In this document: piece after piece, positions 1-64,000 of the stretch
Layout: each line of letters begins with the position of its first letter
Position numbering within the stretch: the first letter of the stretch is position 1
IMG/VR virus record: IMGVR_UViG_3300031972_002122
Location: 64,571 to 128,570 of that record
DNA length: 64,000 nt
From: a virus
Strand: one strand, 5' to 3'
The notes under the pieces: model-generated
Seen by the model: the letters and a program-made list of their open reading frames with translations, nothing else
The model's database searches: none
What the model was told of the DNA's origin: nothing
Program-made: the position numbers and the translations under genes

Positions 1-6
1 ACAGTA

Positions 7-219
7 TTGATGGAGAAGCAAGTAACTGATGAATTTTTGATCATGCTTGGTTATTCTAAAATGATAGGCGGTGAACCGTCTACGTGTTCATGTTTAGTCG
101 TTACACCTAACGCTGATAATACTCGGGCGAGAGTCAGGGGTATAAAATTTGTCAGTGAAGATGACTTAGTTATGGTGGATCGACCAGTGTGGGCAGATTA
201 TATTAATGTTTCTTGGTAA
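7..219 (+). CDS. hypothetical protein
   Basis: ORF track; same strand and packing as neighbours. Confidence 0.5.
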   Translation: MMEKQVTDEFLIMLGYSKMIGGEPSTCSCLVVTPNADNTRARVRGIKFVSEDDLVMVDRPVWADYINVSW

Positions 220-235
220 TTAAAATAGATTATTT

Positions 236-625
236 ATGAGTGTAATTAAAAAAACAGTGGTGCAGTTCACTGATGGTAAGTGCCATAGTTTAAATCTTGA
301 AGTTATGGTAGATGACTCGGATTTATCGTTAGTGAATATACTAACTGATTTGAAGGTAGCGTTACCAATGGGTGATGTAGCAACGCAGCGGATGATTCCT
401 GAATGTGTGGACGGTGATGGTTTAGTATTCCTAACTGAAGTTGCCGATGGTATTTACCGACCGAGTGTAGATGATATTGAGGCGTGTTACTATGATGATG
501 TCGGTCTCCCACCACACGTTAAGAATTATTATGAGGGCGTCGTGGTCTTCGATAAAGAAAATTTCACTGAAGCCCTGTCGGGTGGGTATGAAAGTATTAT
601 ATCAATATCAATTATTTCAAATTAA
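236..625 (+). CDS. hypothetical protein
   Basis: ORF track, 129 aa, tight packing. Confidence 0.6.
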   Translation: MSVIKKTVVQFTDGKCHSLNLEVMVDDSDLSLVNILTDLKVALPMGDVATQRMIPECVDGDGLVFLTEVADGIYRPSVDDIEACYYDDVGLPPHVKNYYEGVVVFDKENFTEALSGGYESIISISIISN

Positions 626-635
626 ATTTTAACAA

Positions 636-836
636 ATGAGTTATTACAACGTGAAAGTGAATGTCACTACTGAAAGTGACAAGGGTCAAATTAAGCAGAA
701 GTCAGAATTGTACTTGGTTGAGGCTGAGAGTGTAACGGAAGCTGAGGCTAAGATGTACAAAGATTTTGAGGGATATAATGACGATTGGGAAGTCGTTTCG
801 ACTGTTAAGACCAAAATTATTAAGGTAGTAGAATGA
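636..836 (+). CDS. DUF4494-like small protein (Bacteroidota-type)
   Basis: YNVKV...ELYLVEAESVTEAEAK resembles the DUF4494 signature YLVDAxSxTEAEA. Confidence 0.65.
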   Translation: MSYYNVKVNVTTESDKGQIKQKSELYLVEAESVTEAEAKMYKDFEGYNDDWEVVSTVKTKIIKVVE

Positions 837-1945
837 TTCATATCATTGATTATATAAACACTGACGCTCGTCATATGGATCATTGGAGGACTGTAGTTCC
901 CCAAGCATTGATAGATGCTGGGCACGAGGTGAATGTAATCAGTGGTACTGATGAGCATCTAGCTGCGTCGGAATGGAATCTCCTCGGGGAAATGTTTTAT
1001 AAAACAACTCAGTTTGCTACATTGCATGATGAAATTGTGACTGGGGGAATTTCTCGAGGAGATATCTTAATAATCGGTGATGCTTGGAATCCTACGATTA
1101 TATCGCTAAAATACATCCAATTGATAATGAATCTTGATGTCGTAGTGATTGGTATGTGGCGGGATGGGTTATTCGATCTTAATAGTAAAATCAGAACTGG
1201 ACTATTGAGAAAGCCTAAGCATTGGGCTAGATCGTTCGAACGAGCCTTATATAAAGCATATGATTATAACTGCTTTATTACCGACAGTCAACATAAACGA
1301 TTCATGAATCGGTATCGATATAACGAAACCAGTGAATCGTTAGTTACTGGTCTACCATATCAGAAGTTAATAGAGTTAAGATCACAATATAGCGTGGTTG
1401 ACAAGGAAAATATAATAGTTCTACCACATGACTCTGCAGATTCTGATCAACGGAAAATATTTGGGGCTTTAAAAAATTACTTAACGGACTTCACGTTTAT
1501 CGACTGTTATGAATTGCAATTGTCTAGTAGTGAGTACTATTCAATACTGAATCGGGCTAAAGCTGTAATGGCTATTAATTTATCAGAGACCGATCCGACT
1601 AATATATACGAAGCTATGTTGTTCGGTTGTGTCCCAATCATACCCGACGCGCTGATTTATTCGGATATATTCCCCGAACAATATTGGTATCCAACACACT
1701 ACACTCAACCACCGTTTATGAACTTTGTTAGGGGTCGAGAATATATGCATAGACATATTAAGGATGTGATGGAGAATTACGATCAACTAAAACCAGAAAA
1801 ATCCGTAGTTGACGCTATTGGGAATACATATTTTAACAATGACGGATTATTACAATTAGTTAATAAAATAAAGAAAGATTATGCTACAAAACCAAGGAAA
1901 CGGGTTAGACCTCAACGTAAATTTAAGCGAAGCCGAAACAATTAA
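833..1945 (+). CDS. GT-B fold glycosyltransferase-like protein, possibly DNA alpha-glucosyltransferase-like
   Basis: C-terminal EYYSILNRAKAV...ETDPTNIYEAMLFGCVPIIPDALIYSDIFP matches the GT-B donor-binding ExxxxxxxEA...G.P pattern. Confidence 0.6.
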   Translation: MIHIIDYINTDARHMDHWRTVVPQALIDAGHEVNVISGTDEHLAASEWNLLGEMFYKTTQFATLHDEIVTGGISRGDILIIGDAWNPTIISLKYIQLIMNLDVVVIGMWRDGLFDLNSKIRTGLLRKPKHWARSFERALYKAYDYNCFITDSQHKRFMNRYRYNETSESLVTGLPYQKLIELRSQYSVVDKENIIVLPHDSADSDQRKIFGALKNYLTDFTFIDCYELQLSSSEYYSILNRAKAVMAINLSETDPTNIYEAMLFGCVPIIPDALIYSDIFPEQYWYPTHYTQPPFMNFVRGREYMHRHIKDVMENYDQLKPEKSVVDAIGNTYFNNDGLLQLVNKIKKDYATKPRKRVRPQRKFKRSRNN

Positions 1946-2156
1946 ATGTGAAAATTGTGACGGTAGACTATTCAGCCAACACTTTATATTGAAAAAGCTA
2001 CCAAAGATAATGGTTGGTGCTCCAACGGACATCCCAGTACCAGTACCGATATGGACATGCGCTGGATGTGGTACTGTTAATTTAGACTTTATTCCTAGAG
2101 GGGTTGGTACCGCTGAAGAATTATTTGACCTTAAAAGCGATGACGACAATGAGTAA
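1881..2156 (+). CDS. small Zn-ribbon protein
   Basis: CENC and CAGC pairs. Confidence 0.6.
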   Translation: MLQNQGNGLDLNVNLSEAETIKCENCDGRLFSQHFILKKLPKIMVGAPTDIPVPVPIWTCAGCGTVNLDFIPRGVGTAEELFDLKSDDDNE

Positions 2157-2439
2157 TGAATTAAGTAATTTCAATTTGATACGTCAGAACGAGAAAAATC
2201 GAGCATTGCGTGCAGTGTCTGGAAAGTTTAATAATGTAGATAACTCAGAACCTGAGCACGGCGGTGATGAAGACGTGTATGATATACTGTCCGATCTAAC
2301 AACGCTAAATTTATCATCTAGAACGTTGCGTCAACTTGTCGGTAGTCGTACAGATATTGAATCTTCGGACGTAATTAAACATCTCCGTGATATACAAGAT
2401 CAATGCCGTGTAATTATCGGTAAGTTGGAGGGGATTTGA
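2149..2439 (+). CDS. hypothetical protein
   Basis: ORF; ATG at 2149 overlaps the upstream gene end. Confidence 0.55.
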   Translation: MSNELSNFNLIRQNEKNRALRAVSGKFNNVDNSEPEHGGDEDVYDILSDLTTLNLSSRTLRQLVGSRTDIESSDVIKHLRDIQDQCRVIIGKLEGI

Positions 2440-3350
2440 GAATATTGGGCGTTGACATACCAGAACGGAAGCGTGAAGACTTAGTAGTTTCTTACACGCA
2501 ATTTTCTGCTTATCAAAAGTGTCCTAAGAGTTGGGAACTTAAATACGCTAAACGTCTGGGTAAGTACGAGCCCAATATTTATCTATTATTTGGAACTGTT
2601 ATACACGATACCATTCAACTTTGGATTAAAAGTATGTTTGATGGTGACGAATCTTACGATTATGTTGATTGTTTTCGAAAAAACATGATGAGTGAATTCG
2701 ATAAGTTGGTAACTCGGTGGGGAACTACTTTCACTGACTTGGATACACTCATGGAATTTCATGACGATGGTATAGAAATATTACATTACCTGAAACATAC
2801 ACTTAGGCGGTATTTTAATCCACGTAAATATAATTTTTTAGGATTTGAGATACCCATCGTATATCAATGTGATGAGAGTAAGCCTAAACTTAAATTTCGT
2901 GGTCACTTGGATTTAGTATTTCAAGAGATCGGGAGTGGTAGATACATGATCATGGATATTAAGACTAGTACTAATGGGTGGGGTTTTTACCAACAGACAG
3001 ACATGAGTAAACAGTCCCAACTTGTTCTATATAAATACTTTTTTTCCAAGATGTTTAACGTTCCAATCGACAACATCGACACGTTATATTTTATAGTTAA
3101 GCGCAAGCTCAAGGACGACACCCCGTGGGGAAATAGTAGAGTTCAGGAATATTCACCAATCCAAAGTACACAGGCGTGTGAGAGTATAGCCAACGAGTTT
3201 GAAACATTTGTTCGGGAGTCGTTTGATCATGATGGAACTCCCAGAACTGATATAGAATACCCAGCGATTTCTGGTGACGATGGTAAGAACTGTAAATTTT
3301 GTGAATTTTCAGATTTCGAGGAGCACTGTCCTAAAAAAAATAGAAAATAG
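2436..3350 (+). CDS. PD-(D/E)XK nuclease (RecB/Cas4-like exonuclease)
   Basis: SYTQFSAYQKCP, FGTVIHDTIQ, GHLDLV..IMDIKTS, QLVLY, C-terminal CKFCEF..C. Confidence 0.85.
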   Translation: MRILGVDIPERKREDLVVSYTQFSAYQKCPKSWELKYAKRLGKYEPNIYLLFGTVIHDTIQLWIKSMFDGDESYDYVDCFRKNMMSEFDKLVTRWGTTFTDLDTLMEFHDDGIEILHYLKHTLRRYFNPRKYNFLGFEIPIVYQCDESKPKLKFRGHLDLVFQEIGSGRYMIMDIKTSTNGWGFYQQTDMSKQSQLVLYKYFFSKMFNVPIDNIDTLYFIVKRKLKDDTPWGNSRVQEYSPIQSTQACESIANEFETFVRESFDHDGTPRTDIEYPAISGDDGKNCKFCEFSDFEEHCPKKNRK

Positions 3351-3418
3351 TGCATATATACCTAGCGTGTATAAATTATTAAAAAGAATTTATATACTTA
3401 TTGTAAACTAGTTATTAT

Positions 3419-4909
3419 ATGCACAAAGTAAACTTACCTAAGTTAAAGCGAGTCGATCAAGACCGTCCTAAAAAGAAAAAAATCTTATTATTATCTGACG
3501 ATTTACGAATGCATTCAGGGATTGCTACAATGTCCCGAGAATTCGTTATCGGTACCTCTGACACATTTGATTGGGTACAATTAGGTGCCGCGTTGAAACA
3601 CCCCGATCATGGTAAAGCTTTCGACGTTTCTGATGATGTTAATTTTAATAAAGGAATAGATCATTCGTCGGTTAAGATATATGCACATACTGGATATGGG
3701 AGTCCTGATGTTTTGCGAGAACTTGTGGAAACTGAAAAACCAGACGCTATATTACATTTCACTGATCCTAGATTTTGGGGGTGGTTGTATGCGATGGAGC
3801 ATGAGATTCGTACAAAAATGCAAATACCGATCATGTACTACAATATATGGGATGCTCCACCAGCACCATTCTGGAATAAACCATTCTATCAGTCATGCGA
3901 TCTTATAATGAACATAAGTAAGCAAACAAACAATCTAGTTAAGTTAGTTTTAGGTGAGGATGGATATAAGGACATTAGTCAAGGCGATGGTGATGGTGAT
4001 ATTATGGTTTGCCATGTTCCACATGGTATAAACAAAACACAATATTTTAAAATCACGGAGGAGCATGCTGAGTGGGAAGAATATAAAGCCTTAGAGAAGA
4101 AATTTAAGGAGAGTCACGACGTAGATTTCATATTCTTTTGGAATAATAGAAACATTCGCCGTAAGATGATGGGGGACTTGATTCTAGCATATAAACAGTT
4201 CTGTGACTCATTACCACCAGAACAGGCTAAGCGTGTAGCATTATTCATGCATACTCAAATGCGCGATCCGAATGGTACAGATATACCAGAAGTGGTTAGA
4301 GTTGTCTGTCCAGATCATAAAGTTATATTTAACGAAGAGAAGCTTCCAGTCAAAGCATTGAACATGTTTTACAACTTATCTGATGTGACCATTAATATAG
4401 CGTCGAATGAAGGATTTGGATTGTCTTCTGCTGAATCAATTATGACTGAAACTCCTGTATTAAATAATACGACAGGTGGGCTCCAAGATCAGGTTAGATT
4501 CGAGGATGAAAATGGTGATTGGCTTACATTTAATAAGCAATTTACTAGTAACCACGCTGGTACATATACGAAACATGGTGCATGGGCTAAGGTAGTATTC
4601 CCGTCCAATCGATCATTGCAAGGATCGGTTGTAACTCCTTACATATTTGATGATCGATGTAATTTTTCTGACGTAGCTGAGCAGATGGCTGCTTGGTATG
4701 CTACTAGTAAATCTGAGCGAGATGAAGCTGGTAGAGCTGGGCGTGAATGGTTACTATCTGAGGAATCTGGAATGTCGGCGGATGAAATGTCGAACCGTAT
4801 GCGGGATGCGATATTAACGTGTCTGGATGGATGGGTTCGTAGAGAACGATTTGAATTGATTAAAGTAACTGATAAAGAAAAGATAACAGAGGCGGGTATC
4901 GTCTGGTAA
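3419..4909 (+). CDS. glycosyltransferase family 4-like (GT-B)
   Basis: ILLLSDDLRMHSG, NRNIRRK, SNEGFGLSSAES, TTGGLQDQV. Confidence 0.85.
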   Translation: MHKVNLPKLKRVDQDRPKKKKILLLSDDLRMHSGIATMSREFVIGTSDTFDWVQLGAALKHPDHGKAFDVSDDVNFNKGIDHSSVKIYAHTGYGSPDVLRELVETEKPDAILHFTDPRFWGWLYAMEHEIRTKMQIPIMYYNIWDAPPAPFWNKPFYQSCDLIMNISKQTNNLVKLVLGEDGYKDISQGDGDGDIMVCHVPHGINKTQYFKITEEHAEWEEYKALEKKFKESHDVDFIFFWNNRNIRRKMMGDLILAYKQFCDSLPPEQAKRVALFMHTQMRDPNGTDIPEVVRVVCPDHKVIFNEEKLPVKALNMFYNLSDVTINIASNEGFGLSSAESIMTETPVLNNTTGGLQDQVRFEDENGDWLTFNKQFTSNHAGTYTKHGAWAKVVFPSNRSLQGSVVTPYIFDDRCNFSDVAEQMAAWYATSKSERDEAGRAGREWLLSEESGMSADEMSNRMRDAILTCLDGWVRRERFELIKVTDKEKITEAGIVW

Positions 4910-4920
4910 AACGAGTATAA

Positions 4921-6300
4921 ATGAGTAAAAAAACAGTAGTAATAGCAGGAAGTGTAACGACTCGGTCGGGTTATGGTGCGCATGCACGTGATATCGCCAG
5001 AGCACTGATACTGTCCGATAAGTATGATGTTAGTATAATTCCCATTAAGTGGGGAAGCACTCCACAGGATGCGCTTGATCCTGATGATGCGGATGATAAA
5101 TTGATACTTGATAGGTTGGTAGCACCACAGCTACAAGCTCAACCTGATGTATTCATACATCTATCCATTCCGAATGAATTCCAAAGGGCTGGAAAATTTA
5201 ATATAGGCATCACGGCTGGTATAGAAACGACTGCGTGTCGAGCTGAATGGATTGAAGGGTGTAACCGGATGGATTTAGTATTAGCAACGTCTGAACATTC
5301 CAAAAAAGTATTTGAGATAACTAGATTTGAGAAGCGAGACACGGCGACTCAACAAATAGTTGATGTTATCCAATTGACTAGACCAGTTGAAGTGTTATTT
5401 GAGGGGATTAGACCAGAAATATACAATAAGAAGATAAACCCAAAATCTCCTATAGTAAAATCCTTGAATGAAATACCAGAAGATTTTTGTTTTCTATTTG
5501 TAGGTCACTGGCTGCAAGGTGATTTGGGTCAGGATCGGAAAGATGTCGGTGGACTTGTTAGGACATTTCTAGAATCATTCAAGCGAAAGAATAGTCGGAA
5601 TATGCCAGCACTGGTCATGAAAACTAGTCAAGCTGGATTTTCTGTAACTGAGCGTAAAGTTATTTTGGATAAGTTATCCGATTTAAGAGCCATGGTTCGG
5701 GGTGCTGGTTGGGAGCGCGAGCTTCCACCGATATATGTATTGCATGGTAACCTTACTGACTCTGAAATGAACGATCTGTATAATCATAAAAAGATTAAGG
5801 CGATGGTTTCATTCACAAAGGGGGAAGGTTTTGGTAGACCACTTCTAGAATTCACAACAACTGGTAAGCCAGTTATAGCGTCTGGGTGGTCAGGTCAACT
5901 AGACTTCTTACATCCAGATTATAGCGTTGTCCTACGTGGACAACTGACGCCTGTACACGAATCGGCTACTAACGAATGGATTGTTGAAGGTTCGCAATGG
6001 TTTACTGTTAATTATCAATTAGCTAGTCAGGTTATGCTAGACCTTCATAAGCGGTATGATGAATACTTGAAGAAATCTAGAAAGCATAGAAAGTACACCA
6101 TGGATAATTTTTCATTTGACAAGATGATTAATAAATTATGTGATTATATTGATCGTGTTGAGGACTATTCTAAACTTGAACGTAAGATACCGAAGGCACC
6201 ACAGCAGACTCAATTGAATCTTCCAAAGTTATCTAAGACTGGCAACATTCAGAAGCCTGTTACTAAGAAAATTAATTTACCGAAATTAAAAAAGGTATAA
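4921..6300 (+). CDS. glycosyltransferase family 4-like (GT-B)
   Basis: SGYGAHAR, FLFVGHW..DRKD, TKGEGFGRPLLE, SGWSGQLDF. Confidence 0.85.
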   Translation: MSKKTVVIAGSVTTRSGYGAHARDIARALILSDKYDVSIIPIKWGSTPQDALDPDDADDKLILDRLVAPQLQAQPDVFIHLSIPNEFQRAGKFNIGITAGIETTACRAEWIEGCNRMDLVLATSEHSKKVFEITRFEKRDTATQQIVDVIQLTRPVEVLFEGIRPEIYNKKINPKSPIVKSLNEIPEDFCFLFVGHWLQGDLGQDRKDVGGLVRTFLESFKRKNSRNMPALVMKTSQAGFSVTERKVILDKLSDLRAMVRGAGWERELPPIYVLHGNLTDSEMNDLYNHKKIKAMVSFTKGEGFGRPLLEFTTTGKPVIASGWSGQLDFLHPDYSVVLRGQLTPVHESATNEWIVEGSQWFTVNYQLASQVMLDLHKRYDEYLKKSRKHRKYTMDNFSFDKMINKLCDYIDRVEDYSKLERKIPKAPQQTQLNLPKLSKTGNIQKPVTKKINLPKLKKV

Positions 6301-6302
6301 AC

Positions 6303-6821
6303 ATGAGAATTACATATGATGAGGTTTCCCCGTTTACTGGGAATCGGCGAGTGATGATTGAACCAGACCCAGAGAAGCAAGATAACATGAAAGTGTGTAT
6401 GGATACTGGTTATCACACATACGCTGAGAGTTGGAAAAAGGAATCGGATGTGATCGATATCATCGAGAACACATTCCCATCTATATTATTAGACACTAAA
6501 CGTGTGATGGATGATGGCAACATCTGGTATAAATTAATGTTAGTTACGCCATTTGTTATGTTGATACCTGAAAGGTTTGGTGATAATGAAAGTGTGTGGG
6601 CTATATATGCGCTCAAAAATGGCAACCCAGAAACTGACGAGATCGTAATGGAAATTGCTGCAGTAGATGGGACACCACTTTATAGGTCGATTGATGTTGA
6701 TACTCGAAAAGAATTCCCAGACGAAAAATTTGAACTTGCCATGGACGCATTTCAAAGCGTCGGGGCTGCAGTGTATGGTAAAATATTTGAAATGGCAAAA
6801 TCTGAAACGGAAGCTGAATGA
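6303..6821 (+). CDS. hypothetical protein
   Basis: ORF track, packed in the operon. Confidence 0.65.
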   Translation: MRITYDEVSPFTGNRRVMIEPDPEKQDNMKVCMDTGYHTYAESWKKESDVIDIIENTFPSILLDTKRVMDDGNIWYKLMLVTPFVMLIPERFGDNESVWAIYALKNGNPETDEIVMEIAAVDGTPLYRSIDVDTRKEFPDEKFELAMDAFQSVGAAVYGKIFEMAKSETEAE

Positions 6822-7594
6822 ATCCAACAATAACTTACGCAATAACTGTGTGTAATGAGGACTGGGAACTGAAGGAGTTACTTAATACATTACATCCATA
6901 CCTGCAGCGAGGGGATCAAATTTTAATACAATCTGATTCGGATAGCGTCACTGATGGTGTTCTGGAGACTATAGATCGACGTATCTCACAATATCGAGGT
7001 TCGGACTTTAAGATAGAACACCAGAGCATTCGTCTGAATAAAGATTTTGGTAGCTTTAAGAATAAATTAAAGGATGGTGCTACTGGTGATTGGATATTTC
7101 AGATAGATGCTGATGAATATCCAACAGAATCATTGTTAACATCGTTATTATATATTCTCAAGGAGAACGATCACGCTGAAGTGATTCTAGTGCCCAGAAT
7201 AAACACCGTAGCTGGGATCACACAAGAACACATCAATAAGTGGGGTTGGAGACACCAGAAGATAGAACATCCACTGTTGAAGGGTGTTATGGATATTGAT
7301 GATAGTACTACGATGGCTGTAGAATTTCTTAAAAACGCAGACGCGGTGTATGAAGATAATGGTTCACGTGTTTATTATCATAAGCCCGTAATAAATTTCC
7401 CAGATTACCAATGGAGATTGTATAAGAACAAGAAATCGATACACTGGGTTAATAAGGTGCATGAACGATTGGTCGGGTATGATTATTATGCGACACTACC
7501 ACCCGATATCTCATGGTGCCTAATGCATAGCAAGGAAATTGTTAGACAAGAATCTCAAAACGAGTTTTACGACGAAATAATTGATAGAAAATGA
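6818..7594 (+). CDS. glycosyltransferase family 2
   Basis: ITYAITVCNE, ATGDWIFQIDADE (DxD), VHE motif. Confidence 0.85.
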   Translation: MNPTITYAITVCNEDWELKELLNTLHPYLQRGDQILIQSDSDSVTDGVLETIDRRISQYRGSDFKIEHQSIRLNKDFGSFKNKLKDGATGDWIFQIDADEYPTESLLTSLLYILKENDHAEVILVPRINTVAGITQEHINKWGWRHQKIEHPLLKGVMDIDDSTTMAVEFLKNADAVYEDNGSRVYYHKPVINFPDYQWRLYKNKKSIHWVNKVHERLVGYDYYATLPPDISWCLMHSKEIVRQESQNEFYDEIIDRK

Positions 7595-7787
7595 TGGTGT
7601 GAAGGTAGAAATTAATTTATTTTATGTAACTTTGATACTAATAATATCGAAGCTACTCGGACTGTTAAGTTGGTCTTGGTGGATTGTCTTCCTACCTGTA
7701 CTTATACCACTAATGATTTACCTTGGGTTGATTATAACAATCGTTGGGCTATTTTTAATTGAAAAGATATTTAGTGATACAGGTTAA
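7581..7787 (+). CDS. small two-helix membrane protein
   Basis: hydrophobic; KLLGLLSWSWWIVFLP motif common in phage membrane proteins. Confidence 0.65.
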   Translation: MIENDGVKVEINLFYVTLILIISKLLGLLSWSWWIVFLPVLIPLMIYLGLIITIVGLFLIEKIFSDTG

Positions 7788-8808
7788 AATATTTGAGTTA
7801 GATAAGCATAGGAATGAAACTACATTCCGACCGTACCTTGCAGCTAGGCATGTACTTGAAGATATTGGTATACAATTTACTGAAGGCGATTCTTACGATT
7901 TCGCATGGATCGGTCAGGCTAGTATAGCTGATAAAAAACTCCCACTTGAACAAAGCGTCGAGATGGGAATTCGTTTTTGTGAGGGTCTGGGTGATTTTAT
8001 GATATTCGATGGGCAGGATTCACATTCATTGATTGGAACCGTCGACGTGTTGAGGGAAACTGATTGTTTACTTTTACTTAAGAACACGTTGTTGCGGGAG
8101 TGGGATATGTACAATGTACCGACACCTAACGGTCGATGGTACTGGCGAGGTTTGGGGGAAGGTAATTACTCAGTACCAGATATACACGAGTTGAAGGATC
8201 GGATAACCCTTAGTGGTACGAATTGGATGAGTACAACTAACGTAAAATTTTTCGGTACAGAATATTTTGATAAAGTACATGACGTGTGTGGGTTATTTGG
8301 ATATCCAGCATCACCAAATAGTGAACATGGGCTGGAGCATTATAAATTGTATAACGCTCATAGGAAGCCCTGTGTAGACATCCTTAAAAAATTACCTAGA
8401 ACTAACACGTTACAAGATGGCGTCAAGATACCTATCCAACGATATTATAAGATAATGTCTGAAAGTAAAATTGTGGTATCACCCACTGGATATGGTGAGA
8501 TGACTCCACGTGATATTGAAGCTATTGGTATGGGTTGTATTGTCATTAAGCCGACGGTGGATCATTTAGTGAGTGAGCCGTGGATTTTCGATGAGGGTCG
8601 AGTGTACATTGGATGTCGACATGATTATGCTGATCTGGAGGAGAAGATAGATTTTGTATTGTCGGATTTCAAAAACTTACAGGCTGAGATGTACGAGTAT
8701 TCATTTAAAAAGTATATGTATATGTACGGTGATCCAACACGATTAGCTATACATTTACACAACATATTTGGAGAAAAATTAAACGGAGTTATAACACATG
8801 AAAATTAG
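7759..8808 (+). CDS. glycosyltransferase-like protein (GT-B C-terminal domain)
   Basis: YYKIMSESKIVVSPTGYGEMTPRDIEAIGMGCIVIKP. Confidence 0.7.
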   Translation: MKRYLVIQVKIFELDKHRNETTFRPYLAARHVLEDIGIQFTEGDSYDFAWIGQASIADKKLPLEQSVEMGIRFCEGLGDFMIFDGQDSHSLIGTVDVLRETDCLLLLKNTLLREWDMYNVPTPNGRWYWRGLGEGNYSVPDIHELKDRITLSGTNWMSTTNVKFFGTEYFDKVHDVCGLFGYPASPNSEHGLEHYKLYNAHRKPCVDILKKLPRTNTLQDGVKIPIQRYYKIMSESKIVVSPTGYGEMTPRDIEAIGMGCIVIKPTVDHLVSEPWIFDEGRVYIGCRHDYADLEEKIDFVLSDFKNLQAEMYEYSFKKYMYMYGDPTRLAIHLHNIFGEKLNGVITHEN

Positions 8809-9931
8809 AGATAAAATGTTGCCAGCCCTCCAACCGCAGGGTGGGGATGAAGAGATCGCAGCACTGTCGGAAGTCATTCGTTCTGGCTGGTGGGGCAAAG
8901 GTGCTAAGGTTAAAGAGTTTGAAGAAAAGTTTGCGAAGATGGTCGGTGCTAAATACGCTATTGCCGTGACTAGTAACTCACACGGAATTGATTTGGTATT
9001 AAAAGCTAACGGAATTGATAGTGGGGATATAATAAATCCAGCAATCTCGTTCGTAGCTACTGCAATGATTCCCGTTTGGAATGGCTGCAAAACAAATATA
9101 GTAGACGTTGATCCCGAGACATTGAATATTGACCCAGAGGATGTAGCGATTCGAATTACGGATGATACGAAAGCAATTATAGCTGTTAACATGGCAGGCG
9201 TACCAGCACCAATATCAGAACTGAGGAAGGTGTTTGATGGGCTGATCATAGAGGATTGCGCACATAGTTGTTATGTCGACGGGGCTGGGCAGGCAGGTGA
9301 TGTTGCGGTGTGGTCTTTCCAAGCAGTAAAAACTATGCCATGTGGTGACGGTGGTATGATTACTACCAATGATAAAGAGATGTATGAGAAGATGAGCTCT
9401 ATGACTTGGTTTGGAGTGTCGAGTACATTCTCTAGAGTTTCAAAACAGGAGGGGGATGGCGTGTCTGGTAAACCGGGCTACTCATGGGACTACGAGATCG
9501 ATACGATAGGTCAAAAATGTTACATGATTGACATCGCTGCTGCTATTTGTTTGGAGCAAATGAAGAAACTACCAGCTAACCTCGAGCGGCGACGATATAT
9601 ACGTGATAGGTATGACGCGGAATTGCATGACATGGTACGACGTCCAGCTAAAAGTGAGACGGTGCAGTATTATTGTATGCGAGTACCACCAGAAGATCGT
9701 GACTCGTTGATAGATTATTTAGCTGATAAGAAGATACATACATCTGTTCACTTTAAACCTCTTTATAAGTATAAGGCATTGCATGAACATTTGGTATTCC
9801 CAAAGAGACCATATAGTGTATCAGATCGGGAGTGGCTTGGATTGGTATCTATCCCATTACATACTGGGATGACTGACGAAGATATTGATTATGTAATTTA
9901 TTGGGTTAATAAATATTTTGATGAAAAGTAA
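8798..9931 (+). CDS. DegT/DnrJ/EryC1/StrS family PLP-dependent sugar aminotransferase
   Basis: EFEEKFA..GAKYAIAVTS, IIEDCAH, WSFQAVKTMPCGDGGMITTND. Confidence 0.92.
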   Translation: MKIRDKMLPALQPQGGDEEIAALSEVIRSGWWGKGAKVKEFEEKFAKMVGAKYAIAVTSNSHGIDLVLKANGIDSGDIINPAISFVATAMIPVWNGCKTNIVDVDPETLNIDPEDVAIRITDDTKAIIAVNMAGVPAPISELRKVFDGLIIEDCAHSCYVDGAGQAGDVAVWSFQAVKTMPCGDGGMITTNDKEMYEKMSSMTWFGVSSTFSRVSKQEGDGVSGKPGYSWDYEIDTIGQKCYMIDIAAAICLEQMKKLPANLERRRYIRDRYDAELHDMVRRPAKSETVQYYCMRVPPEDRDSLIDYLADKKIHTSVHFKPLYKYKALHEHLVFPKRPYSVSDREWLGLVSIPLHTGMTDEDIDYVIYWVNKYFDEK

Positions 9932-10652
9932 GATAGGAATACTGGGGGACGGGCTACTTGCTAAGGAGTTGAATAGGCAGACTGGCTGGGATATGATCAG
10001 TAGACGCATGCACGGTTTTGATATAACTGACCCATCGACATGGAATAGTACACCGTTGTGGAGGTCTGAGCACGGCGTCGCATTCTATACGCAATATACC
10101 ACACTCATAAATTGTATAGCGCATACCGATACGTATTCTGAAGATCGGGATACCCACTGGGATGTTAACTATGTGGGTGTTGCTAATTTAGTAGAGTTTT
10201 GTAATCATCATAACATAAAATTAGTACACATTTCGACGGATTATATCTACAGTAACTCGACATCTAACGCATCTGAAGAAAAAACAGTACCAGTTCACTG
10301 TGAGAACTGGTATGGCTATACTAAATTATTGGGTGATGGGCATGTGCAATTATCTAGTGACGATTATCTACTGATCCGTGCTACACATAAGGCTAAACCA
10401 TTTTCACATCAATCAGCGTGGATAAACCAGATCGGAAATTTTGATTATGTCGACGTGATTAGTGAGAAAATAATCAAACTAGTTGAGGCGGGTGCTGATG
10501 GTGTGTATAATGTTGGTACACAGTTGAAAAGTATGTATAATCTAGCCAAACAGACTAATATGGTAGTCACTCCTGAACATGGGTCGTATCGACCGAGTAC
10601 ACCAACCGACACAAGTATGAATATAACTAAAATGAAGAACAAATTAACATGA
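9918..10652 (+). CDS. RmlD-like dTDP-4-dehydrorhamnose reductase (SDR)
   Basis: GDGLLA, INCIAHTD, VHISTDYIY, YGYTKLLGD. Confidence 0.8.
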   Translation: MMKSKIGILGDGLLAKELNRQTGWDMISRRMHGFDITDPSTWNSTPLWRSEHGVAFYTQYTTLINCIAHTDTYSEDRDTHWDVNYVGVANLVEFCNHHNIKLVHISTDYIYSNSTSNASEEKTVPVHCENWYGYTKLLGDGHVQLSSDDYLLIRATHKAKPFSHQSAWINQIGNFDYVDVISEKIIKLVEAGADGVYNVGTQLKSMYNLAKQTNMVVTPEHGSYRPSTPTDTSMNITKMKNKLT

Positions 10653-11302
10653 TTACAGCCGTAATAACAACACATCAAAGTCATATTAGACCTACAGGTC
10701 ATGCAGAAGCTCTCAAATGTATTGAAACGTTATTAAACGTACTACCAGATGTTAATATAATTGTGGTTAATAATGGTTCCGACTCGTTGTTTTGGTATCC
10801 ACAAGGTATACAGATAGTCGAGCGGAAGGATCAAATCGATGGCTTGACTGGTGCGTGGAATGAGGGTGTTAACTTGGCTTACAAAAACGGAGCCGAACTA
10901 ATAATCCAGATGTCTGATGATATATCATTTAATGATACATTTAAACAATTTGGAGAAATAGTTATGAATCATCCAGATAAAGATATTGGTGTGTTTGGTA
11001 CATTGACGGATTCTATGACGTCATACCCACCGCAGCGTTCCCGAGTAGCTAAATCAGGAGTCAGAGAAATCACTGGGAGTAAATACGCCGTACATGGTTG
11101 GATGTTCGCATTTACGAAAAATTTTTACGAACAGTTTTTATTGCCTAATGGAAATTTATTTGATACGAAGTATCCATTTGGGTATAATGAAGAACATTTC
11201 CAGAGAAGAATCTGGAAGGATGGTGGGAAGAGTTTCATCGTCGATGATTGTTTAGTTCACCATGAGCATTTGAATGCTTGGAAAAAGGTAGACCAATTAT
11301 GA
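10649..11302 (+). CDS. glycosyltransferase family 2
   Basis: IIVVNNGS, GLTGAWNEG, MSDD, VHH. Confidence 0.75.
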   Translation: MITAVITTHQSHIRPTGHAEALKCIETLLNVLPDVNIIVVNNGSDSLFWYPQGIQIVERKDQIDGLTGAWNEGVNLAYKNGAELIIQMSDDISFNDTFKQFGEIVMNHPDKDIGVFGTLTDSMTSYPPQRSRVAKSGVREITGSKYAVHGWMFAFTKNFYEQFLLPNGNLFDTKYPFGYNEEHFQRRIWKDGGKSFIVDDCLVHHEHLNAWKKVDQL

Positions 11303-12264
11303 TCAATCTTCACTTAAGACCAGAGTTTACGTATGAATTAGTTCAGGCTATACCATATGCTAAGTGGCTCCATGACCGTGGAGAATTAGGGACGGTGTAT
11401 GTGTGTAATGGAATGGCACCGTATTATTTCTTCGCGGACAATGTTGTGGAGAAGTATGATCAACGAACGATTGATAATAAGACATCTGGAGTACTCCAGT
11501 TACCAAATACTTGGCTACATCACAACGCTGAGGCGGTCATGGGTAAGGATTATTCATTATTAACTGAAGAAGAAAAAGTAGAAGCTAATGGCGTGTTAGA
11601 TTACACCAAGTGGACACCACCCGATTATAGGGCGGAGTATCAGGAAGACGCCAAGAATCATATTGCGTTTGATAAGCCACTTATAATCATAAACAATCAG
11701 TATAATATCGAGAAGGGTATGATGCCCACCCGATATTTTAGTATCGAATGTTTATATGACATGTTTAGTACTTTAGAAGAAGCTGGTTATCAGGTTGTGT
11801 ATAATCGTCCAAGAAATACTGAGTTTACTATAGACGAAAACGAACATAACACTATTAGAAACGGGTTGAAACTGCAGGCTGACGTTGCTGGCGTGGGTAT
11901 AATGACTGATTATGATCTGTGTAAACACTTTGATAACGTAGTGACGTTTGAATCGTTACACGCCACATATGAACAGTACACATACAACGAATTTCAGTTG
12001 AGGTTGTTTTGTTTAGCTGAGGGGTTTGTAGGATTAGTTGGTGGGGCTGGGACACTATCTTGCTATTACCATAAACCAACAATTATGTACGGCACAGTCA
12101 GTCGAGCGATTGCTGATGGGTATTGGAAACCAACTAGTTACTATCAAAAGTTGAGTGATCGAAATGCATACCCAGTTATAGATAAACGAACAGAACAGAT
12201 CGCTAGAGGTGGTCATGACTATTCAGAATTGCATTATTTAATAAATGACTTATTTGTACAATGA
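11299..12264 (+). CDS. hypothetical protein, probable glycosyltransferase-like
   Basis: ORF within the glycan cluster; EFTYEL and FVGLVGG motifs. Confidence 0.55.
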   Translation: MINLHLRPEFTYELVQAIPYAKWLHDRGELGTVYVCNGMAPYYFFADNVVEKYDQRTIDNKTSGVLQLPNTWLHHNAEAVMGKDYSLLTEEEKVEANGVLDYTKWTPPDYRAEYQEDAKNHIAFDKPLIIINNQYNIEKGMMPTRYFSIECLYDMFSTLEEAGYQVVYNRPRNTEFTIDENEHNTIRNGLKLQADVAGVGIMTDYDLCKHFDNVVTFESLHATYEQYTYNEFQLRLFCLAEGFVGLVGGAGTLSCYYHKPTIMYGTVSRAIADGYWKPTSYYQKLSDRNAYPVIDKRTEQIARGGHDYSELHYLINDLFVQ

Positions 12265-12686
12265 GAATAACAAATGTAGATACACTATCGTCACTGATCG
12301 ATCGGTTGATTACCGAGAATATTAAACTATTCTTTTTTGCGAAGGGTGGGGAATTGGTGAAGGTAGCTCACCAGAAAGAAGTGATAGCTAAGATAAAGGA
12401 TCGGATGAGTAAATTGTTCCTAGAAGCTACAGAACGTGGGTATGAATATACTGGTGAGCGGAGAACTTTTAATAGCGAGTTTAGTGAGCATGTTCAAGAA
12501 CTTATACTCAACGACATACGTATTGGTGAGGCTGATAGAGCTAGACTGGAGGAGGTAACGTCGGAAGAACCAGACTTTTACCGGATGGCGTTTAACGAGA
12601 TTCGTTTAAGGATCGCTAACGAGGGAAGGGCTAAAAATAAAAATAACATTGATGAATCATTTAAGGGGATGACTAGTGAAGAATAA
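12261..12686 (+). CDS. hypothetical helical protein
   Basis: ORF; TLSSLIDRLITENIK motif. Confidence 0.6.
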   Translation: MRITNVDTLSSLIDRLITENIKLFFFAKGGELVKVAHQKEVIAKIKDRMSKLFLEATERGYEYTGERRTFNSEFSEHVQELILNDIRIGEADRARLEEVTSEEPDFYRMAFNEIRLRIANEGRAKNKNNIDESFKGMTSEE

Positions 12687-13281
12687 AATTGTAGTGTTAT
12701 CACAATGTAAGAATGGGACGACCACGATTTGTTCGTCAATTCAAATGGTTTCTAAGATGAAGCTCCATGGGTGGTTAGGTAATAAATTTTATAGAAAAAA
12801 GCATAAGGAGGTGTGGCTACCTGAATTGTTTAAAGAGATAGATAAGTATGATATTCTCCACGACGATCCCATGCCATTCATTTATCAGGAACTACACGAG
12901 CACTATCAAGCTATGGGTATTAGACCTAAATATATTCTGAGTTATCGGAATCCAGAAGACTGGTATAATTCGTTTCATTACGGGTTTTCTAGAGATTGGT
13001 CTGGTAAGTATAGGGGAAAGCGAAAATTATACCCATACGATTTGCGGGATATAACTAAAAAAGAACTATTTATCAATGCCTATATACGGCTAAATGAAAA
13101 AATTATCAAGTATTTTAATGATACATGTCCAGAAGATTTTTTACATTTTGATATCGGTGACTGGAGTGGTCGTAGTGATTATGAAAACTGGAAATTTTTA
13201 CTAGATTTTTGTCAGGTGGAATATGATGATGCGTATATTCGTGAAAAACCTTTTCCTAAATTAAGGGCTAGAAAAAAATAA
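12676..13281 (+). CDS. sulfotransferase-family P-loop protein
   Basis: SQCKNGTTT (PAPS 5'-phosphosulfate loop), KYILSYRNPEDWYNS. Confidence 0.75.
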   Translation: MKNKIVVLSQCKNGTTTICSSIQMVSKMKLHGWLGNKFYRKKHKEVWLPELFKEIDKYDILHDDPMPFIYQELHEHYQAMGIRPKYILSYRNPEDWYNSFHYGFSRDWSGKYRGKRKLYPYDLRDITKKELFINAYIRLNEKIIKYFNDTCPEDFLHFDIGDWSGRSDYENWKFLLDFCQVEYDDAYIREKPFPKLRARKK

Positions 13282-14294
13282 TGAAGAAAATATTAGTTAC
13301 AGGTGCTGCAGGCTTAGTTGGGTCTAATTTCGTAGAATTTTTATCTAAAAAGGATATAAAGGTATGTGCCGTCGACAATCTAACTGGTGGCAATCACGTA
13401 GTACGTAGTCCACATGTGGAATTCCATAAATGTGATGTTGAATCTGACAGATTCGAGCAGATATTCAGTGAATTCAAACCAGACGTAGTATATCATATGG
13501 CAGCGTACGCCGCGGAAGGTCTTAGCCCATTCATACGAAAGTTTAATTACACAAACAATTTAATATCGACCGCTAACGTAGTCAATTGTTGTATACAATA
13601 TGGTGTTAAGAGATTAGTGTTTCTATCGTCGATGGCAGTGTACGGTAATCAGTATGAGCCACCATTTCATGAGGACTTGATACCTAATCCGATTGATCCA
13701 TATGGGATTGCTAAATACGCGTGTGAAATGGATATCCGAGTTGCTGGTGAGCAGCATGGGTTAGACTGGTGTATTATAAGACCCCATAATGTTTATGGTG
13801 AGAAGCAAAATATATGGGACAGGTACAGAAATGTACTTGGAATTTGGATGTGGAAGCATATACAGGGGGAACCCATAACAATTTTCGGAGATGGTCAGCA
13901 AGAGCGAGCATTCTCATATATAGCTGATTGTATGCGACCTTTGTTTTTAGCAGGTATATCTCCATCCGCGAGTAAAGAGATCATAAATCTGGGCGGGAAA
14001 ACATCCATCAGTATTGAGGGAGCTGCAGATACACTTATCGATGTGATGGGCGGTGGTGAAAAAGTATTCCTTGAGGGGCGTCACGAAACTAAATATGCAT
14101 ATTCTACTTGGGATAAGTCGGTGGATATTCTAGAGTACTCAACGAGAACTCCTGAGACTTCATTTAAAGATGGGTTGACGAATATGTGGGCGTGGGCTAA
14201 AGAAGCTAGTCAGGGCGTCGCCAGACAGTGGCATGAGTATGAAATCGATAAAGGATTATATAATTTTTGGAAAAACGAAAACGATGCTGATTAA
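13281..14294 (+). CDS. NAD-dependent epimerase/dehydratase (UDP-glucose 4-epimerase-like)
   Basis: ILVTGAAGLVGS, SSMAVYG, YGIAK, RPHNVYG. Confidence 0.92.
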   Translation: MKKILVTGAAGLVGSNFVEFLSKKDIKVCAVDNLTGGNHVVRSPHVEFHKCDVESDRFEQIFSEFKPDVVYHMAAYAAEGLSPFIRKFNYTNNLISTANVVNCCIQYGVKRLVFLSSMAVYGNQYEPPFHEDLIPNPIDPYGIAKYACEMDIRVAGEQHGLDWCIIRPHNVYGEKQNIWDRYRNVLGIWMWKHIQGEPITIFGDGQQERAFSYIADCMRPLFLAGISPSASKEIINLGGKTSISIEGAADTLIDVMGGGEKVFLEGRHETKYAYSTWDKSVDILEYSTRTPETSFKDGLTNMWAWAKEASQGVARQWHEYEIDKGLYNFWKNENDAD

Positions 14295-14535
14295 AGAAGC
14301 GATGCTTGAAATGTATTCAGATATGGAATGGGTGACTGCCGACGGGTTTGACGACGCGATTATTGGGGTATGTGAAAATCGGGTAGTGTACTCAGTCCAC
14401 AAGTGCATTAAAATTCTTATGAATGATATGTCATTTGATGATGCGGTTGAGTATTTTAATTTTAATGTCAGCGGTTCATACATCGGGGAGCAAACTCCGA
14501 TATGGGTCGATGATTTATTTTATCAAGAAGTTTAA
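14284..14535 (+). CDS. conserved phage hypothetical protein
   Basis: ADGFDDAIIG...AVEYFNFNVSGSYIGEQTP. Confidence 0.7.
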   Translation: MLIKEAMLEMYSDMEWVTADGFDDAIIGVCENRVVYSVHKCIKILMNDMSFDDAVEYFNFNVSGSYIGEQTPIWVDDLFYQEV

Positions 14536-14536
14536 T

Positions 14537-15433
14537 ATGAGTAAACGAATAGTTATAATGCCAACATTTGCGGAGGCACCGATGATACGATGTCAGATTC
14601 CTAACATTGTAGAAACACTTAAACCAGATATCGTCATCTATAACGAGGGGGTTTTTCCACTCGGGCCAGAAAATGGTAGTATAATAAATGATGATTTCAT
14701 TTCTAATTATTGTTCTGATGATGGGTACACTGGATTTGATTTTGATGAAACTAAAGCAATATTAGCAGAAGCTCAGGAAACATACCCAGATATCGAATGG
14801 CACTTGGGTGCGATCAAATACCCAGCGGGTATGCGGGCTGAAGATGCATATACATTTGCCGTTTCTAATTTTGAAGATTACGGTATCGAACTTGAGGTTG
14901 GTGATATTATATTTCCATCTGAAGCTGATGTATTTCATCTTGAAAGTGCGGCGGATGAGATTGATGAACTTGTAAATAGCTTGAAACCCGATGAAGGAAT
15001 TTCAAGTAACTGGTGGGATTTTGGGGCGACCCAAAATTATATCGAACAACGACTTCATCCAGACGTGAACACAGTAACTCGAAGTAGGCGATTCGCCGTA
15101 TGTTACGGTACGATGGGATATTACCAATCCGTAGCTCAGAATTTTGTATCACAAAAATATACGAATACCAGACTCGTCGAGTTGAGAACATATCATTACC
15201 CATGGTTCAGAATCGGTAAATATTTAGACCTACGATGTATTATGTTGCGAAGGCAACGGAACTATTGGAACGATTATATGATAGGACATTGGGAGCAGAT
15301 CGAGGAGACTCGGAATGGAACATTTAAAGAATCTGTAATGATCAGACCAACATTGACTGGAAATTATAGATATGTAAAATATATCGACACCGAACATCCA
15401 AAGTCGATACAAAAACATACTTGTTATATATGA
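14537..15433 (+). CDS. GT-A fold glycosyltransferase-like protein
   Basis: VIMPTFAE, DIIFPSEADVF. Confidence 0.55.
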   Translation: MSKRIVIMPTFAEAPMIRCQIPNIVETLKPDIVIYNEGVFPLGPENGSIINDDFISNYCSDDGYTGFDFDETKAILAEAQETYPDIEWHLGAIKYPAGMRAEDAYTFAVSNFEDYGIELEVGDIIFPSEADVFHLESAADEIDELVNSLKPDEGISSNWWDFGATQNYIEQRLHPDVNTVTRSRRFAVCYGTMGYYQSVAQNFVSQKYTNTRLVELRTYHYPWFRIGKYLDLRCIMLRRQRNYWNDYMIGHWEQIEETRNGTFKESVMIRPTLTGNYRYVKYIDTEHPKSIQKHTCYI

Positions 15434-16284
15434 GATATGTAGCTAGGTGGGATGACGATTTTAATCACATAAATGACGATGAAATGAGCACGAAAAATGT
15501 AGTATTTTGGATCGGTGTAACACCAGACGATCCGAGAGTTGCAGATAAATTTAGATATGGTGATTTTTCATGGATGGAATACTCCAAGAAGACGTGGGAA
15601 TTCTGGTGTGCTAAAAATGGTGTAGAATTTATACACTATGATGCACCAACTAGGGATGATCTGATAAAATATAAAGTAAACTGGCAGCGATGGGTTGATG
15701 TATTTGACTTCGTACCTGAGGATTATGATTCCATTCTGACTGTTGACGCGTCGATCATGGTGAAATGGGATGCACCTAACTTTTTCGATATAGGTGTTGG
15801 GAAAATGTGTGCGATGCGTGCGAATGAGAACTGGAAGTGGACATATGCGAGTGCTAATGGGTATGCTGACCTATTTCCAGATGTAGACTTTGTGCATAAG
15901 GATTATTTTTGTTCTGGTATGGTTATGCTTAGAAAGGAACACGAAGAATTTATCAAGGAATTCGGTCGATTTTATTTAGATAACGTCGACGTGATTGTTG
16001 AGCGGGAAGATGTACTGATCAAGCGTGGTAGAGATCAACCTGTACTTAACTACTTTGTACAACGTGATGAGATACCATTTCATCATTGGGATATCAATGT
16101 CGCGGTCAATCACTTATATAGACGACAGATTTTGAATGGTAACTGGCAACTTAAAGAGGACACCACACCATTCTTCATTAAATATTTTAATGCTTGGCAA
16201 TTCTCAGGATTTCCAGACCGCGGAGATACTAGGACTAAATTGATGAGCCAGACATGGGATTTAATAAAACACAATTATGAGTAA
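15430..16284 (+). CDS. GT8/GT34-like glycosyltransferase
   Basis: YDSILTVDA, YFCSGMVML, DQPVLNYF. Confidence 0.75.
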   Translation: MRYVARWDDDFNHINDDEMSTKNVVFWIGVTPDDPRVADKFRYGDFSWMEYSKKTWEFWCAKNGVEFIHYDAPTRDDLIKYKVNWQRWVDVFDFVPEDYDSILTVDASIMVKWDAPNFFDIGVGKMCAMRANENWKWTYASANGYADLFPDVDFVHKDYFCSGMVMLRKEHEEFIKEFGRFYLDNVDVIVEREDVLIKRGRDQPVLNYFVQRDEIPFHHWDINVAVNHLYRRQILNGNWQLKEDTTPFFIKYFNAWQFSGFPDRGDTRTKLMSQTWDLIKHNYE

Positions 16285-17056
16285 GCACGTAGTATTTATG
16301 GTGAATATGTCCGAGGTAAAGAAGCCGGGACGAAACATGCCCTACGAATATTCAGTTCGTAGTTGGAAGCATTACTGTAAGCGACATGGATTTGAATTCT
16401 TCGTCCTAGATCAGCGAATATATGATGAGGGTTATGCGAATGCGAATTGGCATAAGTTATTTGTATTCGAATTATTAGAATCGAATGGTATCGATTATGA
16501 TAAAGTGTTGATTGTTGACGCTGACACGATCGTCCACCCAGATGCGCCTAGTATCTTCGATGAGTGTGGTGATGGTTTTTGTGCGGCGCATAACGATGGG
16601 AGTTACGACTGGTTACTGCGGAGTATTGAGAACTATTCTAAGTACTTATTCGATGGGTTTACATTCCCATTTTGGCAGTATTTTAACTCGGGGGTTATGG
16701 TAGTGAACAAAAACCACGCACAACTCTTCAGGGATATATTAGAATTTTACAACGAGAATCATGAAGCTGTAAAGCAATTGCAAAATACGTTTCATGTAGG
16801 CACCGATCAGCCAGTGATTAATTTCTTTGTACATAAGACTCGGGATGACTTGGAGTTGTTACCATACGAGTGGAATATGCAAGACCTAACTAGACGAGAA
16901 ATTCTTGATACTGAATTGACGTTTGTTAACTATGGATGGGTATACCATTTCAATGCGATACCATCTAACTATAAATTATCACCTAACCAATTAACAACTC
17001 CAGTTTATCAGTGGATGAAATATACTTACGAAAAATTATACGAGGAATTAATATGA
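16277..17056 (+). CDS. GT8/GT34-like glycosyltransferase
   Basis: VLIVDADT, YFNSGVMV, DQPVINFF, LPYEWN, YHFN. Confidence 0.85.
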   Translation: MSKHVVFMVNMSEVKKPGRNMPYEYSVRSWKHYCKRHGFEFFVLDQRIYDEGYANANWHKLFVFELLESNGIDYDKVLIVDADTIVHPDAPSIFDECGDGFCAAHNDGSYDWLLRSIENYSKYLFDGFTFPFWQYFNSGVMVVNKNHAQLFRDILEFYNENHEAVKQLQNTFHVGTDQPVINFFVHKTRDDLELLPYEWNMQDLTRREILDTELTFVNYGWVYHFNAIPSNYKLSPNQLTTPVYQWMKYTYEKLYEELI

Positions 17057-18081
17057 AAAATATTTTAGTTACAGGAGGATTTGGATTTATAGGAACTACG
17101 TTGGTGGAACTTTTACTCCAACAAGATAGTGAATGTAGAGTTCATATAGTAGATGATTTGTCAACGTCACCAGTTTCCGTACATGATTACCTAGATCAGT
17201 TGAAACATTCAACTCGGTGTACATTTGACATAATGACTGTGGATGAATACTTTAATGGATTGGCAACTGAGAGAGTGTTCGATGAGATATATCACTTGGC
17301 TAGTCCAGTTGGACCAGCCTCTGTAATAAAACAGGGCGGTAAGATGGTTGGGGATGTGGTTAAAGACATATACCTTATTATCGATTATTGTTTAGAACAC
17401 GGTACTAAACTTCTAGACGTATCAACGAGTGAGGTATATGGTGGTGGTGATCGAGACGGTTACTGTTCGGAACTGACCCCTAAAATATTCCCACACAACA
17501 CGAACATGCGGATGGAATATGCCATTGCAAAGTTAGCTGCAGAAACTGCGATAGTGAATACATGTAAAGTGGCTAATTTATTTGCAGTTATAATTAGACC
17601 ATTCAATGTTGCTGGTAAGCGTCAATCCATTGCTGGGGGGTTTGTAGTCCCGAGGTTTGTGCAGCAAGCGATTAACAGTTTACCATATACAGTTTTCAAT
17701 GATGGTGAAGACATTCGAGCATTTACACATGTAGAGGATATTGCAACTGGTATGATTTTAGCCATGAATAAGGGAACTTCTGGCACGGTTTATAATTTAG
17801 GAAACCCTGATAATAAAATTAAAATTAAGGAACTACCAGATAGAATCAATTTCACATTGGATGTGTCGAACCCAACGGCGTTCGTCAATCCGAAAATTTT
17901 ATACGGTGCTTATTATGAGAATGCGAACGACAAATATCCAGACTCGACACGAGCTTTTGATGAGTTGGGATGGAAACCATCGTTGTCGATCGGGACGATC
18001 GTATATGATTACTACACCGAGTACCAGCGTCAAGTTAGCGCAGGTACATTAGTTCATAACATATTAGAAGACTATAAATAA
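17053..18081 (+). CDS. NAD-dependent epimerase/dehydratase (UDP-glucuronate decarboxylase-like)
   Basis: ILVTGGFGFIG, IYHLASP, STSEVYG, YAIAK, RPFNVAG. Confidence 0.9.
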   Translation: MKNILVTGGFGFIGTTLVELLLQQDSECRVHIVDDLSTSPVSVHDYLDQLKHSTRCTFDIMTVDEYFNGLATERVFDEIYHLASPVGPASVIKQGGKMVGDVVKDIYLIIDYCLEHGTKLLDVSTSEVYGGGDRDGYCSELTPKIFPHNTNMRMEYAIAKLAAETAIVNTCKVANLFAVIIRPFNVAGKRQSIAGGFVVPRFVQQAINSLPYTVFNDGEDIRAFTHVEDIATGMILAMNKGTSGTVYNLGNPDNKIKIKELPDRINFTLDVSNPTAFVNPKILYGAYYENANDKYPDSTRAFDELGWKPSLSIGTIVYDYYTEYQRQVSAGTLVHNILEDYK

Positions 18082-19094
18082 TGAAGTTACATAAAAAATA
18101 CGTAATTGGAGCATTAATAATGTTCTACGAGATTGAAATGCTTGGTGAGTACTTCCAATCTATAATTAATATGGTTGACGGGGTTGAAAATCCCGAAAAT
18201 GTCACTGTACATCTATGCTGGAATACTCAGGAGTACTTGGAATCTGTCGATTTGGAAAAAACTTCAAAAGTAGCACTACTCAAAAAATTTGATCGGCTAG
18301 TAAAAAATCTCATAGAGGCCGGGTTATCGGTAATTATCGATTATAAGGACAATGACGACACTTTCTACAACATTGCACAGTACCGACGGGATTTAAACTA
18401 TAATTACTGTGAGAAGGCTGATTTCATCTTCTGGGGGGAAACTGACAGTATGTTCCCAGCGCAAGGATTAGAGATCGTGGAGAACGTATCACAATATGCA
18501 CAGTCGCAGGATATTCATCGATATACCCTTACATTTGGGTACCGTAAGAACTGGGATTCTTCGTGGGACGTATTGACGCATAGTATGTACGAAAGTACTG
18601 AATATGTGGATAACCCAGAGTGGACGATGAATAATGAGGCTAGTTCCAAGTCATACATGACCATGGAACGAATGAACGAGATCAACAATCTTGCTACGGA
18701 GCCAGACGTTCGTATCATAAAGCAGCCTAAATTTGACGGATCGTGTTTGGTCATATCTACTGATTTGATTAAGTCTGGGGTTTTGATTCCACACGCTTTG
18801 ACCCATTGTGCCGAGGATACGAGTTTTGGTGAGATGGCTAAGATCGTATTAGGTGACGAATACGTACAGTTTGTTGTAAAAAACATACTCAGAGTTCATA
18901 ATAGGAGGCATCCACGGAAGCGAAATTATATTCTGGGTGAGAATAATCCGATGGGCTTGGCTGGAGCGTCTAAAGGCGCGTGGTGGGACATATTAGAAAA
19001 AACATCCAAATATAATTTGGCAATTCTTAGAAATAGTCAGAAAAAATTCATTTCTTTGGGTGAAGTGATAAACAAAATAAAGGAAGTTAGATGA
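18081..19094 (+). CDS. GT-A fold glycosyltransferase-like protein
   Basis: DFIFWGETDS, AEDT motifs; cluster context. Confidence 0.55.
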   Translation: MKLHKKYVIGALIMFYEIEMLGEYFQSIINMVDGVENPENVTVHLCWNTQEYLESVDLEKTSKVALLKKFDRLVKNLIEAGLSVIIDYKDNDDTFYNIAQYRRDLNYNYCEKADFIFWGETDSMFPAQGLEIVENVSQYAQSQDIHRYTLTFGYRKNWDSSWDVLTHSMYESTEYVDNPEWTMNNEASSKSYMTMERMNEINNLATEPDVRIIKQPKFDGSCLVISTDLIKSGVLIPHALTHCAEDTSFGEMAKIVLGDEYVQFVVKNILRVHNRRHPRKRNYILGENNPMGLAGASKGAWWDILEKTSKYNLAILRNSQKKFISLGEVINKIKEVR

Positions 19095-19660
19095 GGTTGT
19101 TAGATAAATTACCGTTACCATTACCTAGAAAATTATATTTCTCAGAGCAAGTAGACCAAAAATCTATTGTTAATTTGACTCGGGAAATTATTAAGATTAA
19201 TGATAACGACGAATATTTGAAGGGGTTATATGCCTTACATAATTTAGATTACAATGTACTGCCTATCGAGATATACATAGATTCGTATGGTGGGCAAGTG
19301 TACCAGATATTAGGTCTTATAAGTGTTATCGAGAATTCAGTAACACCAGTTAATACTATTGTGACTGGATGTGCTATGAGTTGTGGGTTCATGTTACTGA
19401 TAAGTGGTCATGAACGATTTGCTCATAAACATTCAACTCCATTATACCATCAAGTGTCTAGTGGTTCGTCTGGAAAGATTAAAGATATCCAAGAGCGATA
19501 TAGAGAGACTAGAAGACTCCAGAAGAAGTTGGAAAAGTTGACGATGGAGAAGACTAATATTCCAAAATCTAAATTGAAGAAAATTTATAGAAGAAAGCAA
19601 GATTGGTATATGACCCCAAAGGAAGCTGTGAAGTATGGGGTTGTAGATCATATTTTATAA
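19091..19660 (+). CDS. clpP: ClpP-like protease
   Basis: PIEIYIDSYGG, GCAMSCG (catalytic Ser), LYHQ, DWYMTPKEAVKYGVVDHI. Confidence 0.85.
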   Translation: MRLLDKLPLPLPRKLYFSEQVDQKSIVNLTREIIKINDNDEYLKGLYALHNLDYNVLPIEIYIDSYGGQVYQILGLISVIENSVTPVNTIVTGCAMSCGFMLLISGHERFAHKHSTPLYHQVSSGSSGKIKDIQERYRETRRLQKKLEKLTMEKTNIPKSKLKKIYRRKQDWYMTPKEAVKYGVVDHIL

Positions 19661-19676
19661 CATAAAATAGTATAAT

Positions 19677-20156
19677 ATGTTTGGTGGACATTCAATAACA
19701 AAGGAATCGTTTGACCTTATCTGCGAATTAATGCCAGAAGGCGGGACTTTATTAGAACTCGGTAGCGGTCGTGTTACTGAATTATTTGCTGAAAAGTATA
19801 CATTGTATTCGGTTGAGAACGATCCCATGTGGGTTGATAACTATGATTGTGAATACATTTATGCTCCACTGGTTGACGATTTGTGGTATGATGTAGAAAT
19901 ACTTAAGGCAAATCTTCCAGTGGACTATGACATGCTGTTAGTGGATGGCCCGAGAACTCAAGAGCGGCGAGCTCATATACTCAATAATTTAGAATTATTT
20001 AGAGACGATCGGGTGTGGTTGTTTGACGATGTGAATCAGCCCGGCAACCTCGAAACATTCAAAAAAGTAGCTGAAGTTACTGGTCGGGATAGTAAGATAG
20101 TTGTAGTAGGAACAAAACATAACGGGATTTTATATCCAAAAAATGAGGAAAAATAA
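19677..20156 (+). CDS. class I SAM-dependent methyltransferase-like protein
   Basis: LLELGSG, YDMLLVDGP, FDD. Confidence 0.75.
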   Translation: MFGGHSITKESFDLICELMPEGGTLLELGSGRVTELFAEKYTLYSVENDPMWVDNYDCEYIYAPLVDDLWYDVEILKANLPVDYDMLLVDGPRTQERRAHILNNLELFRDDRVWLFDDVNQPGNLETFKKVAEVTGRDSKIVVVGTKHNGILYPKNEEK

Positions 20157-20728
20157 TGTCATGTAGAAAACCATTTGTACCAGAGATACATAAACACTTC
20201 GACGGTGAGTATGGGACTGTCGGGATGGAAATCGGATGCGATCGTGGTGGGATGTCGAATGCCATCGTGGAAATAATGAAACCATCAATATTTTATATGG
20301 TCGATCCTTGGGATGAAGTTGACAACCGTCGAAATGGATTGCGAAATTCCAAGGCGATGCGGGAACGGTATGAAGAAGCTATGGAGCAACCAAACATTAA
20401 AGACAACCCAGTCGTGAAAGTTCTAAAAATGAAAAGCGTGGAAGCGTTTGAACACATCCCCGATGAATCGTTGGACTGGGTGTTTATTGATGGTGATCAT
20501 ACTTACTTTGGAACTCGGGATGATTTGGAAGGGGTACTTCCGAAAATGAAACCTGATGGTATTATATTTGGGGATGACTACGTCTGGATGAACACGTACG
20601 GTGATGAGGAAGAAGGAAATACTGGGAAGGTTAAACGTGCTGCTGACGAGTTTTTAGTAAAGTATAGAGATATTATAAAAAAGGATGATTATAAATCTAA
20701 TTGTTTTATATTTGAATTGAATAAATGA
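20156..20728 (+). CDS. class I SAM-dependent methyltransferase (Methyltransf_24-like)
   Basis: GMEIG, VDPW, LDWVFIDGDHTY, KPDGIIFGDDY. Confidence 0.88.
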   Translation: MSCRKPFVPEIHKHFDGEYGTVGMEIGCDRGGMSNAIVEIMKPSIFYMVDPWDEVDNRRNGLRNSKAMRERYEEAMEQPNIKDNPVVKVLKMKSVEAFEHIPDESLDWVFIDGDHTYFGTRDDLEGVLPKMKPDGIIFGDDYVWMNTYGDEEEGNTGKVKRAADEFLVKYRDIIKKDDYKSNCFIFELNK

Positions 20729-21657
20729 ATGTAGCATTTTTTACTGAAGGTGGATGGTCAGGCAAGGTGCCTAGAAATCACCCAAATATGAGAACTGATT
20801 TGGCGTGGGAATGTGCACTAGAAGCAGACCACCATAATATACCAACATTCTACGTGGCGGAGTGGAAGGGTAAGTATGATTTGGGAATAATAATAGTTCC
20901 GAAGAAAAATCCAGAGAATGCATTTGAATGTGTGCAGTTTCTGAGGCATTATTGTAAGAAAATAGCAGTCATGCAGGAGGGGCCAAACTGGTACTGGCAA
21001 GACTGGGATTTACCGACACAGATAGGTTATTATAATTTACTTATCAGTGTAGATCGTATTTATGCCCACAATGAATTAGATAGAAAATACTACGCTGGCT
21101 TACTTGACCATCCTGATGTTAGGGTATTACCAACACTGATGATTGAAGACGCCATTGGTGATGTTGTACAGTCTCACGATCGGGATGGTGTAATGATTGG
21201 TGGTAACTTCGTTTCGTGGTATGGTGGATTTGATAGCTATGCAATCGCTGTGGAATTTAATACACCAATATTTGCACCGTCGATGGGTAGAAAGCAAGAT
21301 GGGGAAGATCAATTAGACGACATATCATATTTGCCATACCTAACGTGGAGGGATTGGATAACTGAACTGTCTAAGCGAAAGTATGCAGTTCATTTAATGC
21401 GAACACACGCCGCGGGAACATTCGCATTAAATTGTGCGTATTTAGGTATACCGTGTATTGGATGGAAGGGGTTGGATACTCAAGAGATTTGCTTCCCCAA
21501 ACTATCATTTGATGTGGGTGACATGGATAGTGCGAGGTCGATGGCGAGGCACTTAGCTACCGATGATGAGTTTTATAAGCATGTAGCCGCAGTCGCTAAG
21601 GATGCTTATGACAAACATTTTAAGGAAGATATATTTTTAATGAAATTTCATGATTGA
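20725..21657 (+). CDS. glycosyltransferase-like protein (GT-B)
   Basis: AAGTFALNCAYLGIPCIG C-terminal motif; cluster context. Confidence 0.6.
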   Translation: MNVAFFTEGGWSGKVPRNHPNMRTDLAWECALEADHHNIPTFYVAEWKGKYDLGIIIVPKKNPENAFECVQFLRHYCKKIAVMQEGPNWYWQDWDLPTQIGYYNLLISVDRIYAHNELDRKYYAGLLDHPDVRVLPTLMIEDAIGDVVQSHDRDGVMIGGNFVSWYGGFDSYAIAVEFNTPIFAPSMGRKQDGEDQLDDISYLPYLTWRDWITELSKRKYAVHLMRTHAAGTFALNCAYLGIPCIGWKGLDTQEICFPKLSFDVGDMDSARSMARHLATDDEFYKHVAAVAKDAYDKHFKEDIFLMKFHD

Positions 21658-22564
21658 TAGGTACGGTAAGTATAGGGATCAGAATGATGTTTGCTGGCAA
21701 TATAAGGTGAAAGAATCTCAGCGGTCGTATGACGCAGATACTTTTGGGTTAGATCGCGGCGAAATTTCAAATATTCGAACGGATGATCTAGAATTTCGAT
21801 ACATAGATCGTGATGATAAAGATGGGTGCCACGCTATAAGAGATTTTATAGAGAGGTACGAGTGGTTAGGTAAGATGCCAGTGTGGGTGACACAACGTTT
21901 TGGTGCTTATTATAATGATATTTTGGTTGGATGTGTGGTGATGGCTACACCATATACTATGAGTAAATATCTGGGTGATGATAAGTATAAAAAGCTAGAG
22001 AAGCTAATAGCTAGGGGAGCTAGTAGTTCCATAGCACCTAAGAATATGGCATCGTGGCTCATTATGAAATCGATTGGGTGGATGGTTGATAACACTGAGT
22101 ATCGACTGTTCAGCGCGTATGCAGACCCTGAAGCACTTGAACTTGGTACTGTGTATCAGGCGTGTAATTTTTACTACATGGGTCAAACATTTGGTGGTGG
22201 GTATGTGTATATCGATCCCGAGAACGAAGAGAATGGCTGGTTTGGAGATTCATATTTCAATCAGCGGTCAGTGATCAAGCGAGTAGCTATAGCATCTGGC
22301 GTAAAGTGGGAGGACGAGTATATCAAATTGAATAAGACTGGTAGGAAGCGTGTAATCGACTGGGATGCTATCGGTGTTGATTTGAAGGCTGAAATCAAAG
22401 CACATGTCCGATCCTACAGGGATAAATTTATAAAATACAAAACTGCTAGGAAGCATAAATACCTATACATTCAGGGGAAGGATAGACGAGAGACTAGAAC
22501 ACTTCGAAAGCTGTTTGAGGCAAATACTAAATTTTATCCATATCCCGTAGAGCGGGGCGAATAA
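21650..22564 (+). CDS. Mom-like DNA adenine-modification protein (GNAT fold)
   Basis: FIERYEWLG, PKNMASWLI, SAYADP...GTVYQACNFYYMG, KHKY match the Mu Mom-like family pattern. Confidence 0.75.
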   Translation: MIDRYGKYRDQNDVCWQYKVKESQRSYDADTFGLDRGEISNIRTDDLEFRYIDRDDKDGCHAIRDFIERYEWLGKMPVWVTQRFGAYYNDILVGCVVMATPYTMSKYLGDDKYKKLEKLIARGASSSIAPKNMASWLIMKSIGWMVDNTEYRLFSAYADPEALELGTVYQACNFYYMGQTFGGGYVYIDPENEENGWFGDSYFNQRSVIKRVAIASGVKWEDEYIKLNKTGRKRVIDWDAIGVDLKAEIKAHVRSYRDKFIKYKTARKHKYLYIQGKDRRETRTLRKLFEANTKFYPYPVERGE

Positions 22565-22607
22565 CCAATTTAAAAAATGATATTTATAAACACAAAGGGA
22601 ACAAGTT

Positions 22608-23876
22608 ATGAAAATATCGATTATACAACCATCTAGGAACAATTTAAAATATCTAAAATGGAGTTATGCAGCGATTAGAAAGAATCAGGGAGATCATGAA
22701 GTCCAAATTTGTATCGCTGACGACGCTTCCACGGACGGAACGCGTGAGTGGTTGGAAGAGATTAGTGTGGATGATCCTAATCTATCTTTTATTGTCAATG
22801 ATAGCGGGAATCGTGTCGGTCATACAATTTTGTATGACAGGTTAGTCAACGAAGTAGCTGAACATGACGTGTGTATGATATTCCATGCTGATATGTATCT
22901 GGCGGAGGGGGCATTGGATTCCATTGAGTATGCGTTATATGACTTGGAAACTACGAAAGAAGATACGCATAAACATCTAAAGGTAGTTGAGCGATATAAA
23001 ACTATCGTGTCGTTGACTAGGATTGAGCCGCCGTTACATCCACCCGGACCCGAAAAGATTGTAAAGAATTTTGGTACTGAACCTGAACAGTTTCTGCCGA
23101 CTGAATTCGATTCATGGGTTCAATGGTATTTACAAAATAACGATAAGTCTAAAACTACAGAGGGAATCTTTGCACCTTGGGCTTTTTTCAAACGAGATTT
23201 TCAGGAGATTGGTGGACATGATCCACTATACGCACCACAGAGTAAAGAGGACAGTGATATATTTAATAGGTTTCATTTAAACGGATGTAAATTCATTCAG
23301 GTGTGGGACGGGTTCGTGTATCATATGACATGTCGTGGGAGTAGATTTAATCCAACATTGACATCTATCGGTAAAAATAGTGATGAGTGGAACGCTCAGA
23401 ACATGAGAAGTTCTAGAAATTTCATTAGGAAGTGGGGACACTTCGTGAAGCATGATCGATTCATGAAGCCAATTGTTCCACCAAAGTATGACGTGGGGTT
23501 GGTTGTACATAATTGTAATTCGAAATTATTGGCAGCGTTGGAGCCGTGGTGTTCAGATATATACGTTGATATGGATGATGATATGGTGTATGTGTATACT
23601 AACAGGGAGCAAAAAAACACCACAATTGATCTAGAATCTAAAATTCATTATATGAAAGACCCAATCACAAACGATGTAGTTGTTGTGATCGATGGTAACC
23701 TCATTAGTGAAGCCGATGCCAACTATATACAAATGTTATCTGAAATACTTGCCGATAGTGGAGAAGCTGGGCAACAAATGGGTATTGGTAATCTTAGAAT
23801 TACTATAAATAAATTAGATACATACGAAAACGATTTGATCGTGTGTGAGGAAAATAAAATAAAGGAATTAGTATGA
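22608..23876 (+). CDS. glycosyltransferase family 2
   Basis: KISIIQPSRN, IADDASTDGT, HADM, IGGHD...EDSD. Confidence 0.88.
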   Translation: MKISIIQPSRNNLKYLKWSYAAIRKNQGDHEVQICIADDASTDGTREWLEEISVDDPNLSFIVNDSGNRVGHTILYDRLVNEVAEHDVCMIFHADMYLAEGALDSIEYALYDLETTKEDTHKHLKVVERYKTIVSLTRIEPPLHPPGPEKIVKNFGTEPEQFLPTEFDSWVQWYLQNNDKSKTTEGIFAPWAFFKRDFQEIGGHDPLYAPQSKEDSDIFNRFHLNGCKFIQVWDGFVYHMTCRGSRFNPTLTSIGKNSDEWNAQNMRSSRNFIRKWGHFVKHDRFMKPIVPPKYDVGLVVHNCNSKLLAALEPWCSDIYVDMDDDMVYVYTNREQKNTTIDLESKIHYMKDPITNDVVVVIDGNLISEADANYIQMLSEILADSGEAGQQMGIGNLRITINKLDTYENDLIVCEENKIKELV

Positions 23877-24727
23877 AAGTAGGAGTAATTGGTAATGGGT
23901 TTGTTGGGAATTCAATATACCACACATTCGCACAGTCGGTCGATGTTTATGTCAACGACATCAATCCAGAAAAATCTACGAACACGTTGTCTGATGTATT
24001 AGAAAACTGCGATGTAGTATTTGTATGCTTACCTACACCCATGCGTTCGGATGGTCGGCAAGATATAAGTTATATCAACTCGGCGTTCCAGAAAATTAAC
24101 GAGACGCTAGCGACGATCAAGCGTGCAGGTGATGATATTGTGTTTGTGGTTAAATCTACGGTTGTACCCGGTACAACTGACCGTTTAATCGAAGAGCACG
24201 GACTTAATATTTCATTCTCACCAGAATTCTTGACAGAGCGGACTGCTGTGTCGGATTCGATATGCAGTAATCATGTTATCATTGGTGGTAGTCAACAATC
24301 AACTGAAATACTGACTAAATTATTCCGAACACGTTTCGGAAGGGCTTATAATATTTTCGTTACTACGAATAAGACTGCAGAGTTTATCAAATACATGCGA
24401 AATACATACTTCGCTACTAAGGTAACGTACATGAATGAAATGTTTAGAGTTGCGGCGAACTGTGAGGTGGATTGGGAAGACGCTGTGAGCGGATTCGCTA
24501 TGGATGGAAGGATTGGTCACTCACATATGAGTGTACCCGGACACGATGGTATGTATGGCTACGGTGGTACATGCTTCCCTAAAGATGTTGGGGCAATAAT
24601 TACACATTCTGAAGACCTAGGATTTACACCACCAGTATTACGAGCAGTGCGTGATGCTAATTTAAAGTACCGTGGTGTGGAGGATTGGAAATCAAGTGTT
24701 GGGCGTGCAGTATCTGAGGACGAGTAG
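23873..24727 (+). CDS. UDP-glucose/GDP-mannose dehydrogenase family protein (short form)
   Basis: GNGFVG, FVCLPTP, KSTVVPGT, PEFL, GYGGTCFPKD. Confidence 0.9.
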   Translation: MKVGVIGNGFVGNSIYHTFAQSVDVYVNDINPEKSTNTLSDVLENCDVVFVCLPTPMRSDGRQDISYINSAFQKINETLATIKRAGDDIVFVVKSTVVPGTTDRLIEEHGLNISFSPEFLTERTAVSDSICSNHVIIGGSQQSTEILTKLFRTRFGRAYNIFVTTNKTAEFIKYMRNTYFATKVTYMNEMFRVAANCEVDWEDAVSGFAMDGRIGHSHMSVPGHDGMYGYGGTCFPKDVGAIITHSEDLGFTPPVLRAVRDANLKYRGVEDWKSSVGRAVSEDE

Positions 24728-24784
24728 ATGAACATTACTCTAAACCAAAAAAATACATATTTATAATAAAGTTGGGACATAATT

Positions 24785-25459
24785 ATGTATTATTTTGACA
24801 ATGATTTTTTAAGTCAATATTTCGATCAGGGGATTGCTGTTAAGGTATTCGTAGATGGTGAGTACTATGATATAGCAGGTAAATCTGATATAGAAGATAC
24901 CGAATTTGGGATCGGTTACACCCTTCAGGGTAGACCGCATACATTTGATTATAGATCAATTGAGCAAATAAAGGCTGGAAACAACATTATAACTAAAGAT
25001 CACTTACAGTCTAAGATTGATGGAGTAGAAGAGCCCGAGGGTGGTGAGGAAGACATGGATGGTGAAGATGGTGGTATGGACGATCTCGGCGGTGCTGACG
25101 GTGGGGGTGAACCTGCACCAGAGGGTGGGGGTGAAGAAGCACCTCCTGAAGAGGATGAAGAACCACCGATGGAAGGTTATACGCCTAGGGAATTGATGGG
25201 TATGATGTTGTCAGAAGCTAAAGCTAAAAAAAATACAGCAAAGACTGGGTTCGTGAAAGGTAACATGGTAGAAAACATAGATATGCTATGTGAGTTTCAT
25301 GGATCGCGTGGATCAGTTACAAATGTCGATATGCCAGACAGTGATGATGGTTTGGTTATGGTCGAATATAGAATTTTTAACTATGGGTATAATTTTAAAC
25401 CGGGTCAAAAAGTTATAAAGTCATCAAAACAGTTACAGAAGATCGATAGCGATGAGTGA
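24785..25459 (+). CDS. hypothetical protein with acidic Gly/Pro linker
   Basis: ORF; preceded by TATTTATA motif. Confidence 0.65.
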   Translation: MYYFDNDFLSQYFDQGIAVKVFVDGEYYDIAGKSDIEDTEFGIGYTLQGRPHTFDYRSIEQIKAGNNIITKDHLQSKIDGVEEPEGGEEDMDGEDGGMDDLGGADGGGEPAPEGGGEEAPPEEDEEPPMEGYTPRELMGMMLSEAKAKKNTAKTGFVKGNMVENIDMLCEFHGSRGSVTNVDMPDSDDGLVMVEYRIFNYGYNFKPGQKVIKSSKQLQKIDSDE

Positions 25460-25763
25460 ATTTATGAAAAATCTTCCAACTGTATTGAAGGGTAACAGTG
25501 ATGGAACTAAATTATCTTCAAAGCGAGTAATTACGTTCATGTTGGCGTTTACTTTAGTTAGTGTAGTTATAGCTAATACGTTTTTTAACTTTGAGGTAGA
25601 TGAGGCAATTTATACTGGTTTAGTTGACGTTCTTATATGGTCGTTGGGATTTATTGGTTCGGAACAATTTGCTGGGGCGTTAAAAAAGCGGTATGGTGGT
25701 AAACCAAATACGGAGGCGCAATTACCTCCGAGACCGGGAGGAGAAGAACATGAGCGATTCTGA
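25452..25763 (+). CDS. two-TM membrane protein, holin-like
   Basis: LSSKRVIT followed by two hydrophobic helices. Confidence 0.55.
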   Translation: MSEFMKNLPTVLKGNSDGTKLSSKRVITFMLAFTLVSVVIANTFFNFEVDEAIYTGLVDVLIWSLGFIGSEQFAGALKKRYGGKPNTEAQLPPRPGGEEHERF

Positions 25764-26010
25764 TATGATGAGTAATGAAGACGGGGATGCGGTTGATTAC
25801 ACTGGATTAGTGGTCAAGGATATGTATGAAATATTAACAACTCAGAGGAACCCGTGGCCGGGTCAATACACAAAACTCAAAAAGCTTGAGTTTCTAGATA
25901 AAATGCTTGTGTATTTAAGAGATAAACAGATGTATGAAATGTGTGATGGAATACATAAGATGAAGGAAGAAATTAAAAATGAACGTATTATTAAAGGTGA
26001 TAACACTTAA
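25750..26010 (+). CDS. hypothetical protein
   Basis: ORF; internal start MSDSD chosen. Confidence 0.5.
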   Translation: MSDSDMMSNEDGDAVDYTGLVVKDMYEILTTQRNPWPGQYTKLKKLEFLDKMLVYLRDKQMYEMCDGIHKMKEEIKNERIIKGDNT

Positions 26011-26158
26011 AGTTGGGGTTGTAGCTTATATCGGACTCGATCATGGTGATCGATTTCAGATAATTGATGCACACGTCGGTGATACATACGAACTGATTAG
26101 ATCAGTAGTTGACGCGTCACTGAAACGATTGGCTAATAATTTACACGAGTTTTAAGTT

Positions 26159-26431
26159 ATGACGGGATGTTGTAAGGGTACTCCGTATATGGATCGCGTG
26201 TCGGTGTATTTACCGAACGTCGGAGAATCTAACCGTGGAAATATATCTAACGCGTTGGTTAATGTGTTGGGATACACCCAGAGACAGGCATCCACGGCAA
26301 TTAATTTTGCAAACAGTCGTGGTGAGTGTTTAGTTTTTGAGGGGAGTCAAACGGAAGCGGTTGATAATATGAAAAAGTTGAGCATGATGGGTGTTCATTG
26401 TAGTGCAAGGTCAAGGAAAAATATCAAATGA
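26159..26431 (+). CDS. ClpS-like adaptor protein (divergent)
   Basis: VYLPN...ALVNVLGYTQRQA...GECLVFEG..EA...L..MG follows the ClpS fold pattern. Confidence 0.6.
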   Translation: MTGCCKGTPYMDRVSVYLPNVGESNRGNISNALVNVLGYTQRQASTAINFANSRGECLVFEGSQTEAVDNMKKLSMMGVHCSARSRKNIK

Positions 26432-26886
26432 TTAGCGTATTTGTAGTTAAGTTTTTTGTGTGGATTTTAGCAGTCTATGGTATGACCCAAATCATAGTCG
26501 ATAGTTATTTATTTGAACGCTGGCGGCTTAAAATATCAAGAGCTAGTCGGTGGGGTGGTGAGCTAGTTAATTGCATGTTATGTACATCCGTTTGGATTTC
26601 TCTATTATTTTCCGTATTATTGTGGTCACCTACACTTGAGATGTTTGTGTATAACTTAGTTGATGCACGACGGCTAGCACATATGCAGGGCGAGATTTCT
26701 CAAGGGGTTGATAATATTTCTGCATTAATGATCTACATAATGTATAAAGCTTATATTTTATGGGCATACGTTAGATTTATTTTTGTGGATATGATGTTGG
26801 GTAGTTGTGTTGTATGGTTTTTGTATGTGCTGGAAAATCGATTAACTAGCTCTAATAAGAATGATACTATTTATAAACAAGAATGA
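26428..26886 (+). CDS. membrane protein (DUF1360-like)
   Basis: LFERWR...ELVNCMLCTSVW plus TM helices. Confidence 0.6.
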   Translation: MISVFVVKFFVWILAVYGMTQIIVDSYLFERWRLKISRASRWGGELVNCMLCTSVWISLLFSVLLWSPTLEMFVYNLVDARRLAHMQGEISQGVDNISALMIYIMYKAYILWAYVRFIFVDMMLGSCVVWFLYVLENRLTSSNKNDTIYKQE

Positions 26887-26896
26887 GTATTGATAT

Positions 26897-27436
26897 ATGC
26901 CGTTATGGAAAAATAGAGCTTATAATTTAACGATGGACGATATCAGGTATGCGATGCGTAATAGTAAATCGAATCGTGGTGCTGCTAGATTTTTAAATAT
27001 ATCACATTTAACGTATAAAAAATACGCAGAATTATACATTGACGACGAGACAGGTAAATCTCTTTATGAGATTCACAAAAATAAATCTGGTGTTGGAATA
27101 CCTAGACGTGGATACACTAAATTCCACGGTAAGAAGGGGTTACGTGCTATTCTAGAGGGCAAACACCCTGAATATCGAGGTTCACTTCTTAAGAAACGGT
27201 TGATAAAGGAGGGGTTTAAGGAAGAATGCTGTGAGGAGTGTGGATTTGAAGAGCGTAGAATAACTGATTATACAGTTCCCCTGATACTAGTTTGGAAAGA
27301 TGGTGACAAGACAAATCATTTAGCAGAGAATTTGTCACTTATTTGCTATAACTGTTTTTACCTAACCCAGAGTGATTTATTCAATCGGCGAGCGGACAGG
27401 ACAGATTTTAAAGGATATAGGGATGACAATAAGTGA
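26897..27436 (+). CDS. HTH plus HNH-like Zn-binding protein
   Basis: SNRGAARFL HTH-like; CEECG..KDGDKTNHLAENLSLICYNC. Confidence 0.7.
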   Translation: MPLWKNRAYNLTMDDIRYAMRNSKSNRGAARFLNISHLTYKKYAELYIDDETGKSLYEIHKNKSGVGIPRRGYTKFHGKKGLRAILEGKHPEYRGSLLKKRLIKEGFKEECCEECGFEERRITDYTVPLILVWKDGDKTNHLAENLSLICYNCFYLTQSDLFNRRADRTDFKGYRDDNK

Positions 27437-27722
27437 AATTTACAACTGGCTGTTAAAAACCGACCCAACTGAAGAAAGTGTTGATGTCCGACATGTGTGG
27501 GCAGATATGGCATCGTACTGTTATTTTGTAAACACAATGGATTTCGATCGGATATATCAGTCAAGACTTAAACAAGTTTTAAAACGGGGTATGGAATTTG
27601 GTATAAACTTACCGACGGATGACCATTCAAAAGTTTTAGAAATAGCCAAGGAAATGGATCAGACAAATTTGAAAACCTATATAAATACGTGTACGTATGA
27701 CGAGCCACAAACAGCAAACTGA
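27423..27722 (+). CDS. hypothetical protein
   Basis: ORF; start MTISE. Confidence 0.5.
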   Translation: MTISEIYNWLLKTDPTEESVDVRHVWADMASYCYFVNTMDFDRIYQSRLKQVLKRGMEFGINLPTDDHSKVLEIAKEMDQTNLKTYINTCTYDEPQTAN

Positions 27723-27897
27723 CTTCGAACGGTTTGGAGAGTTAATAACATATCTAGGTCAACTAGAATATAATATCATAAACAGTAGAGAAGCGTTAAA
27801 TAGTATGGAACGCGAAAAGCATACTACTCTAGAGGAGCTAAGAAACTTAGAGACAAAGATCGGTGCGACCGAAACAGAACCTGATACTGAAAAATAA
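27697..27897 (+). CDS. small coiled-coil hypothetical protein
   Basis: ORF track. Confidence 0.5.
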   Translation: MTSHKQQTDFERFGELITYLGQLEYNIINSREALNSMEREKHTTLEELRNLETKIGATETEPDTEK

Positions 27898-27910
27898 ATA
27901 ATCATTTCCT

Positions 27911-28468
27911 ATGTATTACACACGATTGGTGATAGTTATACTATCCATCATCGTCCACTTTGATATAATGTTCATCGTGGATGACAATAGGGTATATGCT
28001 GGTGGTGAACTGGCAGAGATAAGTGTATGTGCAACGCTGATACTACCAGACTCACTCAAACCAGCTCAGAAGCTCATGGCGAAGCTTATTTACGCTGAGG
28101 CAGGTAACGAGTCACTACTGGGTAAACGTGCTGTAGCGGACGTTATAATGAATCGTGCGCATCATCACGACCTGACCGTAGCACAAATAGTCTATCAGGA
28201 TGGTGAATTCGATGGTATACATTCCGATGGGTTTAATATAAATCCTTACAAACAATATGATGATCCATCAATTAATAAGTCAATTGCCGATTGTATGCTC
28301 TCAGCTAAGTATGCATTAATGGGTAAGCATGTAATACCGCGTGGTGTATTGTTTTATCACAACCCACGGACATCAACGGATCGGGGTTGGATATCTTATA
28401 TAGAACAGTTTATGTATAGAGACATCGATAATCATCGATTTTGCTACCATCCTAAATTTTTTTCTTAG
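27911..28468 (+). CDS. cell wall hydrolase, SleB/Hydrolase_2 family
   Basis: LMAKLIYAEAGNE..GKRAVADVIMNR, LFYHNP, IDNHRF; N-terminal hydrophobic anchor. Confidence 0.9.
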   Translation: MYYTRLVIVILSIIVHFDIMFIVDDNRVYAGGELAEISVCATLILPDSLKPAQKLMAKLIYAEAGNESLLGKRAVADVIMNRAHHHDLTVAQIVYQDGEFDGIHSDGFNINPYKQYDDPSINKSIADCMLSAKYALMGKHVIPRGVLFYHNPRTSTDRGWISYIEQFMYRDIDNHRFCYHPKFFS

Positions 28469-28544
28469 AAATATATAAAAAAGTTTTGTAGTCTATCATA
28501 TAGATGTTATCTTGCAGTATATTTAATAACACAAATACTATAAG

Positions 28545-28772
28545 ATGATCCAGACAACAACATTTAATGAAGAATTGGTTGCAGCATTTTGGAACCAAAC
28601 GAGCGTAGTTTCTAACGGTCAAACAATGACATTACCATCTCGCCAGACTGGTGGGAAGTGGAGCCAGAATAATGCATATGATGTACTTGTTGCTCGTAGT
28701 ATAAGAACTGGCAACTATACCACTACACACCGACCAGACGGGACGTTGGGAGTTATTGTAACTAAATTTTAA
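28545..28772 (+). CDS. hypothetical protein
   Basis: ORF with its own upstream promoter-like motif and downstream terminator. Confidence 0.6.
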   Translation: MIQTTTFNEELVAAFWNQTSVVSNGQTMTLPSRQTGGKWSQNNAYDVLVARSIRTGNYTTTHRPDGTLGVIVTKF

Positions 28773-28809
28773 TCACTACCAGAGTAATATAAAATATTCT
28801 CATTTTTTG

Positions 28810-28841
28810 GGGGATGTCATGAAAATGGCATCCCCTTATTG
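28810..28841 (+). terminator. intrinsic terminator (possibly bidirectional)
   Basis: GGGGATGTCAT-GAAA-ATGGCATCCCC followed by TTATT. Confidence 0.75.
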
Positions 28842-28891
28842 TTTATCATATTTTTTACATATTTATATATGATATCAATTAGGAGAGTTTA

Positions 28892-29488
28892 GTGTACACA
28901 CTTATAGTCGACAAGCCTGACATATTCGAGGCTAAAATTAACATTGAGGGAGCGGAAGCCGATGATGCACAGTGCAGGTTAGTTATAGAATCTGGTGCGA
29001 TGTCATTACTATTTGAGGGTAGTTTAAAGGATGAGAAATGTAGCATCCCTATTAAAAAATTGAAAAAATATATCAAGGCTGGTGACACTGGCACGATGAA
29101 GTTAGAAGTTATTGCAGATGATACGTTTTTTTCACCTTGGGAGTCTGATTTTAAAGCTAAAGCTTCTAGGAAGGTAACTGCTGAGGTAGTCGAACCTGTA
29201 GCAGAAAAAGTACATAAGCCAACTGTTGTGGTGAGTGAAATAACACAAAATGTTGATGGTGTTGATGGTGGAATCCAAAATAAAGATATACTTATTAAGG
29301 AAATGGCTACAGAGTTTTTAATGTTTGGATTGAAACTTGAGGATGTTGGTAAACGAAAGAAAACAATAAATCACGTAGTTAGTAAAATGATTAAGCGGGG
29401 AATTATCACTACTGATATGAAAGATAGTCCCGAATTGATTGACGTTGTGTTAGAATCAATAATATTAAGCGAAAAGTCGAGGAAATAA
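28892..29488 (+). CDS. hypothetical protein
   Basis: ORF with GTG start after a TATTTATA motif. Confidence 0.65.
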   Translation: MYTLIVDKPDIFEAKINIEGAEADDAQCRLVIESGAMSLLFEGSLKDEKCSIPIKKLKKYIKAGDTGTMKLEVIADDTFFSPWESDFKAKASRKVTAEVVEPVAEKVHKPTVVVSEITQNVDGVDGGIQNKDILIKEMATEFLMFGLKLEDVGKRKKTINHVVSKMIKRGIITTDMKDSPELIDVVLESIILSEKSRK

Positions 29489-29491
29489 TAA

Positions 29492-30922
29492 ATGGCAAAA
29501 ATTACTGATCCAGATAATCTGAATCAAAGTGTAGAAGTAGAATTTATCACGGGTAGTAAATTGATAAAATTGAATCCTGCGGGTAATCTAGAACCATATG
29601 ATGGTGTAACGATGCAGGCGTTATATTCATTTACTAAAGAAGAATGGTTAAATGACGATAACTTGATTAAGTTTCCATTCCCATTTATTTCAATTACCGC
29701 CGAACAGTTTGAGTTGTTCAATGGGTGGGACTTGTCTGGATCATTTGAATCTTTACTTGATCCTAGTTCATCTAAGAATATGATTCGGGATGCTGGGTGG
29801 GCTGTTAAGGATGCTGCTGGTAACTCCCGAGAAGAGTATATGAACATTACATCGTTGGGTGCATTCAACGATTCAACCGCGGATCAGGCATATTACCTAC
29901 AATCTGGGTCTCTTGGATATCCACCAACATCTTCAGTATACACAGGTGAGGTGAATATACCAGTTAGAATTTACGCATCAGGTGCTGCTTACGGTGCAGC
30001 CGATGTAATTGATTTCCGAAACTTCTTTAACATTTATCTTCGTGAGCAGGGTAAAGTGTTTGGGTCGTATGATTTGATTACCGAGCAGAATATTACAACA
30101 CTTACGTATAAGAAGTTCGCACTACCACTGGTAAACAGTGAAGACCTTAAAGTGACATCTTCGGATACTGGTTTTACTGGATTACCTTATTCTGGTATGA
30201 GTATTAATTATTACACATCATCACAGAATCAAGATATTGGTGGGACTAATTATCCATATAAAATATTGATCGATGGTAATAGTGGTACTGCGGAGCAGAT
30301 TTACGAGTGGACACAATTCCAGTTGAGACAGACTAGTAGTATCGATTCGAATGATAACTATACAATTATTAGAGGTGATACTGCGGGTGATCTTCTAGCA
30401 TTTATTGGAGACACTTTAAGAACTCAATTAGTAACTATTGGCGGTGCTCCTCACGGGGTATATATCCAAAACTTCTTAGCGGCAGATACCAACCGTCTAG
30501 AATTTACTGATGACTCTGGATCAGTTAGAACGTTCCCGTTCGTTGCTGCAGGTACTATCTTATTTAATGAGAACTTACAGAACGATCCTTCAGCTAGATA
30601 TTTCATGTTCTTTACGAACGATGATTCTGGTGATAACACTGGGAGGGACTTTGGGACTAAGGACGCGATTATTATCAATGATAATGCCGGCCCATTACCG
30701 ATCACGGGTTCCGTGGCAACATCAGCCTCAGTCGCATTTGACTACGATTATGATGGTAACATCCAACGTGGTTCTGATTCATCAGGTTCAGATGCACCAT
30801 TTACTGCAGTTGCTCTTGGACTTTCAACGGCACAGTACGTGGTAACAACTGGTACGATTACGAGATCAACCGTGAACTCGGTAAACTTCGTTGCGGCACT
30901 AGAAAGAAATTACGCGACTTAA
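29492..30922 (+). CDS. putative virion structural protein
   Basis: Ser/Thr/Gly/Asn-rich, beta-rich composition; C-terminal ERNY motif shared with the next gene. Confidence 0.6.
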   Translation: MAKITDPDNLNQSVEVEFITGSKLIKLNPAGNLEPYDGVTMQALYSFTKEEWLNDDNLIKFPFPFISITAEQFELFNGWDLSGSFESLLDPSSSKNMIRDAGWAVKDAAGNSREEYMNITSLGAFNDSTADQAYYLQSGSLGYPPTSSVYTGEVNIPVRIYASGAAYGAADVIDFRNFFNIYLREQGKVFGSYDLITEQNITTLTYKKFALPLVNSEDLKVTSSDTGFTGLPYSGMSINYYTSSQNQDIGGTNYPYKILIDGNSGTAEQIYEWTQFQLRQTSSIDSNDNYTIIRGDTAGDLLAFIGDTLRTQLVTIGGAPHGVYIQNFLAADTNRLEFTDDSGSVRTFPFVAAGTILFNENLQNDPSARYFMFFTNDDSGDNTGRDFGTKDAIIINDNAGPLPITGSVATSASVAFDYDYDGNIQRGSDSSGSDAPFTAVALGLSTAQYVVTTGTITRSTVNSVNFVAALERNYAT

Positions 30923-30941
30923 TAGTTGACTAATAAAATTC

Positions 30942-30975
30942 AAAGGGGATCATCTTTTAGGTGATCCCCTTTTTT
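30942..30975 (+). terminator. intrinsic terminator
   Basis: AAAGGGGATCATC/GGTGATCCCCTTT plus U-run. Confidence 0.85.
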
Positions 30976-31022
30976 ATTGTTATTTTTTTTGATATTTATA
31001 AATAAATAACGGGTAAATATTA

Positions 31023-32624
31023 ATGGCGGCACCGAATTATAACACTGATTTAACGACGATCGATACTGCGGAGACTACTACTGGCTATAATCAGATAAAT
31101 CATGCTGGTGGTGGTGGTGGTTCGTTGGGTGTTGGGGCTGACTTTTCAATGCAAGGAACATTTTGCGTAGATAGGCAGGTGACTAGTAATAACAGGGGTA
31201 TTGCGTTTGATAATGGTACCCCGTTCATTGCTGACGCGACAGTTGGTGACGACCATATATTTGTTTGGATGTATGTGGCGACTTCTGGTCTTGCCGATAC
31301 TCTTCAAAATGAGGGTGGTGCCATTATGGTTGGAAATGCCACGAATCAGCTAGTTAGATATCACGTGGAGGGTAGTGATACGTATGGTGCGGGTGGGCGT
31401 GTGGCTAGGTGTTATCCAGTTAGACACAATCCAACAACTAATGCTTCCCCACCGTATAGAACATTGACTGGTACACCATCCAATGCTGCGCAGGTTGTGG
31501 GATGTTCAATTAATATGACAGGTACTGTAAAGGGTGCGAATCTTGGACTAGATGCTCAGCGATATGGTACGGGTTTATTTGTATCTGGTGGTGAGGCTGG
31601 CAACGCTGGAACATTTTCAGGATCAGCCGCTGTGAATGACAGTATTTCAAATCGTTGGGGTATACTTACACGAATTGGTGGTACATTTGAGCTGCAGGGA
31701 CACTACGGTATCGGTGTAGACATCAACGGAAATCCATCCCCAGCATATTTCGATGACTCGAATGTACTCGTGCAAATCGTTGACACGCCACATACCGACC
31801 CTGACTTTACCAGAATATTGATAGATCATGAGAGTACTACATGTAATTTGACTAACGTTAGTTTTCTATCACTGGGAGTCAACAATCGAGGTTATTTGGA
31901 TGTTCGGAACGCGTCTACAACTGCATCGTTTGTTGGTTGTGTATTTACTGATTTTGGTAATACTTTCCTGAATGCGAATGTTACGGCTAGTGCCTGTACG
32001 TGGAGAAATTCCGAGGTTATATACGGGAGTGGATCACACGTTGAGTCGTGTACTATCTCACACAACCTATCTGCTGGGTCGTCATCATTGGTTATATCAT
32101 CTTTAGATAAGATCATTGGGTGTGAATTCAGTACAGGATCAGGTGTAGTTAACGGTGGACACGCTATAGAAATAACTCAGGGTGGCGTGACTGCATCATT
32201 TTCTGGGAATACCTTCACAAACTTTGATGCGAACGATACGTCAGGGTCAGCGATTTTCAACAATAGTGGTGCTAATATTGTGATTAATATTAGTAATCAG
32301 GGAGATACACCAACCGTCCGTAATGGTGCTGGTTCGACAACACAGATTAACAATCCAACAGCATTCACGATAACTGGTATCATTTCTGGGTCGGAAGTTA
32401 GGATACATGCCGATGATGGTGAGCCTAGAACTGAATTGGCTGGGCAAGAATCCGTCGAAGGGACTTTTATTTATAGTTATAACTACGGTGGTAGTGATGT
32501 AGATGCGTTCCTCACCGTGGGTAATGTTGGTTATGAATGGTTCGAACTTCCAATCACATTAGGTAATGCAGATCAGACTCAAGCAGTACAACAGCGGATA
32601 GATAGAAATTATAGTAATCCATAA
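31023..32624 (+). CDS. putative tail fibre or receptor-binding protein with beta-helix-like region
   Basis: Gly/Thr/Asn-rich, repeated GCxF/GNTF turns, C-terminal DRNY. Confidence 0.55.
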   Translation: MAAPNYNTDLTTIDTAETTTGYNQINHAGGGGGSLGVGADFSMQGTFCVDRQVTSNNRGIAFDNGTPFIADATVGDDHIFVWMYVATSGLADTLQNEGGAIMVGNATNQLVRYHVEGSDTYGAGGRVARCYPVRHNPTTNASPPYRTLTGTPSNAAQVVGCSINMTGTVKGANLGLDAQRYGTGLFVSGGEAGNAGTFSGSAAVNDSISNRWGILTRIGGTFELQGHYGIGVDINGNPSPAYFDDSNVLVQIVDTPHTDPDFTRILIDHESTTCNLTNVSFLSLGVNNRGYLDVRNASTTASFVGCVFTDFGNTFLNANVTASACTWRNSEVIYGSGSHVESCTISHNLSAGSSSLVISSLDKIIGCEFSTGSGVVNGGHAIEITQGGVTASFSGNTFTNFDANDTSGSAIFNNSGANIVINISNQGDTPTVRNGAGSTTQINNPTAFTITGIISGSEVRIHADDGEPRTELAGQESVEGTFIYSYNYGGSDVDAFLTVGNVGYEWFELPITLGNADQTQAVQQRIDRNYSNP

Positions 32625-32793
32625 AAATAAGTTGATATGAAAATAGACGAAGCGATGATCAAACTGCGCACACTACAAGCAGCTATATTTGATCCAGAGA
32701 AAAATAAAAATGATTTGTTTGCAATGACAAATCAGATTATGAATGATCTTGAGCAAGTCTCAAGGGATATTAAAAATAAAGAAGGTGTAGACG

Positions 32794-33006
32794 ATGGGAA
32801 ATAATATTGATATAGTAAGTCTTAAACTTAAGCAACTAAAGCAAGCACTTCGTGATCCTACTAAGTCAGTTAAGGATTTGGAAAAAATGATAGATGACAT
32901 GGGGGAGAATGTTAAACTCGCGTCAAATGAAATCCAGATAAACTACGAACAGATATCTAAACGTCTAACGGACGAGATGAATGGTAAATCTTCAAAGAGA
33001 GAATAA
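32794..33006 (+). CDS. small coiled-coil protein
   Basis: ORF; similar to an unlisted ORF at ~32637 (MKIDEAMIKLRTLQAAIFDP). Confidence 0.5.
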   Translation: MGNNIDIVSLKLKQLKQALRDPTKSVKDLEKMIDDMGENVKLASNEIQINYEQISKRLTDEMNGKSSKRE

Positions 33007-33009
33007 TAT

Positions 33010-34263
33010 ATGGCACAAGTGTTTTTATTTGATGGAGAATCTAGCAGGATTAAGTGTCAAAATACATCGTCATTTACTATGACCGAGGTATACAGTCGTT
33101 GGAAGGACTGGGTACTCACATCGGATAATGCGAAGTTTTTGCGTGCGTTTAGATTTGTGGGGGGTGACCCTACGGTTTCTGGGAGATCGCTAGGGATAAC
33201 ATACTTTTTAATGAACAATTGGAGAATTGTGCCATTTACAGGATCATTAGATTATGATCTAGATGTTGAGGGTAATTTGTTCTTAGATGAGGCAACTAAT
33301 TCAGTGAGTGCGTCGAACCCTTACGAGTTCCCGGGCGTACTGGTACGACAATCCGTATCCAACCTTACCGACGCGCAAGTACTTGAATCAGATATTAATA
33401 AGCGACTAGATTATACAAATGACACGGTGTTCTTAGACCCAATCGGTGGGGTTAGTGGATCGCTACACCCTGTTGGTACGTCGGCATCCCCAGTTAATAA
33501 TGAAGCACAAGCACTTCAATTAATGGGTACGTATGGGCTACAGCACGTGGTGGTTCAAGGTCACTATACACTATCTAAAAATTGGGATGGTAAGGAGATA
33601 ATCGGTGAAACTCAGATGGTTAATTTGACAATCGACTCGGCATCACTTAATAATACTAAGATTTCTAATATCTCACTGACTGGGTATATCGATTCTACTA
33701 GATTTATGGTAGAGAGATCACTCGTGTATGATTTGACATATCAGAATGGGTGGTTTGATACGTGTGGGTTGTCGGGATCGTTATGTATGATCAATACACA
33801 ACCTAATGCTACATTCTTTTCGTGCTTCTCGATGGTGCCCGGTACAGGATCACCATTACTAGATTTCGCGGGATCGTCTAATTCACTCGTCAATATTCGA
33901 ATGTATTCTGGGGGTATACGATTCAAAAATTATGCATCGTCGACAAATATTAGTACCGTTGAATTTACTGCTGGTCGGATGAATATCGATCCAACATGTT
34001 CAGATGGTTTACTATCAGTACGTGGTACTGCATACTTGAACGGTACTGGTAGTGGTGTTAATTTGGAGACTGGATCATTATTTAACCCAGTATTCTTCAG
34101 TCGAAAGATTGATGACATGGCTACTAAAACTAAGGACATACACCTAGTTCACGGACTCGATCCAACAGCACCTATGTATGTGACTAAGACGCAGCGAACG
34201 GCTGGTGATGTGTCGCAAACATTCGTGACAGGTAGTGGTGATGTGACAGTAACGAGGTTGTAG
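33010..34263 (+). CDS. putative virion structural protein
   Basis: EVYSRWKDW...GGDP N-terminal motif; beta-rich. Confidence 0.55.
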   Translation: MAQVFLFDGESSRIKCQNTSSFTMTEVYSRWKDWVLTSDNAKFLRAFRFVGGDPTVSGRSLGITYFLMNNWRIVPFTGSLDYDLDVEGNLFLDEATNSVSASNPYEFPGVLVRQSVSNLTDAQVLESDINKRLDYTNDTVFLDPIGGVSGSLHPVGTSASPVNNEAQALQLMGTYGLQHVVVQGHYTLSKNWDGKEIIGETQMVNLTIDSASLNNTKISNISLTGYIDSTRFMVERSLVYDLTYQNGWFDTCGLSGSLCMINTQPNATFFSCFSMVPGTGSPLLDFAGSSNSLVNIRMYSGGIRFKNYASSTNISTVEFTAGRMNIDPTCSDGLLSVRGTAYLNGTGSGVNLETGSLFNPVFFSRKIDDMATKTKDIHLVHGLDPTAPMYVTKTQRTAGDVSQTFVTGSGDVTVTRL

Positions 34264-34625
34264 TGGAAGCGAACGGTCTTGATCCATTAACTATAGCCAA
34301 CCAAGGGCTACTTTCTAACGATCCATGTCAGGTCGCAGCTCAGGGATTGTTACATGTACGTATAGACATTGTCGATCCCGAGGATGAAATTATCATACCA
34401 GATACTGGTGGTGGGATCGTTGATAATGACATATGGAAGCGTAAGACTAAGGAAGAGAAGAAGAAATTACGTGCTAAAATCACAGTTTCGGCAACTGTTG
34501 ATGGAATTACATACGAAGAAATTAAGTATTCAAATGATTGCAGTATAACTGTACAAGACGTTGACATTCAAGTAGTTGAGTCTACTACTAAGCCTAAAAT
34601 TACCATTGAAGTTAAAAAAAAATAG
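34263..34625 (+). CDS. hypothetical protein
   Basis: ORF overlapping the upstream stop. Confidence 0.55.
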   Translation: MEANGLDPLTIANQGLLSNDPCQVAAQGLLHVRIDIVDPEDEIIIPDTGGGIVDNDIWKRKTKEEKKKLRAKITVSATVDGITYEEIKYSNDCSITVQDVDIQVVESTTKPKITIEVKKK

Positions 34626-34643
34626 TAGAAACTTTGTAAAAAA

Positions 34644-34678
34644 TTTGGTTATGTCTTGATGTTTTATATATATTTGCA
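34644..34678 (+). promoter_or_regulatory. Bacteroidota-type sigma70 promoter for tRNA block A
   Basis: TTTG...TATATTTG, matching -33 TTTG / -7 TAnnTTTG. Confidence 0.7.
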
Positions 34679-34706
34679 CATACTTATGAACGAAGAGATA
34701 CGAAAA

Positions 34707-34814
34707 ATGAAAACATTATTATATACATATAGTCTTTTATCGATGACACTGACAAGTGGCTGGTCGTTTTGCGACGGGACGGATTGTCTTTGTAATCTCC
34801 GCTGTGTGGAATAA
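34707..34814 (+). CDS. putative attenuator leader peptide of tRNA block A (MKTLLYTYSLLSMTLTSGWSFCDGTDCLCNLRCVE)
   Basis: Manual translation (in-frame upstream ATG at 34686); lies between promoter and terminator; composition matches downstream tRNAs. Confidence 0.75.
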   Translation: MKTLLYTYSLLSMTLTSGWSFCDGTDCLCNLRCVE

Positions 34815-34855
34815 AGTATTCATGTAATATGTAAGGGATACATTTTAAACATATA

Positions 34856-34891
34856 GAAGCTCGGAGACATAAAAAATCTTCGGGCTTTTTT
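34856..34891 (+). terminator. attenuator terminator upstream of tRNA block A
   Basis: GAAGCTCGGAGA/TCTTCGGGCTTT plus U-run. Confidence 0.8.
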
Positions 34892-34904
34892 AATTTATAG
34901 TAAT

Positions 34905-34973
34905 ATGGAAAATAGAGAAGACATAGAATATTATTATAGCATTACCAATGGGTGTGCTATCGTTGTGGTGTAA
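34905..34973 (+). CDS. Tyr-run uORF (MENREDIEYYYSITNGCAIVVV) reading into tRNA-Tyr
   Basis: TAT TAT TAT at 34929-34937, 12 nt before the tRNA. Confidence 0.7.
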   Translation: MENREDIEYYYSITNGCAIVVV

Positions 34974-35034
34974 ACAAGGCGGTCTGTAAAACCGTCGCCG
35001 TTGGCTAAGATGGGTTCGAATCCCTCCACACCCA
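34950..35034 (+). tRNA. tRNA-Tyr(GTA)
   Basis: GGGTGTG/CACACCC; GCGGT-CTGTAAA-ACCGT; variable arm; TTCGAAT. Confidence 0.85.
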
Positions 35035-35049
35035 CAAAATTTTTAAACT

Positions 35050-35211
35050 ATGAAATGTCCAAAGTGTACGGGAGAACTAAAAAAAGAATTGTTAAAGGAC
35101 AATTCACAACAGGCTCAAGGATCGTGGACTTGTAAGGATTGTAGAACCATTTGGTTCATAATTGAATGTGGGAACCGCGAACGGGGCAAGTATGGAAAGA
35201 AGGTGACGTAG
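35050..35211 (+). CDS. small Zn-ribbon protein (53 aa)
   Basis: Manual translation MKCPKC...WTCKDC. Confidence 0.6.
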   Translation: MKCPKCTGELKKELLKDNSQQAQGSWTCKDCRTIWFIIECGNRERGKYGKKVT

Positions 35212-35278
35212 CTGAGTTTTGGTTTAGCGCAGGTTTGAAGCATCTGAGACGTAGGTTCGATCCCTACCGTCACCACCA
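35202..35278 (+). tRNA. tRNA-Phe(GAA)
   Basis: GGTGACG/CGTCACC-A-CCA; CAGGT-TTGAAGC-ATCTG. Confidence 0.92.
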
Positions 35279-35298
35279 AAATTTCCATACTTATTAGT

Positions 35299-35877
35299 AT
35301 GGAAAGATTAAAACTTAAAAAGTTATTAGACTCTGGTAAAAGTACTAGAGAGATTGCAGAGTTAATTGGAAGGGGGCAGACGACTGTTAGATATTGGATT
35401 AAGAAGCATGGGTTGCGATGTAAGTATCATGAGATTAATCGTCAACAGCGGATAAGTGATATTTGTGAAGCTGTTGCCAAGTCCACCTCATACTCAGAGG
35501 TATGTAGGAAGTTGAAAATTCCTCGTTCTGGAAATTCATATCAGAATATGAGATCGGTGATTGAGAGATTGAGTTTAGATGTCTCCCATTTTACAGGGCA
35601 GCGAAAATATCTAGAGTCTATAAAATTAACTCCATATGATGTATTAATATATGATCGGTTGGATGGTAGGCGGGAACGTACTATAGTGTTGCGTAACGCG
35701 TTAACTGAACTTGGTGTTGATGTGTGTAGATGTAGCCTGTGTGGGTTAGATTCTTGGTTGGGAAAACCACTTGGAATGCATATTGATCATATAGATGGTG
35801 ATAGATTAAATAATATTCGTGATAATTTGAGAATTTTATGTCCAAATTGTCACAATCAAATAACGTATAACAAATGA
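35299..35877 (+). CDS. HNH homing endonuclease with N-terminal HTH
   Basis: CSLCG, HIDHIDGDRLNN..DNLRILCPNCH. Confidence 0.9.
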   Translation: MERLKLKKLLDSGKSTREIAELIGRGQTTVRYWIKKHGLRCKYHEINRQQRISDICEAVAKSTSYSEVCRKLKIPRSGNSYQNMRSVIERLSLDVSHFTGQRKYLESIKLTPYDVLIYDRLDGRRERTIVLRNALTELGVDVCRCSLCGLDSWLGKPLGMHIDHIDGDRLNNIRDNLRILCPNCHNQITYNK

Positions 35878-35939
35878 AATACAAAATAAAAAACAGCAAA
35901 GTCATGTAAGTATTTTAACTTACAAAATAGGACTTTGAT

Positions 35940-36221
35940 ATGAGTAGATCAAGAAAGAAACACGGTGTTGTTAAAGACCGTGGACTCACCCGTAGAGAAT
36001 GGAACAGAAAATTCAGAAGGGTGAACAGACAACGAGTACGTATGGGTAAAGACCCATACCAAATGAAGGAACTGATAAATCCTTACGATGTGTATGATTG
36101 GATATACATATGGGATGAATCGGATATGCAGCGACGGTGGGCTGAAGATGGACGCCATGATTATTATAAAAGGGTATATAAAACCCTTGATAATATGCGT
36201 CGCTGGTACTTTAGAAAGTGA
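35940..36221 (+). CDS. basic conserved phage protein (MSRSRKK family)
   Basis: ORF track. Confidence 0.65.
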   Translation: MSRSRKKHGVVKDRGLTRREWNRKFRRVNRQRVRMGKDPYQMKELINPYDVYDWIYIWDESDMQRRWAEDGRHDYYKRVYKTLDNMRRWYFRK

Positions 36222-36224
36222 CAT

Positions 36225-36295
36225 GGGGATAAGCGTAGGTTGTGTCAGGTGGTCTCCAAAACCGCTCTGTTAGAGTTCGAATCTCTATATCCTTG
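36225..36295 (+). tRNA. tRNA-Trp(CCA), weak D arm
   Basis: GGGGATA/TATCCTT-G; GTGGT-CTCCAAA-ACCGC; TAGAG-TTCGAAT-CTCTA. Confidence 0.8.
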
Positions 36296-36336
36296 CTATT
36301 CGAGTACGTATAAGCACCGCGTTAAGGGCTTGCTAT

Positions 36337-36425
36337 AGTGCTAAAGCGAATGGAAAGCGATCGCCCTGTCACGGCGACATCAGTCGAAAGATTGTATGCG
36401 GGTTCGAGTCCCGTTAGCACTGCCA
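36337..36425 (+). tRNA. tRNA-Asp(GTC) with long variable arm
   Basis: AGTGCTA/TAGCACT-G-CCA; TCGCC-CTGTCAC-GGCGA. Confidence 0.88.
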
Positions 36426-36576
36426 ATAAGAAGCCGTGTGTAAATCCCTGATGATCCAGAATACTCGAGGTCTGGGGAGGGGGTGGAGCATGTAAAGAAA
36501 GCAGTTAACCTAACGTACATGGGGATGACTCGGTTTAAATCCGACGTGAGTAGCGGGACGATATACGCTACAACTC

Positions 36577-36651
36577 GCGGCACACGCATAAGAGGTGGTG
36601 CACCTGCCTTCCAAGCAGGAATTAGATTCGGTTCGATCCCGAAGTGCCGCA
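36577..36651 (+). tRNA. tRNA-Gly(TCC)
   Basis: GCGGCAC/GTGCCGC; CCTGC-CTTCCAA-GCAGG. Confidence 0.9.
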
Positions 36652-36724
36652 CAAATTGATCATCGCTAGGAGATGCATCGGTTGAGAATCAGTTAGGCTG
36701 CTCGATTTGACTGGCGATGAACTT

Positions 36725-36798
36725 GCGACCAACGCATAAGAGGTGGTGCACCACGTTGCCAACGTGGAATAGAGCGAGTTCGATCCTCGCTGGTCGCC
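36725..36798 (+). tRNA. tRNA-Gly(GCC)
   Basis: GCGACCA/TGGTCGC; CCACG-TTGCCAA-CGTGG. Confidence 0.9.
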
Positions 36799-36875
36799 AA
36801 AATCTAGGTCGCAACTAGATGATGTGAGTTATGAGTTCAGGAATCTCACGAAGAATGACAAAATGTCCTGTCTAT

Positions 36876-36947
36876 GTCTCTAAAGCATTTATGGATGATG
36901 TCCACCTTTGTACCGTGGGGAACGGGATTCGATTTCTCGTAGAGACT
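36876..36947 (+). tRNA. tRNA, probably Thr(TGT)
   Basis: GTCTCTA/TAGAGAC; CCACC-TTTGTAC-CGTGG with one mismatch; anticodon register somewhat ambiguous. Confidence 0.65.
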
Positions 36948-36997
36948 CAACAATTCGATTCCAGTGTTTGATTCGTTTTTTGTATACTTATATATGT

Positions 36998-37654
36998 ATG
37001 AAATGGACAGAAACTGAATTGAACGAAGTGATTAATCTTATCAAAAGTGGTAAGACTTATGGTGAAATATCTAACATTGTGGGTAGAAGTAAATCTTCTA
37101 TCAAAAATAAACTAGGGCGTAGCAACGAAAATTATAAAAAGTATGTTAAGTGCGACGTGCTTTTATGTATTCAGTGTGATAATGTTATTAAAAATTTTGG
37201 TATTAAATTTTGCTCTAGATCATGTGCTACTACTTATAACAATTTACTACGAGGAAAAAATCCACGTAAGTGTAAGTGTTGTGGTGGTGAATATTTCGGA
37301 AGAGCTAAAAAATACTGCAGTATTTATTGCTTTCATAAAAGTCAGTGGATGGCAATCGTGAATTTAATTGAATCTGGTGATACTAGCCTTTCTAATCGAC
37401 GTTATAAAAAATATTTAATTTATAAATATGGTGAACAATGTATGGAATGCGGTTGGGATAAAATCAATCCATATAGTGGAAATATACCAATTGAATTAGA
37501 ACATATCGATGGTAATTCTAATAATAACTCTTTGGATAACTTAAAATTATTATGTCCTAATTGTCATTCACTCACACCAACATACAAAGCATTAAATATT
37601 GGTAATGGTCGACATAACCGCATGGTGAGATATAAATCTGGTAAGAGTTTTTAA
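36998..37654 (+). CDS. HNH endonuclease with HTH and Cys-rich repeats
   Basis: FCSRSC, YCSIYC, ELEHIDGNSNNN..NLKLLCPNCHSLT; start moved to MKWTE because the longer ORF overlaps a tRNA. Confidence 0.9.
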   Translation: MKWTETELNEVINLIKSGKTYGEISNIVGRSKSSIKNKLGRSNENYKKYVKCDVLLCIQCDNVIKNFGIKFCSRSCATTYNNLLRGKNPRKCKCCGGEYFGRAKKYCSIYCFHKSQWMAIVNLIESGDTSLSNRRYKKYLIYKYGEQCMECGWDKINPYSGNIPIELEHIDGNSNNNSLDNLKLLCPNCHSLTPTYKALNIGNGRHNRMVRYKSGKSF

Positions 37655-37750
37655 AAAGAGCCGTTTAGACTGTGAGGCGTACCATAGGGATGGTGAATAT
37701 CCTTACATTTATGTGTTGCGTATATGAAAAAGTTTTTTTATATTTGATGT

Positions 37751-38014
37751 ATGAGAAAATTAGAAGGCACAACAGCATGTAAAATGAGAGATGAACTTTG
37801 GTCTAAGCGGAGTAAAACGTTTACACCTACTGTGATTACCAACAGGTTGACTAAGATTGGAATACCAGCGTGGTTACGGTCACAGATCATTCAAATGGTA
37901 CGGTACAACGAAATGGATCGATGTACAGATGCAATTGAGCAGGCGATGTACCAGTCTGTATGTAATTTGATCGTCAAGGAATTGATGGATGCTGAGAAAA
38001 AGGTATTTGATTAA
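37751..38014 (+). CDS. hypothetical protein
   Basis: ORF after a sigma70-like promoter. Confidence 0.6.
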   Translation: MRKLEGTTACKMRDELWSKRSKTFTPTVITNRLTKIGIPAWLRSQIIQMVRYNEMDRCTDAIEQAMYQSVCNLIVKELMDAEKKVFD

Positions 38015-38022
38015 AACAATAT

Positions 38023-38092
38023 AGCACAAGTGCGCGGGACACAGGACGGACTCATATTCTGTCTTCGCTCGGATCGTTACCGAGTTGTGCTA
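38023..38092 (+). tRNA. tRNA(CAT), Met or Ile2, with non-canonical D and T loops
   Basis: AGCACAA/TTGTGCT; ACGGA-CTCATAT-TCTGT; CTCGG-ATCGTTA-CCGAG. Confidence 0.7.
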
Positions 38093-38107
38093 CTGATTAG
38101 AATAAAA

Positions 38108-38206
38108 ATGAAAGAAAGAACTGAAATATCGAGTAGTAGTTCCAGATACTGGAAGGTGAACCTAGCAGGGTCTAGGACTGGATTGCTAATCCATGGGGTC
38201 GGGTAA
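38108..38206 (+). CDS. Ser-run uORF (MKERTEISSSSSRYW...) reading into tRNA-Ser
   Basis: TCG AGT AGT AGT TCC at 38129-38143, 7 nt before the tRNA. Confidence 0.72.
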   Translation: MKERTEISSSSSRYWKVNLAGSRTGLLIHGVG

Positions 38207-38238
38207 AACTGACTGGGCTTCGATTGCTCCTCCTTCCG
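38151..38238 (+). tRNA. tRNA-Ser(GCT)
   Basis: GGAAGG/CCTTCC-G; TGGA-TTGCTAA-TCCA; long variable arm. Confidence 0.82.
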
Positions 38239-38245
38239 CTTAATT

Positions 38246-38335
38246 GGTAAGTTAAGCAGTCCCATGGAGGGGCGACTAGTCTTGAAAACTAGGTAGCAGG
38301 TCATGCTGCTCGGGGGTCGGTTCCTCAACTTACCG
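38246..38335 (+). tRNA. tRNA-Ser(TGA)
   Basis: GGTAAGT/ACTTACC-G; CTAGT-CTTGAAA-ACTAG; long variable arm. Confidence 0.85.
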
Positions 38336-38343
38336 CAATTTAT

Positions 38344-38417
38344 GGTCAAGTGGCTGAGTGGATGTAGGCATCTGATTGCAAGTCAGGTTTACGGGGGTTC
38401 GAATCCCTCCTTGACCT
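38344..38417 (+). tRNA. tRNA-Cys(GCA)
   Basis: GGTCAAG/CTTGACC-T; TCTGA-TTGCAAG-TCAGG. Confidence 0.92.
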
Positions 38418-38430
38418 CAACGAAAAAATT

Positions 38431-38484
38431 ATGAAAGTAATAAATACATACAATCGATTACGACTGCTACTCTTACCTGAGTAG
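38431..38484 (+). CDS. Leu-run leader peptide (MKVINTYNRLRLLLLPE)
   Basis: TTA CGA CTG CTA CTC TTA; followed by a hairpin and four tRNA-Leu genes. Confidence 0.78.
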   Translation: MKVINTYNRLRLLLLPE

Positions 38485-38521
38485 CCTCACCACTTCAAAA
38501 TTCAGTGGGGGGCAAATCTAT

Positions 38522-38595
38522 GCCCCCATGGTGGAACTGGAATACACGTTTGATTAAGGATCAAAAGCTTGCGAGTTCGAATCTCGCTGGGGGTA
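38522..38595 (+). tRNA. tRNA-Leu(AAG), short variable loop
   Basis: GCCCCCA/TGGGGGT-A; TTTGA-TTAAGGA-TCAAA. Confidence 0.85.
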
Positions 38596-38605
38596 CAAAA
38601 AGAAA

Positions 38606-38666
38606 CCGATCGGGTACACGGTATACCCGATTGGGTACACGGTATACCCGATTGGGTATATCCGAT
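38606..38666. repeat. 21-bp tandem repeat (~2.9 copies), each copy a hairpin
   Basis: CCGATYGGGTACACGGTATAC x2 plus a partial third copy. Confidence 0.85.
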
Positions 38667-38749
38667 GACTCTGTGATGAAATGGAAGACATGCCCGGCTC
38701 AAAATCGGGTGCCTAGCTAGGCGTGTGGGTTCGAATCCCACTAGGGTCA
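38667..38749 (+). tRNA. tRNA-Leu(CAA)
   Basis: GACTCTG/TAGGGTC; CCCGG-CTCAAAA-TCGGG; variable arm. Confidence 0.9.
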
Positions 38750-38754
38750 CAAAT

Positions 38755-38832
38755 ACCTCCGTGGGCAAATGGTAAAGTCCGCAGTCTTAGACACTGTAAT
38801 CGTAGTTGCTGGTTCGACTCCAGTCGGAGGTA
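38755..38832 (+). tRNA. tRNA-Leu(TAG)
   Basis: ACCTCCG/CGGAGGT; GCAGT-CTTAGAC-ACTGT. Confidence 0.9.
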
Positions 38833-38840
38833 CAATTAAT

Positions 38841-38914
38841 AGTCCCGTAGCCCAACCGGAAGAGGCATCAGGTTTAAACTCTGTTCAGTGTGGGTTCGAC
38901 TCCCATCGGGACTA
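38841..38914 (+). tRNA. tRNA-Leu(TAA), short variable loop
   Basis: AGTCCCG/CGGGACT; CAGG-TTTAAAC-TCTG. Confidence 0.85.
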
Positions 38915-38937
38915 CTATTTTTTATATACTTATTAGT

Positions 38938-39669
38938 ATGTGTACATGTATTGATATAAACGAGCTCCAATTGATTGAGGATGGATCACAACCAGACTTC
39001 AATCTGGATAATGAATTTGCCGAAGCTAATAGAAAATACTTCAAGGGCATGCTTAAGAAGATTCCTATGGAATATAAACACCTGACTGGTAAACTAGGGT
39101 TAGTTAAAGCTAAAGTGCGTAGAGATAGCTCTAAACGGATCGTGAAAGCATTCCCAGTAGTACTGCAGATGACTGATCAATTCAATTACACCAGAGAACA
39201 ATTCTTGAGTACATTCTTACATGAACTTTGCCACTTATTCATGCTGCAGGATGCTGGTAAGTATTCGTGGAGTGGTGGGTATCATGGTAGAGAATGGCAG
39301 AAACTAGCTGATACCGTATCTAAGAAATCTGGTGTACCTATAACTAAGGACGAACATACTGGTAAATATGACACTAAAGACCTACCATCACCAGTAGTAG
39401 CGTTTGCCAAATTTAGTGGTGGGCATATTAGTATCGCATATACAACCAAAAGTATATGGAGTCGGCGAGATGATGAGTATATAGATTGGTTAACCGCCAC
39501 CGCTAAAGGGAAGCAGTGGGTGGTCTTCACAACCAGAGATGGTCGAATAACAAACTTCGCTGCAAAATCTATAAAGAGACCCACGTTCTATAAAATCGAT
39601 CAGGACATTGTTACTGACATGATGAAGAACAAATCCGAAGAAGTTATATTAACCAATAATCATGTATAG
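38938..39669 (+). CDS. SprT-like zinc metalloprotease
   Basis: FAEANRKYF, TFLHELCH (HExxH), YHGREW. Confidence 0.8.
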   Translation: MCTCIDINELQLIEDGSQPDFNLDNEFAEANRKYFKGMLKKIPMEYKHLTGKLGLVKAKVRRDSSKRIVKAFPVVLQMTDQFNYTREQFLSTFLHELCHLFMLQDAGKYSWSGGYHGREWQKLADTVSKKSGVPITKDEHTGKYDTKDLPSPVVAFAKFSGGHISIAYTTKSIWSRRDDEYIDWLTATAKGKQWVVFTTRDGRITNFAAKSIKRPTFYKIDQDIVTDMMKNKSEEVILTNNHV

Positions 39670-39745
39670 GACAAAAATGCATCGATTGGGTTTTGTTATA
39701 TGAAAAACTTTTAGTATCTTAGTGTTGCAAACAAATACAGATACT

Positions 39746-40087
39746 ATGAAATCTAAGAAAATCACCAAAGCAGCTCGTAAGGAATTCGTAAGGGCTATGC
39801 TTAAAAACAACAAGACATGGGCACTACGTGCGCTCGTAGTAATCTACGCCCATCAGACAGTTGACGAGCAGTCGACTGGAATCACAAGTCACGAAAATGG
39901 TGTTGGATTCTCAGGATCAGATTCTGAGATATTATCATCATTCGCAGTACAATATCAACGACGTGGATGGCTGACATATAAACAGATGACAATCGTATTC
40001 AGGTTGATACCTAAGTACTGGAGACAGGTTATCGATAACGCTGACCTAGATAAAATCGATTCACTAATCATTAAACACGCTGCATAA
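39746..40087 (+). CDS. conserved phage hypothetical protein
   Basis: RALVVIYAHQTVDEQ...NGVGFSGSD..LSSFA. Confidence 0.7.
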   Translation: MKSKKITKAARKEFVRAMLKNNKTWALRALVVIYAHQTVDEQSTGITSHENGVGFSGSDSEILSSFAVQYQRRGWLTYKQMTIVFRLIPKYWRQVIDNADLDKIDSLIIKHAA

Positions 40088-40926
40088 TGACAAAGGTTAA
40101 AGATTTAATAACTAAGGAGCAGGTTAGTGAAGGTGGATGGGCGGGTGCCATGTACGAATACAAAATGTACGATGGTACTGAAACGGATTTTTATGACCAT
40201 CTTGCACTTAAAGAATTTCTAGAGAAACATCCGAGATTTAAGGACGCCGTGATTATGGAGAGGGGGGCAGTATTCGGTCGATACCCATTCCGTCACCGTT
40301 ATCGTTCGGTCAATAACAATGAAATGTGGAAGGTAAGGATCGGTGATAAATTCACGTATGCGTTAGGTATCAGCCGACCGTGGAGGGGATACGATACAAT
40401 GCCCAAGATCATTCAGCGTAGATTTTATGAGGATGGTGAGAAGCCAATCAAGAGAAAGGTACGTAAGGTAGATGTCGAATATGTAGATCACGGGAAGGGT
40501 CAATCGACGTATGGACGTGATTGTCAATTGAGGACGTTGGCAACCGTGATGGGTCAGGATTATTTTGACGTCCACCGAGAAATGTCAGATCGAGGTTGGA
40601 AACCTAATCATGTTGGAAACGTACACTACACCACAGGGCATAAAAAGAATAGATGGGATGAAGTGATGGAAGTGTTTGGTTATGAGAAGGAGCGAGTCTG
40701 GACTAAGAAGAATTTACTCACATATGGCTGTGAGGTCAAGTCTAAGCTACTCAAACACAAAACTGGTATGACTGTGGCAACTGCCGCGTGTGAGCTTCCT
40801 AGGGGGACTTATATAGTTAGTATGCGATCACACGTATGTGCGGTCATTGACAACAAAATTTTTGACTCGTGGAACTGTCAGAATAAACATGTTCACAGAA
40901 TTTGGAAAGTTAATTCAATTAAGTAG
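40087..40926 (+). CDS. hypothetical protein, C-terminal Cys/His/Asp (papain-like?) domain
   Basis: DCQLRTLA...SHVCAVID..IFDSW. Confidence 0.55.
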   Translation: MTKVKDLITKEQVSEGGWAGAMYEYKMYDGTETDFYDHLALKEFLEKHPRFKDAVIMERGAVFGRYPFRHRYRSVNNNEMWKVRIGDKFTYALGISRPWRGYDTMPKIIQRRFYEDGEKPIKRKVRKVDVEYVDHGKGQSTYGRDCQLRTLATVMGQDYFDVHREMSDRGWKPNHVGNVHYTTGHKKNRWDEVMEVFGYEKERVWTKKNLLTYGCEVKSKLLKHKTGMTVATAACELPRGTYIVSMRSHVCAVIDNKIFDSWNCQNKHVHRIWKVNSIK

Positions 40927-40982
40927 TTGTGTATATGAAAAACTTTCTGTATCTTTATATTGTAATCAAAAGAAAGACAGTT

Positions 40983-41147
40983 ATGACAGCGAATGAAATT
41001 AAAAATACACTTGACGGGTGCGAAGTTAACTCACTAACATACGAGGGAGTTGTTTACGTCAGTAATGGAAAAGCTTATATGGATGGTGATGTAATCCGTG
41101 TGAGTTGGAAGACACTTTGGAATGAATATATTGGTAACGAATTTTAA
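40983..41147 (+). CDS. hypothetical protein
   Basis: ORF after a sigma70-like promoter. Confidence 0.5.
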   Translation: MTANEIKNTLDGCEVNSLTYEGVVYVSNGKAYMDGDVIRVSWKTLWNEYIGNEF

Positions 41148-41156
41148 TTTATACCC

Positions 41157-41399
41157 ATGGCAAACAAGAAGCAAACAATATCAGAAATAGCTGCAGTGAT
41201 CAGGGAGGACTGGAAGAAAGTCAACTACGGTGCAGAACCTTACTTACGTGCAATGTCCTCAATGGAAACTATCGATGACAGCTACGGAATGGAAAGTGGT
41301 CGATTTATCGTGGCATACTTCTTAAGTAACGCAAGTGCGTGGAGAGGTGATGTTGCTAGGGAGACTAAAAAAGAATTGAACAAACGTATAAAATACTAG
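41157..41399 (+). CDS. conserved phage hypothetical protein
   Basis: EIAAVIREDWKKVNYGAEPYL..YFLSNASAWRG. Confidence 0.75.
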   Translation: MANKKQTISEIAAVIREDWKKVNYGAEPYLRAMSSMETIDDSYGMESGRFIVAYFLSNASAWRGDVARETKKELNKRIKY

Positions 41400-41401
41400 A
41401 G

Positions 41402-41962
41402 ATGGAATCAAGAGATGTACTAGAATGTGCAGCATGTGGGTGTGATATCGAGTATGGTAACTCATACATAGATGAGGATGGTGCTGATGTTTGTGAATCG
41501 TGTGAAGCAAACGCGTGGAACTACGCTAATACGGTGGTCGTAATTTCGGATGGTGAGGTTACGAAATTCTTACACTCGTCTATGGGATGGCGCGAGGCTG
41601 AATATTTCGAACAGGAATCACCAGATGCGGTTGAAAAGTTCGAGTACAAGAGTACTGATGGGTGGCGAGGGTATCACCAACCTGTATTGGCGGATGGTTA
41701 CGTTACCTTAGCGGATGGTTGGTCTACTGGCAACTATTCAGACGTTCCGTGGAAGCATAAATTCAACAACTTTGTTAGTGAACTAGCAAGTGGTGAGAAG
41801 GTATGTCCAGTGGACGTTACATTGGCGTATGGGTTGACTTCAAATGTATTTTCAGTATCAACTGATATTATAGTTGCGTCTGGGGATGTTGATGAGTTTA
41901 CGGCGTGGGTGGCTAACGAGATGGGGTATAGTGTTGACGACTTACAGGCAGCTCTGGTGTAA
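41402..41962 (+). CDS. hypothetical protein with N-terminal Zn ribbon
   Basis: CAAC..CESC; STDGWRGY. Confidence 0.7.
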   Translation: MESRDVLECAACGCDIEYGNSYIDEDGADVCESCEANAWNYANTVVVISDGEVTKFLHSSMGWREAEYFEQESPDAVEKFEYKSTDGWRGYHQPVLADGYVTLADGWSTGNYSDVPWKHKFNNFVSELASGEKVCPVDVTLAYGLTSNVFSVSTDIIVASGDVDEFTAWVANEMGYSVDDLQAALV

Positions 41963-42010
41963 ATGAATACTTAAGCAAAATTTCCTATACTTATATATAA
42001 AGGAAATGTT

Positions 42011-42244
42011 ATGGCAAAGGAATTCAAATGTATAAAGGGATGGGCTCGTAATCGTGTTGGTGATGTAGTAGAAAATTATATGTTTTCTAGGTACCCAAAA
42101 GAAATTCAACAAAATCATTTTGTGGAAATTAAGCCGAAGAAAGTTACACCGAAATCTTCTCCGAAATCTTCTCCGAAAGTAGTATCGACCTCGTCGAGTA
42201 AATCATCGACTAAGGGATCATCAACTACAACTAACAAATCGTAG
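42011..42244 (+). CDS. small basic Ser/Lys-rich protein
   Basis: ORF after a TACTTATA motif; PKSS repeats. Confidence 0.6.
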   Translation: MAKEFKCIKGWARNRVGDVVENYMFSRYPKEIQQNHFVEIKPKKVTPKSSPKSSPKVVSTSSSKSSTKGSSTTTNKS

Positions 42245-42255
42245 GGGGATTTGAT

Positions 42256-42516
42256 ATGAAATCATTATTGATTATACTGGGATTGTTATTCGTTATGCCT
42301 ATAGCAACTCAACAAACACAAGAACCGTCGGCAAACGTCGCCGCGGTAGTTTATATAGTGGACGTCACAGATTTTTCATCTGATGGATACCAGTTCACTC
42401 ATACACTGGACGTTAGGCTAGATGATTCGAAGATTTCACCAGAACAAATTGTGGCAATCCTAGACAATTACACAGCATGGTATAAGACAAAATATCTGGG
42501 ATACAAAAAAATATAA
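42256..42516 (+). CDS. small secreted protein
   Basis: N-terminal signal-peptide-like segment. Confidence 0.55.
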   Translation: MKSLLIILGLLFVMPIATQQTQEPSANVAAVVYIVDVTDFSSDGYQFTHTLDVRLDDSKISPEQIVAILDNYTAWYKTKYLGYKKI

Positions 42517-42534
42517 ATATTTTTTAGCAAAATA

Positions 42535-42568
42535 GTTGTTTTTATCCAAAATATTTATATATATTTGT
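42535..42568 (+). promoter_or_regulatory. Bacteroidota-type promoter for tRNA block B
   Basis: TTTATATATATTTG, same motif as at ~34665 and ~48367. Confidence 0.65.
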
Positions 42569-42617
42569 GTCGATGGAAATGTTGAAGCATTTCTTAAAAT
42601 AAAAAAATAGAGTAACG

Positions 42618-42752
42618 ATGAAAGATTTGATGAACATAGAACGTGTGGACGAACCAGCCGAGGAGACATGGCGCGGTCGTCTAAATGGACTAGGACACCA
42701 GACTTTCAATCTGGACGATGCGGGTTCGATCCCCGTCCGCGCTACCAAGTAG
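42618..42752 (+). CDS. Glu-rich uORF (MKDLMNIERVDEPAEET...) reading through tRNA-Glu
   Basis: GAA, GAA, GAG GAG within the last 10 codons before the tRNA. Confidence 0.68.
   Translation: MKDLMNIERVDEPAEETWRGRLNGLGHQTFNLDDAGSIPVRATK
42670..42747 (+). tRNA. tRNA-Glu(TTC)
   Basis: GGCGCGG/CCGCGCT-A-CCA; CCAGA-CTTTCAA-TCTGG. Confidence 0.93.
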
Positions 42753-42784
42753 TCGTTTTATGTACTTTTTACATACTAATTAAA

Positions 42785-42925
42785 ATGACAACTAAAGAAT
42801 TATTAAAGCCAGTATACGATTCGGCACGTATTGTTACACTTAAAAAACTATATGTTCCGAAATCATTGAGAAAATATCTTAAGACTAAAAAAGTAAATGG
42901 CTTGACGGTTATGGATACCAATTAA
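42785..42925 (+). CDS. small hypothetical protein
   Basis: MTTKELLK start downstream of the tRNA. Confidence 0.5.
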   Translation: MTTKELLKPVYDSARIVTLKKLYVPKSLRKYLKTKKVNGLTVMDTN

Positions 42926-42944
42926 CAAAAAACAAAATAACGTA

Positions 42945-43016
42945 ATGAACACATACACAATCATACAACATCAACCGCAGCCCGTAGGGGCTATTCATCA
43001 ACATAGATTGGTGTAG
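42945..43016 (+). CDS. Gln/His/Pro leader peptide (MNTYTIIQHQPQPVGAIHQHRLV)
   Basis: 4 Gln, 3 His, 2 Pro; followed by a hairpin and tRNA-Pro, -His, -Gln. Confidence 0.8.
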   Translation: MNTYTIIQHQPQPVGAIHQHRLV

Positions 43017-43052
43017 GGAATTGATATGTCGTTCCCTTACATCGTAAGATAA

Positions 43053-43127
43053 CGGGGAGCGATCCATTGGTGTGGTTGCGCGGTTTGGAGCCGTGGTTAT
43101 TTGAAGGTTCGAATCCTTTCTCCCCGA
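43053..43127 (+). tRNA. tRNA-Pro(TGG)
   Basis: CGGGGAG/CTCCCCG-A; CGCGG-TTTGGAG-CCGTG. Confidence 0.88.
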
Positions 43128-43141
43128 CTAGTAATACACAT

Positions 43142-43235
43142 GGTGTGCGAGTCGGATATGGTTTTTTGCCGAGGCAGGTTGTGACCCTGTTGTAGAAATT
43201 TCTACATGCGAGTTCGAATCTCGTCGTACACCCCA
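43142..43235 (+). tRNA. tRNA-His(GTG) with long variable arm
   Basis: G-1:C73, CCA; GCAGG-TTGTGAC-CCTGT; TGTAGAAATTTCTACA extra hairpin. Confidence 0.88.
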
Positions 43236-43253
43236 TTAGTAGTTTTTTTATAA

Positions 43254-43326
43254 AGACCTATGGTATAACGGCTCATTACATCGGCTTTTGGCGTCGAGGA
43301 TTCCAGTTCGATTCTGGATAGGTCTT
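43254..43326 (+). tRNA. tRNA-Gln(TTG)
   Basis: AGACCTA/TAGGTCT; TCGGC-TTTTGGC-GTCGA. Confidence 0.87.
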
Positions 43327-43351
43327 CAAGAATAAAATAATAATAGCATAT

Positions 43352-43469
43352 GGGGGAGATTTATCTCACTCTTTTAGGTGATCTCCTTATGGTAGTAGTA
43401 AATAGAGTTACTTCGGTTAACATTTGTACTTGAAATTCAAATTACTTGGTTCGATTCCAAGCTCCCCCA
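43352..43469 (+). ncRNA. 118-nt tRNA-like RNA (TGA loop) with enlarged D region
   Basis: GGGGGAG/CTCCCCC-A, CTTGG-TTCGATT-CCAAG, TTGTA-CTTGAAA-TTCAA. Confidence 0.65.
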
Positions 43470-43496
43470 CATTTTTTAATCTTAAAAAGGATAGTT

Positions 43497-43577
43497 ATGT
43501 TTAAAAGTATTTTTACACGAATGTTTGTTCGTACATACACAGTTCACGCACCTGCAGTGCCATACCACAAAAGATAA
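43497..43577 (+). CDS. 26-aa uORF ending 3 nt before the initiator-like tRNA
   Basis: Manual translation MFKSIFTRMFVRTYTVHAPAVPYHKR. Confidence 0.45.
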   Translation: MFKSIFTRMFVRTYTVHAPAVPYHKR

Positions 43578-43580
43578 TAT

Positions 43581-43667
43581 CGCGGGGATGAAGGCTGTTG
43601 GTATGCCTCCTAAGTCTCATAAGCTCTGAACGTTTAACGTGTGTAGGTTCGATTCCTACCCCCGCTA
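43581..43667 (+). tRNA. tRNA-Met(CAT), initiator-like (C1 unpaired), atypical
   Basis: CGCGGGG/CCCCGCT; CTCATAA loop; long variable region. Confidence 0.75.
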
Positions 43668-43672
43668 CTATC

Positions 43673-43702
43673 AAGGAGATGAAGAAATTCATCTCCTTTT
43701 TT
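43673..43702 (+). terminator. intrinsic terminator closing tRNA block B
   Basis: AAGGAGATGAA-GAAA-TTCATCTCCTT plus U-run. Confidence 0.88.
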
Positions 43703-43762
43703 GTTTATACCAAAAGTTTTTTATATTATTGCATTATTAATTAACTTAAAATACTTAGCAAT

Positions 43763-44119
43763 ATGGAGAAAGATTTAATGACAGGTAAGTTTGGAACGTT
43801 ATTGAAGCGGTCTAATAAACAACTCCGCGAGGATCGGGGTAGGAAGATCGTCAGTACTACTGAAAAACTTTATCGTAGGAAGGTTGAAGACCTTCAGGAC
43901 GAGTTAGAAACTCTACAGATCGATCGGGATAATTTATTGGATATTAACCCAAGTAACACACAATCAATCATCAACCCATCAGATTTCCAATCTCAACAAT
44001 TCGTTGAAAGGGATATGAAACTCGGTTTAGCTATCCGTGAGACTTCGATCAAGTTAGAAGTAGCACGGGAAGCATACACCGCGCTGTTCAGTGTTGATGT
44101 TACTAAAACTGACGCATAA
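43763..44119 (+). CDS. coiled-coil hypothetical protein
   Basis: ORF track. Confidence 0.7.
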   Translation: MEKDLMTGKFGTLLKRSNKQLREDRGRKIVSTTEKLYRRKVEDLQDELETLQIDRDNLLDINPSNTQSIINPSDFQSQQFVERDMKLGLAIRETSIKLEVAREAYTALFSVDVTKTDA

Positions 44120-45030
44120 TGGGAGGTGGAACGTATAATTTTAATGCTAGAGCTACGTCTTCGGTTACTAAAGGTTTTAACAAGGCAACTGTTGATTCGT
44201 TGGATACTGTATTTAAGCAGCAACGACAACGCCGAGTGCATGATAGTCTCGACCCACGCGGTGTGGTTATTCGGGAATCTAGGGATGGTGAGGATCACCC
44301 AGAATCATTAGCTATTTTAGTTGGTATAGATGTCACAACATCAATGGGTAACGTCCCAGTATTGTTAATACGTGACGGACTACCCAATATGATACAGCGT
44401 ATATTCGAGGAGGGTATCGCTGATCCACAGGTGGCGTTCATTGCCATCGGTGATCATGAGTGTGATAACTATCCATTACAGATCGGGCAGTTCGAATCTT
44501 CGGATCAGCTACTAGATGAGTCGTTGACCAACACCTATATTGAAGGTGGTGGTGGTGGCAATGGTGGTGAGAGTTATTTGTTAGCTTGGTACCACGCCGC
44601 GATGCACACGTCAATTGATTGTTTTGAAAAGCGCGGACAGAAAGGGGTTCTTATAACAATTGGTGATGAGCCATGTCTTAATAAGGTTTCTGGATCAGTA
44701 TTAGCTAGGTTGTATAATTTACAATCTGAACTAGATTATTCAGCAGCAGAATTGTTAAAACTTGCTTCGGAGAAGTATGATGTGTATCATATCAATGTCG
44801 GATCGACGTATTCTGGGTATAGATCGAGTACTAAGAATTATTGGAAAGAGTTGCTTAGTGATCATTTCATCGACGCTAAAAGTCATGAAGATATTCCTAG
44901 AATTGTTGCGGAGCTGACGTCTAAGAGTTATAGTGGTACTCGGCAGAAAGTTGAGACTGACTATGCTGAGGCTTATAATGGATCACCTACAGACGTGGAT
45001 GATATTAAAGAACCTAAAATCACATTATAA
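44119..45030 (+). CDS. vWA (MIDAS) domain protein
   Basis: DVTTSMG (DxTxS), AIGDHECD, EGGGGGNGGESY, ITIGDE. Confidence 0.85.
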   Translation: MGGGTYNFNARATSSVTKGFNKATVDSLDTVFKQQRQRRVHDSLDPRGVVIRESRDGEDHPESLAILVGIDVTTSMGNVPVLLIRDGLPNMIQRIFEEGIADPQVAFIAIGDHECDNYPLQIGQFESSDQLLDESLTNTYIEGGGGGNGGESYLLAWYHAAMHTSIDCFEKRGQKGVLITIGDEPCLNKVSGSVLARLYNLQSELDYSAAELLKLASEKYDVYHINVGSTYSGYRSSTKNYWKELLSDHFIDAKSHEDIPRIVAELTSKSYSGTRQKVETDYAEAYNGSPTDVDDIKEPKITL

Positions 45031-46178
45031 TGAATGTAAGTATTGTCACTGGAGTTGGATATGGCGACGAAGGTAAAGGCGTAACCACTAAGTGGCTATG
45101 CGAGCAATTGTTATCTGGGAATGATGATGTACATGTGATGGTAGTCCGATTTGGTGGTGGAAATCAAGTCGGACATACCACCATGGTTGATGATTTCATT
45201 CACACACATCATCACACTGGTGCTGGAACCTTAGTAAATGTACCAACGTTCTATTCTAGATTCTGTACTGTAGACCCAATTAACACGGTATCTGAGATTG
45301 AGTTCTTAACCCAGAAGGGATTTACACCACGTAATATGTATGACCCACGGTGTATGATTGTAACTCCACTCGATGTGATTTACAATCGAATGCGTCATGC
45401 TAAAACACAACACGGAAGTGTTGGGGTGGGGTTTGGTGCAACTATTGCTAGAAATGAATCACACTACCGACTATATGTTGCCGACATTGCAACTCGGGAG
45501 ATATTCATCCAGAAGTGTAAGGGTATCCAGCAATATTATAACAGCCTAGGTGTGGATTTTGATCTAGATTGTGAGGCGTTTTACATCGACTGTATTAACT
45601 TTTTAGATATTGTGGAGGTAAGCAATCTAAATCTGGAGATAACACGTTACATTGGCTCAAAATCGTCCCATATAGTATTTGAGGGGCATCAAGGGGTATT
45701 GCTAGATCAGGAATATGGTGTATTTCCCCATGTTACTAGATCAAAGACTACATGTAAGAATGCATTCACGATACTTGAAGAAGAGAACCTTAACGGGATA
45801 TGTGAGCATATAAATCAATTCATGGTAACGCGAGCATATCATACACGTCATGGTAATGGGTATTTTGAAGAGGAGGATATTTTACTGACAAATACTGAGT
45901 TTGAAACTAATAAATTCAGTGAGCATCAGGGAGCATTTAAAACAGCTCCACTTAACAAAGCATTATTGACTAGGGGAGTACTTTGTAATCTTATGGATGA
46001 GTCTGACTTAGGAAATATTAAAAGACATCTAGTAGTTACGTGTTGTGATCAAGTAGAGTCTTATGAGGACGTCATTGAATATATTTCTGAAACCACCCAA
46101 CTACTGGACACTCTGTGTATTAATGACCATCCATCAGGAAACATTAGACTATATGCCAAGGAAGAAAAAGATAACTAA
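45030..46178 (+). CDS. purA: adenylosuccinate synthetase-like protein (divergent PurA family)
   Basis: GYGDEGKG, RFGGGNQVGHT, HGSVGVG, FEGHQGVLLDQEYGVFPHVTRS, TRHGNG. Confidence 0.85.
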   Translation: MNVSIVTGVGYGDEGKGVTTKWLCEQLLSGNDDVHVMVVRFGGGNQVGHTTMVDDFIHTHHHTGAGTLVNVPTFYSRFCTVDPINTVSEIEFLTQKGFTPRNMYDPRCMIVTPLDVIYNRMRHAKTQHGSVGVGFGATIARNESHYRLYVADIATREIFIQKCKGIQQYYNSLGVDFDLDCEAFYIDCINFLDIVEVSNLNLEITRYIGSKSSHIVFEGHQGVLLDQEYGVFPHVTRSKTTCKNAFTILEEENLNGICEHINQFMVTRAYHTRHGNGYFEEEDILLTNTEFETNKFSEHQGAFKTAPLNKALLTRGVLCNLMDESDLGNIKRHLVVTCCDQVESYEDVIEYISETTQLLDTLCINDHPSGNIRLYAKEEKDN

Positions 46179-46368
46179 ATCCCGATGGAGTCAGCAGCCA
46201 GAATTGAAAACTGTTGATTTTAAAAATAGGGATGGTACTGTTGATGAGTGGGTTTATGATACTTCATATAAGCCGATCCGACCCATCCAAGTTACAACAA
46301 ATATCCGTCGAAGGGCTAAAAAAAATAAATGATTAGTTTTATCTACATAAATTACATATTTATAGTTG

Positions 46369-47034
46369 ATGAAGATGACTAATATAGTAAACGAAATTGT
46401 CTCCGAGAAGATGACAGTTAACAAGGTCAGTGCCAAGGACTACGCTAAACTCGTGGCAGCGGCTTACGATGCTGCACCTGAGCACGACCCAAATGCACTC
46501 CCACATTGGAAGGCACTCAATGAATCAAATTACAAACTCTGGAGGAGACTACTATCTAAGGTGAATGTCGTATTCACTTCAGAAAATCCTCCACGGAAAG
46601 ATACTATTCGTATAGCTGGTAAGGATCATCCACTCATTCATAATGGTGATCCGTATGAAAATCAACCAGAAATGCGTCAGGATGTTAAGGAGAATAATCG
46701 AATTATGATTATGATTGATCATTCCGAACATCCAGTGTTTACTGTCGAGGATAATATTGTATTTAGAACTGTACACGATTACATTGTACATATATTAGGG
46801 AATAAACCATTCGGTTTATTTGGAGAACTTCAATCATATAACTTGCATGCGAAGATGGTGCCAGTTGCGGCACGACCAGCCATATTTACCGAAGTTGTCG
46901 GGCAAGTATGCTATCATTCTATCCATGGCAAGTTTCCAGTGCAAAAAGTAGCTACACTGGATGGGTTTGATTATTTAAGAGTTGGGGATGTAAGCCCCGA
47001 GGCAATAAAGAGGTACGGGAATGAAGTTAATTGA
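46369..47034 (+). CDS. hypothetical protein
   Basis: HPVF...NIVFRTVHDYIVH motif; TATTTATA upstream. Confidence 0.7.
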   Translation: MKMTNIVNEIVSEKMTVNKVSAKDYAKLVAAAYDAAPEHDPNALPHWKALNESNYKLWRRLLSKVNVVFTSENPPRKDTIRIAGKDHPLIHNGDPYENQPEMRQDVKENNRIMIMIDHSEHPVFTVEDNIVFRTVHDYIVHILGNKPFGLFGELQSYNLHAKMVPVAARPAIFTEVVGQVCYHSIHGKFPVQKVATLDGFDYLRVGDVSPEAIKRYGNEVN

Positions 47035-47668
47035 TATATTGAGTGAATCGTTAGACTTTGGCTTAATCAATGAGGCTGGACTAGCCAGAGTTTTATCTAG
47101 GGTCGGTGGTAAGGATTTTATTATAGCATCGGCGTATCGGTACGGGAATTCTAATAAGGAAAATCGAAGACGTAATGGTGAACTTTTAAATTATCTAAAC
47201 ACTAAGAGGATGGGCGGTTACGTTTTAATTGGACACTGGCAAGAAGCACCCGACGGGATAGAGTGGAAGGACGCTGATCAGGATCAGTTGACGGATTCTA
47301 TAGAAGAAGCTATTCTATTTATCAAGCCTGATGATATGAGTCGTGATGAATTTACACAAATTGGGGTAGACATAACCAATCAATATAATCAAGATGCGGT
47401 ATTATTAGGTTTAAACAGTTCTGAACTAGACGCTGAACCTGAAGCTGGAGCTCCGTCGTTAGATAATATGGATGTGTATCTACTCTTTAAGGATGGCGGT
47501 CGTGAGAAAATAGGCACCAGACTGACATTGAATAAAATATCTCAGGCTTATTCTCAATTAAAATCTAAACCAAACATTCCGTTTGTATTTGAAGGTGTGC
47601 TACATCCTACGAATAATCTGGGTAAGCAGCTCTTTAAGATAAAAAATATATTGTATGAAATTAATTGA
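47021..47668 (+). CDS. hypothetical protein (MKLIDIL.E N-terminus)
   Basis: IASAYR..NKENRRRN..L; YNQDAVL. Confidence 0.7.
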   Translation: MKLIDILSESLDFGLINEAGLARVLSRVGGKDFIIASAYRYGNSNKENRRRNGELLNYLNTKRMGGYVLIGHWQEAPDGIEWKDADQDQLTDSIEEAILFIKPDDMSRDEFTQIGVDITNQYNQDAVLLGLNSSELDAEPEAGAPSLDNMDVYLLFKDGGREKIGTRLTLNKISQAYSQLKSKPNIPFVFEGVLHPTNNLGKQLFKIKNILYEIN

Positions 47669-48341
47669 TATGTTAATAGAAACGTTGGTGACTGAAGGCG
47701 TGTATGATCCAGCGATATTTAAAGCAATTTTCATAGTAGGCGGTGCAGGCTCTGGGAAGACATTCGTTAGGAATAAATCGACTAGAGGATTGGGTTATAA
47801 AGTGGTGACGTCGGATGATATGCTTGTTTCGCTAATGAACAAGAATAATCTATCACTAAAAATGCCCCCAGAGGAGGATGATGAGCGTGATGCACTAAGA
47901 ACTATCGCTAAGGATAAAACAGACGATCGATTAGACATGTATCTAGAAAATCGCCTAGGTGTTATTATTGAAGGTACAGGGCATAATTATGAAAATATCA
48001 AAAATACTCAGCGGAGATTAGCTGAACTTGGGTACGACACGTTTATGATCTTTGTGAACGTTCCAATGGATGTAGCATTAGATAGAAATGCTAAACGAGA
48101 TAGATCAGTTCCACCAGATATTGTTAAAGAGAAATGGCTCAACGCTCAGCAAAACTTGGGTAGGTATCAGTCACTATTTGGTCGGAATAATGTTTCTATC
48201 ATAGATAATGATGACCCATCCGAGAATGTATTTGAACGAATGTGGAAAAACGTTATGATTTTTACCAAGATGAAGGTCAAAAATCACCGAGCAGTGGAGT
48301 GGATAAAGCAGCAATTGAAAAAAAAAGACAGAAATAATTAA
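47655..48341 (+). CDS. P-loop kinase, zeta-toxin/AAA_33-like
   Basis: GGAGSGKT, IIEGTG, VALDRNAKRDRSVP. Confidence 0.85.
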   Translation: MKLIDMLIETLVTEGVYDPAIFKAIFIVGGAGSGKTFVRNKSTRGLGYKVVTSDDMLVSLMNKNNLSLKMPPEEDDERDALRTIAKDKTDDRLDMYLENRLGVIIEGTGHNYENIKNTQRRLAELGYDTFMIFVNVPMDVALDRNAKRDRSVPPDIVKEKWLNAQQNLGRYQSLFGRNNVSIIDNDDPSENVFERMWKNVMIFTKMKVKNHRAVEWIKQQLKKKDRNN

Positions 48342-48346
48342 AATAA

Positions 48347-48380
48347 TTTGGTTTATTCGAAATGTTTTATATATATTTAC
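48347..48380 (+). promoter_or_regulatory. Bacteroidota-type promoter for tRNA block C
   Basis: TTTGG...TTTTATATATATTTA, near-copy of the block A promoter. Confidence 0.68.
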
Positions 48381-48397
48381 ACTAATTATAAAAAATC

Positions 48398-48478
48398 ATG
48401 TTAAGAAATATCAACATATCAGCCATTAAAGTGAATCGCATTAAAGCGAAAGGGTCGAAGTATGTCGTGTTGATATAA
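48398..48478 (+). CDS. putative attenuator leader peptide of tRNA block C (MLRNINISAIKVNRIKAKGSKYVVLI)
   Basis: Manual translation; I/K/N/R/A/V-rich; its 3' end is complementary to the terminator 5' arm. Confidence 0.8.
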   Translation: MLRNINISAIKVNRIKAKGSKYVVLI

Positions 48479-48504
48479 ACTAAATTAGAAGTAATTAAGG
48501 ATAT

Positions 48505-48539
48505 AAAGCCAGTACGACAAGATCGCACTGGCTTTTTTT
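48505..48539 (+). terminator. attenuator terminator directly before tRNA block C
   Basis: AAAGCCAGTACGA/TCGCACTGGCTTT plus U-run. Confidence 0.85.
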
Positions 48540-48542
48540 ATT

Positions 48543-48621
48543 GGCGAGTACCAGCCCATCCTGATAAGATGGAGAACTGTAATTGGTTGTTGAAAATGTG
48601 GGTTCAAATCCCATCTCGCCA
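48543..48621 (+). tRNA. atypical tRNA-Ile(GAT) lacking a normal D arm
   Basis: GGCGAG/CTCGCC-A; CCATC-CTGATAA-GATGG; GTGGG-TTCAAAT-CCCAT. Confidence 0.7.
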
Positions 48622-48637
48622 ACTTAACTGTTAAAAT

Positions 48638-48712
48638 ACGCATGTAGGCAAGTAGGTGAAGCCGTGAAGCTTATATCTTCATGACACGTTGGTTCGAACC
48701 CAACCATGCGTA
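48638..48712 (+). tRNA. tRNA-Ile(TAT)
   Basis: ACGCATG/CATGCGT-A; TGAAG-CTTATAT-CTTCA. Confidence 0.88.
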
Positions 48713-48830
48713 CAATAATTACAAATAAAAATATTTGTATTTTTTTTTCAAAAAAGTTTGGAAATACGTGAAAGTTGTTTATCTTAGTGTTGTAATCGGA
48801 GGGGATTATTATTAACCTAAACCTTATATC

Positions 48831-49352
48831 ATGACAACCACCGCAGTATTAAGTCGACCAATTGGCGAGCACAGAATTGAAGAATTGAAAAAAACAATTG
48901 AACACACTCGAGAATTGATGCGAGATCGATCTAGACGAATCGGGGAAGGTCTGACGGATATGGATGATTGCTTCATTTCAGAACGATCCAACCAGCAGAC
49001 TATAACTGGGTGTGAAATGAAGATTAATATTCTTGAAAACAAAGGACTTAGTCAATTTGAAGTACTCGTTGATATTGATACTGATGAGATAGTATCAGAT
49101 GGTGATCGGAGATATGGTGAGTATGGTGGATACTGGGTCATGAACGATGAGTATTATAAGCGAACTGGAAAACGTTACGTCGGAGATGCCAAACGAGAAT
49201 CGACTTTCACCAAGAAGGGTGTACGAAAGGAATATCGAGAATTTCCAGCATGGGTGTATTTTTCGGCAGGAGGTGGTAGTGGTTTGATGGGTGCGTATAC
49301 TGGATCATATCGTGTATTCCGTTCAGATAAAAATTACTACACCGAAAAATAA
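48831..49352 (+). CDS. hypothetical protein
   Basis: ORF after a sigma70-like promoter. Confidence 0.7.
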   Translation: MTTTAVLSRPIGEHRIEELKKTIEHTRELMRDRSRRIGEGLTDMDDCFISERSNQQTITGCEMKINILENKGLSQFEVLVDIDTDEIVSDGDRRYGEYGGYWVMNDEYYKRTGKRYVGDAKRESTFTKKGVRKEYREFPAWVYFSAGGGSGLMGAYTGSYRVFRSDKNYYTEK

Positions 49353-49427
49353 TTGTGTGGATATTTGATTTATATGAAAAAGTTTTTTATATTAGCGTAA
49401 CAATACTTAACCAAAAATACTAATACA

Positions 49428-49739
49428 ATGGATATCAATTTTGAAGAAATTATACTTAGACAGCAACTTTCGAGTCGTGGTGGGGGGATTGAGGTAGATT
49501 TAACAAGTCTTGGATTTCCAGAAGCTAAAATGACAGTGTACCAAAACTATTTGGGTGGTGGAATGCTTGGGAGAGTTTGCAACGATTGTACGATTAGTGA
49601 CTGGCGAGACGACGCGAAACTATCTAAGATTGCTGCAGAGCTTCGACAGTTCATGCATAAAGTTACAAATCCATCAGATGATGCGTGGGAATCTGTGAGT
49701 TATGAGCAGAATCAAAAAATGCCAGTAAGTGCATACTAG
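49428..49739 (+). CDS. hypothetical protein
   Basis: ORF after a sigma70-like promoter. Confidence 0.7.
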   Translation: MDINFEEIILRQQLSSRGGGIEVDLTSLGFPEAKMTVYQNYLGGGMLGRVCNDCTISDWRDDAKLSKIAAELRQFMHKVTNPSDDAWESVSYEQNQKMPVSAY

Positions 49740-49744
49740 TAATC

Positions 49745-50315
49745 CAAAGGGATTACATTAAATTTGACAGAAGAGCATAAACCGCCTCGGGGTGACTAGT
49801 TTGGATTGGCGTCTTAATTAGGTGAACTTAGAGGAAACGATATGTCAAAGCGTGTGGATACTATGAGCTGTAACCTTATCAGGTTAGACGTAAGAACTTT
49901 GGGTAAGACGTACTATGAGGGTGAAGTTATCAGGTTAGATGAAGCGCGTGAGTTGGTTGCCTGTTTGGAAGGGCAGCGAAGTATTGAGCGAGTTCGACAT
50001 ATCTGGGGATTCTGTATGTGGTAGGTCATTGCGATCCGCCAAGATCATATGACTGAGTTATTACTGAGTCCTCATTACCGCTCACGTATAATGATAAAAA
50101 CCTCGTGCGGTGAAATTCCCTCACTTGAATGAATCATATAGGCGTGATACCTATTTTGGAAAAACGTGAGGCGAGGTTTTAAAATAATAGTGCTTTACGT
50201 GGAGACCATTGCACTCGAAATATGTGGGTCTATCCTATCCCTTAAGCTGAGGGCATAGCAGAGAAGCTAGATGTTTAAAAACTCTGTGCTGAGCAAGCAC
50301 GCTAAAAGGCTCATA
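49745..50315 (+). ncRNA. candidate large structured ncRNA
   Basis: ~570 nt without a credible ORF, GC-richer than flanks, many long-range helices. Confidence 0.55.
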
Positions 50316-50337
50316 TTTTTAAAACTAAATATTTAGT

Positions 50338-50565
50338 ATGGATATGATAAATATGATGAATGCGTTTTTGAAGTTGGGTGAAATATCATCTCCAGACGCT
50401 TCATTAGAAGATAAGGTGAAGTATAAGGAGCGCATTGTTTTCGCTACTATGCGAGCATCTATACCTGATTGGAAAGTTCCAGCACATTACAATGAATTAG
50501 ACACTCAGGGGAAATACGATTTGTTGGTTAAACTTGAAAAAATAACAACTGAGGATACTCAGTGA
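50338..50565 (+). CDS. hypothetical protein
   Basis: ORF track. Confidence 0.6.
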   Translation: MDMINMMNAFLKLGEISSPDASLEDKVKYKERIVFATMRASIPDWKVPAHYNELDTQGKYDLLVKLEKITTEDTQ

Positions 50566-50578
50566 AAATAGTTGAATA

Positions 50579-51046
50579 ATGGCAAACCATGCACGGATTG
50601 TAAAAAATAAATTACCGATAACTGTAGCTGGTGTTGATATGATTGTTGATCGAATTATATCTGACCGATTTGGAGATGTTTTATCGGTGACTAAGAATTC
50701 TGAAACTGAGTGGTTGATTAGTGTGTATGGGGATAACACATATGAAGGTATTTTATTTTGGATCAATGAGGTAGGTGAATTAGAATTTAGACACGGTCAC
50801 GGATTTATACATTTTTGGTATTTAGAGGGAGTATTTAGAGAGAATTTGGCAGTGTTTTTTGGAGGAGATGTGAATGACGACGGGGTAGGAGAAGATGAAA
50901 TTCCCAGACCAGAAAAATATGAAAATTTTGATGCTTACTTTAGTAAATTACCAAAAAAATATTTGAAATCTATATACAAAGATTATTTACAACTTTACTC
51001 TAAGGAAATTTATGAAAAGTTAGAAGTTCCAGAATGGTTAAGGTGA
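50579..51046 (+). CDS. hypothetical protein
   Basis: ORF track. Confidence 0.65.
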   Translation: MANHARIVKNKLPITVAGVDMIVDRIISDRFGDVLSVTKNSETEWLISVYGDNTYEGILFWINEVGELEFRHGHGFIHFWYLEGVFRENLAVFFGGDVNDDGVGEDEIPRPEKYENFDAYFSKLPKKYLKSIYKDYLQLYSKEIYEKLEVPEWLR

Positions 51047-51202
51047 CGTAGCTCAGATATCGTTTGAAACGGAAGCTGCCAATTACTAACGAGTAATGTA
51101 GTCCTGAGTAGCACACGCGGAGTGTACATTAAACGTGTGAGATTTGGTTAGAGCATTATTCTGATAGAATAAGGGTCGGTGGTTCGAATCCACCCGTCGC
51201 AA
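51042..51202 (+). tRNA. tRNA-Ile(GAT) with ~85-nt structured insertion in the D loop
   Basis: GGTGACG-TA-GCTC-AG[insert]TTGGTTA-GAGC-A-TTATT-CTGATAG-AATAA...GGTGG-TTCGAAT-CCACC-CGTCGC. Confidence 0.75.
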
Positions 51203-51208
51203 CGAATT

Positions 51209-51281
51209 GGGGGTGTAGCTCAACTGGATGAGCACTTGCTTTGCAAGTAGGGAGATGTGGGTTCGAGTCCCATCACTTCCA
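51209..51281 (+). tRNA. tRNA-Ala(TGC)
   Basis: GGGGGTG/CACTTCC-A (G3:U70); CTTGC-TTTGCAA-GTAGG. Confidence 0.92.
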
Positions 51282-51398
51282 CTAATAATTGAAATATCGT
51301 TCGGTGAACGTCCGAAACACCGAGTAGTAACTGTTCAGAGCGGTCAAACACTTGGGAATGACGTCCCTGACGATAATTCTTTTTAAAATGTAAATAAA

Positions 51399-52577
51399 AT
51401 GAAACAAGTAATAAGTAGTCAGAAGAAGCCAATTAAGATGTGGCTAGATAATCTGGAGCATGGAGCGATCCAGCAAGCTAAGAACTTGGCGAACTTGCCA
51501 TTCTTATTTAAGCATGTTGCGATTATGCCAGACTCACATCAGGGTTATGGTATGCCGATCGGTGGTGTACTAGCTACTGAAGGTGTGGTTATACCGAATG
51601 CTGTCGGTGTTGACATTGGATGTGGGATGTGTAGTGTTAAGACTAGCATCAAAACGGAAGAGATTGATAAAATTGACTTCTCAAAGTTAATGAACTTGAT
51701 CCGTAAGAAGGTTCCAGTGGGATTTAACCATCACCAGCGAAATCAGAATTCCAAGTGGATGCCTGATGGGATGGATGATGTACCAAAGACTGGTAACATT
51801 CGGAAGGAGTTGAGTAGTGCGCTGAAGCAAGTAGGCACACTCGGTGGTGGTAATCACTTTATAGAGATACAAGCTGGTGATGATGGCTATGTGTGGATAA
51901 TGATTCACTCAGGGTCACGTAACTTAGGTTATAAGACAGCTAGACACCATAACACGTTGGCTAAAGAGATCAATAAGAAATATTGGTCTGAGGTTCCACC
52001 ATCGTGGGATTTAGCATTCTTACTGATCGACTCGCAGGAGGGACAGGATTATATAAGTGAGCTTAATTATGCGACGAAGTTTGCGCTAGCAAACCGTGCA
52101 CATATGATGGAAGCTGTTAAAGAATGTTTAATTGATGTAGCGGGATGGGGTGTTACGTTTGATCCGATGATCAACAAGCCACATAACTTTGCGGAGATGG
52201 AACATCACTTTGGTAAGAATGTTATGGTACACCGTAAGGGTGCTTGTCGGGCTAGGAATGGTGAAGTGGGTATGATACCCGGCTCTCAAGGAACGCACTC
52301 GTATATCGTGAAGGGTAAGGGTGAGGAAAACTCATTCCAGTCTTGCTCACACGGTGCTGGTAGAGTGATGGGACGTAAAGCCGCTCAGAGAAGTTTAGAT
52401 TTTGACACTGAGGTTAAGCGGTTGAATGACATGGGAGTGTACCACACATTAGAAACGGTAAAGCAATTAGATGAAGCTGCAGGGGCATATAAAGATATTG
52501 ACCTCGTGATGGAAAACCAATCTGATCTAGTAGAAATATTAGTGAAGCTGAAGCCATTAGCAGTAGTAAAAGCATAA
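51399..52577 (+). CDS. rtcB: RNA ligase RtcB
   Basis: MPDSHQGYGMPIGG, VGVDIGCGM, GTLGGGNHFIE, HSGSR, HN, HRKGA, SCSHGAGR, DEAAGAYKDI. Confidence 0.96.
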   Translation: MKQVISSQKKPIKMWLDNLEHGAIQQAKNLANLPFLFKHVAIMPDSHQGYGMPIGGVLATEGVVIPNAVGVDIGCGMCSVKTSIKTEEIDKIDFSKLMNLIRKKVPVGFNHHQRNQNSKWMPDGMDDVPKTGNIRKELSSALKQVGTLGGGNHFIEIQAGDDGYVWIMIHSGSRNLGYKTARHHNTLAKEINKKYWSEVPPSWDLAFLLIDSQEGQDYISELNYATKFALANRAHMMEAVKECLIDVAGWGVTFDPMINKPHNFAEMEHHFGKNVMVHRKGACRARNGEVGMIPGSQGTHSYIVKGKGEENSFQSCSHGAGRVMGRKAAQRSLDFDTEVKRLNDMGVYHTLETVKQLDEAAGAYKDIDLVMENQSDLVEILVKLKPLAVVKA

Positions 52578-52579
52578 AG

Positions 52580-52674
52580 ATATCCTGACGTCAGGTTCGA
52601 TTCCTGAATTCCACCACGGTACCATTGGGTGGATGTTCTTTGCGCAAAGAATTCCTTGGTGGCAGTTGGGACAT
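52580..52674 (+). ncRNA. permuted tRNA-like RNA (YrlA-like arrangement)
   Basis: outer stem ATATCCTGAC/GTTGGGACAT enclosing a T arm TCAGG-TTCGATT-CCTGA, then a TCCACC/GGTGGA hairpin. Confidence 0.5.
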
Positions 52675-52693
52675 TTTATAACATATTCAATAT

Positions 52694-52948
52694 ATGAAAT
52701 TTATTGTAACCTCAGTAATATATTTGGATGATGTACTCGTCGATAGTCGAGTGTCATTCTGTGAGAATGAATCATTGATGAAAGCAGTTGACGCTGAATG
52801 TCGTAGACGTATGGATTTCTCCGAGGAGAATAATGTACTGACGCCATCACTATCATTTCATATTAGAGAGAATTGTATCATAGTACAAGATACAAGAGCT
52901 CAAGCGGTGCACGTTGTGGCACCATTTATAAATTGCCTCGGGAGCTGA
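52694..52948 (+). CDS. hypothetical protein
   Basis: ORF track. Confidence 0.55.
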   Translation: MKFIVTSVIYLDDVLVDSRVSFCENESLMKAVDAECRRRMDFSEENNVLTPSLSFHIRENCIIVQDTRAQAVHVVAPFINCLGS

Positions 52949-53007
52949 CAAGGCGTAGCGACTGGCTGTTAACCAGAGGGCGGTGGGTTCGATTCCCACC
53001 CGAGGCG
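52935..53007 (+). tRNA. tRNA-Asn(GTT)
   Basis: GCCTCGG/CCGAGGC-G; CTGG-CTGTTAA-CCAG. Confidence 0.9.
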
Positions 53008-53111
53008 CAAAACATACAGGTAGATTGTGAGGTATAAGCAATCTTTTAATCTTGATACTTGCTTTAAATAGCACAGAACGCTTAGTCTAGTATCATCCTA
53101 TGTGTTAATTT

Positions 53112-53185
53112 AGCCTCATGGCGCAATTGGATAGCGCACTTGACTACGAATCAAGAGGTTGAAGGTTCGAATCCTTCTGGGGCTA
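53112..53185 (+). tRNA. tRNA-Arg(ACG)
   Basis: AGCCTCA/TGGGGCT; CTTGA-CTACGAA-TCAAG. Confidence 0.93.
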
Positions 53186-53200
53186 CAAAATATAAATACA

Positions 53201-53716
53201 ATGGATCGTGTTTTTAAAACAATGGATGGTGAAGTAGTTGACGTGATACCATACACGTTCGATTTCATCCGAGACAACAAAGGGACTAAAATCTTTGTTG
53301 GAGCAGACTCACAAGTTCGTAGGTATACTATCAAGTACGCCGTATGTATTGTGTATCGATATGGTACGCTCTTCTCATACACCGAGGGTGGTGTGAAGCG
53401 TGAGATCGGGAAGGGATGTCACGTACTTAAATCGGTCTGGGAGGTACCCAAGCGTGGTGCTGGTACTGGTGAAGCGTTGTTGATTAAGAGGTTGATGGAT
53501 GAAATAACGACATCTATAGTAACTGCAGAGACATTGCGAGAAAACGCGATACACGTTGAACAAATTGATTTTGACTTGAATGATGATGATCAGTGCGCGT
53601 CACATAAAATGGTGAGTACTGCGAGAGGTTGGGCAACTGGTCTTGGATATAAAGTGAGTATAAAACCAGATATGCAGTTCGCTACTAAGGCAGCTAACCA
53701 TATTGTAAACCATTAA
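53201..53716 (+). CDS. RNase H-like YkuK (DUF458) family protein
   Basis: KIFVGADSQ, RLMDEITTS, IDFDLN, IKPD..ATKAAN. Confidence 0.8.
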   Translation: MDRVFKTMDGEVVDVIPYTFDFIRDNKGTKIFVGADSQVRRYTIKYAVCIVYRYGTLFSYTEGGVKREIGKGCHVLKSVWEVPKRGAGTGEALLIKRLMDEITTSIVTAETLRENAIHVEQIDFDLNDDDQCASHKMVSTARGWATGLGYKVSIKPDMQFATKAANHIVNH

Positions 53717-53720
53717 TAAT

Positions 53721-53750
53721 ATGAAGTATAAACGAAAATATAAACAGTAA
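53721..53750 (+). CDS. Lys-rich leader peptide (MKYKRKYKQ)
   Basis: AAG plus 3x AAA in 9 codons; followed by a hairpin and three tRNA-Lys genes. Confidence 0.72.
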   Translation: MKYKRKYKQ

Positions 53751-53783
53751 TTAACTTCACCAGCGAGTCTGGGGGAGTTAAAT

Positions 53784-53856
53784 ACCCCCAATGCTCGTAT
53801 GGTAGAGCACCTGACTTTTAATCAGGGTATAGTGAGTTCGAATCTCACTGGGGGTA
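53784..53856 (+). tRNA. tRNA-Lys(TTT)
   Basis: ACCCCCA/TGGGGGT; CCTGA-CTTTTAA-TCAGG. Confidence 0.92.
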
Positions 53857-53866
53857 CATATGATAT

Positions 53867-53938
53867 CCGCTCGAAGCATTGCTGGCGATGTTCTTGGCTC
53901 TTAACCTTGAGAATTGGGTTCGATTCCCGACGGGCGGA
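53867..53938 (+). tRNA. tRNA-Lys(CTT)
   Basis: CCGCTCG/CGGGCGG; CTCTTAA loop; weak anticodon stem. Confidence 0.78.
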
Positions 53939-53947
53939 CAATTTTAA

Positions 53948-54038
53948 ACCCCCATAGCTGAATTGGAAGCAGTACTGTAAGGGAACAAGCAACGCACTTT
54001 TAATGCGTGGGATGTGAGTTCGAGTCTCACTGGGGGTA
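53948..54038 (+). tRNA. tRNA-Lys(TTT) with enlarged D loop
   Basis: ACCCCCA/TGGGGGT; ACGCA-CTTTTAA-TGCGT; ~17 extra nt in the D loop. Confidence 0.8.
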
Positions 54039-54093
54039 CTAAAATATATTACGTAATTTGTATAATGTTGAGAATTTTTTATATTTGCTTTAT

Positions 54094-54345
54094 ATGAATA
54101 AGAAAGATAAAGAAACGTATAAAAAGATTGTGGAAGGTGAATGGAAAGACATGCCTGAATTCCACCAAGACGATTTAACGTCTAAGCGAAAGATTGTTGT
54201 TCATTTTAGGAACGATGATGATGTAAAAAAGTTTGAGGAGTTGATGGATCAAAAGATAACGCCAAAGCAAAAATCGCTATGGTATCCATACATGCCTCCT
54301 AGACGGTATGCTCATAAACGATATATAGACGAAGATGAATCCTAG
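54094..54345 (+). CDS. small protein of the type found next to GREB1/TAGT-like glycosyltransferases
   Basis: WKDMPEF..IVVHFRN..F..LMDQKITPKQKSLWYP. Confidence 0.65.
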   Translation: MNKKDKETYKKIVEGEWKDMPEFHQDDLTSKRKIVVHFRNDDDVKKFEELMDQKITPKQKSLWYPYMPPRRYAHKRYIDEDES

Positions 54346-55201
54346 ATATCCTATATACATACCATCTAAGGGTCGATACGAGACGCGTAAGACCGTTAAA
54401 GCACTCGATGCTATATCGGTGCCATATCGGATCGTTGTAGAGCCACAGGAGTACGATAAATACGCTGCAGTCATTGACGAGCATAATATATTAGTACTCC
54501 CAGAGGATAACGTGAAGTTAATCGGTGCTCGGAATTGGATAAAGCAACATTCAATATCGGAGGGGTATGAGCGACATTGGCAACTTGATGATAATATAGA
54601 ACAGTTCAATAGGCTTAATAGAAATTACCAAGTCAAGGTATCGTCTGGGACTATATTTAGGTGTGCTGAAGATTTCACGGATAGGTATGACAACATAGCT
54701 TATTCAGGATTTCAATACGATCACTTCGCAAAGGCGAAGACTAAGATGTTACCATTTATATTGAATACACGGGTGTATTCGTGTACGTTAGTCAATAACC
54801 TTGCACCATACGCTTGGCGATCGATTTATAATGATGATACTGATGTGTGTCTTCAAGCTTTGAAAGATGGGTGGTGTACTGTGTTGTTCAACGCATTCCT
54901 CCAGTGTAAAGCTACGACAATGACAGTTAAGGGTGGAAACACTGAAGAGTTATATTTGATCGAGGATGGTCGTAAGAAGATGGCACAGGCGTTAGTAGAC
55001 TTACATCCAGACGTTGCTAAGGTAGCGTGGAGATTTAATCGATGGCAACATGTAGTGGACTATAGCTCATTCAAGTTGAATAATCGATTGCAGAAGAAAG
55101 ATGGTATAACGATCCCAGAAGGGATCAATAATTATGGTATGAAATTAGTCACCGTAGATTCTGATGAATACACACGGTGGGAAGCAAATAAGCTCCTTTA
55201 G
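54335..55201 (+). CDS. GREB1-like / TET-associated glycosyltransferase (putative DNA base modification)
   Basis: YPIYIPSKGR, GARNWI, WQLDDNI, YNDDTD.CLQAL..GWCT, KGGNT. Confidence 0.82.
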   Translation: MNPRYPIYIPSKGRYETRKTVKALDAISVPYRIVVEPQEYDKYAAVIDEHNILVLPEDNVKLIGARNWIKQHSISEGYERHWQLDDNIEQFNRLNRNYQVKVSSGTIFRCAEDFTDRYDNIAYSGFQYDHFAKAKTKMLPFILNTRVYSCTLVNNLAPYAWRSIYNDDTDVCLQALKDGWCTVLFNAFLQCKATTMTVKGGNTEELYLIEDGRKKMAQALVDLHPDVAKVAWRFNRWQHVVDYSSFKLNNRLQKKDGITIPEGINNYGMKLVTVDSDEYTRWEANKLL

Positions 55202-55266
55202 CTCAGTTGGTTTAGAGCACTTGTTTTACATGCATGGGGTCGTAGGTTCGAATCCTACAGGGAGCA
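55192..55266 (+). tRNA. tRNA-Val(TAC)
   Basis: GCTCCTT/AGGGAGC-A; TTTACAT loop. Confidence 0.88.
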
Positions 55267-55278
55267 CAAATTAAATAT

Positions 55279-55728
55279 ATGACAAATTCAGAGATAATAA
55301 GTTTAGGTATTAACATTGGCGTTTTTGACGAAACAGTAACAGATTTTGAATTACAATATATACTATTCACTCATTATATGGAGAGGATGGCTGTTATGGG
55401 CTTATTATCTAGTTCTGGTGGGGAATATGAAATATCAGATACTGGTAAGGCGGTGATTGAATTTCTAGTTAGTAATGAGTATACACTAAATGCTGATGAT
55501 TTGAAAATGTTTATGATGAACGACGTTGAACAATATGTACAATTAATACCTGTTATTGACGCGTTCGTGGAGTCTATTATACTCCTACACACTGACGGTG
55601 AAGATGTCTTAATTAATCGTCTTATAGACTTAGGTGCTAGGCGTGATCCTGATGAGATAGATGCATTGATTGAGATGCATAGCGAGATGGTGGAGCAGGT
55701 AAAGACCAAGTATAATATTACTGAATAA
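55279..55728 (+). CDS. hypothetical protein
   Basis: ORF track. Confidence 0.6.
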   Translation: MTNSEIISLGINIGVFDETVTDFELQYILFTHYMERMAVMGLLSSSGGEYEISDTGKAVIEFLVSNEYTLNADDLKMFMMNDVEQYVQLIPVIDAFVESIILLHTDGEDVLINRLIDLGARRDPDEIDALIEMHSEMVEQVKTKYNITE

Positions 55729-55731
55729 CAT

Positions 55732-55804
55732 GCTCCCTTGGCTCAACGGATAGAGTATCCGACTTCGAATCGGAGGATTATAGGTTCGAATCCTATAGGG
55801 AGTA
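55732..55804 (+). tRNA. tRNA-Arg(TCG)
   Basis: GCTCCCT/AGGGAGT; TCCGA-CTTCGAA-TCGGA. Confidence 0.93.
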
Positions 55805-55941
55805 CAAATAGGTTCTACCACATCCAGACGTGGACGGTAGATTATAAAAATAATTCCATAAAAGTTTGTTAATACCAATATTTTTTATATATTAGTGTTC
55901 TAAAAATTTATTGCATTTTTTATTTCATTTAAAACAACAAT

Positions 55942-56421
55942 ATGAAAGGTTCAATTTTTACGATTATGTTCATGCTATTGATTAGCACATTCATCACCGC
56001 ACAGACTGAAGCTCCAGTGGATGATGATCGTGGGTGGTATCAGGGTGATATACTGGCAGGTGCCAATACGACACTGGACAACACATCACTTTTAAATGTT
56101 CAGTTCTCACCAGTAGTTGGTTACGCCGTAACGGATTATGATATGGTAACGACATCGATCATTTACGCTGACAGTGATGGCTCGGCAAGTTACAGTGTTC
56201 AAGTTGGTTATCAACGAGCTGTATGGCTTGACGGCTTATATGTAGGTGCTGGATTGGGATTAGTTAATTTTACAGGGGAATCCAATACAATTATTAATGC
56301 TAATGTCGGATATTTTGCAAAATTAGGAAACTACTGGTATGTATCGCCAAGGCTTGGATTTGAGACCTCGGATGGGGATTCTAATTTGATGACTCAGCTA
56401 ACCTTTGGATTTGTTTTGTAA
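55942..56421 (+). CDS. outer-membrane beta-barrel protein (8-strand type) with signal peptide
   Basis: signal peptide, alternating beta strands (FSPVVGY, LYVGAGLG, YWYVSPRLGF), C-terminal LTFGFVL. Confidence 0.75.
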   Translation: MKGSIFTIMFMLLISTFITAQTEAPVDDDRGWYQGDILAGANTTLDNTSLLNVQFSPVVGYAVTDYDMVTTSIIYADSDGSASYSVQVGYQRAVWLDGLYVGAGLGLVNFTGESNTIINANVGYFAKLGNYWYVSPRLGFETSDGDSNLMTQLTFGFVL

Positions 56422-56446
56422 TAGTAAATAATAGTTAAACATATAC

Positions 56447-56479
56447 GAGGGAAGTTGATACATGTCAACTTCCCTTTTT
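56447..56479 (+). terminator. intrinsic terminator
   Basis: GAGGGAAGTTGATA/TGTCAACTTCCCTT plus U-run. Confidence 0.85.
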
Positions 56480-56486
56480 AATATAA

Positions 56487-56558
56487 GCTCCTATGGTGTA
56501 ATGGATAGCACAAGAGTTTTCTAAACTTTTAGTTGGGGTTCGAATCCCTGTAGGAGTA
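56487..56558 (+). tRNA. tRNA-Arg(TCT)
   Basis: GCTCCTA/TAGGAGT; AGAGT-TTTCTAA-ACTTT. Confidence 0.9.
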
Positions 56559-56694
56559 CAATCGTTAAGAAATGCCCGCTGATGATCTCGGTGGGTATTC
56601 TTATTAGTGTGGTTGTAATTTTATATCCATTTAATTTTATTTATTGATAAATTACATTTATATTAGCGTAAAATTACGATCACCAACCAAATAC

Positions 56695-56949
56695 ATGTAT
56701 ATGACGCCAATTGTTTTTAAAGATTTACATATTTTCGACTTGACTAGTGATAAGACTTGGGTAATATCTGGGGAGTTTTCATTCGATGATGACGAAGCGT
56801 ATCGAGATTTTATCACACAGATCGAGGACTCGTTCTCGCACACATTCGGATACACGGTAGTTGCACGGGCATTACCATCCAAAGAAGTCGAGGATGCAGA
56901 AAAAGCTATTGACGACGTAATAAATGGTACATTTTATGATCAAAAATGA
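56695..56949 (+). CDS. hypothetical protein
   Basis: ORF track, internal start. Confidence 0.5.
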   Translation: MYMTPIVFKDLHIFDLTSDKTWVISGEFSFDDDEAYRDFITQIEDSFSHTFGYTVVARALPSKEVEDAEKAIDDVINGTFYDQK

Positions 56950-57204
56950 TAGAAATACGCCGACTGCTAGGTTGTCTACTATCGAGTTGGGTGGTAATAC
57001 TTATCAAATTAGTGTGCAAGATGACGGCTCACTACACATCCCAGAAATTTGTGTAGTAATAACTAAACGTAATTTACGAGACCTTGTGGACTTGATTTCT
57101 GACGGTGGATATAATTATGACATATTGTCTGAATTATAGCGGATAATATTATGAAATGATAGAATTTTTTTATATATTGCGGCATAATCAAAAATACAAA
57201 TAGT

Positions 57205-57633
57205 ATGAAAACTGAAGATTTTACAGACAAGTCGTTAGAATTGATCGGTGAGGCACTTGGACTTGCCAAGAATTTCAATAACAAAGACATAACTGAGTTC
57301 CATTTCATCAGTAAAATATGGTCTAAGCTAGAAAATGAGATTAGATCGTCTCAAATTGTGACTCATCGTGAATTCGATGCATTGACTAATTACTGGTTTG
57401 ACAATTTACGTATCAATTCTGACGAGGTGGATAAGTCTATTTTAAGTGGGACGAGTCATCGCATATTATCAGAAGCTAAAAGTATTTCTAAATTTTTAGA
57501 AGCTATTAAGACTAACCCACTCCATATATTACTAGCCATCTTGAAAGTGGACACTAAGGTTAGTGTGATGCTTCGAGATTATGGCTTCACGCCGAGTAAC
57601 ATTCTCCAGATTGACTATGAGGAGGATGTGTAA
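57205..57633 (+). CDS. stand-alone Clp N-terminal (Clp_N repeat) domain protein
   Basis: FTDKSLELIGEALGLA...ITEFHF and LSEAKSIS...PLHILLAIL double repeat. Confidence 0.75.
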   Translation: MKTEDFTDKSLELIGEALGLAKNFNNKDITEFHFISKIWSKLENEIRSSQIVTHREFDALTNYWFDNLRINSDEVDKSILSGTSHRILSEAKSISKFLEAIKTNPLHILLAILKVDTKVSVMLRDYGFTPSNILQIDYEEDV

Positions 57634-57657
57634 TTATGTCACATTAAATTTTACAGG

Positions 57658-57930
57658 ATGAAAACTCATAAAACTAACGACAATTCCATTTGTCTACAAT
57701 GTCTAAAAGTTCTAGACGCCGCCACAGGTGTCGATCACGACGACGTTCCAAAGGTTGGCGATATAACCATCTGTGCATACTGCGCCACTGTTGGTAAATT
57801 TGACGAAAATATGTCACTGCGTGAAATATCGGTCGAAGAACTTGAGGAGATTAACCAGACCAATCCATTAGTTTACGACGAGATTGCTAGGGTTGTTGTT
57901 TTAATTAAACAAACAAATGGATTATTATGA
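57658..57930 (+). CDS. Zn-binding hypothetical protein
   Basis: CLQC..PKVGDITICAYC. Confidence 0.65.
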   Translation: MKTHKTNDNSICLQCLKVLDAATGVDHDDVPKVGDITICAYCATVGKFDENMSLREISVEELEEINQTNPLVYDEIARVVVLIKQTNGLL

Positions 57931-58012
57931 AAAAGTTTACATGTTTTCTATTCCACCGATTTTACTGGAATCGTAATGCTGGATTGAATGGAACTGATAA
58001 GGTTTGTAAAAA

Positions 58013-59510
58013 ATGTGGAATACGATGGAAGTAACCAACTATAAAACTAGAACACTAATCAATATACTATTTGGATTTCTCGGAACATTATTCATTATAT
58101 GTTTACTTGCTATGGACTGTAGTGGATCACATTCAGATGTTGATGAGACCGTGGAGACCAGTGTGCTGTCTATACATGTGCTGGAAAACTTTACAGTTCG
58201 TGGGTACGATAGTAAGTTTAGAACTCAAGTTTCTAGGATAACGTCTCAGGGACATGAATATTTAATCACGTCGAGTGGTGGTATCGTTCACATGGAGCAT
58301 TGCTTACATCGAGACATAAACTTTGGGACTGATGGGGATTGATGATGTACGCTCAACGTTAACGATCCAGTTTCGTAGTAGGAGAAAATGTTTAAAATTT
58401 CTACGCCAAATTGACAGTGGGGTTCTAAAAGAATATATAGCAGACAGTTTTGATAATGTTATTTGGTTGAAATTTCCAGATCAATATACCCGAGACGTCA
58501 TGCTAGATACCATGAAGCGGACAGTACCTAAGTATAAGATTAAAATAAATAACGGACAAGAACAAATATTGATATGAGTAGTAATAATGGTAATGACTTG
58601 GTTAAGGAAGTTAAGGTGATGTTAATTAGATTGCGAGCATTTTATAAGAAAACCATCGAGGTGGAAACTTTGGCGAGGACGTTAGGACATGAAGACTTTG
58701 ACATAGAAAGTTTCGTTAAGGAAAATCCAGAGCTTAGTGCTATATATGATGAAATAGACGTTTTAACCAATACGTTAGCTGATATCGAACATAGCTAGTG
58801 ACAAACTGTTGAATATGGTACATAACTTACTAGAAATTAATAACCTCATCAACATTCACCATGTCGTCGAAATTGATGTGAAACGTCAGGAAGAGCATAG
58901 GGATATTAAGTGGGTTGAACATGTAGGTAATCTATTTACACCTGTTAAGCGTGGTTGGTATTATTCTATACTTGGGGAAGGTAGTTGGATTGATGAAGAG
59001 GAAGTTTCCAATATATCAAAACACGTTTATCTAGATCATGATCTTAGGAAGGCTTTTTACTACCCACATATCGAGTTTGGTATGGTTGATCGCTCGCGAT
59101 GTTATCGATGGTTCGAAACTGTAGATGAGCTAAACGCGTACCTGAAGGATATGGAATTAAGTATGTTCGTTTAGTAAAATATAATTATGTCGGAAGAAAT
59201 AAATAAAGAATATTGGGAAGCTCGTGACAAGTATATGAACGATCTAGTAGAGTTAGCAGAGTATGCAAATCATACTGGGGATGAGTTGGGGGAGTATAGT
59301 GCTAAATTGGTAAACCTAGCTCGGTCTAGTGCCATAGGGAAAACGTTTGAGGATGCTCTAAAGCTTGAAGTGTATGCTGTGCTTAAGATGTTCAGAAGCG
59401 AATTTATATGGGGAGAGCAAGTCATGACTGTGACTACCGAAATTGATGGTGAGGTGACTGTCAAAAAAAGCACTAATAAAGTATTAAAACATCAATCAGA
59501 ATGCAAATAA
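58013..59510 (+). other. run of five small hypothetical ORFs (58013, 58323, 58574, 58809, 59187)
   Basis: ORF track; contiguous on the same strand. Confidence 0.55.
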
Positions 59511-59818
59511 CTGAAATTCCAGACTGGTGGGTAATTGTACAGATACCATATGGGTATAAAGTATTTGCATCGTGGAATGCGAGTGGGTTGAGTGGTGATC
59601 GATGGCGACTGAACAGTGGCATTAAACACGTAACGAGTGATCCAGAGTTTTATTATTTTCATGGATATTCAGGATCAGTTTATCAATGTAACCGACTTGG
59701 GTATGGCGTATCATCTGTCTGGACGGGATCAGTTCTAGATGGAATGGTTGATGCTAGTGGTGGTATGATGGAAGTTCTCGGTGACGATCGTGATTGGACT
59801 GAATTAAACGTAAGATAA
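59501..59818 (+). CDS. conserved phage hypothetical protein
   Basis: PDWWV..YKVFASW...GDRWRLNSGI...FHGYSGSVYQC. Confidence 0.75.
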   Translation: MQITEIPDWWVIVQIPYGYKVFASWNASGLSGDRWRLNSGIKHVTSDPEFYYFHGYSGSVYQCNRLGYGVSSVWTGSVLDGMVDASGGMMEVLGDDRDWTELNVR

Positions 59819-59843
59819 TTTTTTAACATATAAACATAATATT

Positions 59844-60368
59844 ATGGAAGATACCAATAACTCAACTTTCAAAAAATACCTCCAAATGGCAGATGCGATG
59901 TACGTGACTAAGAAAGTAGATACATTGCCTAAGATTCGTAAAGATTTTCGTGTTGATATGGCATTTGTTAATGTCTTAAGAGATTTTAACTACCTAATAG
60001 CTACGGAAGATGATCCAAAAATGTATCGATGGAATCCTGAGTTAGTACCCAACGAACTTTTAATTACATTAGCTAGGGATGAAGTTAGAAAAATTCGTAA
60101 AGCAAGTGTAGATCGAGTTGCCGCGCGTAAAGCCAAGAAGCAAGAGTTAGTCGAACTTGAACGTAAATCTGACGCGAATAAGTCTAGTGCCACTGAAGTT
60201 AATTCTGCTAGTGTTACGTTGGGTGGTGACGTTGCTGATGATGTTGATGATACTAGTGATCAAGTAACTTCTCCCGAAATTACTGTAGATCAGGCACTCG
60301 CTACCTTGAAAGCTAATGGCGGGTATGTTGTATACAAAACTGTTACAACACAAACTCAAGTTGTCTAA
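59844..60368 (+). CDS. hypothetical protein
   Basis: ORF track. Confidence 0.65.
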   Translation: MEDTNNSTFKKYLQMADAMYVTKKVDTLPKIRKDFRVDMAFVNVLRDFNYLIATEDDPKMYRWNPELVPNELLITLARDEVRKIRKASVDRVAARKAKKQELVELERKSDANKSSATEVNSASVTLGGDVADDVDDTSDQVTSPEITVDQALATLKANGGYVVYKTVTTQTQVV

Positions 60369-60370
60369 GA

Positions 60371-60676
60371 ATGGCGATTGATTACACGACATATCAGAGG
60401 GTACATAAACCAAAACTCGGTATTAAATACCACGTGTCATGGGCACCGATGGGAGTCGTCGGTGTCTGTGTCAAAATTCTGGATGGTAAGGTATGGTTGA
60501 TGAGACCAAAGCAAAAAACGCTATTTAAAAATCCTATACCATTTGGTGATCTCGTACATTTAAGGAACACGTCTATAAAGATTTTAAAGCTTGGCTACGA
60601 AGTCGTCGAGCGTAGTTCGATACCCGATAAAAAGTGGCTCAAGTATGTACTGAGATATAACGATGTTAAAATCTAA
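60371..60676 (+). CDS. hypothetical protein
   Basis: ORF track. Confidence 0.55.
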   Translation: MAIDYTTYQRVHKPKLGIKYHVSWAPMGVVGVCVKILDGKVWLMRPKQKTLFKNPIPFGDLVHLRNTSIKILKLGYEVVERSSIPDKKWLKYVLRYNDVKI

Positions 60677-60712
60677 TAATCGACTCCTGAAGGGGTATAA
60701 AAATATAATACG

Positions 60713-61120
60713 ATGCATGTAAGACACGATGATCGAAACGACGACGTAACTCAGTTGGATATAGCACTTCGCATGGTTGGTTTGAATGTGGACTATACGA
60801 CGTCTGATTTAATATACATGATGCTCAAGGCGTTAGCTGAACGTGGGGATGATTTCTCACTACAGGATGCTGCAGCGATACAAACAGAACACGCCAATAA
60901 ATGGGAACGGTATGCGGATGTGTTAGCAACTGAAGAGAATAGTTCGGCGGAATCAGAAATAAATCCAGACGAAGCTCCAGACCTTAACCTATCGGACATT
61001 GAAGAGATCGCAATTAAATCTGCACTAGCTAAATATAATGGTCACCGTGGCAAGGCTGCTAAATCGTTGGGAATGTCTGAGCGGACGTTACATCGTCGAT
61101 TGAACAAACTGAATATGTAG
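60713..61120 (+). CDS. protein with C-terminal Fis-type HTH
   Basis: LSDIEEIAIKSALAKYNGHRGKAAKSLGMSERTLHRRL. Confidence 0.85.
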   Translation: MHVRHDDRNDDVTQLDIALRMVGLNVDYTTSDLIYMMLKALAERGDDFSLQDAAAIQTEHANKWERYADVLATEENSSAESEINPDEAPDLNLSDIEEIAIKSALAKYNGHRGKAAKSLGMSERTLHRRLNKLNM

Positions 61121-61412
61121 TCAACTTGGTAACATAATTTTTCAAAAACTAAATATAGATACGATGGATGGTGGTACTGATGTACTTGAAGAGAGTCTGA
61201 ATGACGTACTAGTAGATACGGTGAATCTTCAGGCGGAACTGATAACTATGCATGCTACGAAGTTAACGACGGATGGGTTACATACGTACTGTGAGATGCT
61301 TAGTAAATTCATAGAAGAAAATTGCGAATAATGATCAGTTGTAATATTGATATAATAACATTTGCCCTTGTTGTCTGGATGACTTACAGGGGCATTACTT
61401 ATAAAATAGACA

Positions 61413-64000
61413 ATGGTAGTAAATAGTCGAGGTAGTGGAGATGGGTATGGATATGGTAGTGGAATTGGAGCTGGGAATGGGAGTGGTGATGGGTATGGTA
61501 GTGGAATTGGAGCTGGAAATGGGTGTGGGCGTGGCGATGTTCGTAGTATATGGTGTGACGAGGTAGATGGTTGTGGTAGTGGTCATTGGTATGAGGTTGG
61601 ACGTGGAAGTGGAGATGGTTGGGGTTATGGAGGTGGCTTTGGTGGTGGGTGTGGATACGGGCGTGGAAATGGCTCTGGGTATAAATATGGAAAGGGAAAG
61701 GGCTAAAATCAGTAAATTATGAGAGTATATAGTTACGGAGATGGTGATGGGCATGGACTTATAACTGCACGTGGCGATGGGGGTGGATGTGGAAGTGGAG
61801 TTGGAACTGTATATGGGTATGGATATGGATATGGATGTGGGGATGGACGTGGAAATGAATATGGTCGTGGAAATGGATATGAACTTGGAAATGGTCGTGG
61901 AAAAGGTCGTAGTCATGGAGATGGCGATGGGTATGGATATGGTTGTGGGGGTGGAGAGGGCTAAAATCAAAAAATATGAGAGTATATAGTTACGGTAGCA
62001 GTGATGGGCATGGATTTGAAAGTGGAGAGGGCTGGGGAGCTGGGGATGGAGACGGACGTGGAAATACATACGGTGGTGGGGGTTCGCTTGGTGGGCGTGG
62101 AGATGGGTGTGGGCGTGGAAATGAATATGGGAGTGGTGATGGGAGTGGTGATGGGCGTGGAAATCGCGGCGGAACTGGAAATGGAAGTGGCGGATGGTGA
62201 TGGTCGTGGATATGAAAATGGTTAAATCAGAAAATTATGAGAGTAGATAGTTACGGGATTGGAACTGGTCGTGGAAATAGTCGTGGTCATGGGGATGGTC
62301 GTGGATATGGAACTGGACGTGGGAATGGTTATGGACACGGACGTGGGTGTGGTCGTAGTCATGGTCGTGGATATGGAAGTGGACATGGAACTGGAAATGG
62401 CTCGGGTATTGGAACTGGAAATGGTCGTGGAACTGGGAATGGCTCGGGTACTGGAACTGGAACTGGAAAGGGTTAAATCAGAAAATTATGAGAGTAGATA
62501 GTCAAGGTGGTAGTGTTCGTGGGGATGGTCATGGATATGGAACTGGAAGTGGGAATGGTTATGGACGTGGATGTGGGGAAGGTTATGGTTTTTCGTATGG
62601 AGATGGAAGTGGTCGTGGGGATGGTTATGGTTTTAATGGAAAAGGGAGTGGACGTGGTCATGGCGATGGATGTGGAGATGGAAATGGAAATGGTTAAATC
62701 AAAAAATTATGAGAATAGATAGTCAAGGTGGTGGTGATGGTCGTTGGTATGGTCATGGGCATGATCGAGGACGTGGGCAAGGACGTGGGAGTGGGTGTGG
62801 GGCTAGATTTGGAACTGGAGGTGGGCGTGGAATAGATCATGGACATGGGATTGGGTATGTTTATGGGGATGGTCGTGGATATGGAACTGGACGTGGGAAT
62901 GGTTATGGACACGGACGTGGGTGTGGGTATGGTCGTGGGGATGGGAGTGGTCGTGGAGATCGTGATGGAACTGGAAAGGGCTAAAATTAAAAATTATGAG
63001 AGTAAATAGTTACGGAGCTGGAGATGGGTATGTGTATAGAGACGGGAGTGGCGATGGCAGTGGAACGTCGAGTGGTTGTAAATATGGAATTGGAAGTGGA
63101 TATGGTGATGGAGATGGACGTGGAGATGGGTATGGAAGGGGGTTTGGGCGTGGAGCTGGAACTGTTCATGGGTATGGACATGGCGATGGCAGTGGGTGTG
63201 GAATTGGGTATGGACGTGGAAGTTGGTATGGAACTGGACTTGGTTAAATCAAAAAATTATGAGAGTATATAGCAGTGGATATGAAGATGGGTATGGACGT
63301 GGAGATGGTTGGGGAAGTGGAAGTGGAAGTGGAGCTGTCTGGGGAAGTGGAAATGGAAGTGGGCATGGAACTGGAAATCGCGATAGATATGAACTTAAAC
63401 GTGGGTATGGACGTGGATATGGACGTGGAGATGGAGATGGGTGTGGAAGTGGAGCTGGATATGGACATGGCGATGGCGATGGAGCTGGAACTGGAAAGGG
63501 CTAAAATCAGAAAATTATGAGAGTATATAGTTACGGGGTTGGACATGGAAGTGGACGTGGAGATGGAAGTGGATATGGATATGGACGTGGAAATGGAAGT
63601 GGATATGGACATGGCGATGGCGATGGAGCTGGACGTGGAGATGGATATGGAACTGGACGTGGGAATGGTTATGGACACGGACGTGGGTGTGGGTATGGTC
63701 GTGGGGATGGGAGTGGTCGTGGAGATCGTGATGGAACTGGAAAGGGCTAAATCAGCAATTATGAGAGTGTATAGTTATGGAGATGGGAATGGATATGGAA
63801 GTGGAAATGGATATGGAAGTGGACGTGGATATGGATATGGAAGTGGACGTGGATATGGAATTGGATATGGACGCGGAGATGGATATGGAAGTAGACATGG
63901 AAATGGACGTGGACATGGAAGTGGATCGGGAAGTGGACGTGGATAATCAAAATCAGCAATTATGAGAGTGTATAGTTATGGATCGGGAAGTGGATATGGA
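61413..64000 (+). repeat. tandem array of at least 11 Gly-X repeat mini-ORFs (starts 61413, 61719, 61976, 62237, 62488, 62709, 62996, 63259, 63517, 63761, 63962), truncated by the window end
   Basis: conserved junction GG(C/T)TAAA(A)TCA(G/A)AAAATTATGAGAGTA(T/G)ATAGT; peptides MRV(Y/D/N)S..(GX)n, often ending GKG. Confidence 0.9.

What the first reader, a model, noticed from the sequence alone, without database searches (positions are those of the whole stretch)
38108..38335. Ser uORF: five consecutive Ser codons from both codon boxes before tRNA-Ser(GCT) and (TGA)
Seen: TCG AGT AGT AGT TCC mixes AGY and TCN codons, matching the two isoacceptors downstream, which argues for selection at the peptide or decoding level rather than a simple repeat. 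TTCCAG (38140-38145) pairs with CTGGAA (38149-38154), which includes the first tRNA bases. The ORF continues into the tRNA.
Basis: partly seen in the sequence, partly recalled or inferred. Interest (0 to 1): 0.78.

Follow-up and report, generated by a model that had tools for sequence, protein, structure and literature searches.

The report
Serine-codon leader before phage tRNA-Ser
An uncultured marine phage has a tiny reading frame with five serine codons in a row that ends seven bases before its two serine tRNA genes; it is one of six such codon-matched frames in the phage's tRNA block, so it may tune tRNA maturation to how well serine codons are read, but nothing has been tested at the bench.

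Summary
ATG 38108 opens a 32-codon frame with TCG AGT AGT AGT TCC (38129-38143). It ends 7 nt before an (8/4)-type tRNA-Ser(GCU), followed by tRNA-Ser(UGA); standard tRNA finders miss both. This is the only run of 5 or more Ser codons on the + strand of the 128.6-kb contig (site p=0.0012).

It is not isolated. An ORF-based permutation test finds cognate-rich ATG frames before 6 of 22 tRNA clusters (0 of 300,000 permutations), with nothing on the antisense strand or downstream. Five control phages gave p=0.037-0.48.

A longer pairing of the leader with the tRNA D-arm is predicted. A ribosome stalled on Ser codons 1-3 raises the acceptor-stem probability from 0.34 to about 1.0. Three of 21 unrelated leaders mask this tRNA equally well.

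There is no terminator, so this is not a classical attenuator. No relative and no RNA data were found.

Best reading (0.45): a translated Ser-decoding sensor that gates folding and maturation of tRNA-Ser. Earlier notes of this scan report like elements in this genome and in other phages. Four literature searches found no published account.

The parts
38023..38093 (+). tRNA-like gene with anticodon CAT. Its 3' end lies 15 nt before the leader ATG.
   Evidence: Not called at default settings. ARAGORN -ps95 calls tRNA-Met(cat). Cloverleaf fold -25.7 kcal/mol, z=-2.69.
38094..38150 (+). Spacer between tRNA(CAT) and tRNA-Ser(GCU). Its 5' part is A-rich and predicted unstructured, and it holds the leader start and the Ser run.
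   Evidence: Sequence; the MFE leaves 38093-38130 unpaired.
38108..38206 (+). Leader frame of 32 codons, MKERTEISSSSSRYWKVNLAGSRTGLLIHGVG. Its last 18 codons and its stop lie inside tRNA-Ser(GCU).
   Evidence: The start context is A-rich with second codon AAA, like the starts of this genome, which show little Shine-Dalgarno signal.
38129..38143 (+). Five consecutive Ser codons, TCG AGT AGT AGT TCC.
38140..38154 (+). The 3' arm covers leader -2, -1 and tRNA bases 1-4.
   Evidence: It is the MFE element while the transcript ends at 38156 (-5.9 kcal/mol). Each pair has probability <0.01 in the full precursor.
38137..38180 (+). Predicted extended hairpin: leader 38137-38156 pairs with tRNA D-arm and anticodon-stem bases 38161-38180. 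It overlaps Ser codons 3-5.
   Evidence: It is the MFE at transcript end 38180 (-16.1 kcal/mol in all). Own leader plus the first 30 tRNA nt gives -8.18 against -2.82+-2.78 for other leaders, z=-1.93, rank 3 of 22.
38151..38239 (+). tRNA-Ser(GCU). It has an 8-bp acceptor stem (one U.U), a 4-bp T stem, a long variable arm and discriminator G.
   Evidence: ARAGORN -ps85 drawing; fold.
38246..38335 (+). tRNA-Ser(UGA), with an 8-bp acceptor stem, a 4-bp T stem and a long variable arm.
   Evidence: Rfam tRNA-Sec alignment, 34 bits; ARAGORN -ps90; fold z=-2.66.
38344..38418 (+). tRNA-Cys(GCA), 8 nt after tRNA-Ser(UGA), in the same tight cluster.

Best explanation
The 32-codon frame 38108-38206 is translated on the unprocessed multi-tRNA transcript, and its five Ser codons report how fast Ser codons are being decoded.

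AGU x3 is read by the adjacent tRNA-Ser(GCU). UCG is read by tRNA-Ser(UGA). UCC is the rare fifth codon.

The stretch under Ser codons 3-5 and just after them (38137-38156) can pair with the 5' half of tRNA-Ser(GCU), and this competes with the cloverleaf. A ribosome paused on the first Ser codons covers that stretch, so the tRNA folds and can be matured.

When Ser decoding is fast, ribosomes run on into the tRNA body, as far as the stop at 38204. Behind them the leader is free to pair with the tRNA's 5' half, so less tRNA-Ser matures.

This makes a negative feedback on Ser-tRNA supply that acts on tRNA folding and processing, not on transcription termination.

Shown: the sequence layout, its statistical rarity, and the predicted alternative folds. 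Inferred: translation of the frame, stalling, the direction of control, and the effect on maturation.
For: 1. Rarity. This is the only run of >=5 Ser codons in the + frames of the contig. The site p is 0.0012, and Ser ranks 1 of 20 amino acids. It is the only one of 93 triplet-repeat registers with synonymous but different flanking codons. None of 77 metagenome loci and none of 79 viral loci (49 distinct) with a tandem Ser(GCU)-Ser(UGA) anticodon-loop pattern has >=5 Ser in 6 codons upstream.

2. It is one of a set. In the frame-agnostic test of 22 tRNA upstream regions, label permutation gives p=0.0052. In the ORF-based cluster test, 6 of 22 clusters (Tyr, Ser/Cys, Leu, Glu, His/Pro/Gln, Lys) have binomial p<0.03; 0 of 300,000 permutations reach the observed score, and 0 of 20,000 without the Ser cluster. 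Internal controls are flat: antisense p=0.96, downstream p=0.28. Five control phages (T5, KVP40, XacN1, Atu_ph07, S-CRM01) give p=0.13-0.78 in the frame-agnostic test and 0.037-0.48 in the ORF test.

3. All 5 runs with cognate p<0.1 lie within 15 codons after an in-frame ATG with no stop between. The background for intergenic codon positions is 19%.

4. Leaders pair with their own tRNA 5' ends. Permutation p=0.0006 for the duplex test and 0.0014 for the leader plus the first 30 tRNA nt. Controls give 0.37-0.98.

5. Model of the Ser precursor. P(acceptor stem) is 0.34 with no ribosome, 0.99-1.00 with the A site on Ser codons 1-3, and 1.00 for the tRNA alone.

6. Four of the five codons are readable by the two downstream anticodons under standard wobble rules (established knowledge). 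AGT is the phage's commonest Ser codon, 26%.
Against: There is one sequence only. No relative was found, so there is no test of conservation or of synonymous change.

Without Ser, the frame-agnostic codon test is only p=0.074, and 16 of 22 upstream regions show nothing.

The RNA part is weak for Ser:
- the whole-tRNA interaction energy is ordinary (z=-0.27, rank 4 of 22; overall p=0.117);
- 3 of 21 unrelated leaders mask this tRNA as well as its own does;
- the first-10-nt measure puts Ser at rank 7.

At equilibrium only Ser and Glu, of the six leaders, show gating. With the A site on the 5th Ser codon the model blocks the acceptor stem (0.01).

UCC is rare (5%) and poorly read by a UGA anticodon. 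There is no Shine-Dalgarno sequence, although the genome as a whole has little.

The ORF-based test was designed after I had seen the data.
Confidence: 0.45

Rival explanations
1. Chance. An (AGT)3 slippage repeat in an inter-tRNA spacer happens to be flanked by two more Ser codons and to follow an ATG. It has no function.
For: Short triplet repeats are common: 56 loci on the + strand. There is a single genome and no conservation data. 16 of 22 tRNA upstream regions show no cognate signal. The hairpin is no better than shuffles. The window was picked by a reader who was looking for such patterns.
Against: The site p is 0.0012, and the run is unique in 128.6 kb of + frames. Its flanks are unique among 93 repeat registers. 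It belongs to a set that 0 of 300,000 permutations reach, with flat antisense, downstream and foreign-phage controls.
Confidence: 0.2
2. The frame is translated and matters, but by another logic. Ribosomes running into the tRNA might simply destroy or delay that copy whatever the Ser supply. Or translation might protect the long untranslated tRNA transcript (for example from Rho or from nucleases). The Ser codons would then only slow the ribosome.
For: The frame reads 55 nt into the tRNA, as do the Tyr and Glu frames. The geometry differs among the six leaders, and four of them show no equilibrium gating.
Against: It does not explain why the codons match the downstream tRNAs in six units, nor the leader/tRNA complementarity.
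Confidence: 0.15
3. An RNA-only element. The leader is an anti-tRNA or processing determinant that pairs with the 5' half of the precursor (setting RNase P or RNase E access), and the codon content is incidental.
For: Leader/tRNA 5'-half complementarity is enriched across this phage, also at tRNAs with no cognate frame (Asp, Trp, Arg 55732), and is absent in five control phages.
Against: It does not predict five Ser codons from two codon boxes in one frame behind an ATG, nor the ORF-level enrichment that is specific to the sense strand.
Confidence: 0.1
4. A classical leader-peptide transcription attenuator, with a terminator and antiterminator as in trp, his or leu.
For: A short frame with tandem regulatory codons lies directly upstream of the controlled genes.
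Against: There is no terminator-like site on the + strand between 37000 and 38985. The hairpin is followed by GGTGAACC, not by a U run, and only 7 nt separate the run from the tRNA. Rfam finds no leader family at E<=10.
Confidence: 0.03

Closest known systems
Leader-peptide transcription attenuators of amino-acid operons (trpL, hisL, pheL, leuL, thrL, ilvL). Named from established knowledge; PMC3082878 on pheL was seen only in a search listing and abstract.
   Same: A short upstream frame carries a run of codons for one amino acid. The position of the ribosome on that run decides which downstream RNA pairing forms.
   Different: The controlled genes are tRNAs, not biosynthetic enzymes. There is no intrinsic terminator. 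The competing structure is the tRNA's own 5' half, so the output would be folding and maturation. The frame also runs into the controlled gene.
pheM leader of the pheST (phenylalanyl-tRNA synthetase) operon. Recalled, not checked in a paper here.
   Same: A part of the translation apparatus is controlled by a leader frame rich in its own cognate codons.
   Different: pheM works through a terminator and controls a protein gene. Here the product is the tRNA itself and no terminator is present.
Ribosome-stalling leaders that remodel RNA without termination (ermC and cat leaders). Recalled.
   Same: A stalled ribosome on a short leader opens or closes a downstream helix.
   Different: Those leaders sense a drug through the nascent peptide and expose a ribosome-binding site. 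This one would sense tRNA supply and free a tRNA acceptor/D-arm.
T-box riboswitches
   Same: They sense tRNA status and carry a cognate codon in the leader.
   Different: T-boxes bind tRNA directly without translation, have a conserved T-box sequence and a terminator or sequestrator. No Rfam T-box match at E<=10 in 37950-38450.
(8/4) tRNA-Ser of phage tRNA clusters (Mukai et al., Nucleic Acids Res 45:2776, PMC5389517; abstract and passages read)
   Same: Both tRNA-Ser genes here have an 8-bp acceptor stem, a 4-bp T stem, a long variable arm and G73. The paper reports such tRNA-Ser in phage tRNA gene clusters, next to (8/4) tRNA-His.
   Different: This concerns the tRNA bodies only. The passages I read say nothing about upstream frames.

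Membership tests
Leader-peptide transcription attenuator | Short translated frame with tandem codons for the sensed amino acid | tested here: met
   ATG 38108 and five Ser codons at 38129-38143. Translation itself was not shown.
Leader-peptide transcription attenuator | Intrinsic terminator (G+C hairpin plus U run) between the leader and the controlled genes | tested here: not met
   No + strand terminator-like site between 37000 and 38985; no U run after the hairpin.
Leader-peptide transcription attenuator | Mutually exclusive RNA pairings, one of them covered by the stalled ribosome | tested here: inconclusive
   The leader/D-arm pairing competes with the cloverleaf: -34.6 against -34.2 kcal/mol, and P(acceptor) rises from 0.34 to about 1.0 under a ribosome mask. 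But 3 of 21 foreign leaders do the same, and Ser is only rank 3 of 22.
Leader-peptide transcription attenuator | Controls genes for synthesis of the sensed amino acid | tested here: not met
   What lies downstream is tRNA-Ser x2, tRNA-Cys and tRNA-Leu x4.
T-box riboswitch | Match to the T-box leader model (specifier loop, T-box sequence) | tested here: not met
   Rfam scan of 37950-38450 at E<=10 lists no T-box.
(8/4) tRNA-Ser (allo-tRNA group) | 12-bp acceptor branch split 8/4 instead of 7/5 | tested here: met
   ARAGORN drawing of Ser(gct): 8 acceptor pairs (one U.U) and a 4-bp T stem. Ser(tga): GGUAAGUU/AACUUACC and a 4-bp T stem in the tRNA-Sec alignment.
(8/4) tRNA-Ser (allo-tRNA group) | Long variable arm and G73/U73, the SerRS identity elements | tested here: met
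   Variable-arm helices in both folds and G after the acceptor 3' strand. The identity rule is from PMC5389517 passages. Charging was not tested.
Cognate-codon leader frames of this phage's tRNA block | ATG frame starting within 120 nt upstream of a tRNA cluster and enriched in that cluster's amino acids | tested here: met
   Ser/Cys cluster binomial p=0.0076. It is one of 6 of 22 clusters below 0.03.

The most novel reading that the evidence does not exclude
The phage runs a network that senses tRNA supply. At least six tRNA genes or clusters (Tyr, Ser, Leu, Glu, Pro/His/Gln, Lys) each sit behind their own small translated frame written in their own codons. The ribosome's pace on that frame decides whether the leader grips the tRNA's 5' half or lets it fold and mature. 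The Ser unit samples both Ser codon boxes in one frame, for its two isoacceptors. This would be leader-peptide control turned on the tRNAs themselves, acting at RNA folding and processing with no terminator.
Probability: 0.4. Interest if true: 0.9.

Novelty: new variant of a known kind. Interest (0 to 1): 0.7.

Why it matters
Why phages carry tRNA genes, and how they express them, is still debated. Control of tRNA output is usually placed at promoters or at processing enzymes. A leader frame that measures decoding of a tRNA's own codons and gates that tRNA's folding would be a direct feedback on tRNA supply. It would extend the attenuation principle to a new class of target and to a new output, maturation instead of termination. 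It would also give a compact, testable module for synthetic control of tRNA levels. In addition, this case shows that (8/4) tRNA-Ser genes, and the signals around them, are invisible to default tRNA finders.

Tried and rejected
Relatives.
- Megablast and blastn of the region against GenBank phages: no match.
- Exact 42-mer of tRNA-Ser(GCU) in IMG/VR: none.
- Neighbouring proteins (an 87-aa ORF, the SprT-like protein, RtcB) in IMG/VR: none.
- SprT-like protein by tblastn in GenBank phages: none.
- The SprT-like protein has 4 homologues at 41-55% identity, plus the window's own protein, in the big protein collection. The alignment found nothing in IMG/VR or in metagenome contigs.
- TerL has homologues at 69-82% identity in ENA, Logan and JGI, but IMG/VR holds only relatives at <=58%. 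Of 5 long contigs among these, 3 had 4-5 tRNAs and 2 had none, so they were of no use.
- A gapped pattern of the two Ser anticodon loops found 119 metagenome and 115 viral stretches, with 80 loci returned from each. None is related to this locus (best alignment scores 46 and 39 of 185), and none has a Ser run.
- The 58-aa frame 38030-38203 searched against 1.84 billion representative proteins gave 2 weak hits (E=3.7e-05 and 4.4e-04) to proteins of 1154 and 639 aa. I read these as low-complexity matches, not relatives.

Sequencing runs. Three DNA runs of one study were listed and no RNA holder. Laid contigs were identical where they covered the stretch. One is probably the source and the others are fragments, so they give no independent variation and no expression data.

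Classical attenuator and T-box readings: rejected.

Shine-Dalgarno test: uninformative, because this genome shows little SD signal.

Whole-tRNA interaction energy: not significant.

PHROG and Pfam scans of neighbouring proteins and two tblastn searches served only to identify the phage.

Supplements of PMC5389517 were not seen; they may list related phage tRNA clusters.

Full report
WHAT THE WINDOW IS.
The window is bases 64571-128570 of a 128,570-base IMG/VR virus record, about 73% complete. It encodes terminase, portal, major head and tail-sheath proteins, so it is a large tailed phage. The runs that hold it are labelled seawater metagenome. Almost all long frames and all tRNA genes lie on the + strand. 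GenBank phages hold nothing similar at the DNA level. The best protein matches there are about 33-35% identical.

THE OBSERVATION.
- ATG 38108 opens the frame.
- TCG AGT AGT AGT TCC lies at 38129-38143, in frame with that ATG.
- TTCCAG 38140-38145 and CTGGAA 38149-38154 form the hairpin arms.
- The frame stays open until TAA 38204-38206.

ARAGORN at default settings (26 genes) and Rfam at gathering score (20 matches) call no tRNA between 36948 and 38344. With relaxed ARAGORN thresholds three more genes appear:
- tRNA(CAT) at 38023-38093 (-ps95);
- tRNA-Ser(TGA), drawn by ARAGORN as 38251-38336 (-ps90);
- tRNA-Ser(GCT) at 38151-38239 (-ps85).

Rfam aligns 38246-38334 to the tRNA-Sec model at 34 bits, below the cut-off of 47. 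It gives 38151-38239 nothing at E<=10. All three stretches fold as cloverleaves.

Both Ser genes have an 8-bp acceptor stem, a 4-bp T stem, a long variable arm and G73. This is the (8/4) tRNA-Ser shape that Mukai et al. reported in phage tRNA clusters (PMC5389517; abstract and passages read), and it explains why standard finders miss them. No other Ser tRNA was called in the window, so these two are the only candidate Ser tRNA genes I found. The 118-nt tRNA-like stretch at 43352-43469 noted by others was not checked.

The leader therefore lies in a 57-nt spacer inside a tight tRNA cluster: CAT, spacer, Ser, Ser, Cys, then a Leu leader and four Leu genes.

IS THE RUN MORE THAN CHANCE?
In the three + frames of all 128,570 bases there are four runs of >=4 Ser codons, and only this one reaches 5. 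The - strand has 9 runs of >=5, but nothing here is read from it.

I scored the best 6-codon window in any frame within 60 nt upstream and compared it with every position of the genome. For Ser this gives p=0.0012, and Ser ranks first of 20 amino acids at this site.

The genome has 56 loci (93 registers) where a triplet is repeated three times. Only this one has both flanking codons synonymous with the repeat but spelled differently.

Loci elsewhere with a tandem Ser(GCU)-Ser(UGA) anticodon-loop pattern never show it. Among 77 usable metagenome loci and 79 usable viral loci (49 distinct), none has >=5 Ser in 6 codons, and the maximum is 4.

IS IT PART OF A SYSTEM?
Earlier notes of this scan claimed eight such frames in this window, so I tested all tRNAs with one rule.

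Frame-agnostic test, 22 tRNAs with a spacer of >=30 nt:
- Cognate p<0.05 for Tyr, Ser, Leu(38522) and Glu; 0.09 for Lys. The other 17 have p>0.49.
- Label permutation gives p=0.0052. Without Ser it is 0.074.
- Other window sizes gave 0.0015-0.011.

All five low-p runs lie within 15 codons after an in-frame ATG with no stop between. The background is 19% of intergenic codon positions.

ORF-based, cluster-level test (ATG frames of >=8 codons starting within 120 nt upstream; binomial enrichment of the amino acids of the following tight tRNA cluster):
- Six of 22 clusters fall below p=0.03: Tyr 0.029, Ser/Cys 0.0076, Leu 0.012, Glu 0.0013, His/Pro/Gln 2.8e-5 and Lys 6.5e-4.
- No permutation of 300,000 reaches the observed score. 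None of 20,000 does when the Ser cluster is left out.
- The antisense strand of the same regions gives p=0.96, and the 120 nt downstream give p=0.28.

Five well-known tRNA-rich phages served as controls, using 40 kb around each tRNA region.
- Frame-agnostic test: T5 0.17, KVP40 0.78, XacN1 0.26, Atu_ph07 0.67, S-CRM01 0.13.
- ORF test: T5 0.45, KVP40 0.48, XacN1 0.25, Atu_ph07 0.037, S-CRM01 0.074.

I designed the ORF test after seeing the data, so its p-value overstates the case. The size of the effect and the flat controls make chance an unlikely account of the set as a whole.

THE RNA PART.
The 65-nt fold is -5.9 kcal/mol with z=-0.33. A duplex test against shuffled leaders gives p=0.013, and against other tRNAs' leaders z=-1.69.

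In the full precursor 38093-38241 each pair of the hairpin has probability <0.01. The minimum-energy fold (-34.6 kcal/mol) is not the cloverleaf (-34.2): leader bases 38131-38151 pair with the D-arm region and with the 3' side of the tRNA. P(acceptor stem) is 0.34.

As the transcript grows, the 6-bp hairpin is the MFE element at end 38156. By end 38180 it is replaced by an extended hairpin, 38137-38156 with 38161-38180.

Across the phage, leaders pair with the 5' ends of their own tRNAs more than with others. Permutation p is 0.0006 for the duplex test, 0.0014 for the leader plus the first 30 tRNA nt, and 0.015 for the loss of acceptor-stem probability. The five control phages show none of this.

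For Ser itself the evidence is borderline:
- with the first 30 nt, z=-1.93, rank 3 of 22;
- with the first 10 nt, rank 7;
- whole-tRNA interaction energy z=-0.27;
- own leader gives P(acceptor) 0.29 against a median of 0.97 for 21 other leaders, but 3 of those 21 are as low.

HOW IT MOST LIKELY WORKS.
I masked the bases a stalled ribosome would cover (A-site codon -18 to +13). This raises P(acceptor) from 0.34 to 0.99-1.00 for Ser codons 1-3 and to 0.80 for codon 4. For codon 5 it drops to 0.01, because the mask then covers the tRNA's first bases.

The coherent reading is as follows. Slow Ser decoding parks a ribosome on the anti-tRNA stretch, so tRNA-Ser(GCU) folds and can be matured. Fast decoding lets ribosomes run into the tRNA as far as the stop at 38204, and frees the leader to trap the 5' half.

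There is no promoter-like or terminator-like site on the + strand between 37000 and 38985. Control would therefore act on folding and processing, not on termination.

The leader start is A-rich with second codon AAA, which fits this genome's weak Shine-Dalgarno use. AGT is the commonest Ser codon of the phage (26%), TCG is 16% and TCC 5%.

Translation of the frame, stalling, and the direction of control are all inferred. Of the six leaders, only Ser and Glu show clear gating in the equilibrium model, so either the mechanism is not uniform or it is kinetic.

WHAT IS KNOWN.
In principle the element works like the leader-peptide attenuators. It fails their defining terminator test and controls a different class of gene. 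Rfam finds no T-box or leader family here.

Four full-text searches listed no paper whose title or abstract start points to leader-peptide control of tRNA genes; none of the listed papers was opened.

Notes of this scan report like elements in this window and in other phage genomes. I treated those as leads. I tested the ones in this window with my own statistics. I could not test those in other genomes.

VERDICT.
- The Ser run is the strongest single member of a non-random set of cognate-codon frames before tRNA genes in this phage.
- The specific hairpin is weak.
- The classical attenuator reading fails.
- Conservation and expression remain untested, because no relative or RNA data could be reached.

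I rate the gating mechanism at 0.45 and chance at 0.2.

Noticed in passing
38023-38093: A tRNA-like gene with anticodon CAT and an unusual T loop (ATCGTTA). Default ARAGORN and Rfam miss it. It folds as a cloverleaf (z=-2.69) and ends 15 nt before the Ser leader ATG.
   Followed up: partly
43143-43235: ARAGORN draws tRNA-His(GTG) with an 8-bp acceptor stem, a 4-bp T stem and a long variable arm. It sits in the same window as the (8/4) tRNA-Ser genes, the pairing that PMC5389517 reports for tRNA clusters of alphaproteobacterial phages.
   Followed up: no
38606-38658: A 21-nt unit is repeated 2.5 times (96% matches) in the spacer between tRNA-Leu(AAG) and tRNA-Leu(CAA).
   Followed up: no
36225, 36337, 36725, 55732 (tRNA starts): Leaders of Trp, Asp, Gly(GCC) and Arg(TCG) tRNAs also pair unusually well with their own tRNA 5' parts or lower the acceptor-stem probability, yet they have no cognate-codon frame. 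The complementarity may be a wider feature than the frames.
   Followed up: partly
51399-52577; 45030-46178; 35299-35877; 36908-37654; 38938-39669: Inside the tRNA block lie an RtcB RNA ligase (Pfam E=6.9e-111), an adenylosuccinate-synthetase (PurZ-like) gene, two HNH endonucleases and a SprT-like protein (PF10263).
   Followed up: no
36577-36651: Rfam calls a tRNA here (45.2 bits) that ARAGORN misses. By its loop CTTCCAA it is tRNA-Gly(TCC).
   Followed up: partly
62001-64000: GC rises to 0.49 and GC skew to 0.685 at the window end. The - strand there reads long Ser-codon runs, so the + strand carries a G-rich repeat.
   Followed up: no
L097-L100 (Atu_ph07, S-CRM01 tRNA regions): In the ORF-based cognate test these two control phages gave marginal p-values of 0.037 and 0.074, with 1 and 2 clusters below 0.03. 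Weaker versions of the same design may exist there.
   Followed up: no

Follow-up and report, generated by a model that had tools for sequence, protein, structure and literature searches.

The leader peptide of leuL carries four consecutive Leu residues. In the ermC and cat leaders, which work by ribosome-stalling translational attenuation, a drug induces the stalling, and what is hidden is a ribosome-binding site. Decades of debate have surrounded the presence and use of tRNA genes in phages, and to our knowledge the regulation of these genes is essentially unexplored. On the synthetic side, designed sequestration of the 5′ leader governs cleavage by RNase P in E. coli (Ender et al., RNA 2022, PMC8925977). 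A further article (PMC3082878) deals only with pheL and pheA. Leader-peptide control of phage tRNA genes was not described in the literature searched, which did not extend to subscription-only papers or supplementary files.

Here, we analyzed a stretch of 64,000 nucleotides (the window; positions 64,571 to 128,570 of the IMG/VR record IMGVR_UViG_3300031972_002122) from an uncultured marine phage. Our analysis centered on a locus at which a short, Leu-rich ORF lies directly ahead of four tRNA-Leu genes. Its features, in positions of the window, are:

38344-38418, + strand: tRNA-Cys(GCA), found by ARAGORN (Rfam tRNA, 53.9 bits)
38419-38430, + strand: A-rich start region of 12 nt, AACGAAAAAATT, without a Shine-Dalgarno sequence
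38431-38484, + strand: leader mini-ORF, MKVINTYNRLRLLLLPE followed by TAG (ATG at 38431, stop codon at 38482-38484)
38522-38596, + strand: tRNA-Leu(AAG), 75 nt (Rfam tRNA, 56.7 bits)
38606-38660, + strand: tandem palindromic repeat, within the 70 nt that separate the first tRNA-Leu from the second
38667-38750, + strand: tRNA-Leu(CAA) (Rfam tRNA, 48.1 bits)
38755-38833, + strand: tRNA-Leu(TAG) (Rfam tRNA, 49.8 bits)
38841-38915, + strand: tRNA-Leu(TAA) (Rfam tRNA, 49.7 bits)
38926-38933, + strand: promoter-like motif ATACTTAT, which heads the next unit and marks the end of the tRNA block
38938-39669, + strand: SprT-like gene (Pfam PF10263 recorded for the protein)

The ATG of the leader mini-ORF lies 12 nt past the 3′ end of tRNA-Cys(GCA), which places the leader inside a polycistronic tRNA transcript, and its stop codon is followed, after 37 nt, by the only tRNA-Leu cluster. 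Five of its 17 codons encode Leu (TTA at 38458, CTG at 38464, CTA at 38467, CTC at 38470, and TTA at 38473); they span positions 38458-38475, four of them are consecutive, and two CGA Arg codons are also present, at 38455 and 38461. A Leu-rich ORF ahead of the tRNA-Leu genes was the starting point of the original prediction, and this claim is borne out by its rarity: a run of four Leu occurs in only two of the 866 short ATG ORFs on the + strand of the 128.6-kb genome, the leader being one of the two, and in one of 894 short ORFs on the - strand. Moreover, the leader has five Leu in the 16 residues after its start, and at the 7.6% Leu content of the phage the probability of at least five is 0.0053. 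The use of four different Leu codons, which the prediction had also pointed out, is real but not special, as at least four distinct codons among five are expected with P = 0.41 from the codon usage of the phage itself, so that chance suffices; we therefore dropped it as a sign of selection. Similarly, the proposed resemblance to leuL extends to the run of four Leu and no further; the phage leader has neither a match to an Rfam leader nor a terminator.

Regarding translation, the fraction of A at positions -15 to -1 of the leader is 0.53, compared with 0.455 among 111 long genes and 0.312 among 866 random short ORFs. The leader begins with MK, as is usual among those upstream ORFs of this phage that are codon-matched (4 of 6, p = 6e-4); the regions upstream of these ORFs are A-rich, and their starts look gene-like. 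We presume that the leader mini-ORF is translated. Many genes of this phage likewise lack a Shine-Dalgarno sequence.

Typical of a bacterial tRNA-Leu are a Leu anticodon, A73, and the long variable arm of class II tRNAs. All four tRNAs of the cluster have a Leu anticodon, A73, and a 3-bp D stem; a stem-bearing long variable arm is present in the CAA tRNA only, the variable regions of the AAG, TAG, and TAA tRNAs measuring 5, 10, and 4 nt, respectively. The first of them, tRNA-Leu(AAG), also has G37. Gaps of 4 and 7 nt separate the CAA from the TAG tRNA and the TAG from the TAA tRNA. The tandem palindromic repeat can adopt alternative strong hairpins (-31.8 kcal/mol, z = -4.64, a fold matched by 0 of 200 shuffles), and its 17-mer occurs there in two copies and nowhere else in the window. 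The genes downstream of the leader are the four tRNAs, not amino-acid biosynthesis or aminoacyl-tRNA synthetase genes. The tRNA blocks of this phage are mosaic, with HNH endonuclease genes between tRNAs. As for promoters, 7-mers related to the motif at 38926-38933 are enriched upstream of genes (TATTTAT, 16 observed vs. 2.4 expected; ATACTTA, 9 vs. 1.7), and the enriched motif ATA[TC]TTAT is absent from 36984 to 38926. A promoter inside the leader was considered and rejected, the only candidate being a partial ATAAATA at 38440.

Three hairpins are predicted from the end of the mini-ORF to the first tRNA-Leu:

38468-38483, + strand: P0, a 5-bp hairpin (UACUC/GAGUA) of the minimum-energy folds
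38484-38513, + strand: P1, a protector hairpin of 10 bp with a bulged A38489 and a 9-nt loop (-14.7 kcal/mol)
38508-38527, + strand: P2, an anti-acceptor hairpin of 7 bp with a 6-nt loop (-15.0 kcal/mol)

P0, which adjoins P1, combines the final Leu codons with the end of the ORF. In P1, the 5′ arm GCCTCACCACT (38484-38494) starts at G38484, the final base of the stop codon, and pairs with the 3′ arm AGTGGGGGGC (38504-38513); the 5′ arm resembles the 5′ acceptor strand of the tRNA, and the 3′ arm resembles its 3′ acceptor strand. P2 is formed by GGGGGCA (38508-38514), the exact reverse complement of TGCCCCC (38521-38527), so that its 3′ side is the 5′ end of tRNA-Leu(AAG), which starts at 38522. 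P1 and P2 have positions 38508-38513 in common, P2 and the acceptor stem have 38522-38527 in common, and P2 excludes both the lower part of P1 and the acceptor stem; in the folds modeled, P1, P2, and the acceptor stem are a chain of mutually exclusive helices. The whole element, of approximately 170 nt, is self-contained.

Both the hairpin beginning at the stop codon and the anti-acceptor pairing had been proposed from the sequence, and both stand. Among 5000 composition-preserving shuffles of the 40-nt Leu spacer, the hairpin energy was reached by three, the duplex energy (of the spacer with the tRNA 5′ strand) also by three, and both together by none. In addition, the duplex of the spacer with its own acceptor strand (-16.3 kcal/mol) ranks first among the 22 tRNA loci, whether it is compared with other tRNA 5′ strands or with other spacers.

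No terminator-like site was found on the + strand in 38431-38521. P1 is followed by AAATCTAT and P2 by ATGGTGG, and neither was retained as an intrinsic terminator since neither is trailed by a U run; in the absence of a terminator, the locus is not a classical attenuator. With no terminator on the + strand from the ORF to the tRNA and no promoter motif nearby, control at the level of processing would fit. In 38419-38521 there is no match to any tRNA, cis-regulatory, or leader family of Rfam, even at E ≤ 1, and at the gathering score tRNA families alone match, with no leader model. We also rejected the leader as a tRNA pseudogene or tRNA-like minihelix, given the lack of an Rfam tRNA match at E ≤ 1 and the 9-nt loop of P1.

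In an energy model that takes no account of modified bases or of the tertiary structure of tRNA, P1 and P2 are isoenergetic, and the full-length folds with and without P2 (-40.6 and -40.3 kcal/mol) differ by 0.3 kcal/mol, with an estimated barrier of about 15.5 kcal/mol between them. In the ensemble, the 5′ strand of tRNA-Leu(AAG) is paired upstream at 0.31 vs. 0.62 for pairing within the acceptor. When the RNA was masked to 14 nt past the stop codon, the acceptor pairs of the minimum-energy fold fell from seven to zero and six of the seven 5′-strand bases paired upstream; with a mask to the stop codon only, P1 and the cloverleaf were retained. Masking of the stretch that a terminating ribosome would cover is thereby predicted to flip the fold from a cloverleaf to a tRNA with a clamped 5′ end. 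Among the 22 loci analyzed, Leu, Lys, and Pro show the cleanest flip as the upstream sequence included goes from 25 to 40 nt. On a chain growing from 38528 to 38592 with no ribosome, P2 is already the minimum-energy state, which makes the polarity of the control uncertain. In the P2 state, the freed 5′ arm of P1 is able to pair with the 3′ strand of the tRNA, and this strand-swapped fold could trap the RNA irrespective of translation.

The link between the composition of an upstream ORF and the identity of the next tRNA is genome-wide and not limited to Leu. Seventeen unselected ORFs (all ATG ORFs starting 18-160 nt before a tRNA) contain 34 residues that match the next tRNA (permutation p = 1.2e-4 for the count and 5e-6 for a binomial score), and the match persists without the Leu ORF (p = 0.0015); SSSSS lies ahead of tRNA-Ser, for instance, and YYY ahead of tRNA-Tyr. 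The original prediction extended the design to the Lys and Pro loci. This holds for Lys (53721-53857), which responds to the masks as Leu does, and in part for Pro, which has an extra hairpin and a different response to the same masks. Shuffled spacers reached the hairpin and duplex energies together in 0 of 5000 cases for Lys and 3 of 5000 for Pro. At all three loci the hairpin lies directly against the stop codon, the spacers measuring 37, 36, and 33 nt, and across these paralogous loci the 3′ arm of the hairpin varies with the acceptor (GGGGGCA/TGCCCCC, TGGGGG/CCCCCA, and TTCCC/GGGGA). In the cultured phage phiEa21-4 (26 tRNAs), no run of at least three residues matching the next tRNA was seen by eye in the 24 listed ATG ORFs of the array, indicating that the design is not general.

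Searches for relatives in which covariation could be followed yielded none that was usable. A blastn search with 38200-39000 against INPHARED returned generic tRNA matches only, tblastn with a neighboring protein gave a single distant match, and exact tRNA patterns yielded 0 matches in IMG/VR, plus one chance match within a coding region with no tRNA. Neither the SprT-like protein (as a single sequence and as a five-sequence alignment) in IMG/VR, JGI metagenomes, and GTDB contigs, nor the PurZ-like neighbor in IMG/VR, led to a confirmed locus; four homologs of the SprT-like protein (41-55% identity) lie on contigs of 16,457, 7,275, 6,904, and 1,378 nt. The large terminase led to four short contigs only (4-26 kb), and among cultured phages the closest terminases are those of Microcystis phage Mel-JY01 (51%) and of Flavobacterium phage immuto (49%), which have just one and three tRNAs, respectively, and no comparable leader. 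Of three DNA runs from one seawater study, only the probable source run covered the locus, two had identical low-depth fragments, and no variant letters were seen.

We tentatively propose that the locus is a ribosome-gated RNA switch acting on tRNA folding and maturation and not on transcription termination, a reading that we regard as plausible while keeping real reservations. Ribosome progress on the 17-codon leader would be set by the decoding speed of its five Leu codons. A ribosome footprint extends about 12-15 nt downstream of the A site; if this size applies to the leader, as we infer, a ribosome at the TAG would cover approximately 38482-38496, the entire 5′ arm of P1. The G-rich 3′ arm, left free, would then pair with the first bases of tRNA-Leu(AAG) to give P2, and with P2 formed there would be no acceptor stem, and RNase P would probably be left without a proper substrate. 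Conversely, a ribosome stalled on the Leu codons, or otherwise short of the stop codon, would allow P1 to keep the G-rich arm, so that the cloverleaf could form and yield a mature tRNA. As stalled or absent ribosomes would favor the cloverleaf, poor decoding of Leu codons would raise the output of phage tRNA-Leu, constituting a negative feedback loop, although this direction of regulation is uncertain. In its most complete form, the proposal describes a natural switch in which translation of a cognate-codon mini-gene would decide whether a phage pre-tRNA takes the form of a processable cloverleaf or of a strand-swapped decoy of equal energy, such that the phage would gauge decoding capacity separately for each amino acid and mature its own tRNAs as they are needed; this is a possibility that we hold with some doubt.

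Several observations could also be explained if the mini-ORF were a real decoding sensor with an output other than acceptor clamping, such as later pausing or termination, the stability or ordered processing of the Leu cluster, or the repeat hairpins at 38606-38660. The complementarity would then be a by-product of a partial duplication of a tRNA 3′ end. Indeed, positions 38494-38511 are 72% identical over 18 nt to positions 38576-38593 of the tRNA (from the T-loop through the 3′ acceptor strand), and such a duplication would yield the complementarity for free. Furthermore, the composition of the ORFs is strongly tied to the identity of the tRNAs, yet P2 reaches only the first of the four tRNAs, the CAA, TAG, and TAA tRNAs being untouched; an unusually stable, multi-state repeat lies directly after that first tRNA; and the codon-matched ORFs for Tyr, Ser, and Glu extend into the tRNA, with no hairpin of this kind. 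We nevertheless consider this explanation rather unlikely, because the Lys hairpin follows the same strand logic without any likeness to a T-loop, hairpin and duplex were reached together in 0 of 5000 shuffles at both Leu and Lys, the three loci, whose spacers are 37, 36, and 33 nt long, all have the hairpin directly next to the stop codon, and a balance of P1 and P2 within 0.3 kcal/mol is not expected of a decaying relic. The bistability of the RNA without any ribosome, on the other hand, would suit an element that acts in the processing or folding of the pre-tRNA independently of ribosomes (as a nuclease site, to stabilize the spacer, or as a folding decoy), next to which the ORF would be incidental. 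The strong structure of 38419-38600 (-47.5 kcal/mol, z = -2.79) and the lack of a Shine-Dalgarno sequence in the leader agree with such an element, as does the predicted upstream sequestration of the 5′ strand at further loci that have no codon-matched mini-ORF (Arg at 55732, 0.84; Ile at 51136, 0.71). It is an unlikely explanation, for it does not account for a run of four Leu, one of two in the genome, right before the Leu tRNAs, nor for the Lys and Pro/His/Gln hairpins, which follow codon-matched ORFs with stop codons abutting the stem.

That the arrangement is due to chance, or is non-functional debris of tRNA gene rearrangement, is already improbable in view of the permutation results (p = 1.2e-4 and 5e-6), the absence of both features together in 5000 shuffles, the first rank of the duplex among 22 loci, and the lack of a tRNA-like Rfam match in 38419-38521 at E ≤ 1. 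The mosaic tRNA blocks, with their HNH endonuclease genes between tRNAs, and the non-significance of the four different codons are the points in favor of such an origin, which overall has a slim chance of being correct. Finally, several cognate codons adjoin a structured switch, as would be the case in a T-box-like direct RNA-RNA sensor whose Leu codons pair with tRNA anticodons with no translation involved. However, these codons share the frame of an ATG whose context is gene-like and the stop codon abuts the hairpin, the leader has no match to the T-box or any other cis-regulatory Rfam family, and no element able to read the 3′ end of a tRNA was seen, all of which makes a sensor of this type very improbable.

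If the ribosome-gated switch exists as proposed, it would form a post-transcriptional branch of the control of viral tRNA genes, a layer previously undescribed, and phages would monitor the decoding capacity for individual amino acids, possibly to counter a host that depletes or cleaves particular tRNAs. It would also bring the leader-peptide principle to tRNA genes, beyond amino-acid operons, with RNA folding and RNase P access as the output, which as far as we searched has so far only been built synthetically. A working switch would be a compact natural part for control at the tRNA level.

Compared with the enterobacterial leader-peptide attenuators (leuL/Leu_leader, trpL, hisL, and pheL), the phage locus shares a short ORF with a run of cognate codons and mutually exclusive helices chosen by the position of the ribosome, the latter predicted here in silico. 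Unlike them, it has no intrinsic terminator after the ORF and no Rfam leader match, and its last helix is the acceptor stem of a tRNA; what it would control is phage tRNAs and not biosynthetic enzymes, and its signal would be decoding capacity and not amino-acid supply alone. T-box riboswitches similarly use codon-like triplets to read out the state of one particular tRNA and adopt one or the other of two alternative folds, but they bind the tRNA directly, carry the conserved T-box sequence, and control aminoacyl-tRNA synthetase and amino-acid genes. With ermC and cat, the locus would have in common that the position of the ribosome on a leader ORF remodels a hairpin and thereby exposes or hides a functional site without transcription termination, whereas in the phage what is hidden would be a tRNA's 5′ acceptor strand, with slow decoding of cognate codons as the cause of stalling. 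In the synthetic RNase P riboswitches (PMC8925977), the 5′ region of a pre-tRNA is either sequestered in a hairpin or accessible; those switches are designed and driven by theophylline, while the proposed phage switch is natural and would be driven by a translating ribosome, with P2 predicted to hide the 5′ acceptor region of the pre-tRNA in competition with P1.

The window forms the second half of one 128,570-bp contig, a phage genome with a G+C content of 39% and long ORFs nearly all on the plus strand. Because a large terminase, a portal, a major head protein and a tail sheath are all encoded in it, we regard the phage as myovirus-like. The sequencing runs containing it are seawater metagenomes, no close relative was found among 50,697 deposited phage records, and the nearest cultured phages by terminase comparison are Microcystis phage Mel-JY01 (51%) and Flavobacterium phage immuto (49%). 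ARAGORN at default settings places 26 tRNA genes at 34.9-56.6 kb of the window, interspersed with HNH endonuclease genes and small ORFs, and misses six further calls in the same region.

tRNA calls beyond the default ARAGORN set (relaxed settings or Rfam)
36577-36652: tRNA-Gly(TCC)
38023: tRNA-Met(CAT), spanning 38023-38336 together with the next two
38151: tRNA-Ser(GCT)
38251: tRNA-Ser(TGA)
48542-48622: tRNA-like match (Rfam)
51136-51203: tRNA-Ile(GAT)

Several other features of this region were recorded. Two HNH endonuclease genes within the tRNA block (35299-35877 and 36908-37654) are each preceded by the promoter-like motif ATACTTAT. The protein encoded at 45030-46178 matches PHROG 1211, "2-aminooxy adenylosuccinate synthetase" (E 1.6e-43), a family that includes PurZ-type enzymes of modified-adenine phages. 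ARAGORN reads 53948-54039 as a tRNA-Leu(TAA) whose anticodon sits at position 31. By eye, however, its acceptor stem is that of tRNA-Lys(TTT) at 53784 and its loop reads CTTTTAA; this may be a Lys-type tRNA whose D region carries an insertion. The Rfam match is confined to 53974-54038 (26 bits). A 149-codon ORF in 55279-55805 stops 3 nt ahead of tRNA-Arg(TCG), and the 5' strand of this tRNA has a predicted pairing with the ORF's end (P=0.84; duplex energy -10.3 kcal/mol, ranked 1 of 22).

The original prediction described a leuL-like leader and a hairpin ahead of four tRNA-Leu genes, and a sequence check recovered every element of it.

Elements of the Leu locus
38431-38484, plus strand: Leu leader ORF, from ATG at 38431 to TAG at 38482-38484, encoding MKVINTYNRLRLLLLPE
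38458-38475: Leu codons of the leader (TTA, CTG, CTA, CTC, TTA)
38468-38483: P0, a small hairpin comprising the final Leu codons and the ORF end
38484-38494 with 38504-38513: P1, the hairpin at the leader stop, 10 bp with a bulged A38489 and a 9-nt loop (-14.7 kcal/mol)
38508-38514 with 38521-38527: P2, the alternative anti-acceptor hairpin, GGGGGCA being the exact complement of TGCCCCC (-15.0 kcal/mol)

The first base of P1 is the G of the leader stop codon, and tRNA-Leu(AAG) starts at 38522. Downstream of the leader lie four tRNAs with Leu anticodons, each with A73 and a 3-bp D stem, the first of them carrying A34 in its AAG anticodon. A long variable arm is usual for bacterial tRNA-Leu. Their Leu identity is likely, though not firmly established, because such an arm, with its stem, is present in the CAA species alone; the variable regions of 38522-38596, 38755-38833 and 38841-38915 measure 5, 10 and 4 nt. 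Between the first and second tRNA-Leu lies a tandem palindromic repeat (38606-38660) containing the 17-mer GGGTACACGGTATACCC twice, whose fold is highly stable (-31.8 kcal/mol, z -4.64) and which can adopt several different structures. The ACCCGATT motif within this repeat complements 38703-38710, part of the anticodon arm of tRNA-Leu(CAA). On its 3' side the cluster adjoins a gene for a SprT-like (PF10263) protein (38938-39669), for which a search of 5.8 billion proteins yielded just four homologues, at 41-55% identity to the query.

Five further mini-ORFs are, like the Leu leader, enriched in the amino acid of the next tRNA.

Other codon-matched mini-ORFs
34905-34973: YYY, before tRNA-Tyr
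38108-38206: SSSSS, before two tRNA-Ser
42618-42752: four Glu, before tRNA-Glu
42945-43016: MNTYTIIQHQPQPVGAIHQHRLV, with 2 Pro, 3 His and 4 Gln, before tRNAs Pro-His-Gln
53721-53750: MKYKRKYKQ, with four Lys, before tRNA-Lys

Among all plus-strand ATG ORFs of 6-40 codons in the genome (n=866), LLLL occurs in two, including the Leu leader, SSSSS only in the ORF ahead of the tRNA-Ser pair, and YYY in two, one of them ahead of tRNA-Tyr. For a permutation test we took, with no hand-picking, every first-in-frame ATG ORF starting 18-160 nt before a tRNA (n=17), scored only the codons lying ahead of the tRNA and reassigned the tRNA labels by permutation. Across these ORFs, 34 residues match the next tRNA (p=1.2e-4 by count, 5e-6 by summed binomial score; p=0.0015 without the Leu ORF). 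At the phage's Leu usage of 7.6%, at least five Leu in 16 residues has a probability of 0.0053; the presence of four distinct codons among the five, which the original prediction had pointed to, carries no signal of selection (P=0.41 from the phage's own usage). The starts of the six codon-matched ORFs are gene-like: four begin with MK, versus 8.3% of random short ORFs (p=6e-4), and the A content of the 15 nt upstream is 40-67%, where long genes have 45.5% and random ORFs 31%. The Leu leader has no Shine-Dalgarno sequence, which is uninformative because many real genes of this phage also lack one. Not every phage with a tRNA array has the design: inspection of phiEa21-4 (26 tRNAs) by eye found no run of at least three residues corresponding to the tRNA that follows.

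The spacer between leader and tRNA was examined by nearest-neighbour prediction, which ignores tRNA tertiary contacts and modifications. Among the 22 tRNA loci whose spacer is 40 nt or longer, the duplex of the Leu spacer with its own tRNA 5' strand (-16.3 kcal/mol) ranks first against both other tRNAs' 5' strands and other spacers; the Lys duplex comes second and the Pro duplex second to third. When the 40-nt spacer was shuffled 5000 times with its composition preserved, the hairpin energy, the duplex energy and both together were reached 3, 3 and 0 times for Leu, 16, 31 and 0 times for Lys, and 113, 169 and 3 times for Pro. Together, the ORF, permutation and shuffle tests make pure chance very unlikely as the source of the Leu-locus features.

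P1 competes with P2 for 38508-38513, and P2 in turn competes with the acceptor stem for 38522-38527, so that each helix in this series of three excludes the next. The unmasked RNA (38431-38600) is predicted to fold as P1 plus the cloverleaf, with seven acceptor pairs. Masking to stop+14, the stretch that a terminating ribosome would be expected to occupy, shifts the minimum-energy fold to P2, with no acceptor pairs and 6 of 7 5'-strand bases paired upstream; masking to the stop only, as for a ribosome held further upstream, restores P1 and the cloverleaf. At full length, the P2 state (-40.3 kcal/mol) and the state lacking P2 (-40.6 kcal/mol) are nearly equal in energy, with a path barrier of ~15.5 kcal/mol between them, and the equilibrium ensemble has 0.31 with the 5' strand paired upstream versus 0.62 acceptor-paired. 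With P2 formed, the liberated 5' arm of P1 (GCCUC) is predicted to pair with the tRNA 3' acceptor strand; hairpin arms and acceptor strands thus exchange partners, making the alternative a strand-swapped fold. On a growing chain, even without a ribosome, the lowest predicted energy already belongs to P2 (together with the top of P1) once the chain reaches 38528, and it does so until the tRNA 3' strand emerges. The default product could therefore be the clamped, strand-swapped fold, and the ribosome's part may be subtler than in the simple model.

The proposal that this design is common to the Pro and Lys loci holds in every tested respect for Lys and only partly for Pro. At the Lys locus the ORF and a hairpin precede tRNA-Lys at 53784, the fold responds to each of the two masks as at Leu, and the strand swap recurs, less balanced (-39.5 versus -44.2). 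The Pro/His/Gln locus has the codon-matched ORF and a hairpin at its stop. It carries an additional hairpin, CUUAC/GUAAG, and responds oppositely to the same masks. The stop-to-tRNA spacer is 37 nt at Leu and 36 and 33 nt at the other two hairpin loci, across which the hairpin 3' arm varies with the acceptor sequence, a covariation among paralogues rather than orthologues. The Tyr, Ser and Glu ORFs have no such hairpin and run into the tRNA itself, which could achieve the same end directly.

The genome holds 39 copies of the promoter-like motif ATA[TC]TTAT, and 7-mers related to it are over-represented ahead of genes (for TATTTAT, 16 observed versus 2.4 expected). In the tRNA region the motif lies at 34680, 35287, 36984, 38926, 41987, 42551, 46356 and 56997. 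No copy lies between 36984 and 38926, which places the Leu locus inside a longer transcript that already includes tRNA-Met, two tRNA-Ser and tRNA-Cys ahead of it. With no terminator found between leader ORF and tRNA and no promoter motif near the leader, the most parsimonious output is an effect on how tRNA-Leu(AAG) folds and has its 5' end matured. A ribosome finishing the leader would melt P1 and let the G-rich arm clamp the 5' end of tRNA-Leu(AAG), and one stalled at the Leu codons would preserve P1, so that the tRNA could fold and be cut by RNase P. Leader translation, the size of the ribosome footprint, the RNase P effect and the polarity of control are steps that we infer, polarity being the model's weakest point.

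The G-rich arm could instead have arisen by partial duplication of the tRNA 3' end, as 38494-38511 is 72% like 38576-38593 of tRNA-Leu(AAG); the Lys hairpin, however, has no such likeness, and the fine P1/P2 energy balance speaks for maintenance. That the hairpin is a ribosome-independent processing element seems improbable to us, since this would leave the adjoining codon run unexplained. A T-box-like sensor is very unlikely, with no Rfam model match in the leader. We favor ribosome-mediated attenuation with a new target, a tRNA, and a new proposed output, tRNA folding and 5' maturation, a reading that is partly supported. A search of the openly accessible literature, exclusive of supplements, turned up no account of phage tRNA genes under leader-peptide control.

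The Leu locus resembles leader-peptide attenuators in its sensor and helix chain, and differs from them in having no terminator, no Rfam model match and none of their usual target genes. It also resembles translational attenuation of the erm and cat type, where a functional site is hidden without termination. The proposed output is closest to that of synthetic RNase P riboswitches, in which RNase P in E. coli can be controlled by sequestering the pre-tRNA 5' region (PMC8925977).

Follow-up and report, generated by a model that had tools for sequence, protein, structure and literature searches.

Phage tRNA genes are usually regarded as constitutively expressed cargo. The tRNA-Glu gene described here, which lies in a 64,000-nt stretch of DNA from a marine phage (the window), raises the question of whether such a gene could be under control of its own leader: it is preceded by a short frame with Glu codons, and the RNA of that frame can pair with the tRNA itself. 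Our best reading, which we put forward tentatively, is that the leader and the tRNA together form a ribosome-gated switch on the folding of the tRNA.

The tRNA-Glu gene and the frame that runs through it

The gene was located with ARAGORN and Rfam at 42670-42747 on the plus strand, with the anticodon UUC (ttc) at 42705-42707 and an encoded CCA at 42745-42747. It belongs to the tRNA family as Glu-UUC by all the features considered, namely a covariance score of 58.4 bits against the RF00005 model (gathering score 29), a cloverleaf and an anticodon placed in a 7-nt loop; the cloverleaf, hand-assigned from the sequence, evaluates to -26.0 kcal/mol. The list of open reading frames with translations contains an ATG-initiated frame of 44 codons on the same strand (42618..42752; henceforth the uORF), of which 17 codons (MKDLMNIERVDEPAEET) lie 5' of the tRNA and the remaining 27 are the tRNA read in one frame. 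Its 3' end reads ACC AAG TAG, which places the stop one codon past the encoded CCA, and the whole unit measures about 180 nt. An earlier note on this DNA had pointed to Glu codons just 5' of the tRNA and to a frame that stays open through the tRNA and stops just after the CCA. Both are present at the coordinates it gave, with GAA at 42639 and 42651 and GAG at 42660 and 42663, all in frame and all 5' of the tRNA. The open frame is nothing special, as 26/78 plus-strand frames across 26 tRNAs are likewise open (35/78 on the minus strand), and a start-initiated ORF beginning upstream fully covers 11 of the 26. An open frame through the tRNA-Glu is thus ordinary in this genome, being what chance gives in a third of frames.

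The Glu codons make up 4 of the 16 post-start codons upstream of the tRNA (binomial 0.015), and roughly 1% of the 17-codon frames in the window contain at least four Glu. When the best frame of each leader is counted, two of the 26 leaders reach four Glu, the Glu leader and one other. Taken alone, this enrichment is weak; it gains weight from the cognate short ORFs that precede tRNA units across the genome (see below). By eye, the translations of the Tyr and Ser leaders also have Glu near their N-termini, so that part of the uORF count may be general leader composition. The 44-aa peptide matched itself alone in a set of 5.8 billion proteins and showed no family match in Pfam or NCBIfam. Judged as a potential spurious ORF, it overlaps a tRNA on the same strand and yielded no protein homologue, and its 17 non-tRNA codons carry the cognate signal. 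It resembles the AntiFam entries Spurious_ORF_10-20, labelled 'Translated bacterial tRNA' (PMC3308159), in that 27 of its 44 codons are tRNA; unlike those, its 17 upstream codons are not tRNA-derived and hold both the cognate codons and a strand that pairs with the tRNA.

Further upstream lies a 68-nt promoter-like element (42503..42570, plus strand) consisting of an A-tract followed by TATATATATTTG. It is a member of the direct-repeat family D7, whose aligned copies at 34612, 42503 and 48315 head the three tRNA blocks, and it ends 100 nt 5' of the tRNA-Glu. At 42560-42567 it holds TATATTTG, a match to the -7 consensus of Bacteroidetes, TAnnTTTG, as given in PMC6847099. Written as TAHHTTTG, this motif shows no significant enrichment across the window (48 occurrences vs 38.9 ± 6.0 expected), and a scan for sigma-70 promoters did not flag the element. 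The earlier note had called the Glu unit the first after the block B promoter: the repeated element is indeed there, and its promoter function is something that we infer from sequence. A Bacteroidota-type promoter, and a host to match, are leads that the same motif offers.

The start of the presumed transcript, according to the prefix folds, carries an 8-pair hairpin (42575..42594, plus strand) that overlaps a listed 9-codon ORF (42573-42602; MEMLKHFLK), and the segment 42572-42617 folds at -6.6 kcal/mol. The hairpin is not a terminator, because it is followed by A-rich sequence rather than a U-run; nor was any other terminator-like site of the intrinsic type found between 42503 and 42670. With no terminator 5' of the tRNA-Glu, what is switched would be the fold of the tRNA itself. 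The A-rich stretch just before the uORF ATG (42595..42617, plus strand) is unpaired in all folds and has A at -3 and at -11 to -17; where a Shine-Dalgarno sequence is not used, A at -3, -12 and -13 is given as a positive determinant of initiation in PMC6847099. The uORF has no Shine-Dalgarno sequence, its anti-SD duplex reaching only -2.4 kcal/mol, and in this it is like about half of the phage's long genes, which makes the test uninformative. An SD-like AGGA or GGAG was seen by eye in about a third of those genes.

A helix between the leader and the tRNA

The minimum-free-energy (MFE) fold of the precursor is dominated by an imperfect hairpin of 35 pairs (31 Watson-Crick and 4 G-U), which joins 42617-42662 with 42667-42711, most pairs having probabilities of at least 0.99. 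Its 5' arm (42617..42662, plus strand), the anti-tRNA strand, lies within the uORF and is listed with the Glu codons at 42639, 42651, 42660 and 42663. The 3' arm (42667..42711, plus strand) extends from the last leader bases to the anticodon loop, thereby including the RNase P site (42669/42670), the 5' acceptor strand, the D arm, the 5' anticodon stem and the anticodon loop. The helix also buries the start codon of the uORF. The complementarity reported in the earlier note, between the 13-mers at 42647-42659 and 42670-42682, is real (9 Watson-Crick pairs, 1 G-U pair and 3 mismatches; duplex energy -14.2 kcal/mol). The helix is longer than was described there, the 13-mer pairing being one part of the 35-pair hairpin.

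By nearest-neighbour energies, which leave out tRNA tertiary contacts, Mg2+ and modifications, the precursor has an MFE of -45.0 kcal/mol, whereas structures that retain the cloverleaf reach -31.3 at best, and the cloverleaf pairs have probabilities of about 0; folded from the presumed transcription start, the values are -56.3 and -41.1 kcal/mol. The helix therefore beats the cloverleaf by about 14-15 kcal/mol in silico, and by this comparison the two structures are mutually exclusive. The RNA folding proposed in the earlier note, which would have counted a helix unable to compete with the cloverleaf against its idea, thus came out in favour of the helix. Of its overall interpretation, the competitive helix stands, the open frame is no more than chance gives and the Glu enrichment by itself is weak. 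The plus-strand hairpin (-33.9 kcal/mol) is better by 8.7 kcal/mol than that of the minus strand (-25.2), an asymmetry of the kind expected when a feature belongs to the RNA and not to the DNA.

Co-transcriptional prefix folds indicate that the helix forms before the 3' half of the tRNA exists. We modelled a ribosome as a mask of 30 nt: for A-site positions 42636-42654, a range that takes in both GAA codons, the cloverleaf comes within 1.6 kcal/mol of the MFE, as against 15.2 kcal/mol above it when no ribosome is present. With footprints on the 3' half of the tRNA, 0/21 cloverleaf pairs remain, and a ribosome stalled at GAG 42660 or 42663 would cover the first tRNA bases. In this model, the choice of structure depends on the position of the ribosome in the leader.

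To gauge how unusual the helix is, we used the change in folding energy obtained by joining leader and tRNA (the gain). The Glu unit has a gain of -13.2 kcal/mol, with the other 25 tRNAs at -4.0 or weaker. Among 1000 dinucleotide shuffles none reaches that value; among 650 leader-by-tRNA cross pairs one does, and among 4663 natural 55-mers taken from this genome three do, two of them antisense to other tRNA genes. In a set of 181 natural phage tRNA-leader pairs, the Glu unit has the strongest gain, followed by a tRNA-His at -11.0, and the leaders of 16 other phage tRNA-Glu genes give gains between +0.2 and -2.6. We conclude that the helix is more than chance. The cognate leaders of Tyr, Leu, Pro and Lys, with gains of -1.2 to 0.0, have no dominant anti-tRNA helix, so that the proposed effector would be unique in the genome.

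Cognate frames elsewhere in the genome and the search for relatives

In this phage, the short ATG-initiated frames that precede tRNA units show an excess of the matching amino acids. For 13 curated tRNA-proximal spacers we obtained a cognate score of 16.98 vs 5.31 ± 2.06 under label permutation (P=1e-5); it remains significant without the Glu unit (P=8e-5), and a blind automatic version of the test gives P=0.0017. The score of the Glu unit itself, 1.83, is reached by one of 154 non-cognate leader/label pairs. A first, crude test, which took the best frame over the 17 codons upstream of all 26 tRNAs, gave 43 vs 43.7 (P=0.60); we do not rely on it, as it was too blunt, counting tRNAs inside clusters, choosing the best of three frames and requiring no start codon. 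The pattern is not seen in two related phages that are rich in tRNAs (P=0.15 and 0.35). The enrichment in cognate codons that typifies the leader ORF of a ribosome-mediated attenuator is present in the Glu unit.

The master leaders of blocks A and C fit their own tRNA sets (binomial 3.5e-3 and 4.9e-5) as against 0.92 and 0.99 for each other's sets, and a hairpin with a U-run lies behind each of them; these two blocks therefore fit the classical attenuator form with terminator hairpins. For block B, the mini-ORF at 42573-42602 was considered as a master leader and set aside, having 3/8 residues in the block's set (binomial 0.15). As to a common ancestry of the cognate leaders, their alignment brings out only A-rich stretches before the ATG, with 47% mean column identity.

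We searched for the locus in several collections. Megablast and blastn against 50,697 phage records returned no match. In IMG/VR, the 303-aa neighbour led to 19 loci, one of them with a tRNA-Glu whose sequence and leader are unrelated; the 186-aa neighbour gave 0 loci as a single query and 27 as an alignment, with a tRNA-Glu in none. The closest protein relatives of that neighbour are 55-56% identical, which indicates that this phage has no close relative on record. Exact tRNA-Glu patterns had 0 matches among viral and metagenome contigs; a 22-nt anticodon-arm pattern and a degenerate 54-nt pattern found 6 and 3 loci, respectively, all with unrelated leaders and no leader-tRNA gain. An orthologous locus thus turned up in none of the collections searched, and the unit is a single sequence with neither conservation nor covariation to draw upon. 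All four sequencing runs listed for this phage are seawater-metagenome DNA, and none is RNA; its contigs in the three other runs show no variant letters, indels or joints. An Rfam search of 42450-42950 with E values up to 5 matched the tRNA alone, and no conserved cis-regulatory RNA family, T-box included.

A possible ribosome-gated switch and its rivals

How the observed parts might work together can be set out as follows. Transcription would start about 100 nt 5' of the tRNA-Glu and yield a leader that carries a translated short frame with four Glu codons, the same RNA being the complementary strand of the 35-pair helix. With no ribosome on the leader, or with a fast run of the ribosome into the tRNA body, the leader would pair with the 5' half of the tRNA, burying the RNase P site and excluding the cloverleaf, so that little mature tRNA-Glu would be made. 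When charged tRNA-Glu is scarce, the ribosome would linger on the GAA codons, with its A site at 42639 or 42651, and cover the anti-tRNA strand during transcription of the remaining tRNA; the cloverleaf could then form and be processed. The outcome would be negative feedback on the supply of tRNA-Glu. Of this scheme we observed the frame with its codons, the rare helix, the balance of energies and the cognate pattern across the genome; we infer where transcription starts, that the uORF is translated, that ribosomes stall and that maturation is affected. A block to processing by a helix that buries the cleavage site is supported by engineered constructs in which hairpins that hide the leader block RNase P (PMC8925977). 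Computation on this one sequence thus suggests that the Glu leader may be a self-sensing switch for tRNA supply. A bolder version, which we regard as rather doubtful, has the tRNA-Glu sense its own charged pool through translation, with the leader as both sensor and antisense strand: the frame would be kept open through the tRNA on purpose, fast ribosomes on the 3' half would enforce the off state and a pause at GAA would enforce the on state. RNA folding and maturation would then be a third output of ribosome-mediated attenuation, besides transcription termination and translation initiation.

In the resistance genes erm and cat, translational attenuation relies on a ribosome that stalls in the leader and so opens a helix masking an element downstream. 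An example of such attenuation is ermB (PMC8274638). Stalling in the Glu leader would similarly release downstream RNA from a sequestering helix with no terminator involved; however, the signal in erm/cat is an antibiotic-bound ribosome, whereas here slowly decoded Glu codons would provide it, and the part freed would be the 5' half of a tRNA rather than a ribosome-binding site. The attenuators of amino-acid operons (trpL, hisL, pheL, leuL, thrL, ilv) have a leader ORF with cognate codons, in which ribosome position selects between exclusive RNA structures (PMC1183508). The Glu leader shares with them a short ORF with cognate codons and mutually exclusive structures; unlike them, it has no intrinsic terminator between leader and target, its controlled product would be a tRNA and not a biosynthetic enzyme, the cloverleaf competes with the sequestering helix, and the ORF traverses the regulated gene. 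The engineered RNase P riboswitches of Ender et al. (2021; presented in PMC8925977) place a hairpin over the 5' leader beside the cleavage site, which stops processing of the tRNA 5' end until the hairpin is opened. As described there, these are synthetic and ligand-gated, with a tRNA designed to fold independently, whereas the helix of the Glu unit is natural and invades the tRNA up to the anticodon loop, and its gate would be a ribosome. The new element of the Glu unit is its terminator-free anti-tRNA helix.

The main rival, which we consider somewhat unlikely, is that this is an ordinary phage tRNA-Glu gene of no special function: the frame would come about simply because the tRNA, in an otherwise A+T-rich genome, is rich in G+C and poor in stops; the Glu codons would be accidental, and the helix either accidental too or a neutral relic such as a decayed inverted tRNA copy. 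The commonness of open frames through tRNAs (26/78 on the plus strand, and 11/26 tRNAs fully inside a start-initiated ORF) accords with this, as do the standing of tRNA translations as a recognised class of spurious ORF (AntiFam Spurious_ORF_10-20; PMC3308159), the occurrence of at least four Glu in about 1% of 17-codon frames with 78 frames on offer, and the lack of any conservation found for the locus. Moreover, the Glu leader gives gains of -7 or better with 9/25 other tRNAs and the best-pairing natural 55-mers are antisense tRNA sequences, both of which are in keeping with a tRNA-derived relic. The idea of a relic tRNA on the leader's minus strand was rejected, as the tRNA model gave no match there at E values up to 5. 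What the ordinary-gene account leaves hard to explain is the rarity of the helix by four nulls (about 6e-4 per tRNA, or about 0.017 for 26 tRNAs), its coincidence with a cognate frame in a genome where the cognate pattern is significant even without the Glu unit (P=8e-5), and the 8.7 kcal/mol by which the plus strand folds better than the minus strand.

The cognate pattern could also be real and the helix incidental, in which case the uORF would be a true Glu-sensing leader whose stalling acts otherwise, for example by keeping transcription coupled or by shielding the transcript from nucleases or Rho; we think this unlikely. It would suit a pattern that spans units with very different downstream structures, with a dominant anti-tRNA helix in the Glu unit alone. 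Between the Tyr, Leu, Pro/His/Gln and Lys leaders and their tRNAs, our scan for U-run terminators showed none of the type sought, so that another effector must exist if these leaders are functional. However, such an account leaves the rarity of the helix unexplained, no candidate for a shared effector is seen in the sequence, and the leader DNAs cannot be aligned beyond the A-rich stretches before the ATG (47% mean column identity). Least probable in our estimate is a helix that works without translation, as a processing or decay signal for a double-strand-specific nuclease or as a folding trap until the leader is cut. It draws on the same helix statistics and energies as the ribosome-gated switch and on the effect that leader structure at the cleavage site has on RNase P (PMC8925977), but it leaves the in-frame Glu codons and the genome-wide cognate pattern unexplained, and no Rfam family except tRNA matches the region. 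Further, the duplex includes half of the tRNA body, and its cutting would therefore destroy the tRNA.

In the abstracts that our literature searches on phage-encoded tRNAs, tRNA operons and leader-peptide attenuation brought up, control of tRNA genes by a leader peptide is nowhere described. If the ribosome-gated switch is correct, ribosomes would test-read the matching codons and the phage would thereby meter each tRNA, with the tRNA's own fold being what is switched in the Glu unit. Leader-peptide control would thereby gain a new output. Such control would provide a viral response to tRNA depletion, as might be caused by host anticodon nucleases or by a mismatch in codon usage.

The tRNA genes and the reading frame through tRNA-Glu

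The virus record, of which the window is the second half, comprises 128,570 bases assembled from seawater metagenomes, with an estimated completeness of 73%; we found no close relatives of it in phage, IMG/VR or metagenome collections. ARAGORN called 26 tRNA genes in the record, all inside the window and interspersed with protein genes. Among these, tRNA-Glu(UUC) (42670-42747; 58.4 bits with the Rfam tRNA model) has a regular cloverleaf, evaluated at -26.0 kcal/mol, in which G1-U72 is a wobble pair; its CCA is encoded. A 3' CCA is encoded in few of the 26 genes (Phe, Asp, Glu and perhaps His; an automatic count gave 7, false positives included), and most end in ...AC followed by A-rich sequence. 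Some calls are unusually long (Asp 89, His 93, Met 88 and a 92-nt 'Leu'). Rfam additionally found tRNA-like genes uncalled by ARAGORN at 36577-36651, 38246-38334, 48542-48622 and 51138-51202, two of them with scores of 45.2 and 34 bits (tRNA model), one, a long-arm tRNA with the anticodon TGA (Ser), with 34 bits under the tRNA-Sec model, and one with 28.6 bits, just below threshold.

An earlier note had described an upstream ORF (uORF) entering tRNA-Glu and remaining open to its end. We recovered this ATG-initiated 44-codon frame at 42618-42752, with in-frame Glu codons at 42639 (GAA), 42651 (GAA), 42660 (GAG) and 42663 (GAG), and a stop one codon past CCA. By itself the open frame is not unusual and is what chance gives: across the 26 tRNAs, 26/78 frames on the + strand and 35/78 on the - strand are stop-free, 19 tRNAs can be read without a stop in one + frame or more, and 11 are entirely covered by a start-initiated ORF beginning upstream. 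Two further ORFs span tRNA-Glu itself (42668-42925 on the + strand; 42542-42748 on the - strand), and translations of tRNA genes are described in the AntiFam report as a recognised class of spurious ORFs (PMC3308159). The 44-aa product has no protein family match and no relatives among 5.8 billion proteins searched. The start codon lies in an unpaired, A-rich context with A at -3 and at -11 to -17; A at -3, -12 and -13 is described as a positive determinant where no Shine-Dalgarno sequence is used (PMC6847099). A Shine-Dalgarno sequence is absent before the uORF, as in about half of the long genes of this phage. This context is compatible with translation of the putative uORF, without being proof of it.

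A 46-codon ORF (42785-42925; MTTKELLKPVYDSARIV...), lacking a family match, lies between tRNA-Glu and the leader of tRNA-Pro/His/Gln, in frame with an 85-aa ORF starting at 42668 inside the GAGGAG-ACATG junction. The 171-nt stretch 42772-42942 has an identical counterpart in a sequencing run of a second study.

Leader ORFs and the tRNAs behind them

The uORF has 4 Glu among its 16 post-start codons (binomial tail 0.015 against the proteome of this phage), a number reached by about 1% of the 17-codon frames of the window, with 78 frames on offer; taken alone, this enrichment is weak. A first global test, of the 17 codons preceding every one of the 26 tRNAs in the best of three frames, was negative (43 vs 43.7 ± 4.6, P=0.60). 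A list of every short ATG ORF in the spacers next to tRNAs revealed cognate leaders, i.e., short ORFs enriched in the amino acids of the tRNAs behind them, directly before tRNA-Tyr (34905-34973, ..EYYYSITN), tRNA-Ser (38108-38206, ..ISSSSS..), four tRNA-Leu (38431-38484, ..RLRLLLLPE), tRNA-Pro/His/Gln (42945-43016, ..QHQPQP..HQH.., binomial 5.9e-5) and the Lys tRNAs (53721-53750, MKYKRKYKQ), beside the Glu leader (..ERVDEPAEET). We then took the best ORF per spacer, scored it binomially for its unit's amino acids and permuted labels among 13 units: the cognate score was 16.98 against 5.31 ± 2.06 (P=1e-5; P=8e-5 with the Glu unit left out). That unit itself scored 1.83, reached by 1/154 non-cognate pairs. 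An automatic version (ARAGORN tRNAs only, fixed rules) gave P=0.0017 in this genome, and P=0.15 and 0.35 in two related tRNA-rich phages, where the pattern is absent. The permutation and automatic P values show that leaders of this kind are genuinely present in this phage, in a pattern with which the Glu frame agrees. Since our reading of the ORF list places Glu near the N-termini of the Tyr and Ser leaders too, one or two of the four uORF Glu codons may reflect general leader composition.

The tRNAs fall into three blocks, A, B and C, each headed by a 68-nt promoter-like element (repeat family D7); tRNA-Glu belongs to block B, and downstream of each of the other two copies lie a short ORF and, after it, a hairpin and U-run. 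In block A (element and leader region 34612-34895), 29 of the 43 residues of the leader ORF (34686-34814) belong to the amino-acid set of the block's tRNAs (binomial 3.5e-3), including 27 consecutive ones; a hairpin at about 34856-34893 (13 pairs and a U-run, -15.4 kcal/mol) precedes tRNA-Tyr, and the whole looks like a classical multivalent attenuator. In block C (48315-48540), the 26-codon leader ORF (48398-48478, MLRNINISAIKVNRIKAKGSKYVVLI) has 21/25 residues in the block C set (binomial 4.9e-5); the hairpin at about 48508-48540 (GCCAGT...ACTGGC and TTTTTTT), missed by the terminator scan owing to its loop size, again precedes tRNA genes. Scored with each other's tRNA sets, the two leaders gave 0.92 and 0.99. 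Both blocks look like classical attenuators, with leader ORF, terminator and then tRNAs. Terminator scans found none before tRNA-Glu in block B.

Directly 3' of tRNA-Met, a strong terminator-like hairpin (43673-43708; 11 pairs and a T-run) is the probable end of the block B transcript. Another repeated A+T-rich motif, with copies at 37721, 39697, 40932, 43712, 49363, 54083, 55863 and 56634 (TATATGAAAAAGTTTT..TATATTAG-like; families D8, D11 and D14), precedes small and medium genes between the tRNAs and may represent a second class of promoter. The gene at 45030-46178 encodes a divergent 382-aa adenylosuccinate-synthetase-like protein (Pfam PF00709 at 2.4e-35, PHROG 1211), which falls far under the NCBIfam PurA cut-offs and matches PurZ faintly (24 bits vs a cut-off of 300); it may be PurA-like, or PurZ-like with a 2-aminoadenine genome.

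The anti-tRNA helix

The complementarity noticed earlier between leader positions 42647-42659 and tRNA positions 42670-42682 holds (13 nt; 9 Watson-Crick pairs, one G-U and three mismatches; -14.2 kcal/mol), and folding makes it the core of a longer imperfect hairpin of 35 pairs, 42617-42662 with 42667-42711. This hairpin spans the start codon, RNase P site, 5' acceptor strand, D arm, 5' anticodon stem and anticodon loop. Since the minimum free energy (MFE) of the precursor is -45.0 kcal/mol vs -31.3 for the best cloverleaf-containing structure, with ensemble probabilities of 0.99 or more for helix pairs and about 0 for acceptor, D and anticodon stem pairs, the helix is predicted to compete with the cloverleaf, and the sign against it that the earlier note had named, a helix unable to compete, is not seen. 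Such energies leave tertiary contacts, Mg2+ and modification out of account. For a transcript beginning at the presumed start site, the corresponding values are -56.3 and -41.1 kcal/mol. In prefix folds the helix is complete by 42711, ahead of synthesis of the tRNA 3' half, and the hairpin is 8.7 kcal/mol more stable on the + than on the - strand.

The anti-tRNA helix is unusual. We computed the gain on joining the 55 nt upstream to each tRNA as MFE(joined) - MFE(leader) - MFE(tRNA): it is -13.2 kcal/mol for tRNA-Glu and -4.0 to +0.2 for the other 25. No dinucleotide shuffle of the Glu leader reached this value (0/1000; mean -2.8, sd 2.1, minimum -12.0), nor did more than 1/650 off-diagonal pairs in a 26 x 26 matrix of real leaders and tRNAs. 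In a set of 181 natural leader-tRNA pairs, drawn from this phage and 12 further phage sequences, it ranks first, the runner-up being a tRNA-His at -11.0, where an extra G-1 pair inflates the measure. When 55-mers occurring naturally on either strand of the genome were placed before tRNA-Glu, 3/4663 reached the gain, two of them antisense to other tRNA genes, which puts the rarity at ~6e-4 for a single tRNA and at about 0.02 once all 26 are taken into account. No such leader precedes any of the 16 further phage tRNA-Glu genes that we examined (gains +0.2 to -2.6). One caveat is that the Glu leader is 'sticky' for tRNAs generally, with gains of -7 or stronger for 9 of the 25 remaining tRNAs, its best partner being its own tRNA.

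At 53729-53857, the 55 nt before tRNA-Lys(UUU) are also strongly complementary to the tRNA behind them (duplex -30.3 vs -19.0 ± 3.6 kcal/mol in shuffles, reached by 2/300), but the tRNA's own fold prevails over this pairing (gain -1.2).

A candidate ribosome-gated folding switch

In block B the leader-tRNA helix stands in place of a terminator, its 5' arm being the uORF itself. We mimicked a ribosome by a mask that keeps 30 nt unpaired. When its A site falls at 42636-42654, a range including both GAA codons, the advantage of the helix over the cloverleaf drops from 15.2 to 1.6 kcal/mol, the residue being the tRNA's own MFE minus its cloverleaf. An A site at GAG 42660 or 42663 extends the mask into the first bases of tRNA-Glu, and with the mask on the tRNA 3' half or at the stop codon the MFE contains 0/21 cloverleaf pairs.

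Several observations count against a switch: it has one sequence as its basis, Glu density is modest, the open frame is no more than chance predicts, two of the Glu codons are poorly positioned for such a mechanism, and the cognate pattern is absent from the two related phages. An ordinary tRNA gene, with frame and helix both due to chance, would suit the commonness of open frames through tRNAs, yet it must accommodate a helix of such rarity, and we consider it rather unlikely. In no other cognate leader of the phage does an anti-tRNA helix dominate, which also speaks against the switch and favours a real Glu sensor with another effector, to our minds slightly less probable still. A functional helix working without translation appears improbable.

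Because of the mask outcomes and the missing terminator in block B, a kinetic, ribosome-gated folding switch is the most economical reading, and we favour it tentatively; each of its steps, from where transcription begins to translation of the uORF, ribosome stalling and any consequence for tRNA maturation, is inferred. In engineered constructs, RNase P processing is described as blocked by a hairpin hiding the 5' leader beside the cleavage site (PMC8925977). In the literature we searched, as far as its accessible text extends, neither leader-peptide control of tRNA genes nor the natural sequestration of a tRNA body by its leader is described. Under the switch, a ribosome lingering on GAA would occupy the anti-tRNA strand while tRNA-Glu is completed and folds; were it to run on, or be absent, the leader would capture the 5' part of the tRNA and conceal the RNase P site. 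The tRNA-Glu leader would work like leader-peptide attenuation, although the defining feature of classical attenuators, the terminator, is lacking. The closer likeness is to erm/cat translational attenuation, in which a ribosome stall opens a sequestering helix; in the tRNA-Glu unit the target would be an RNA fold.
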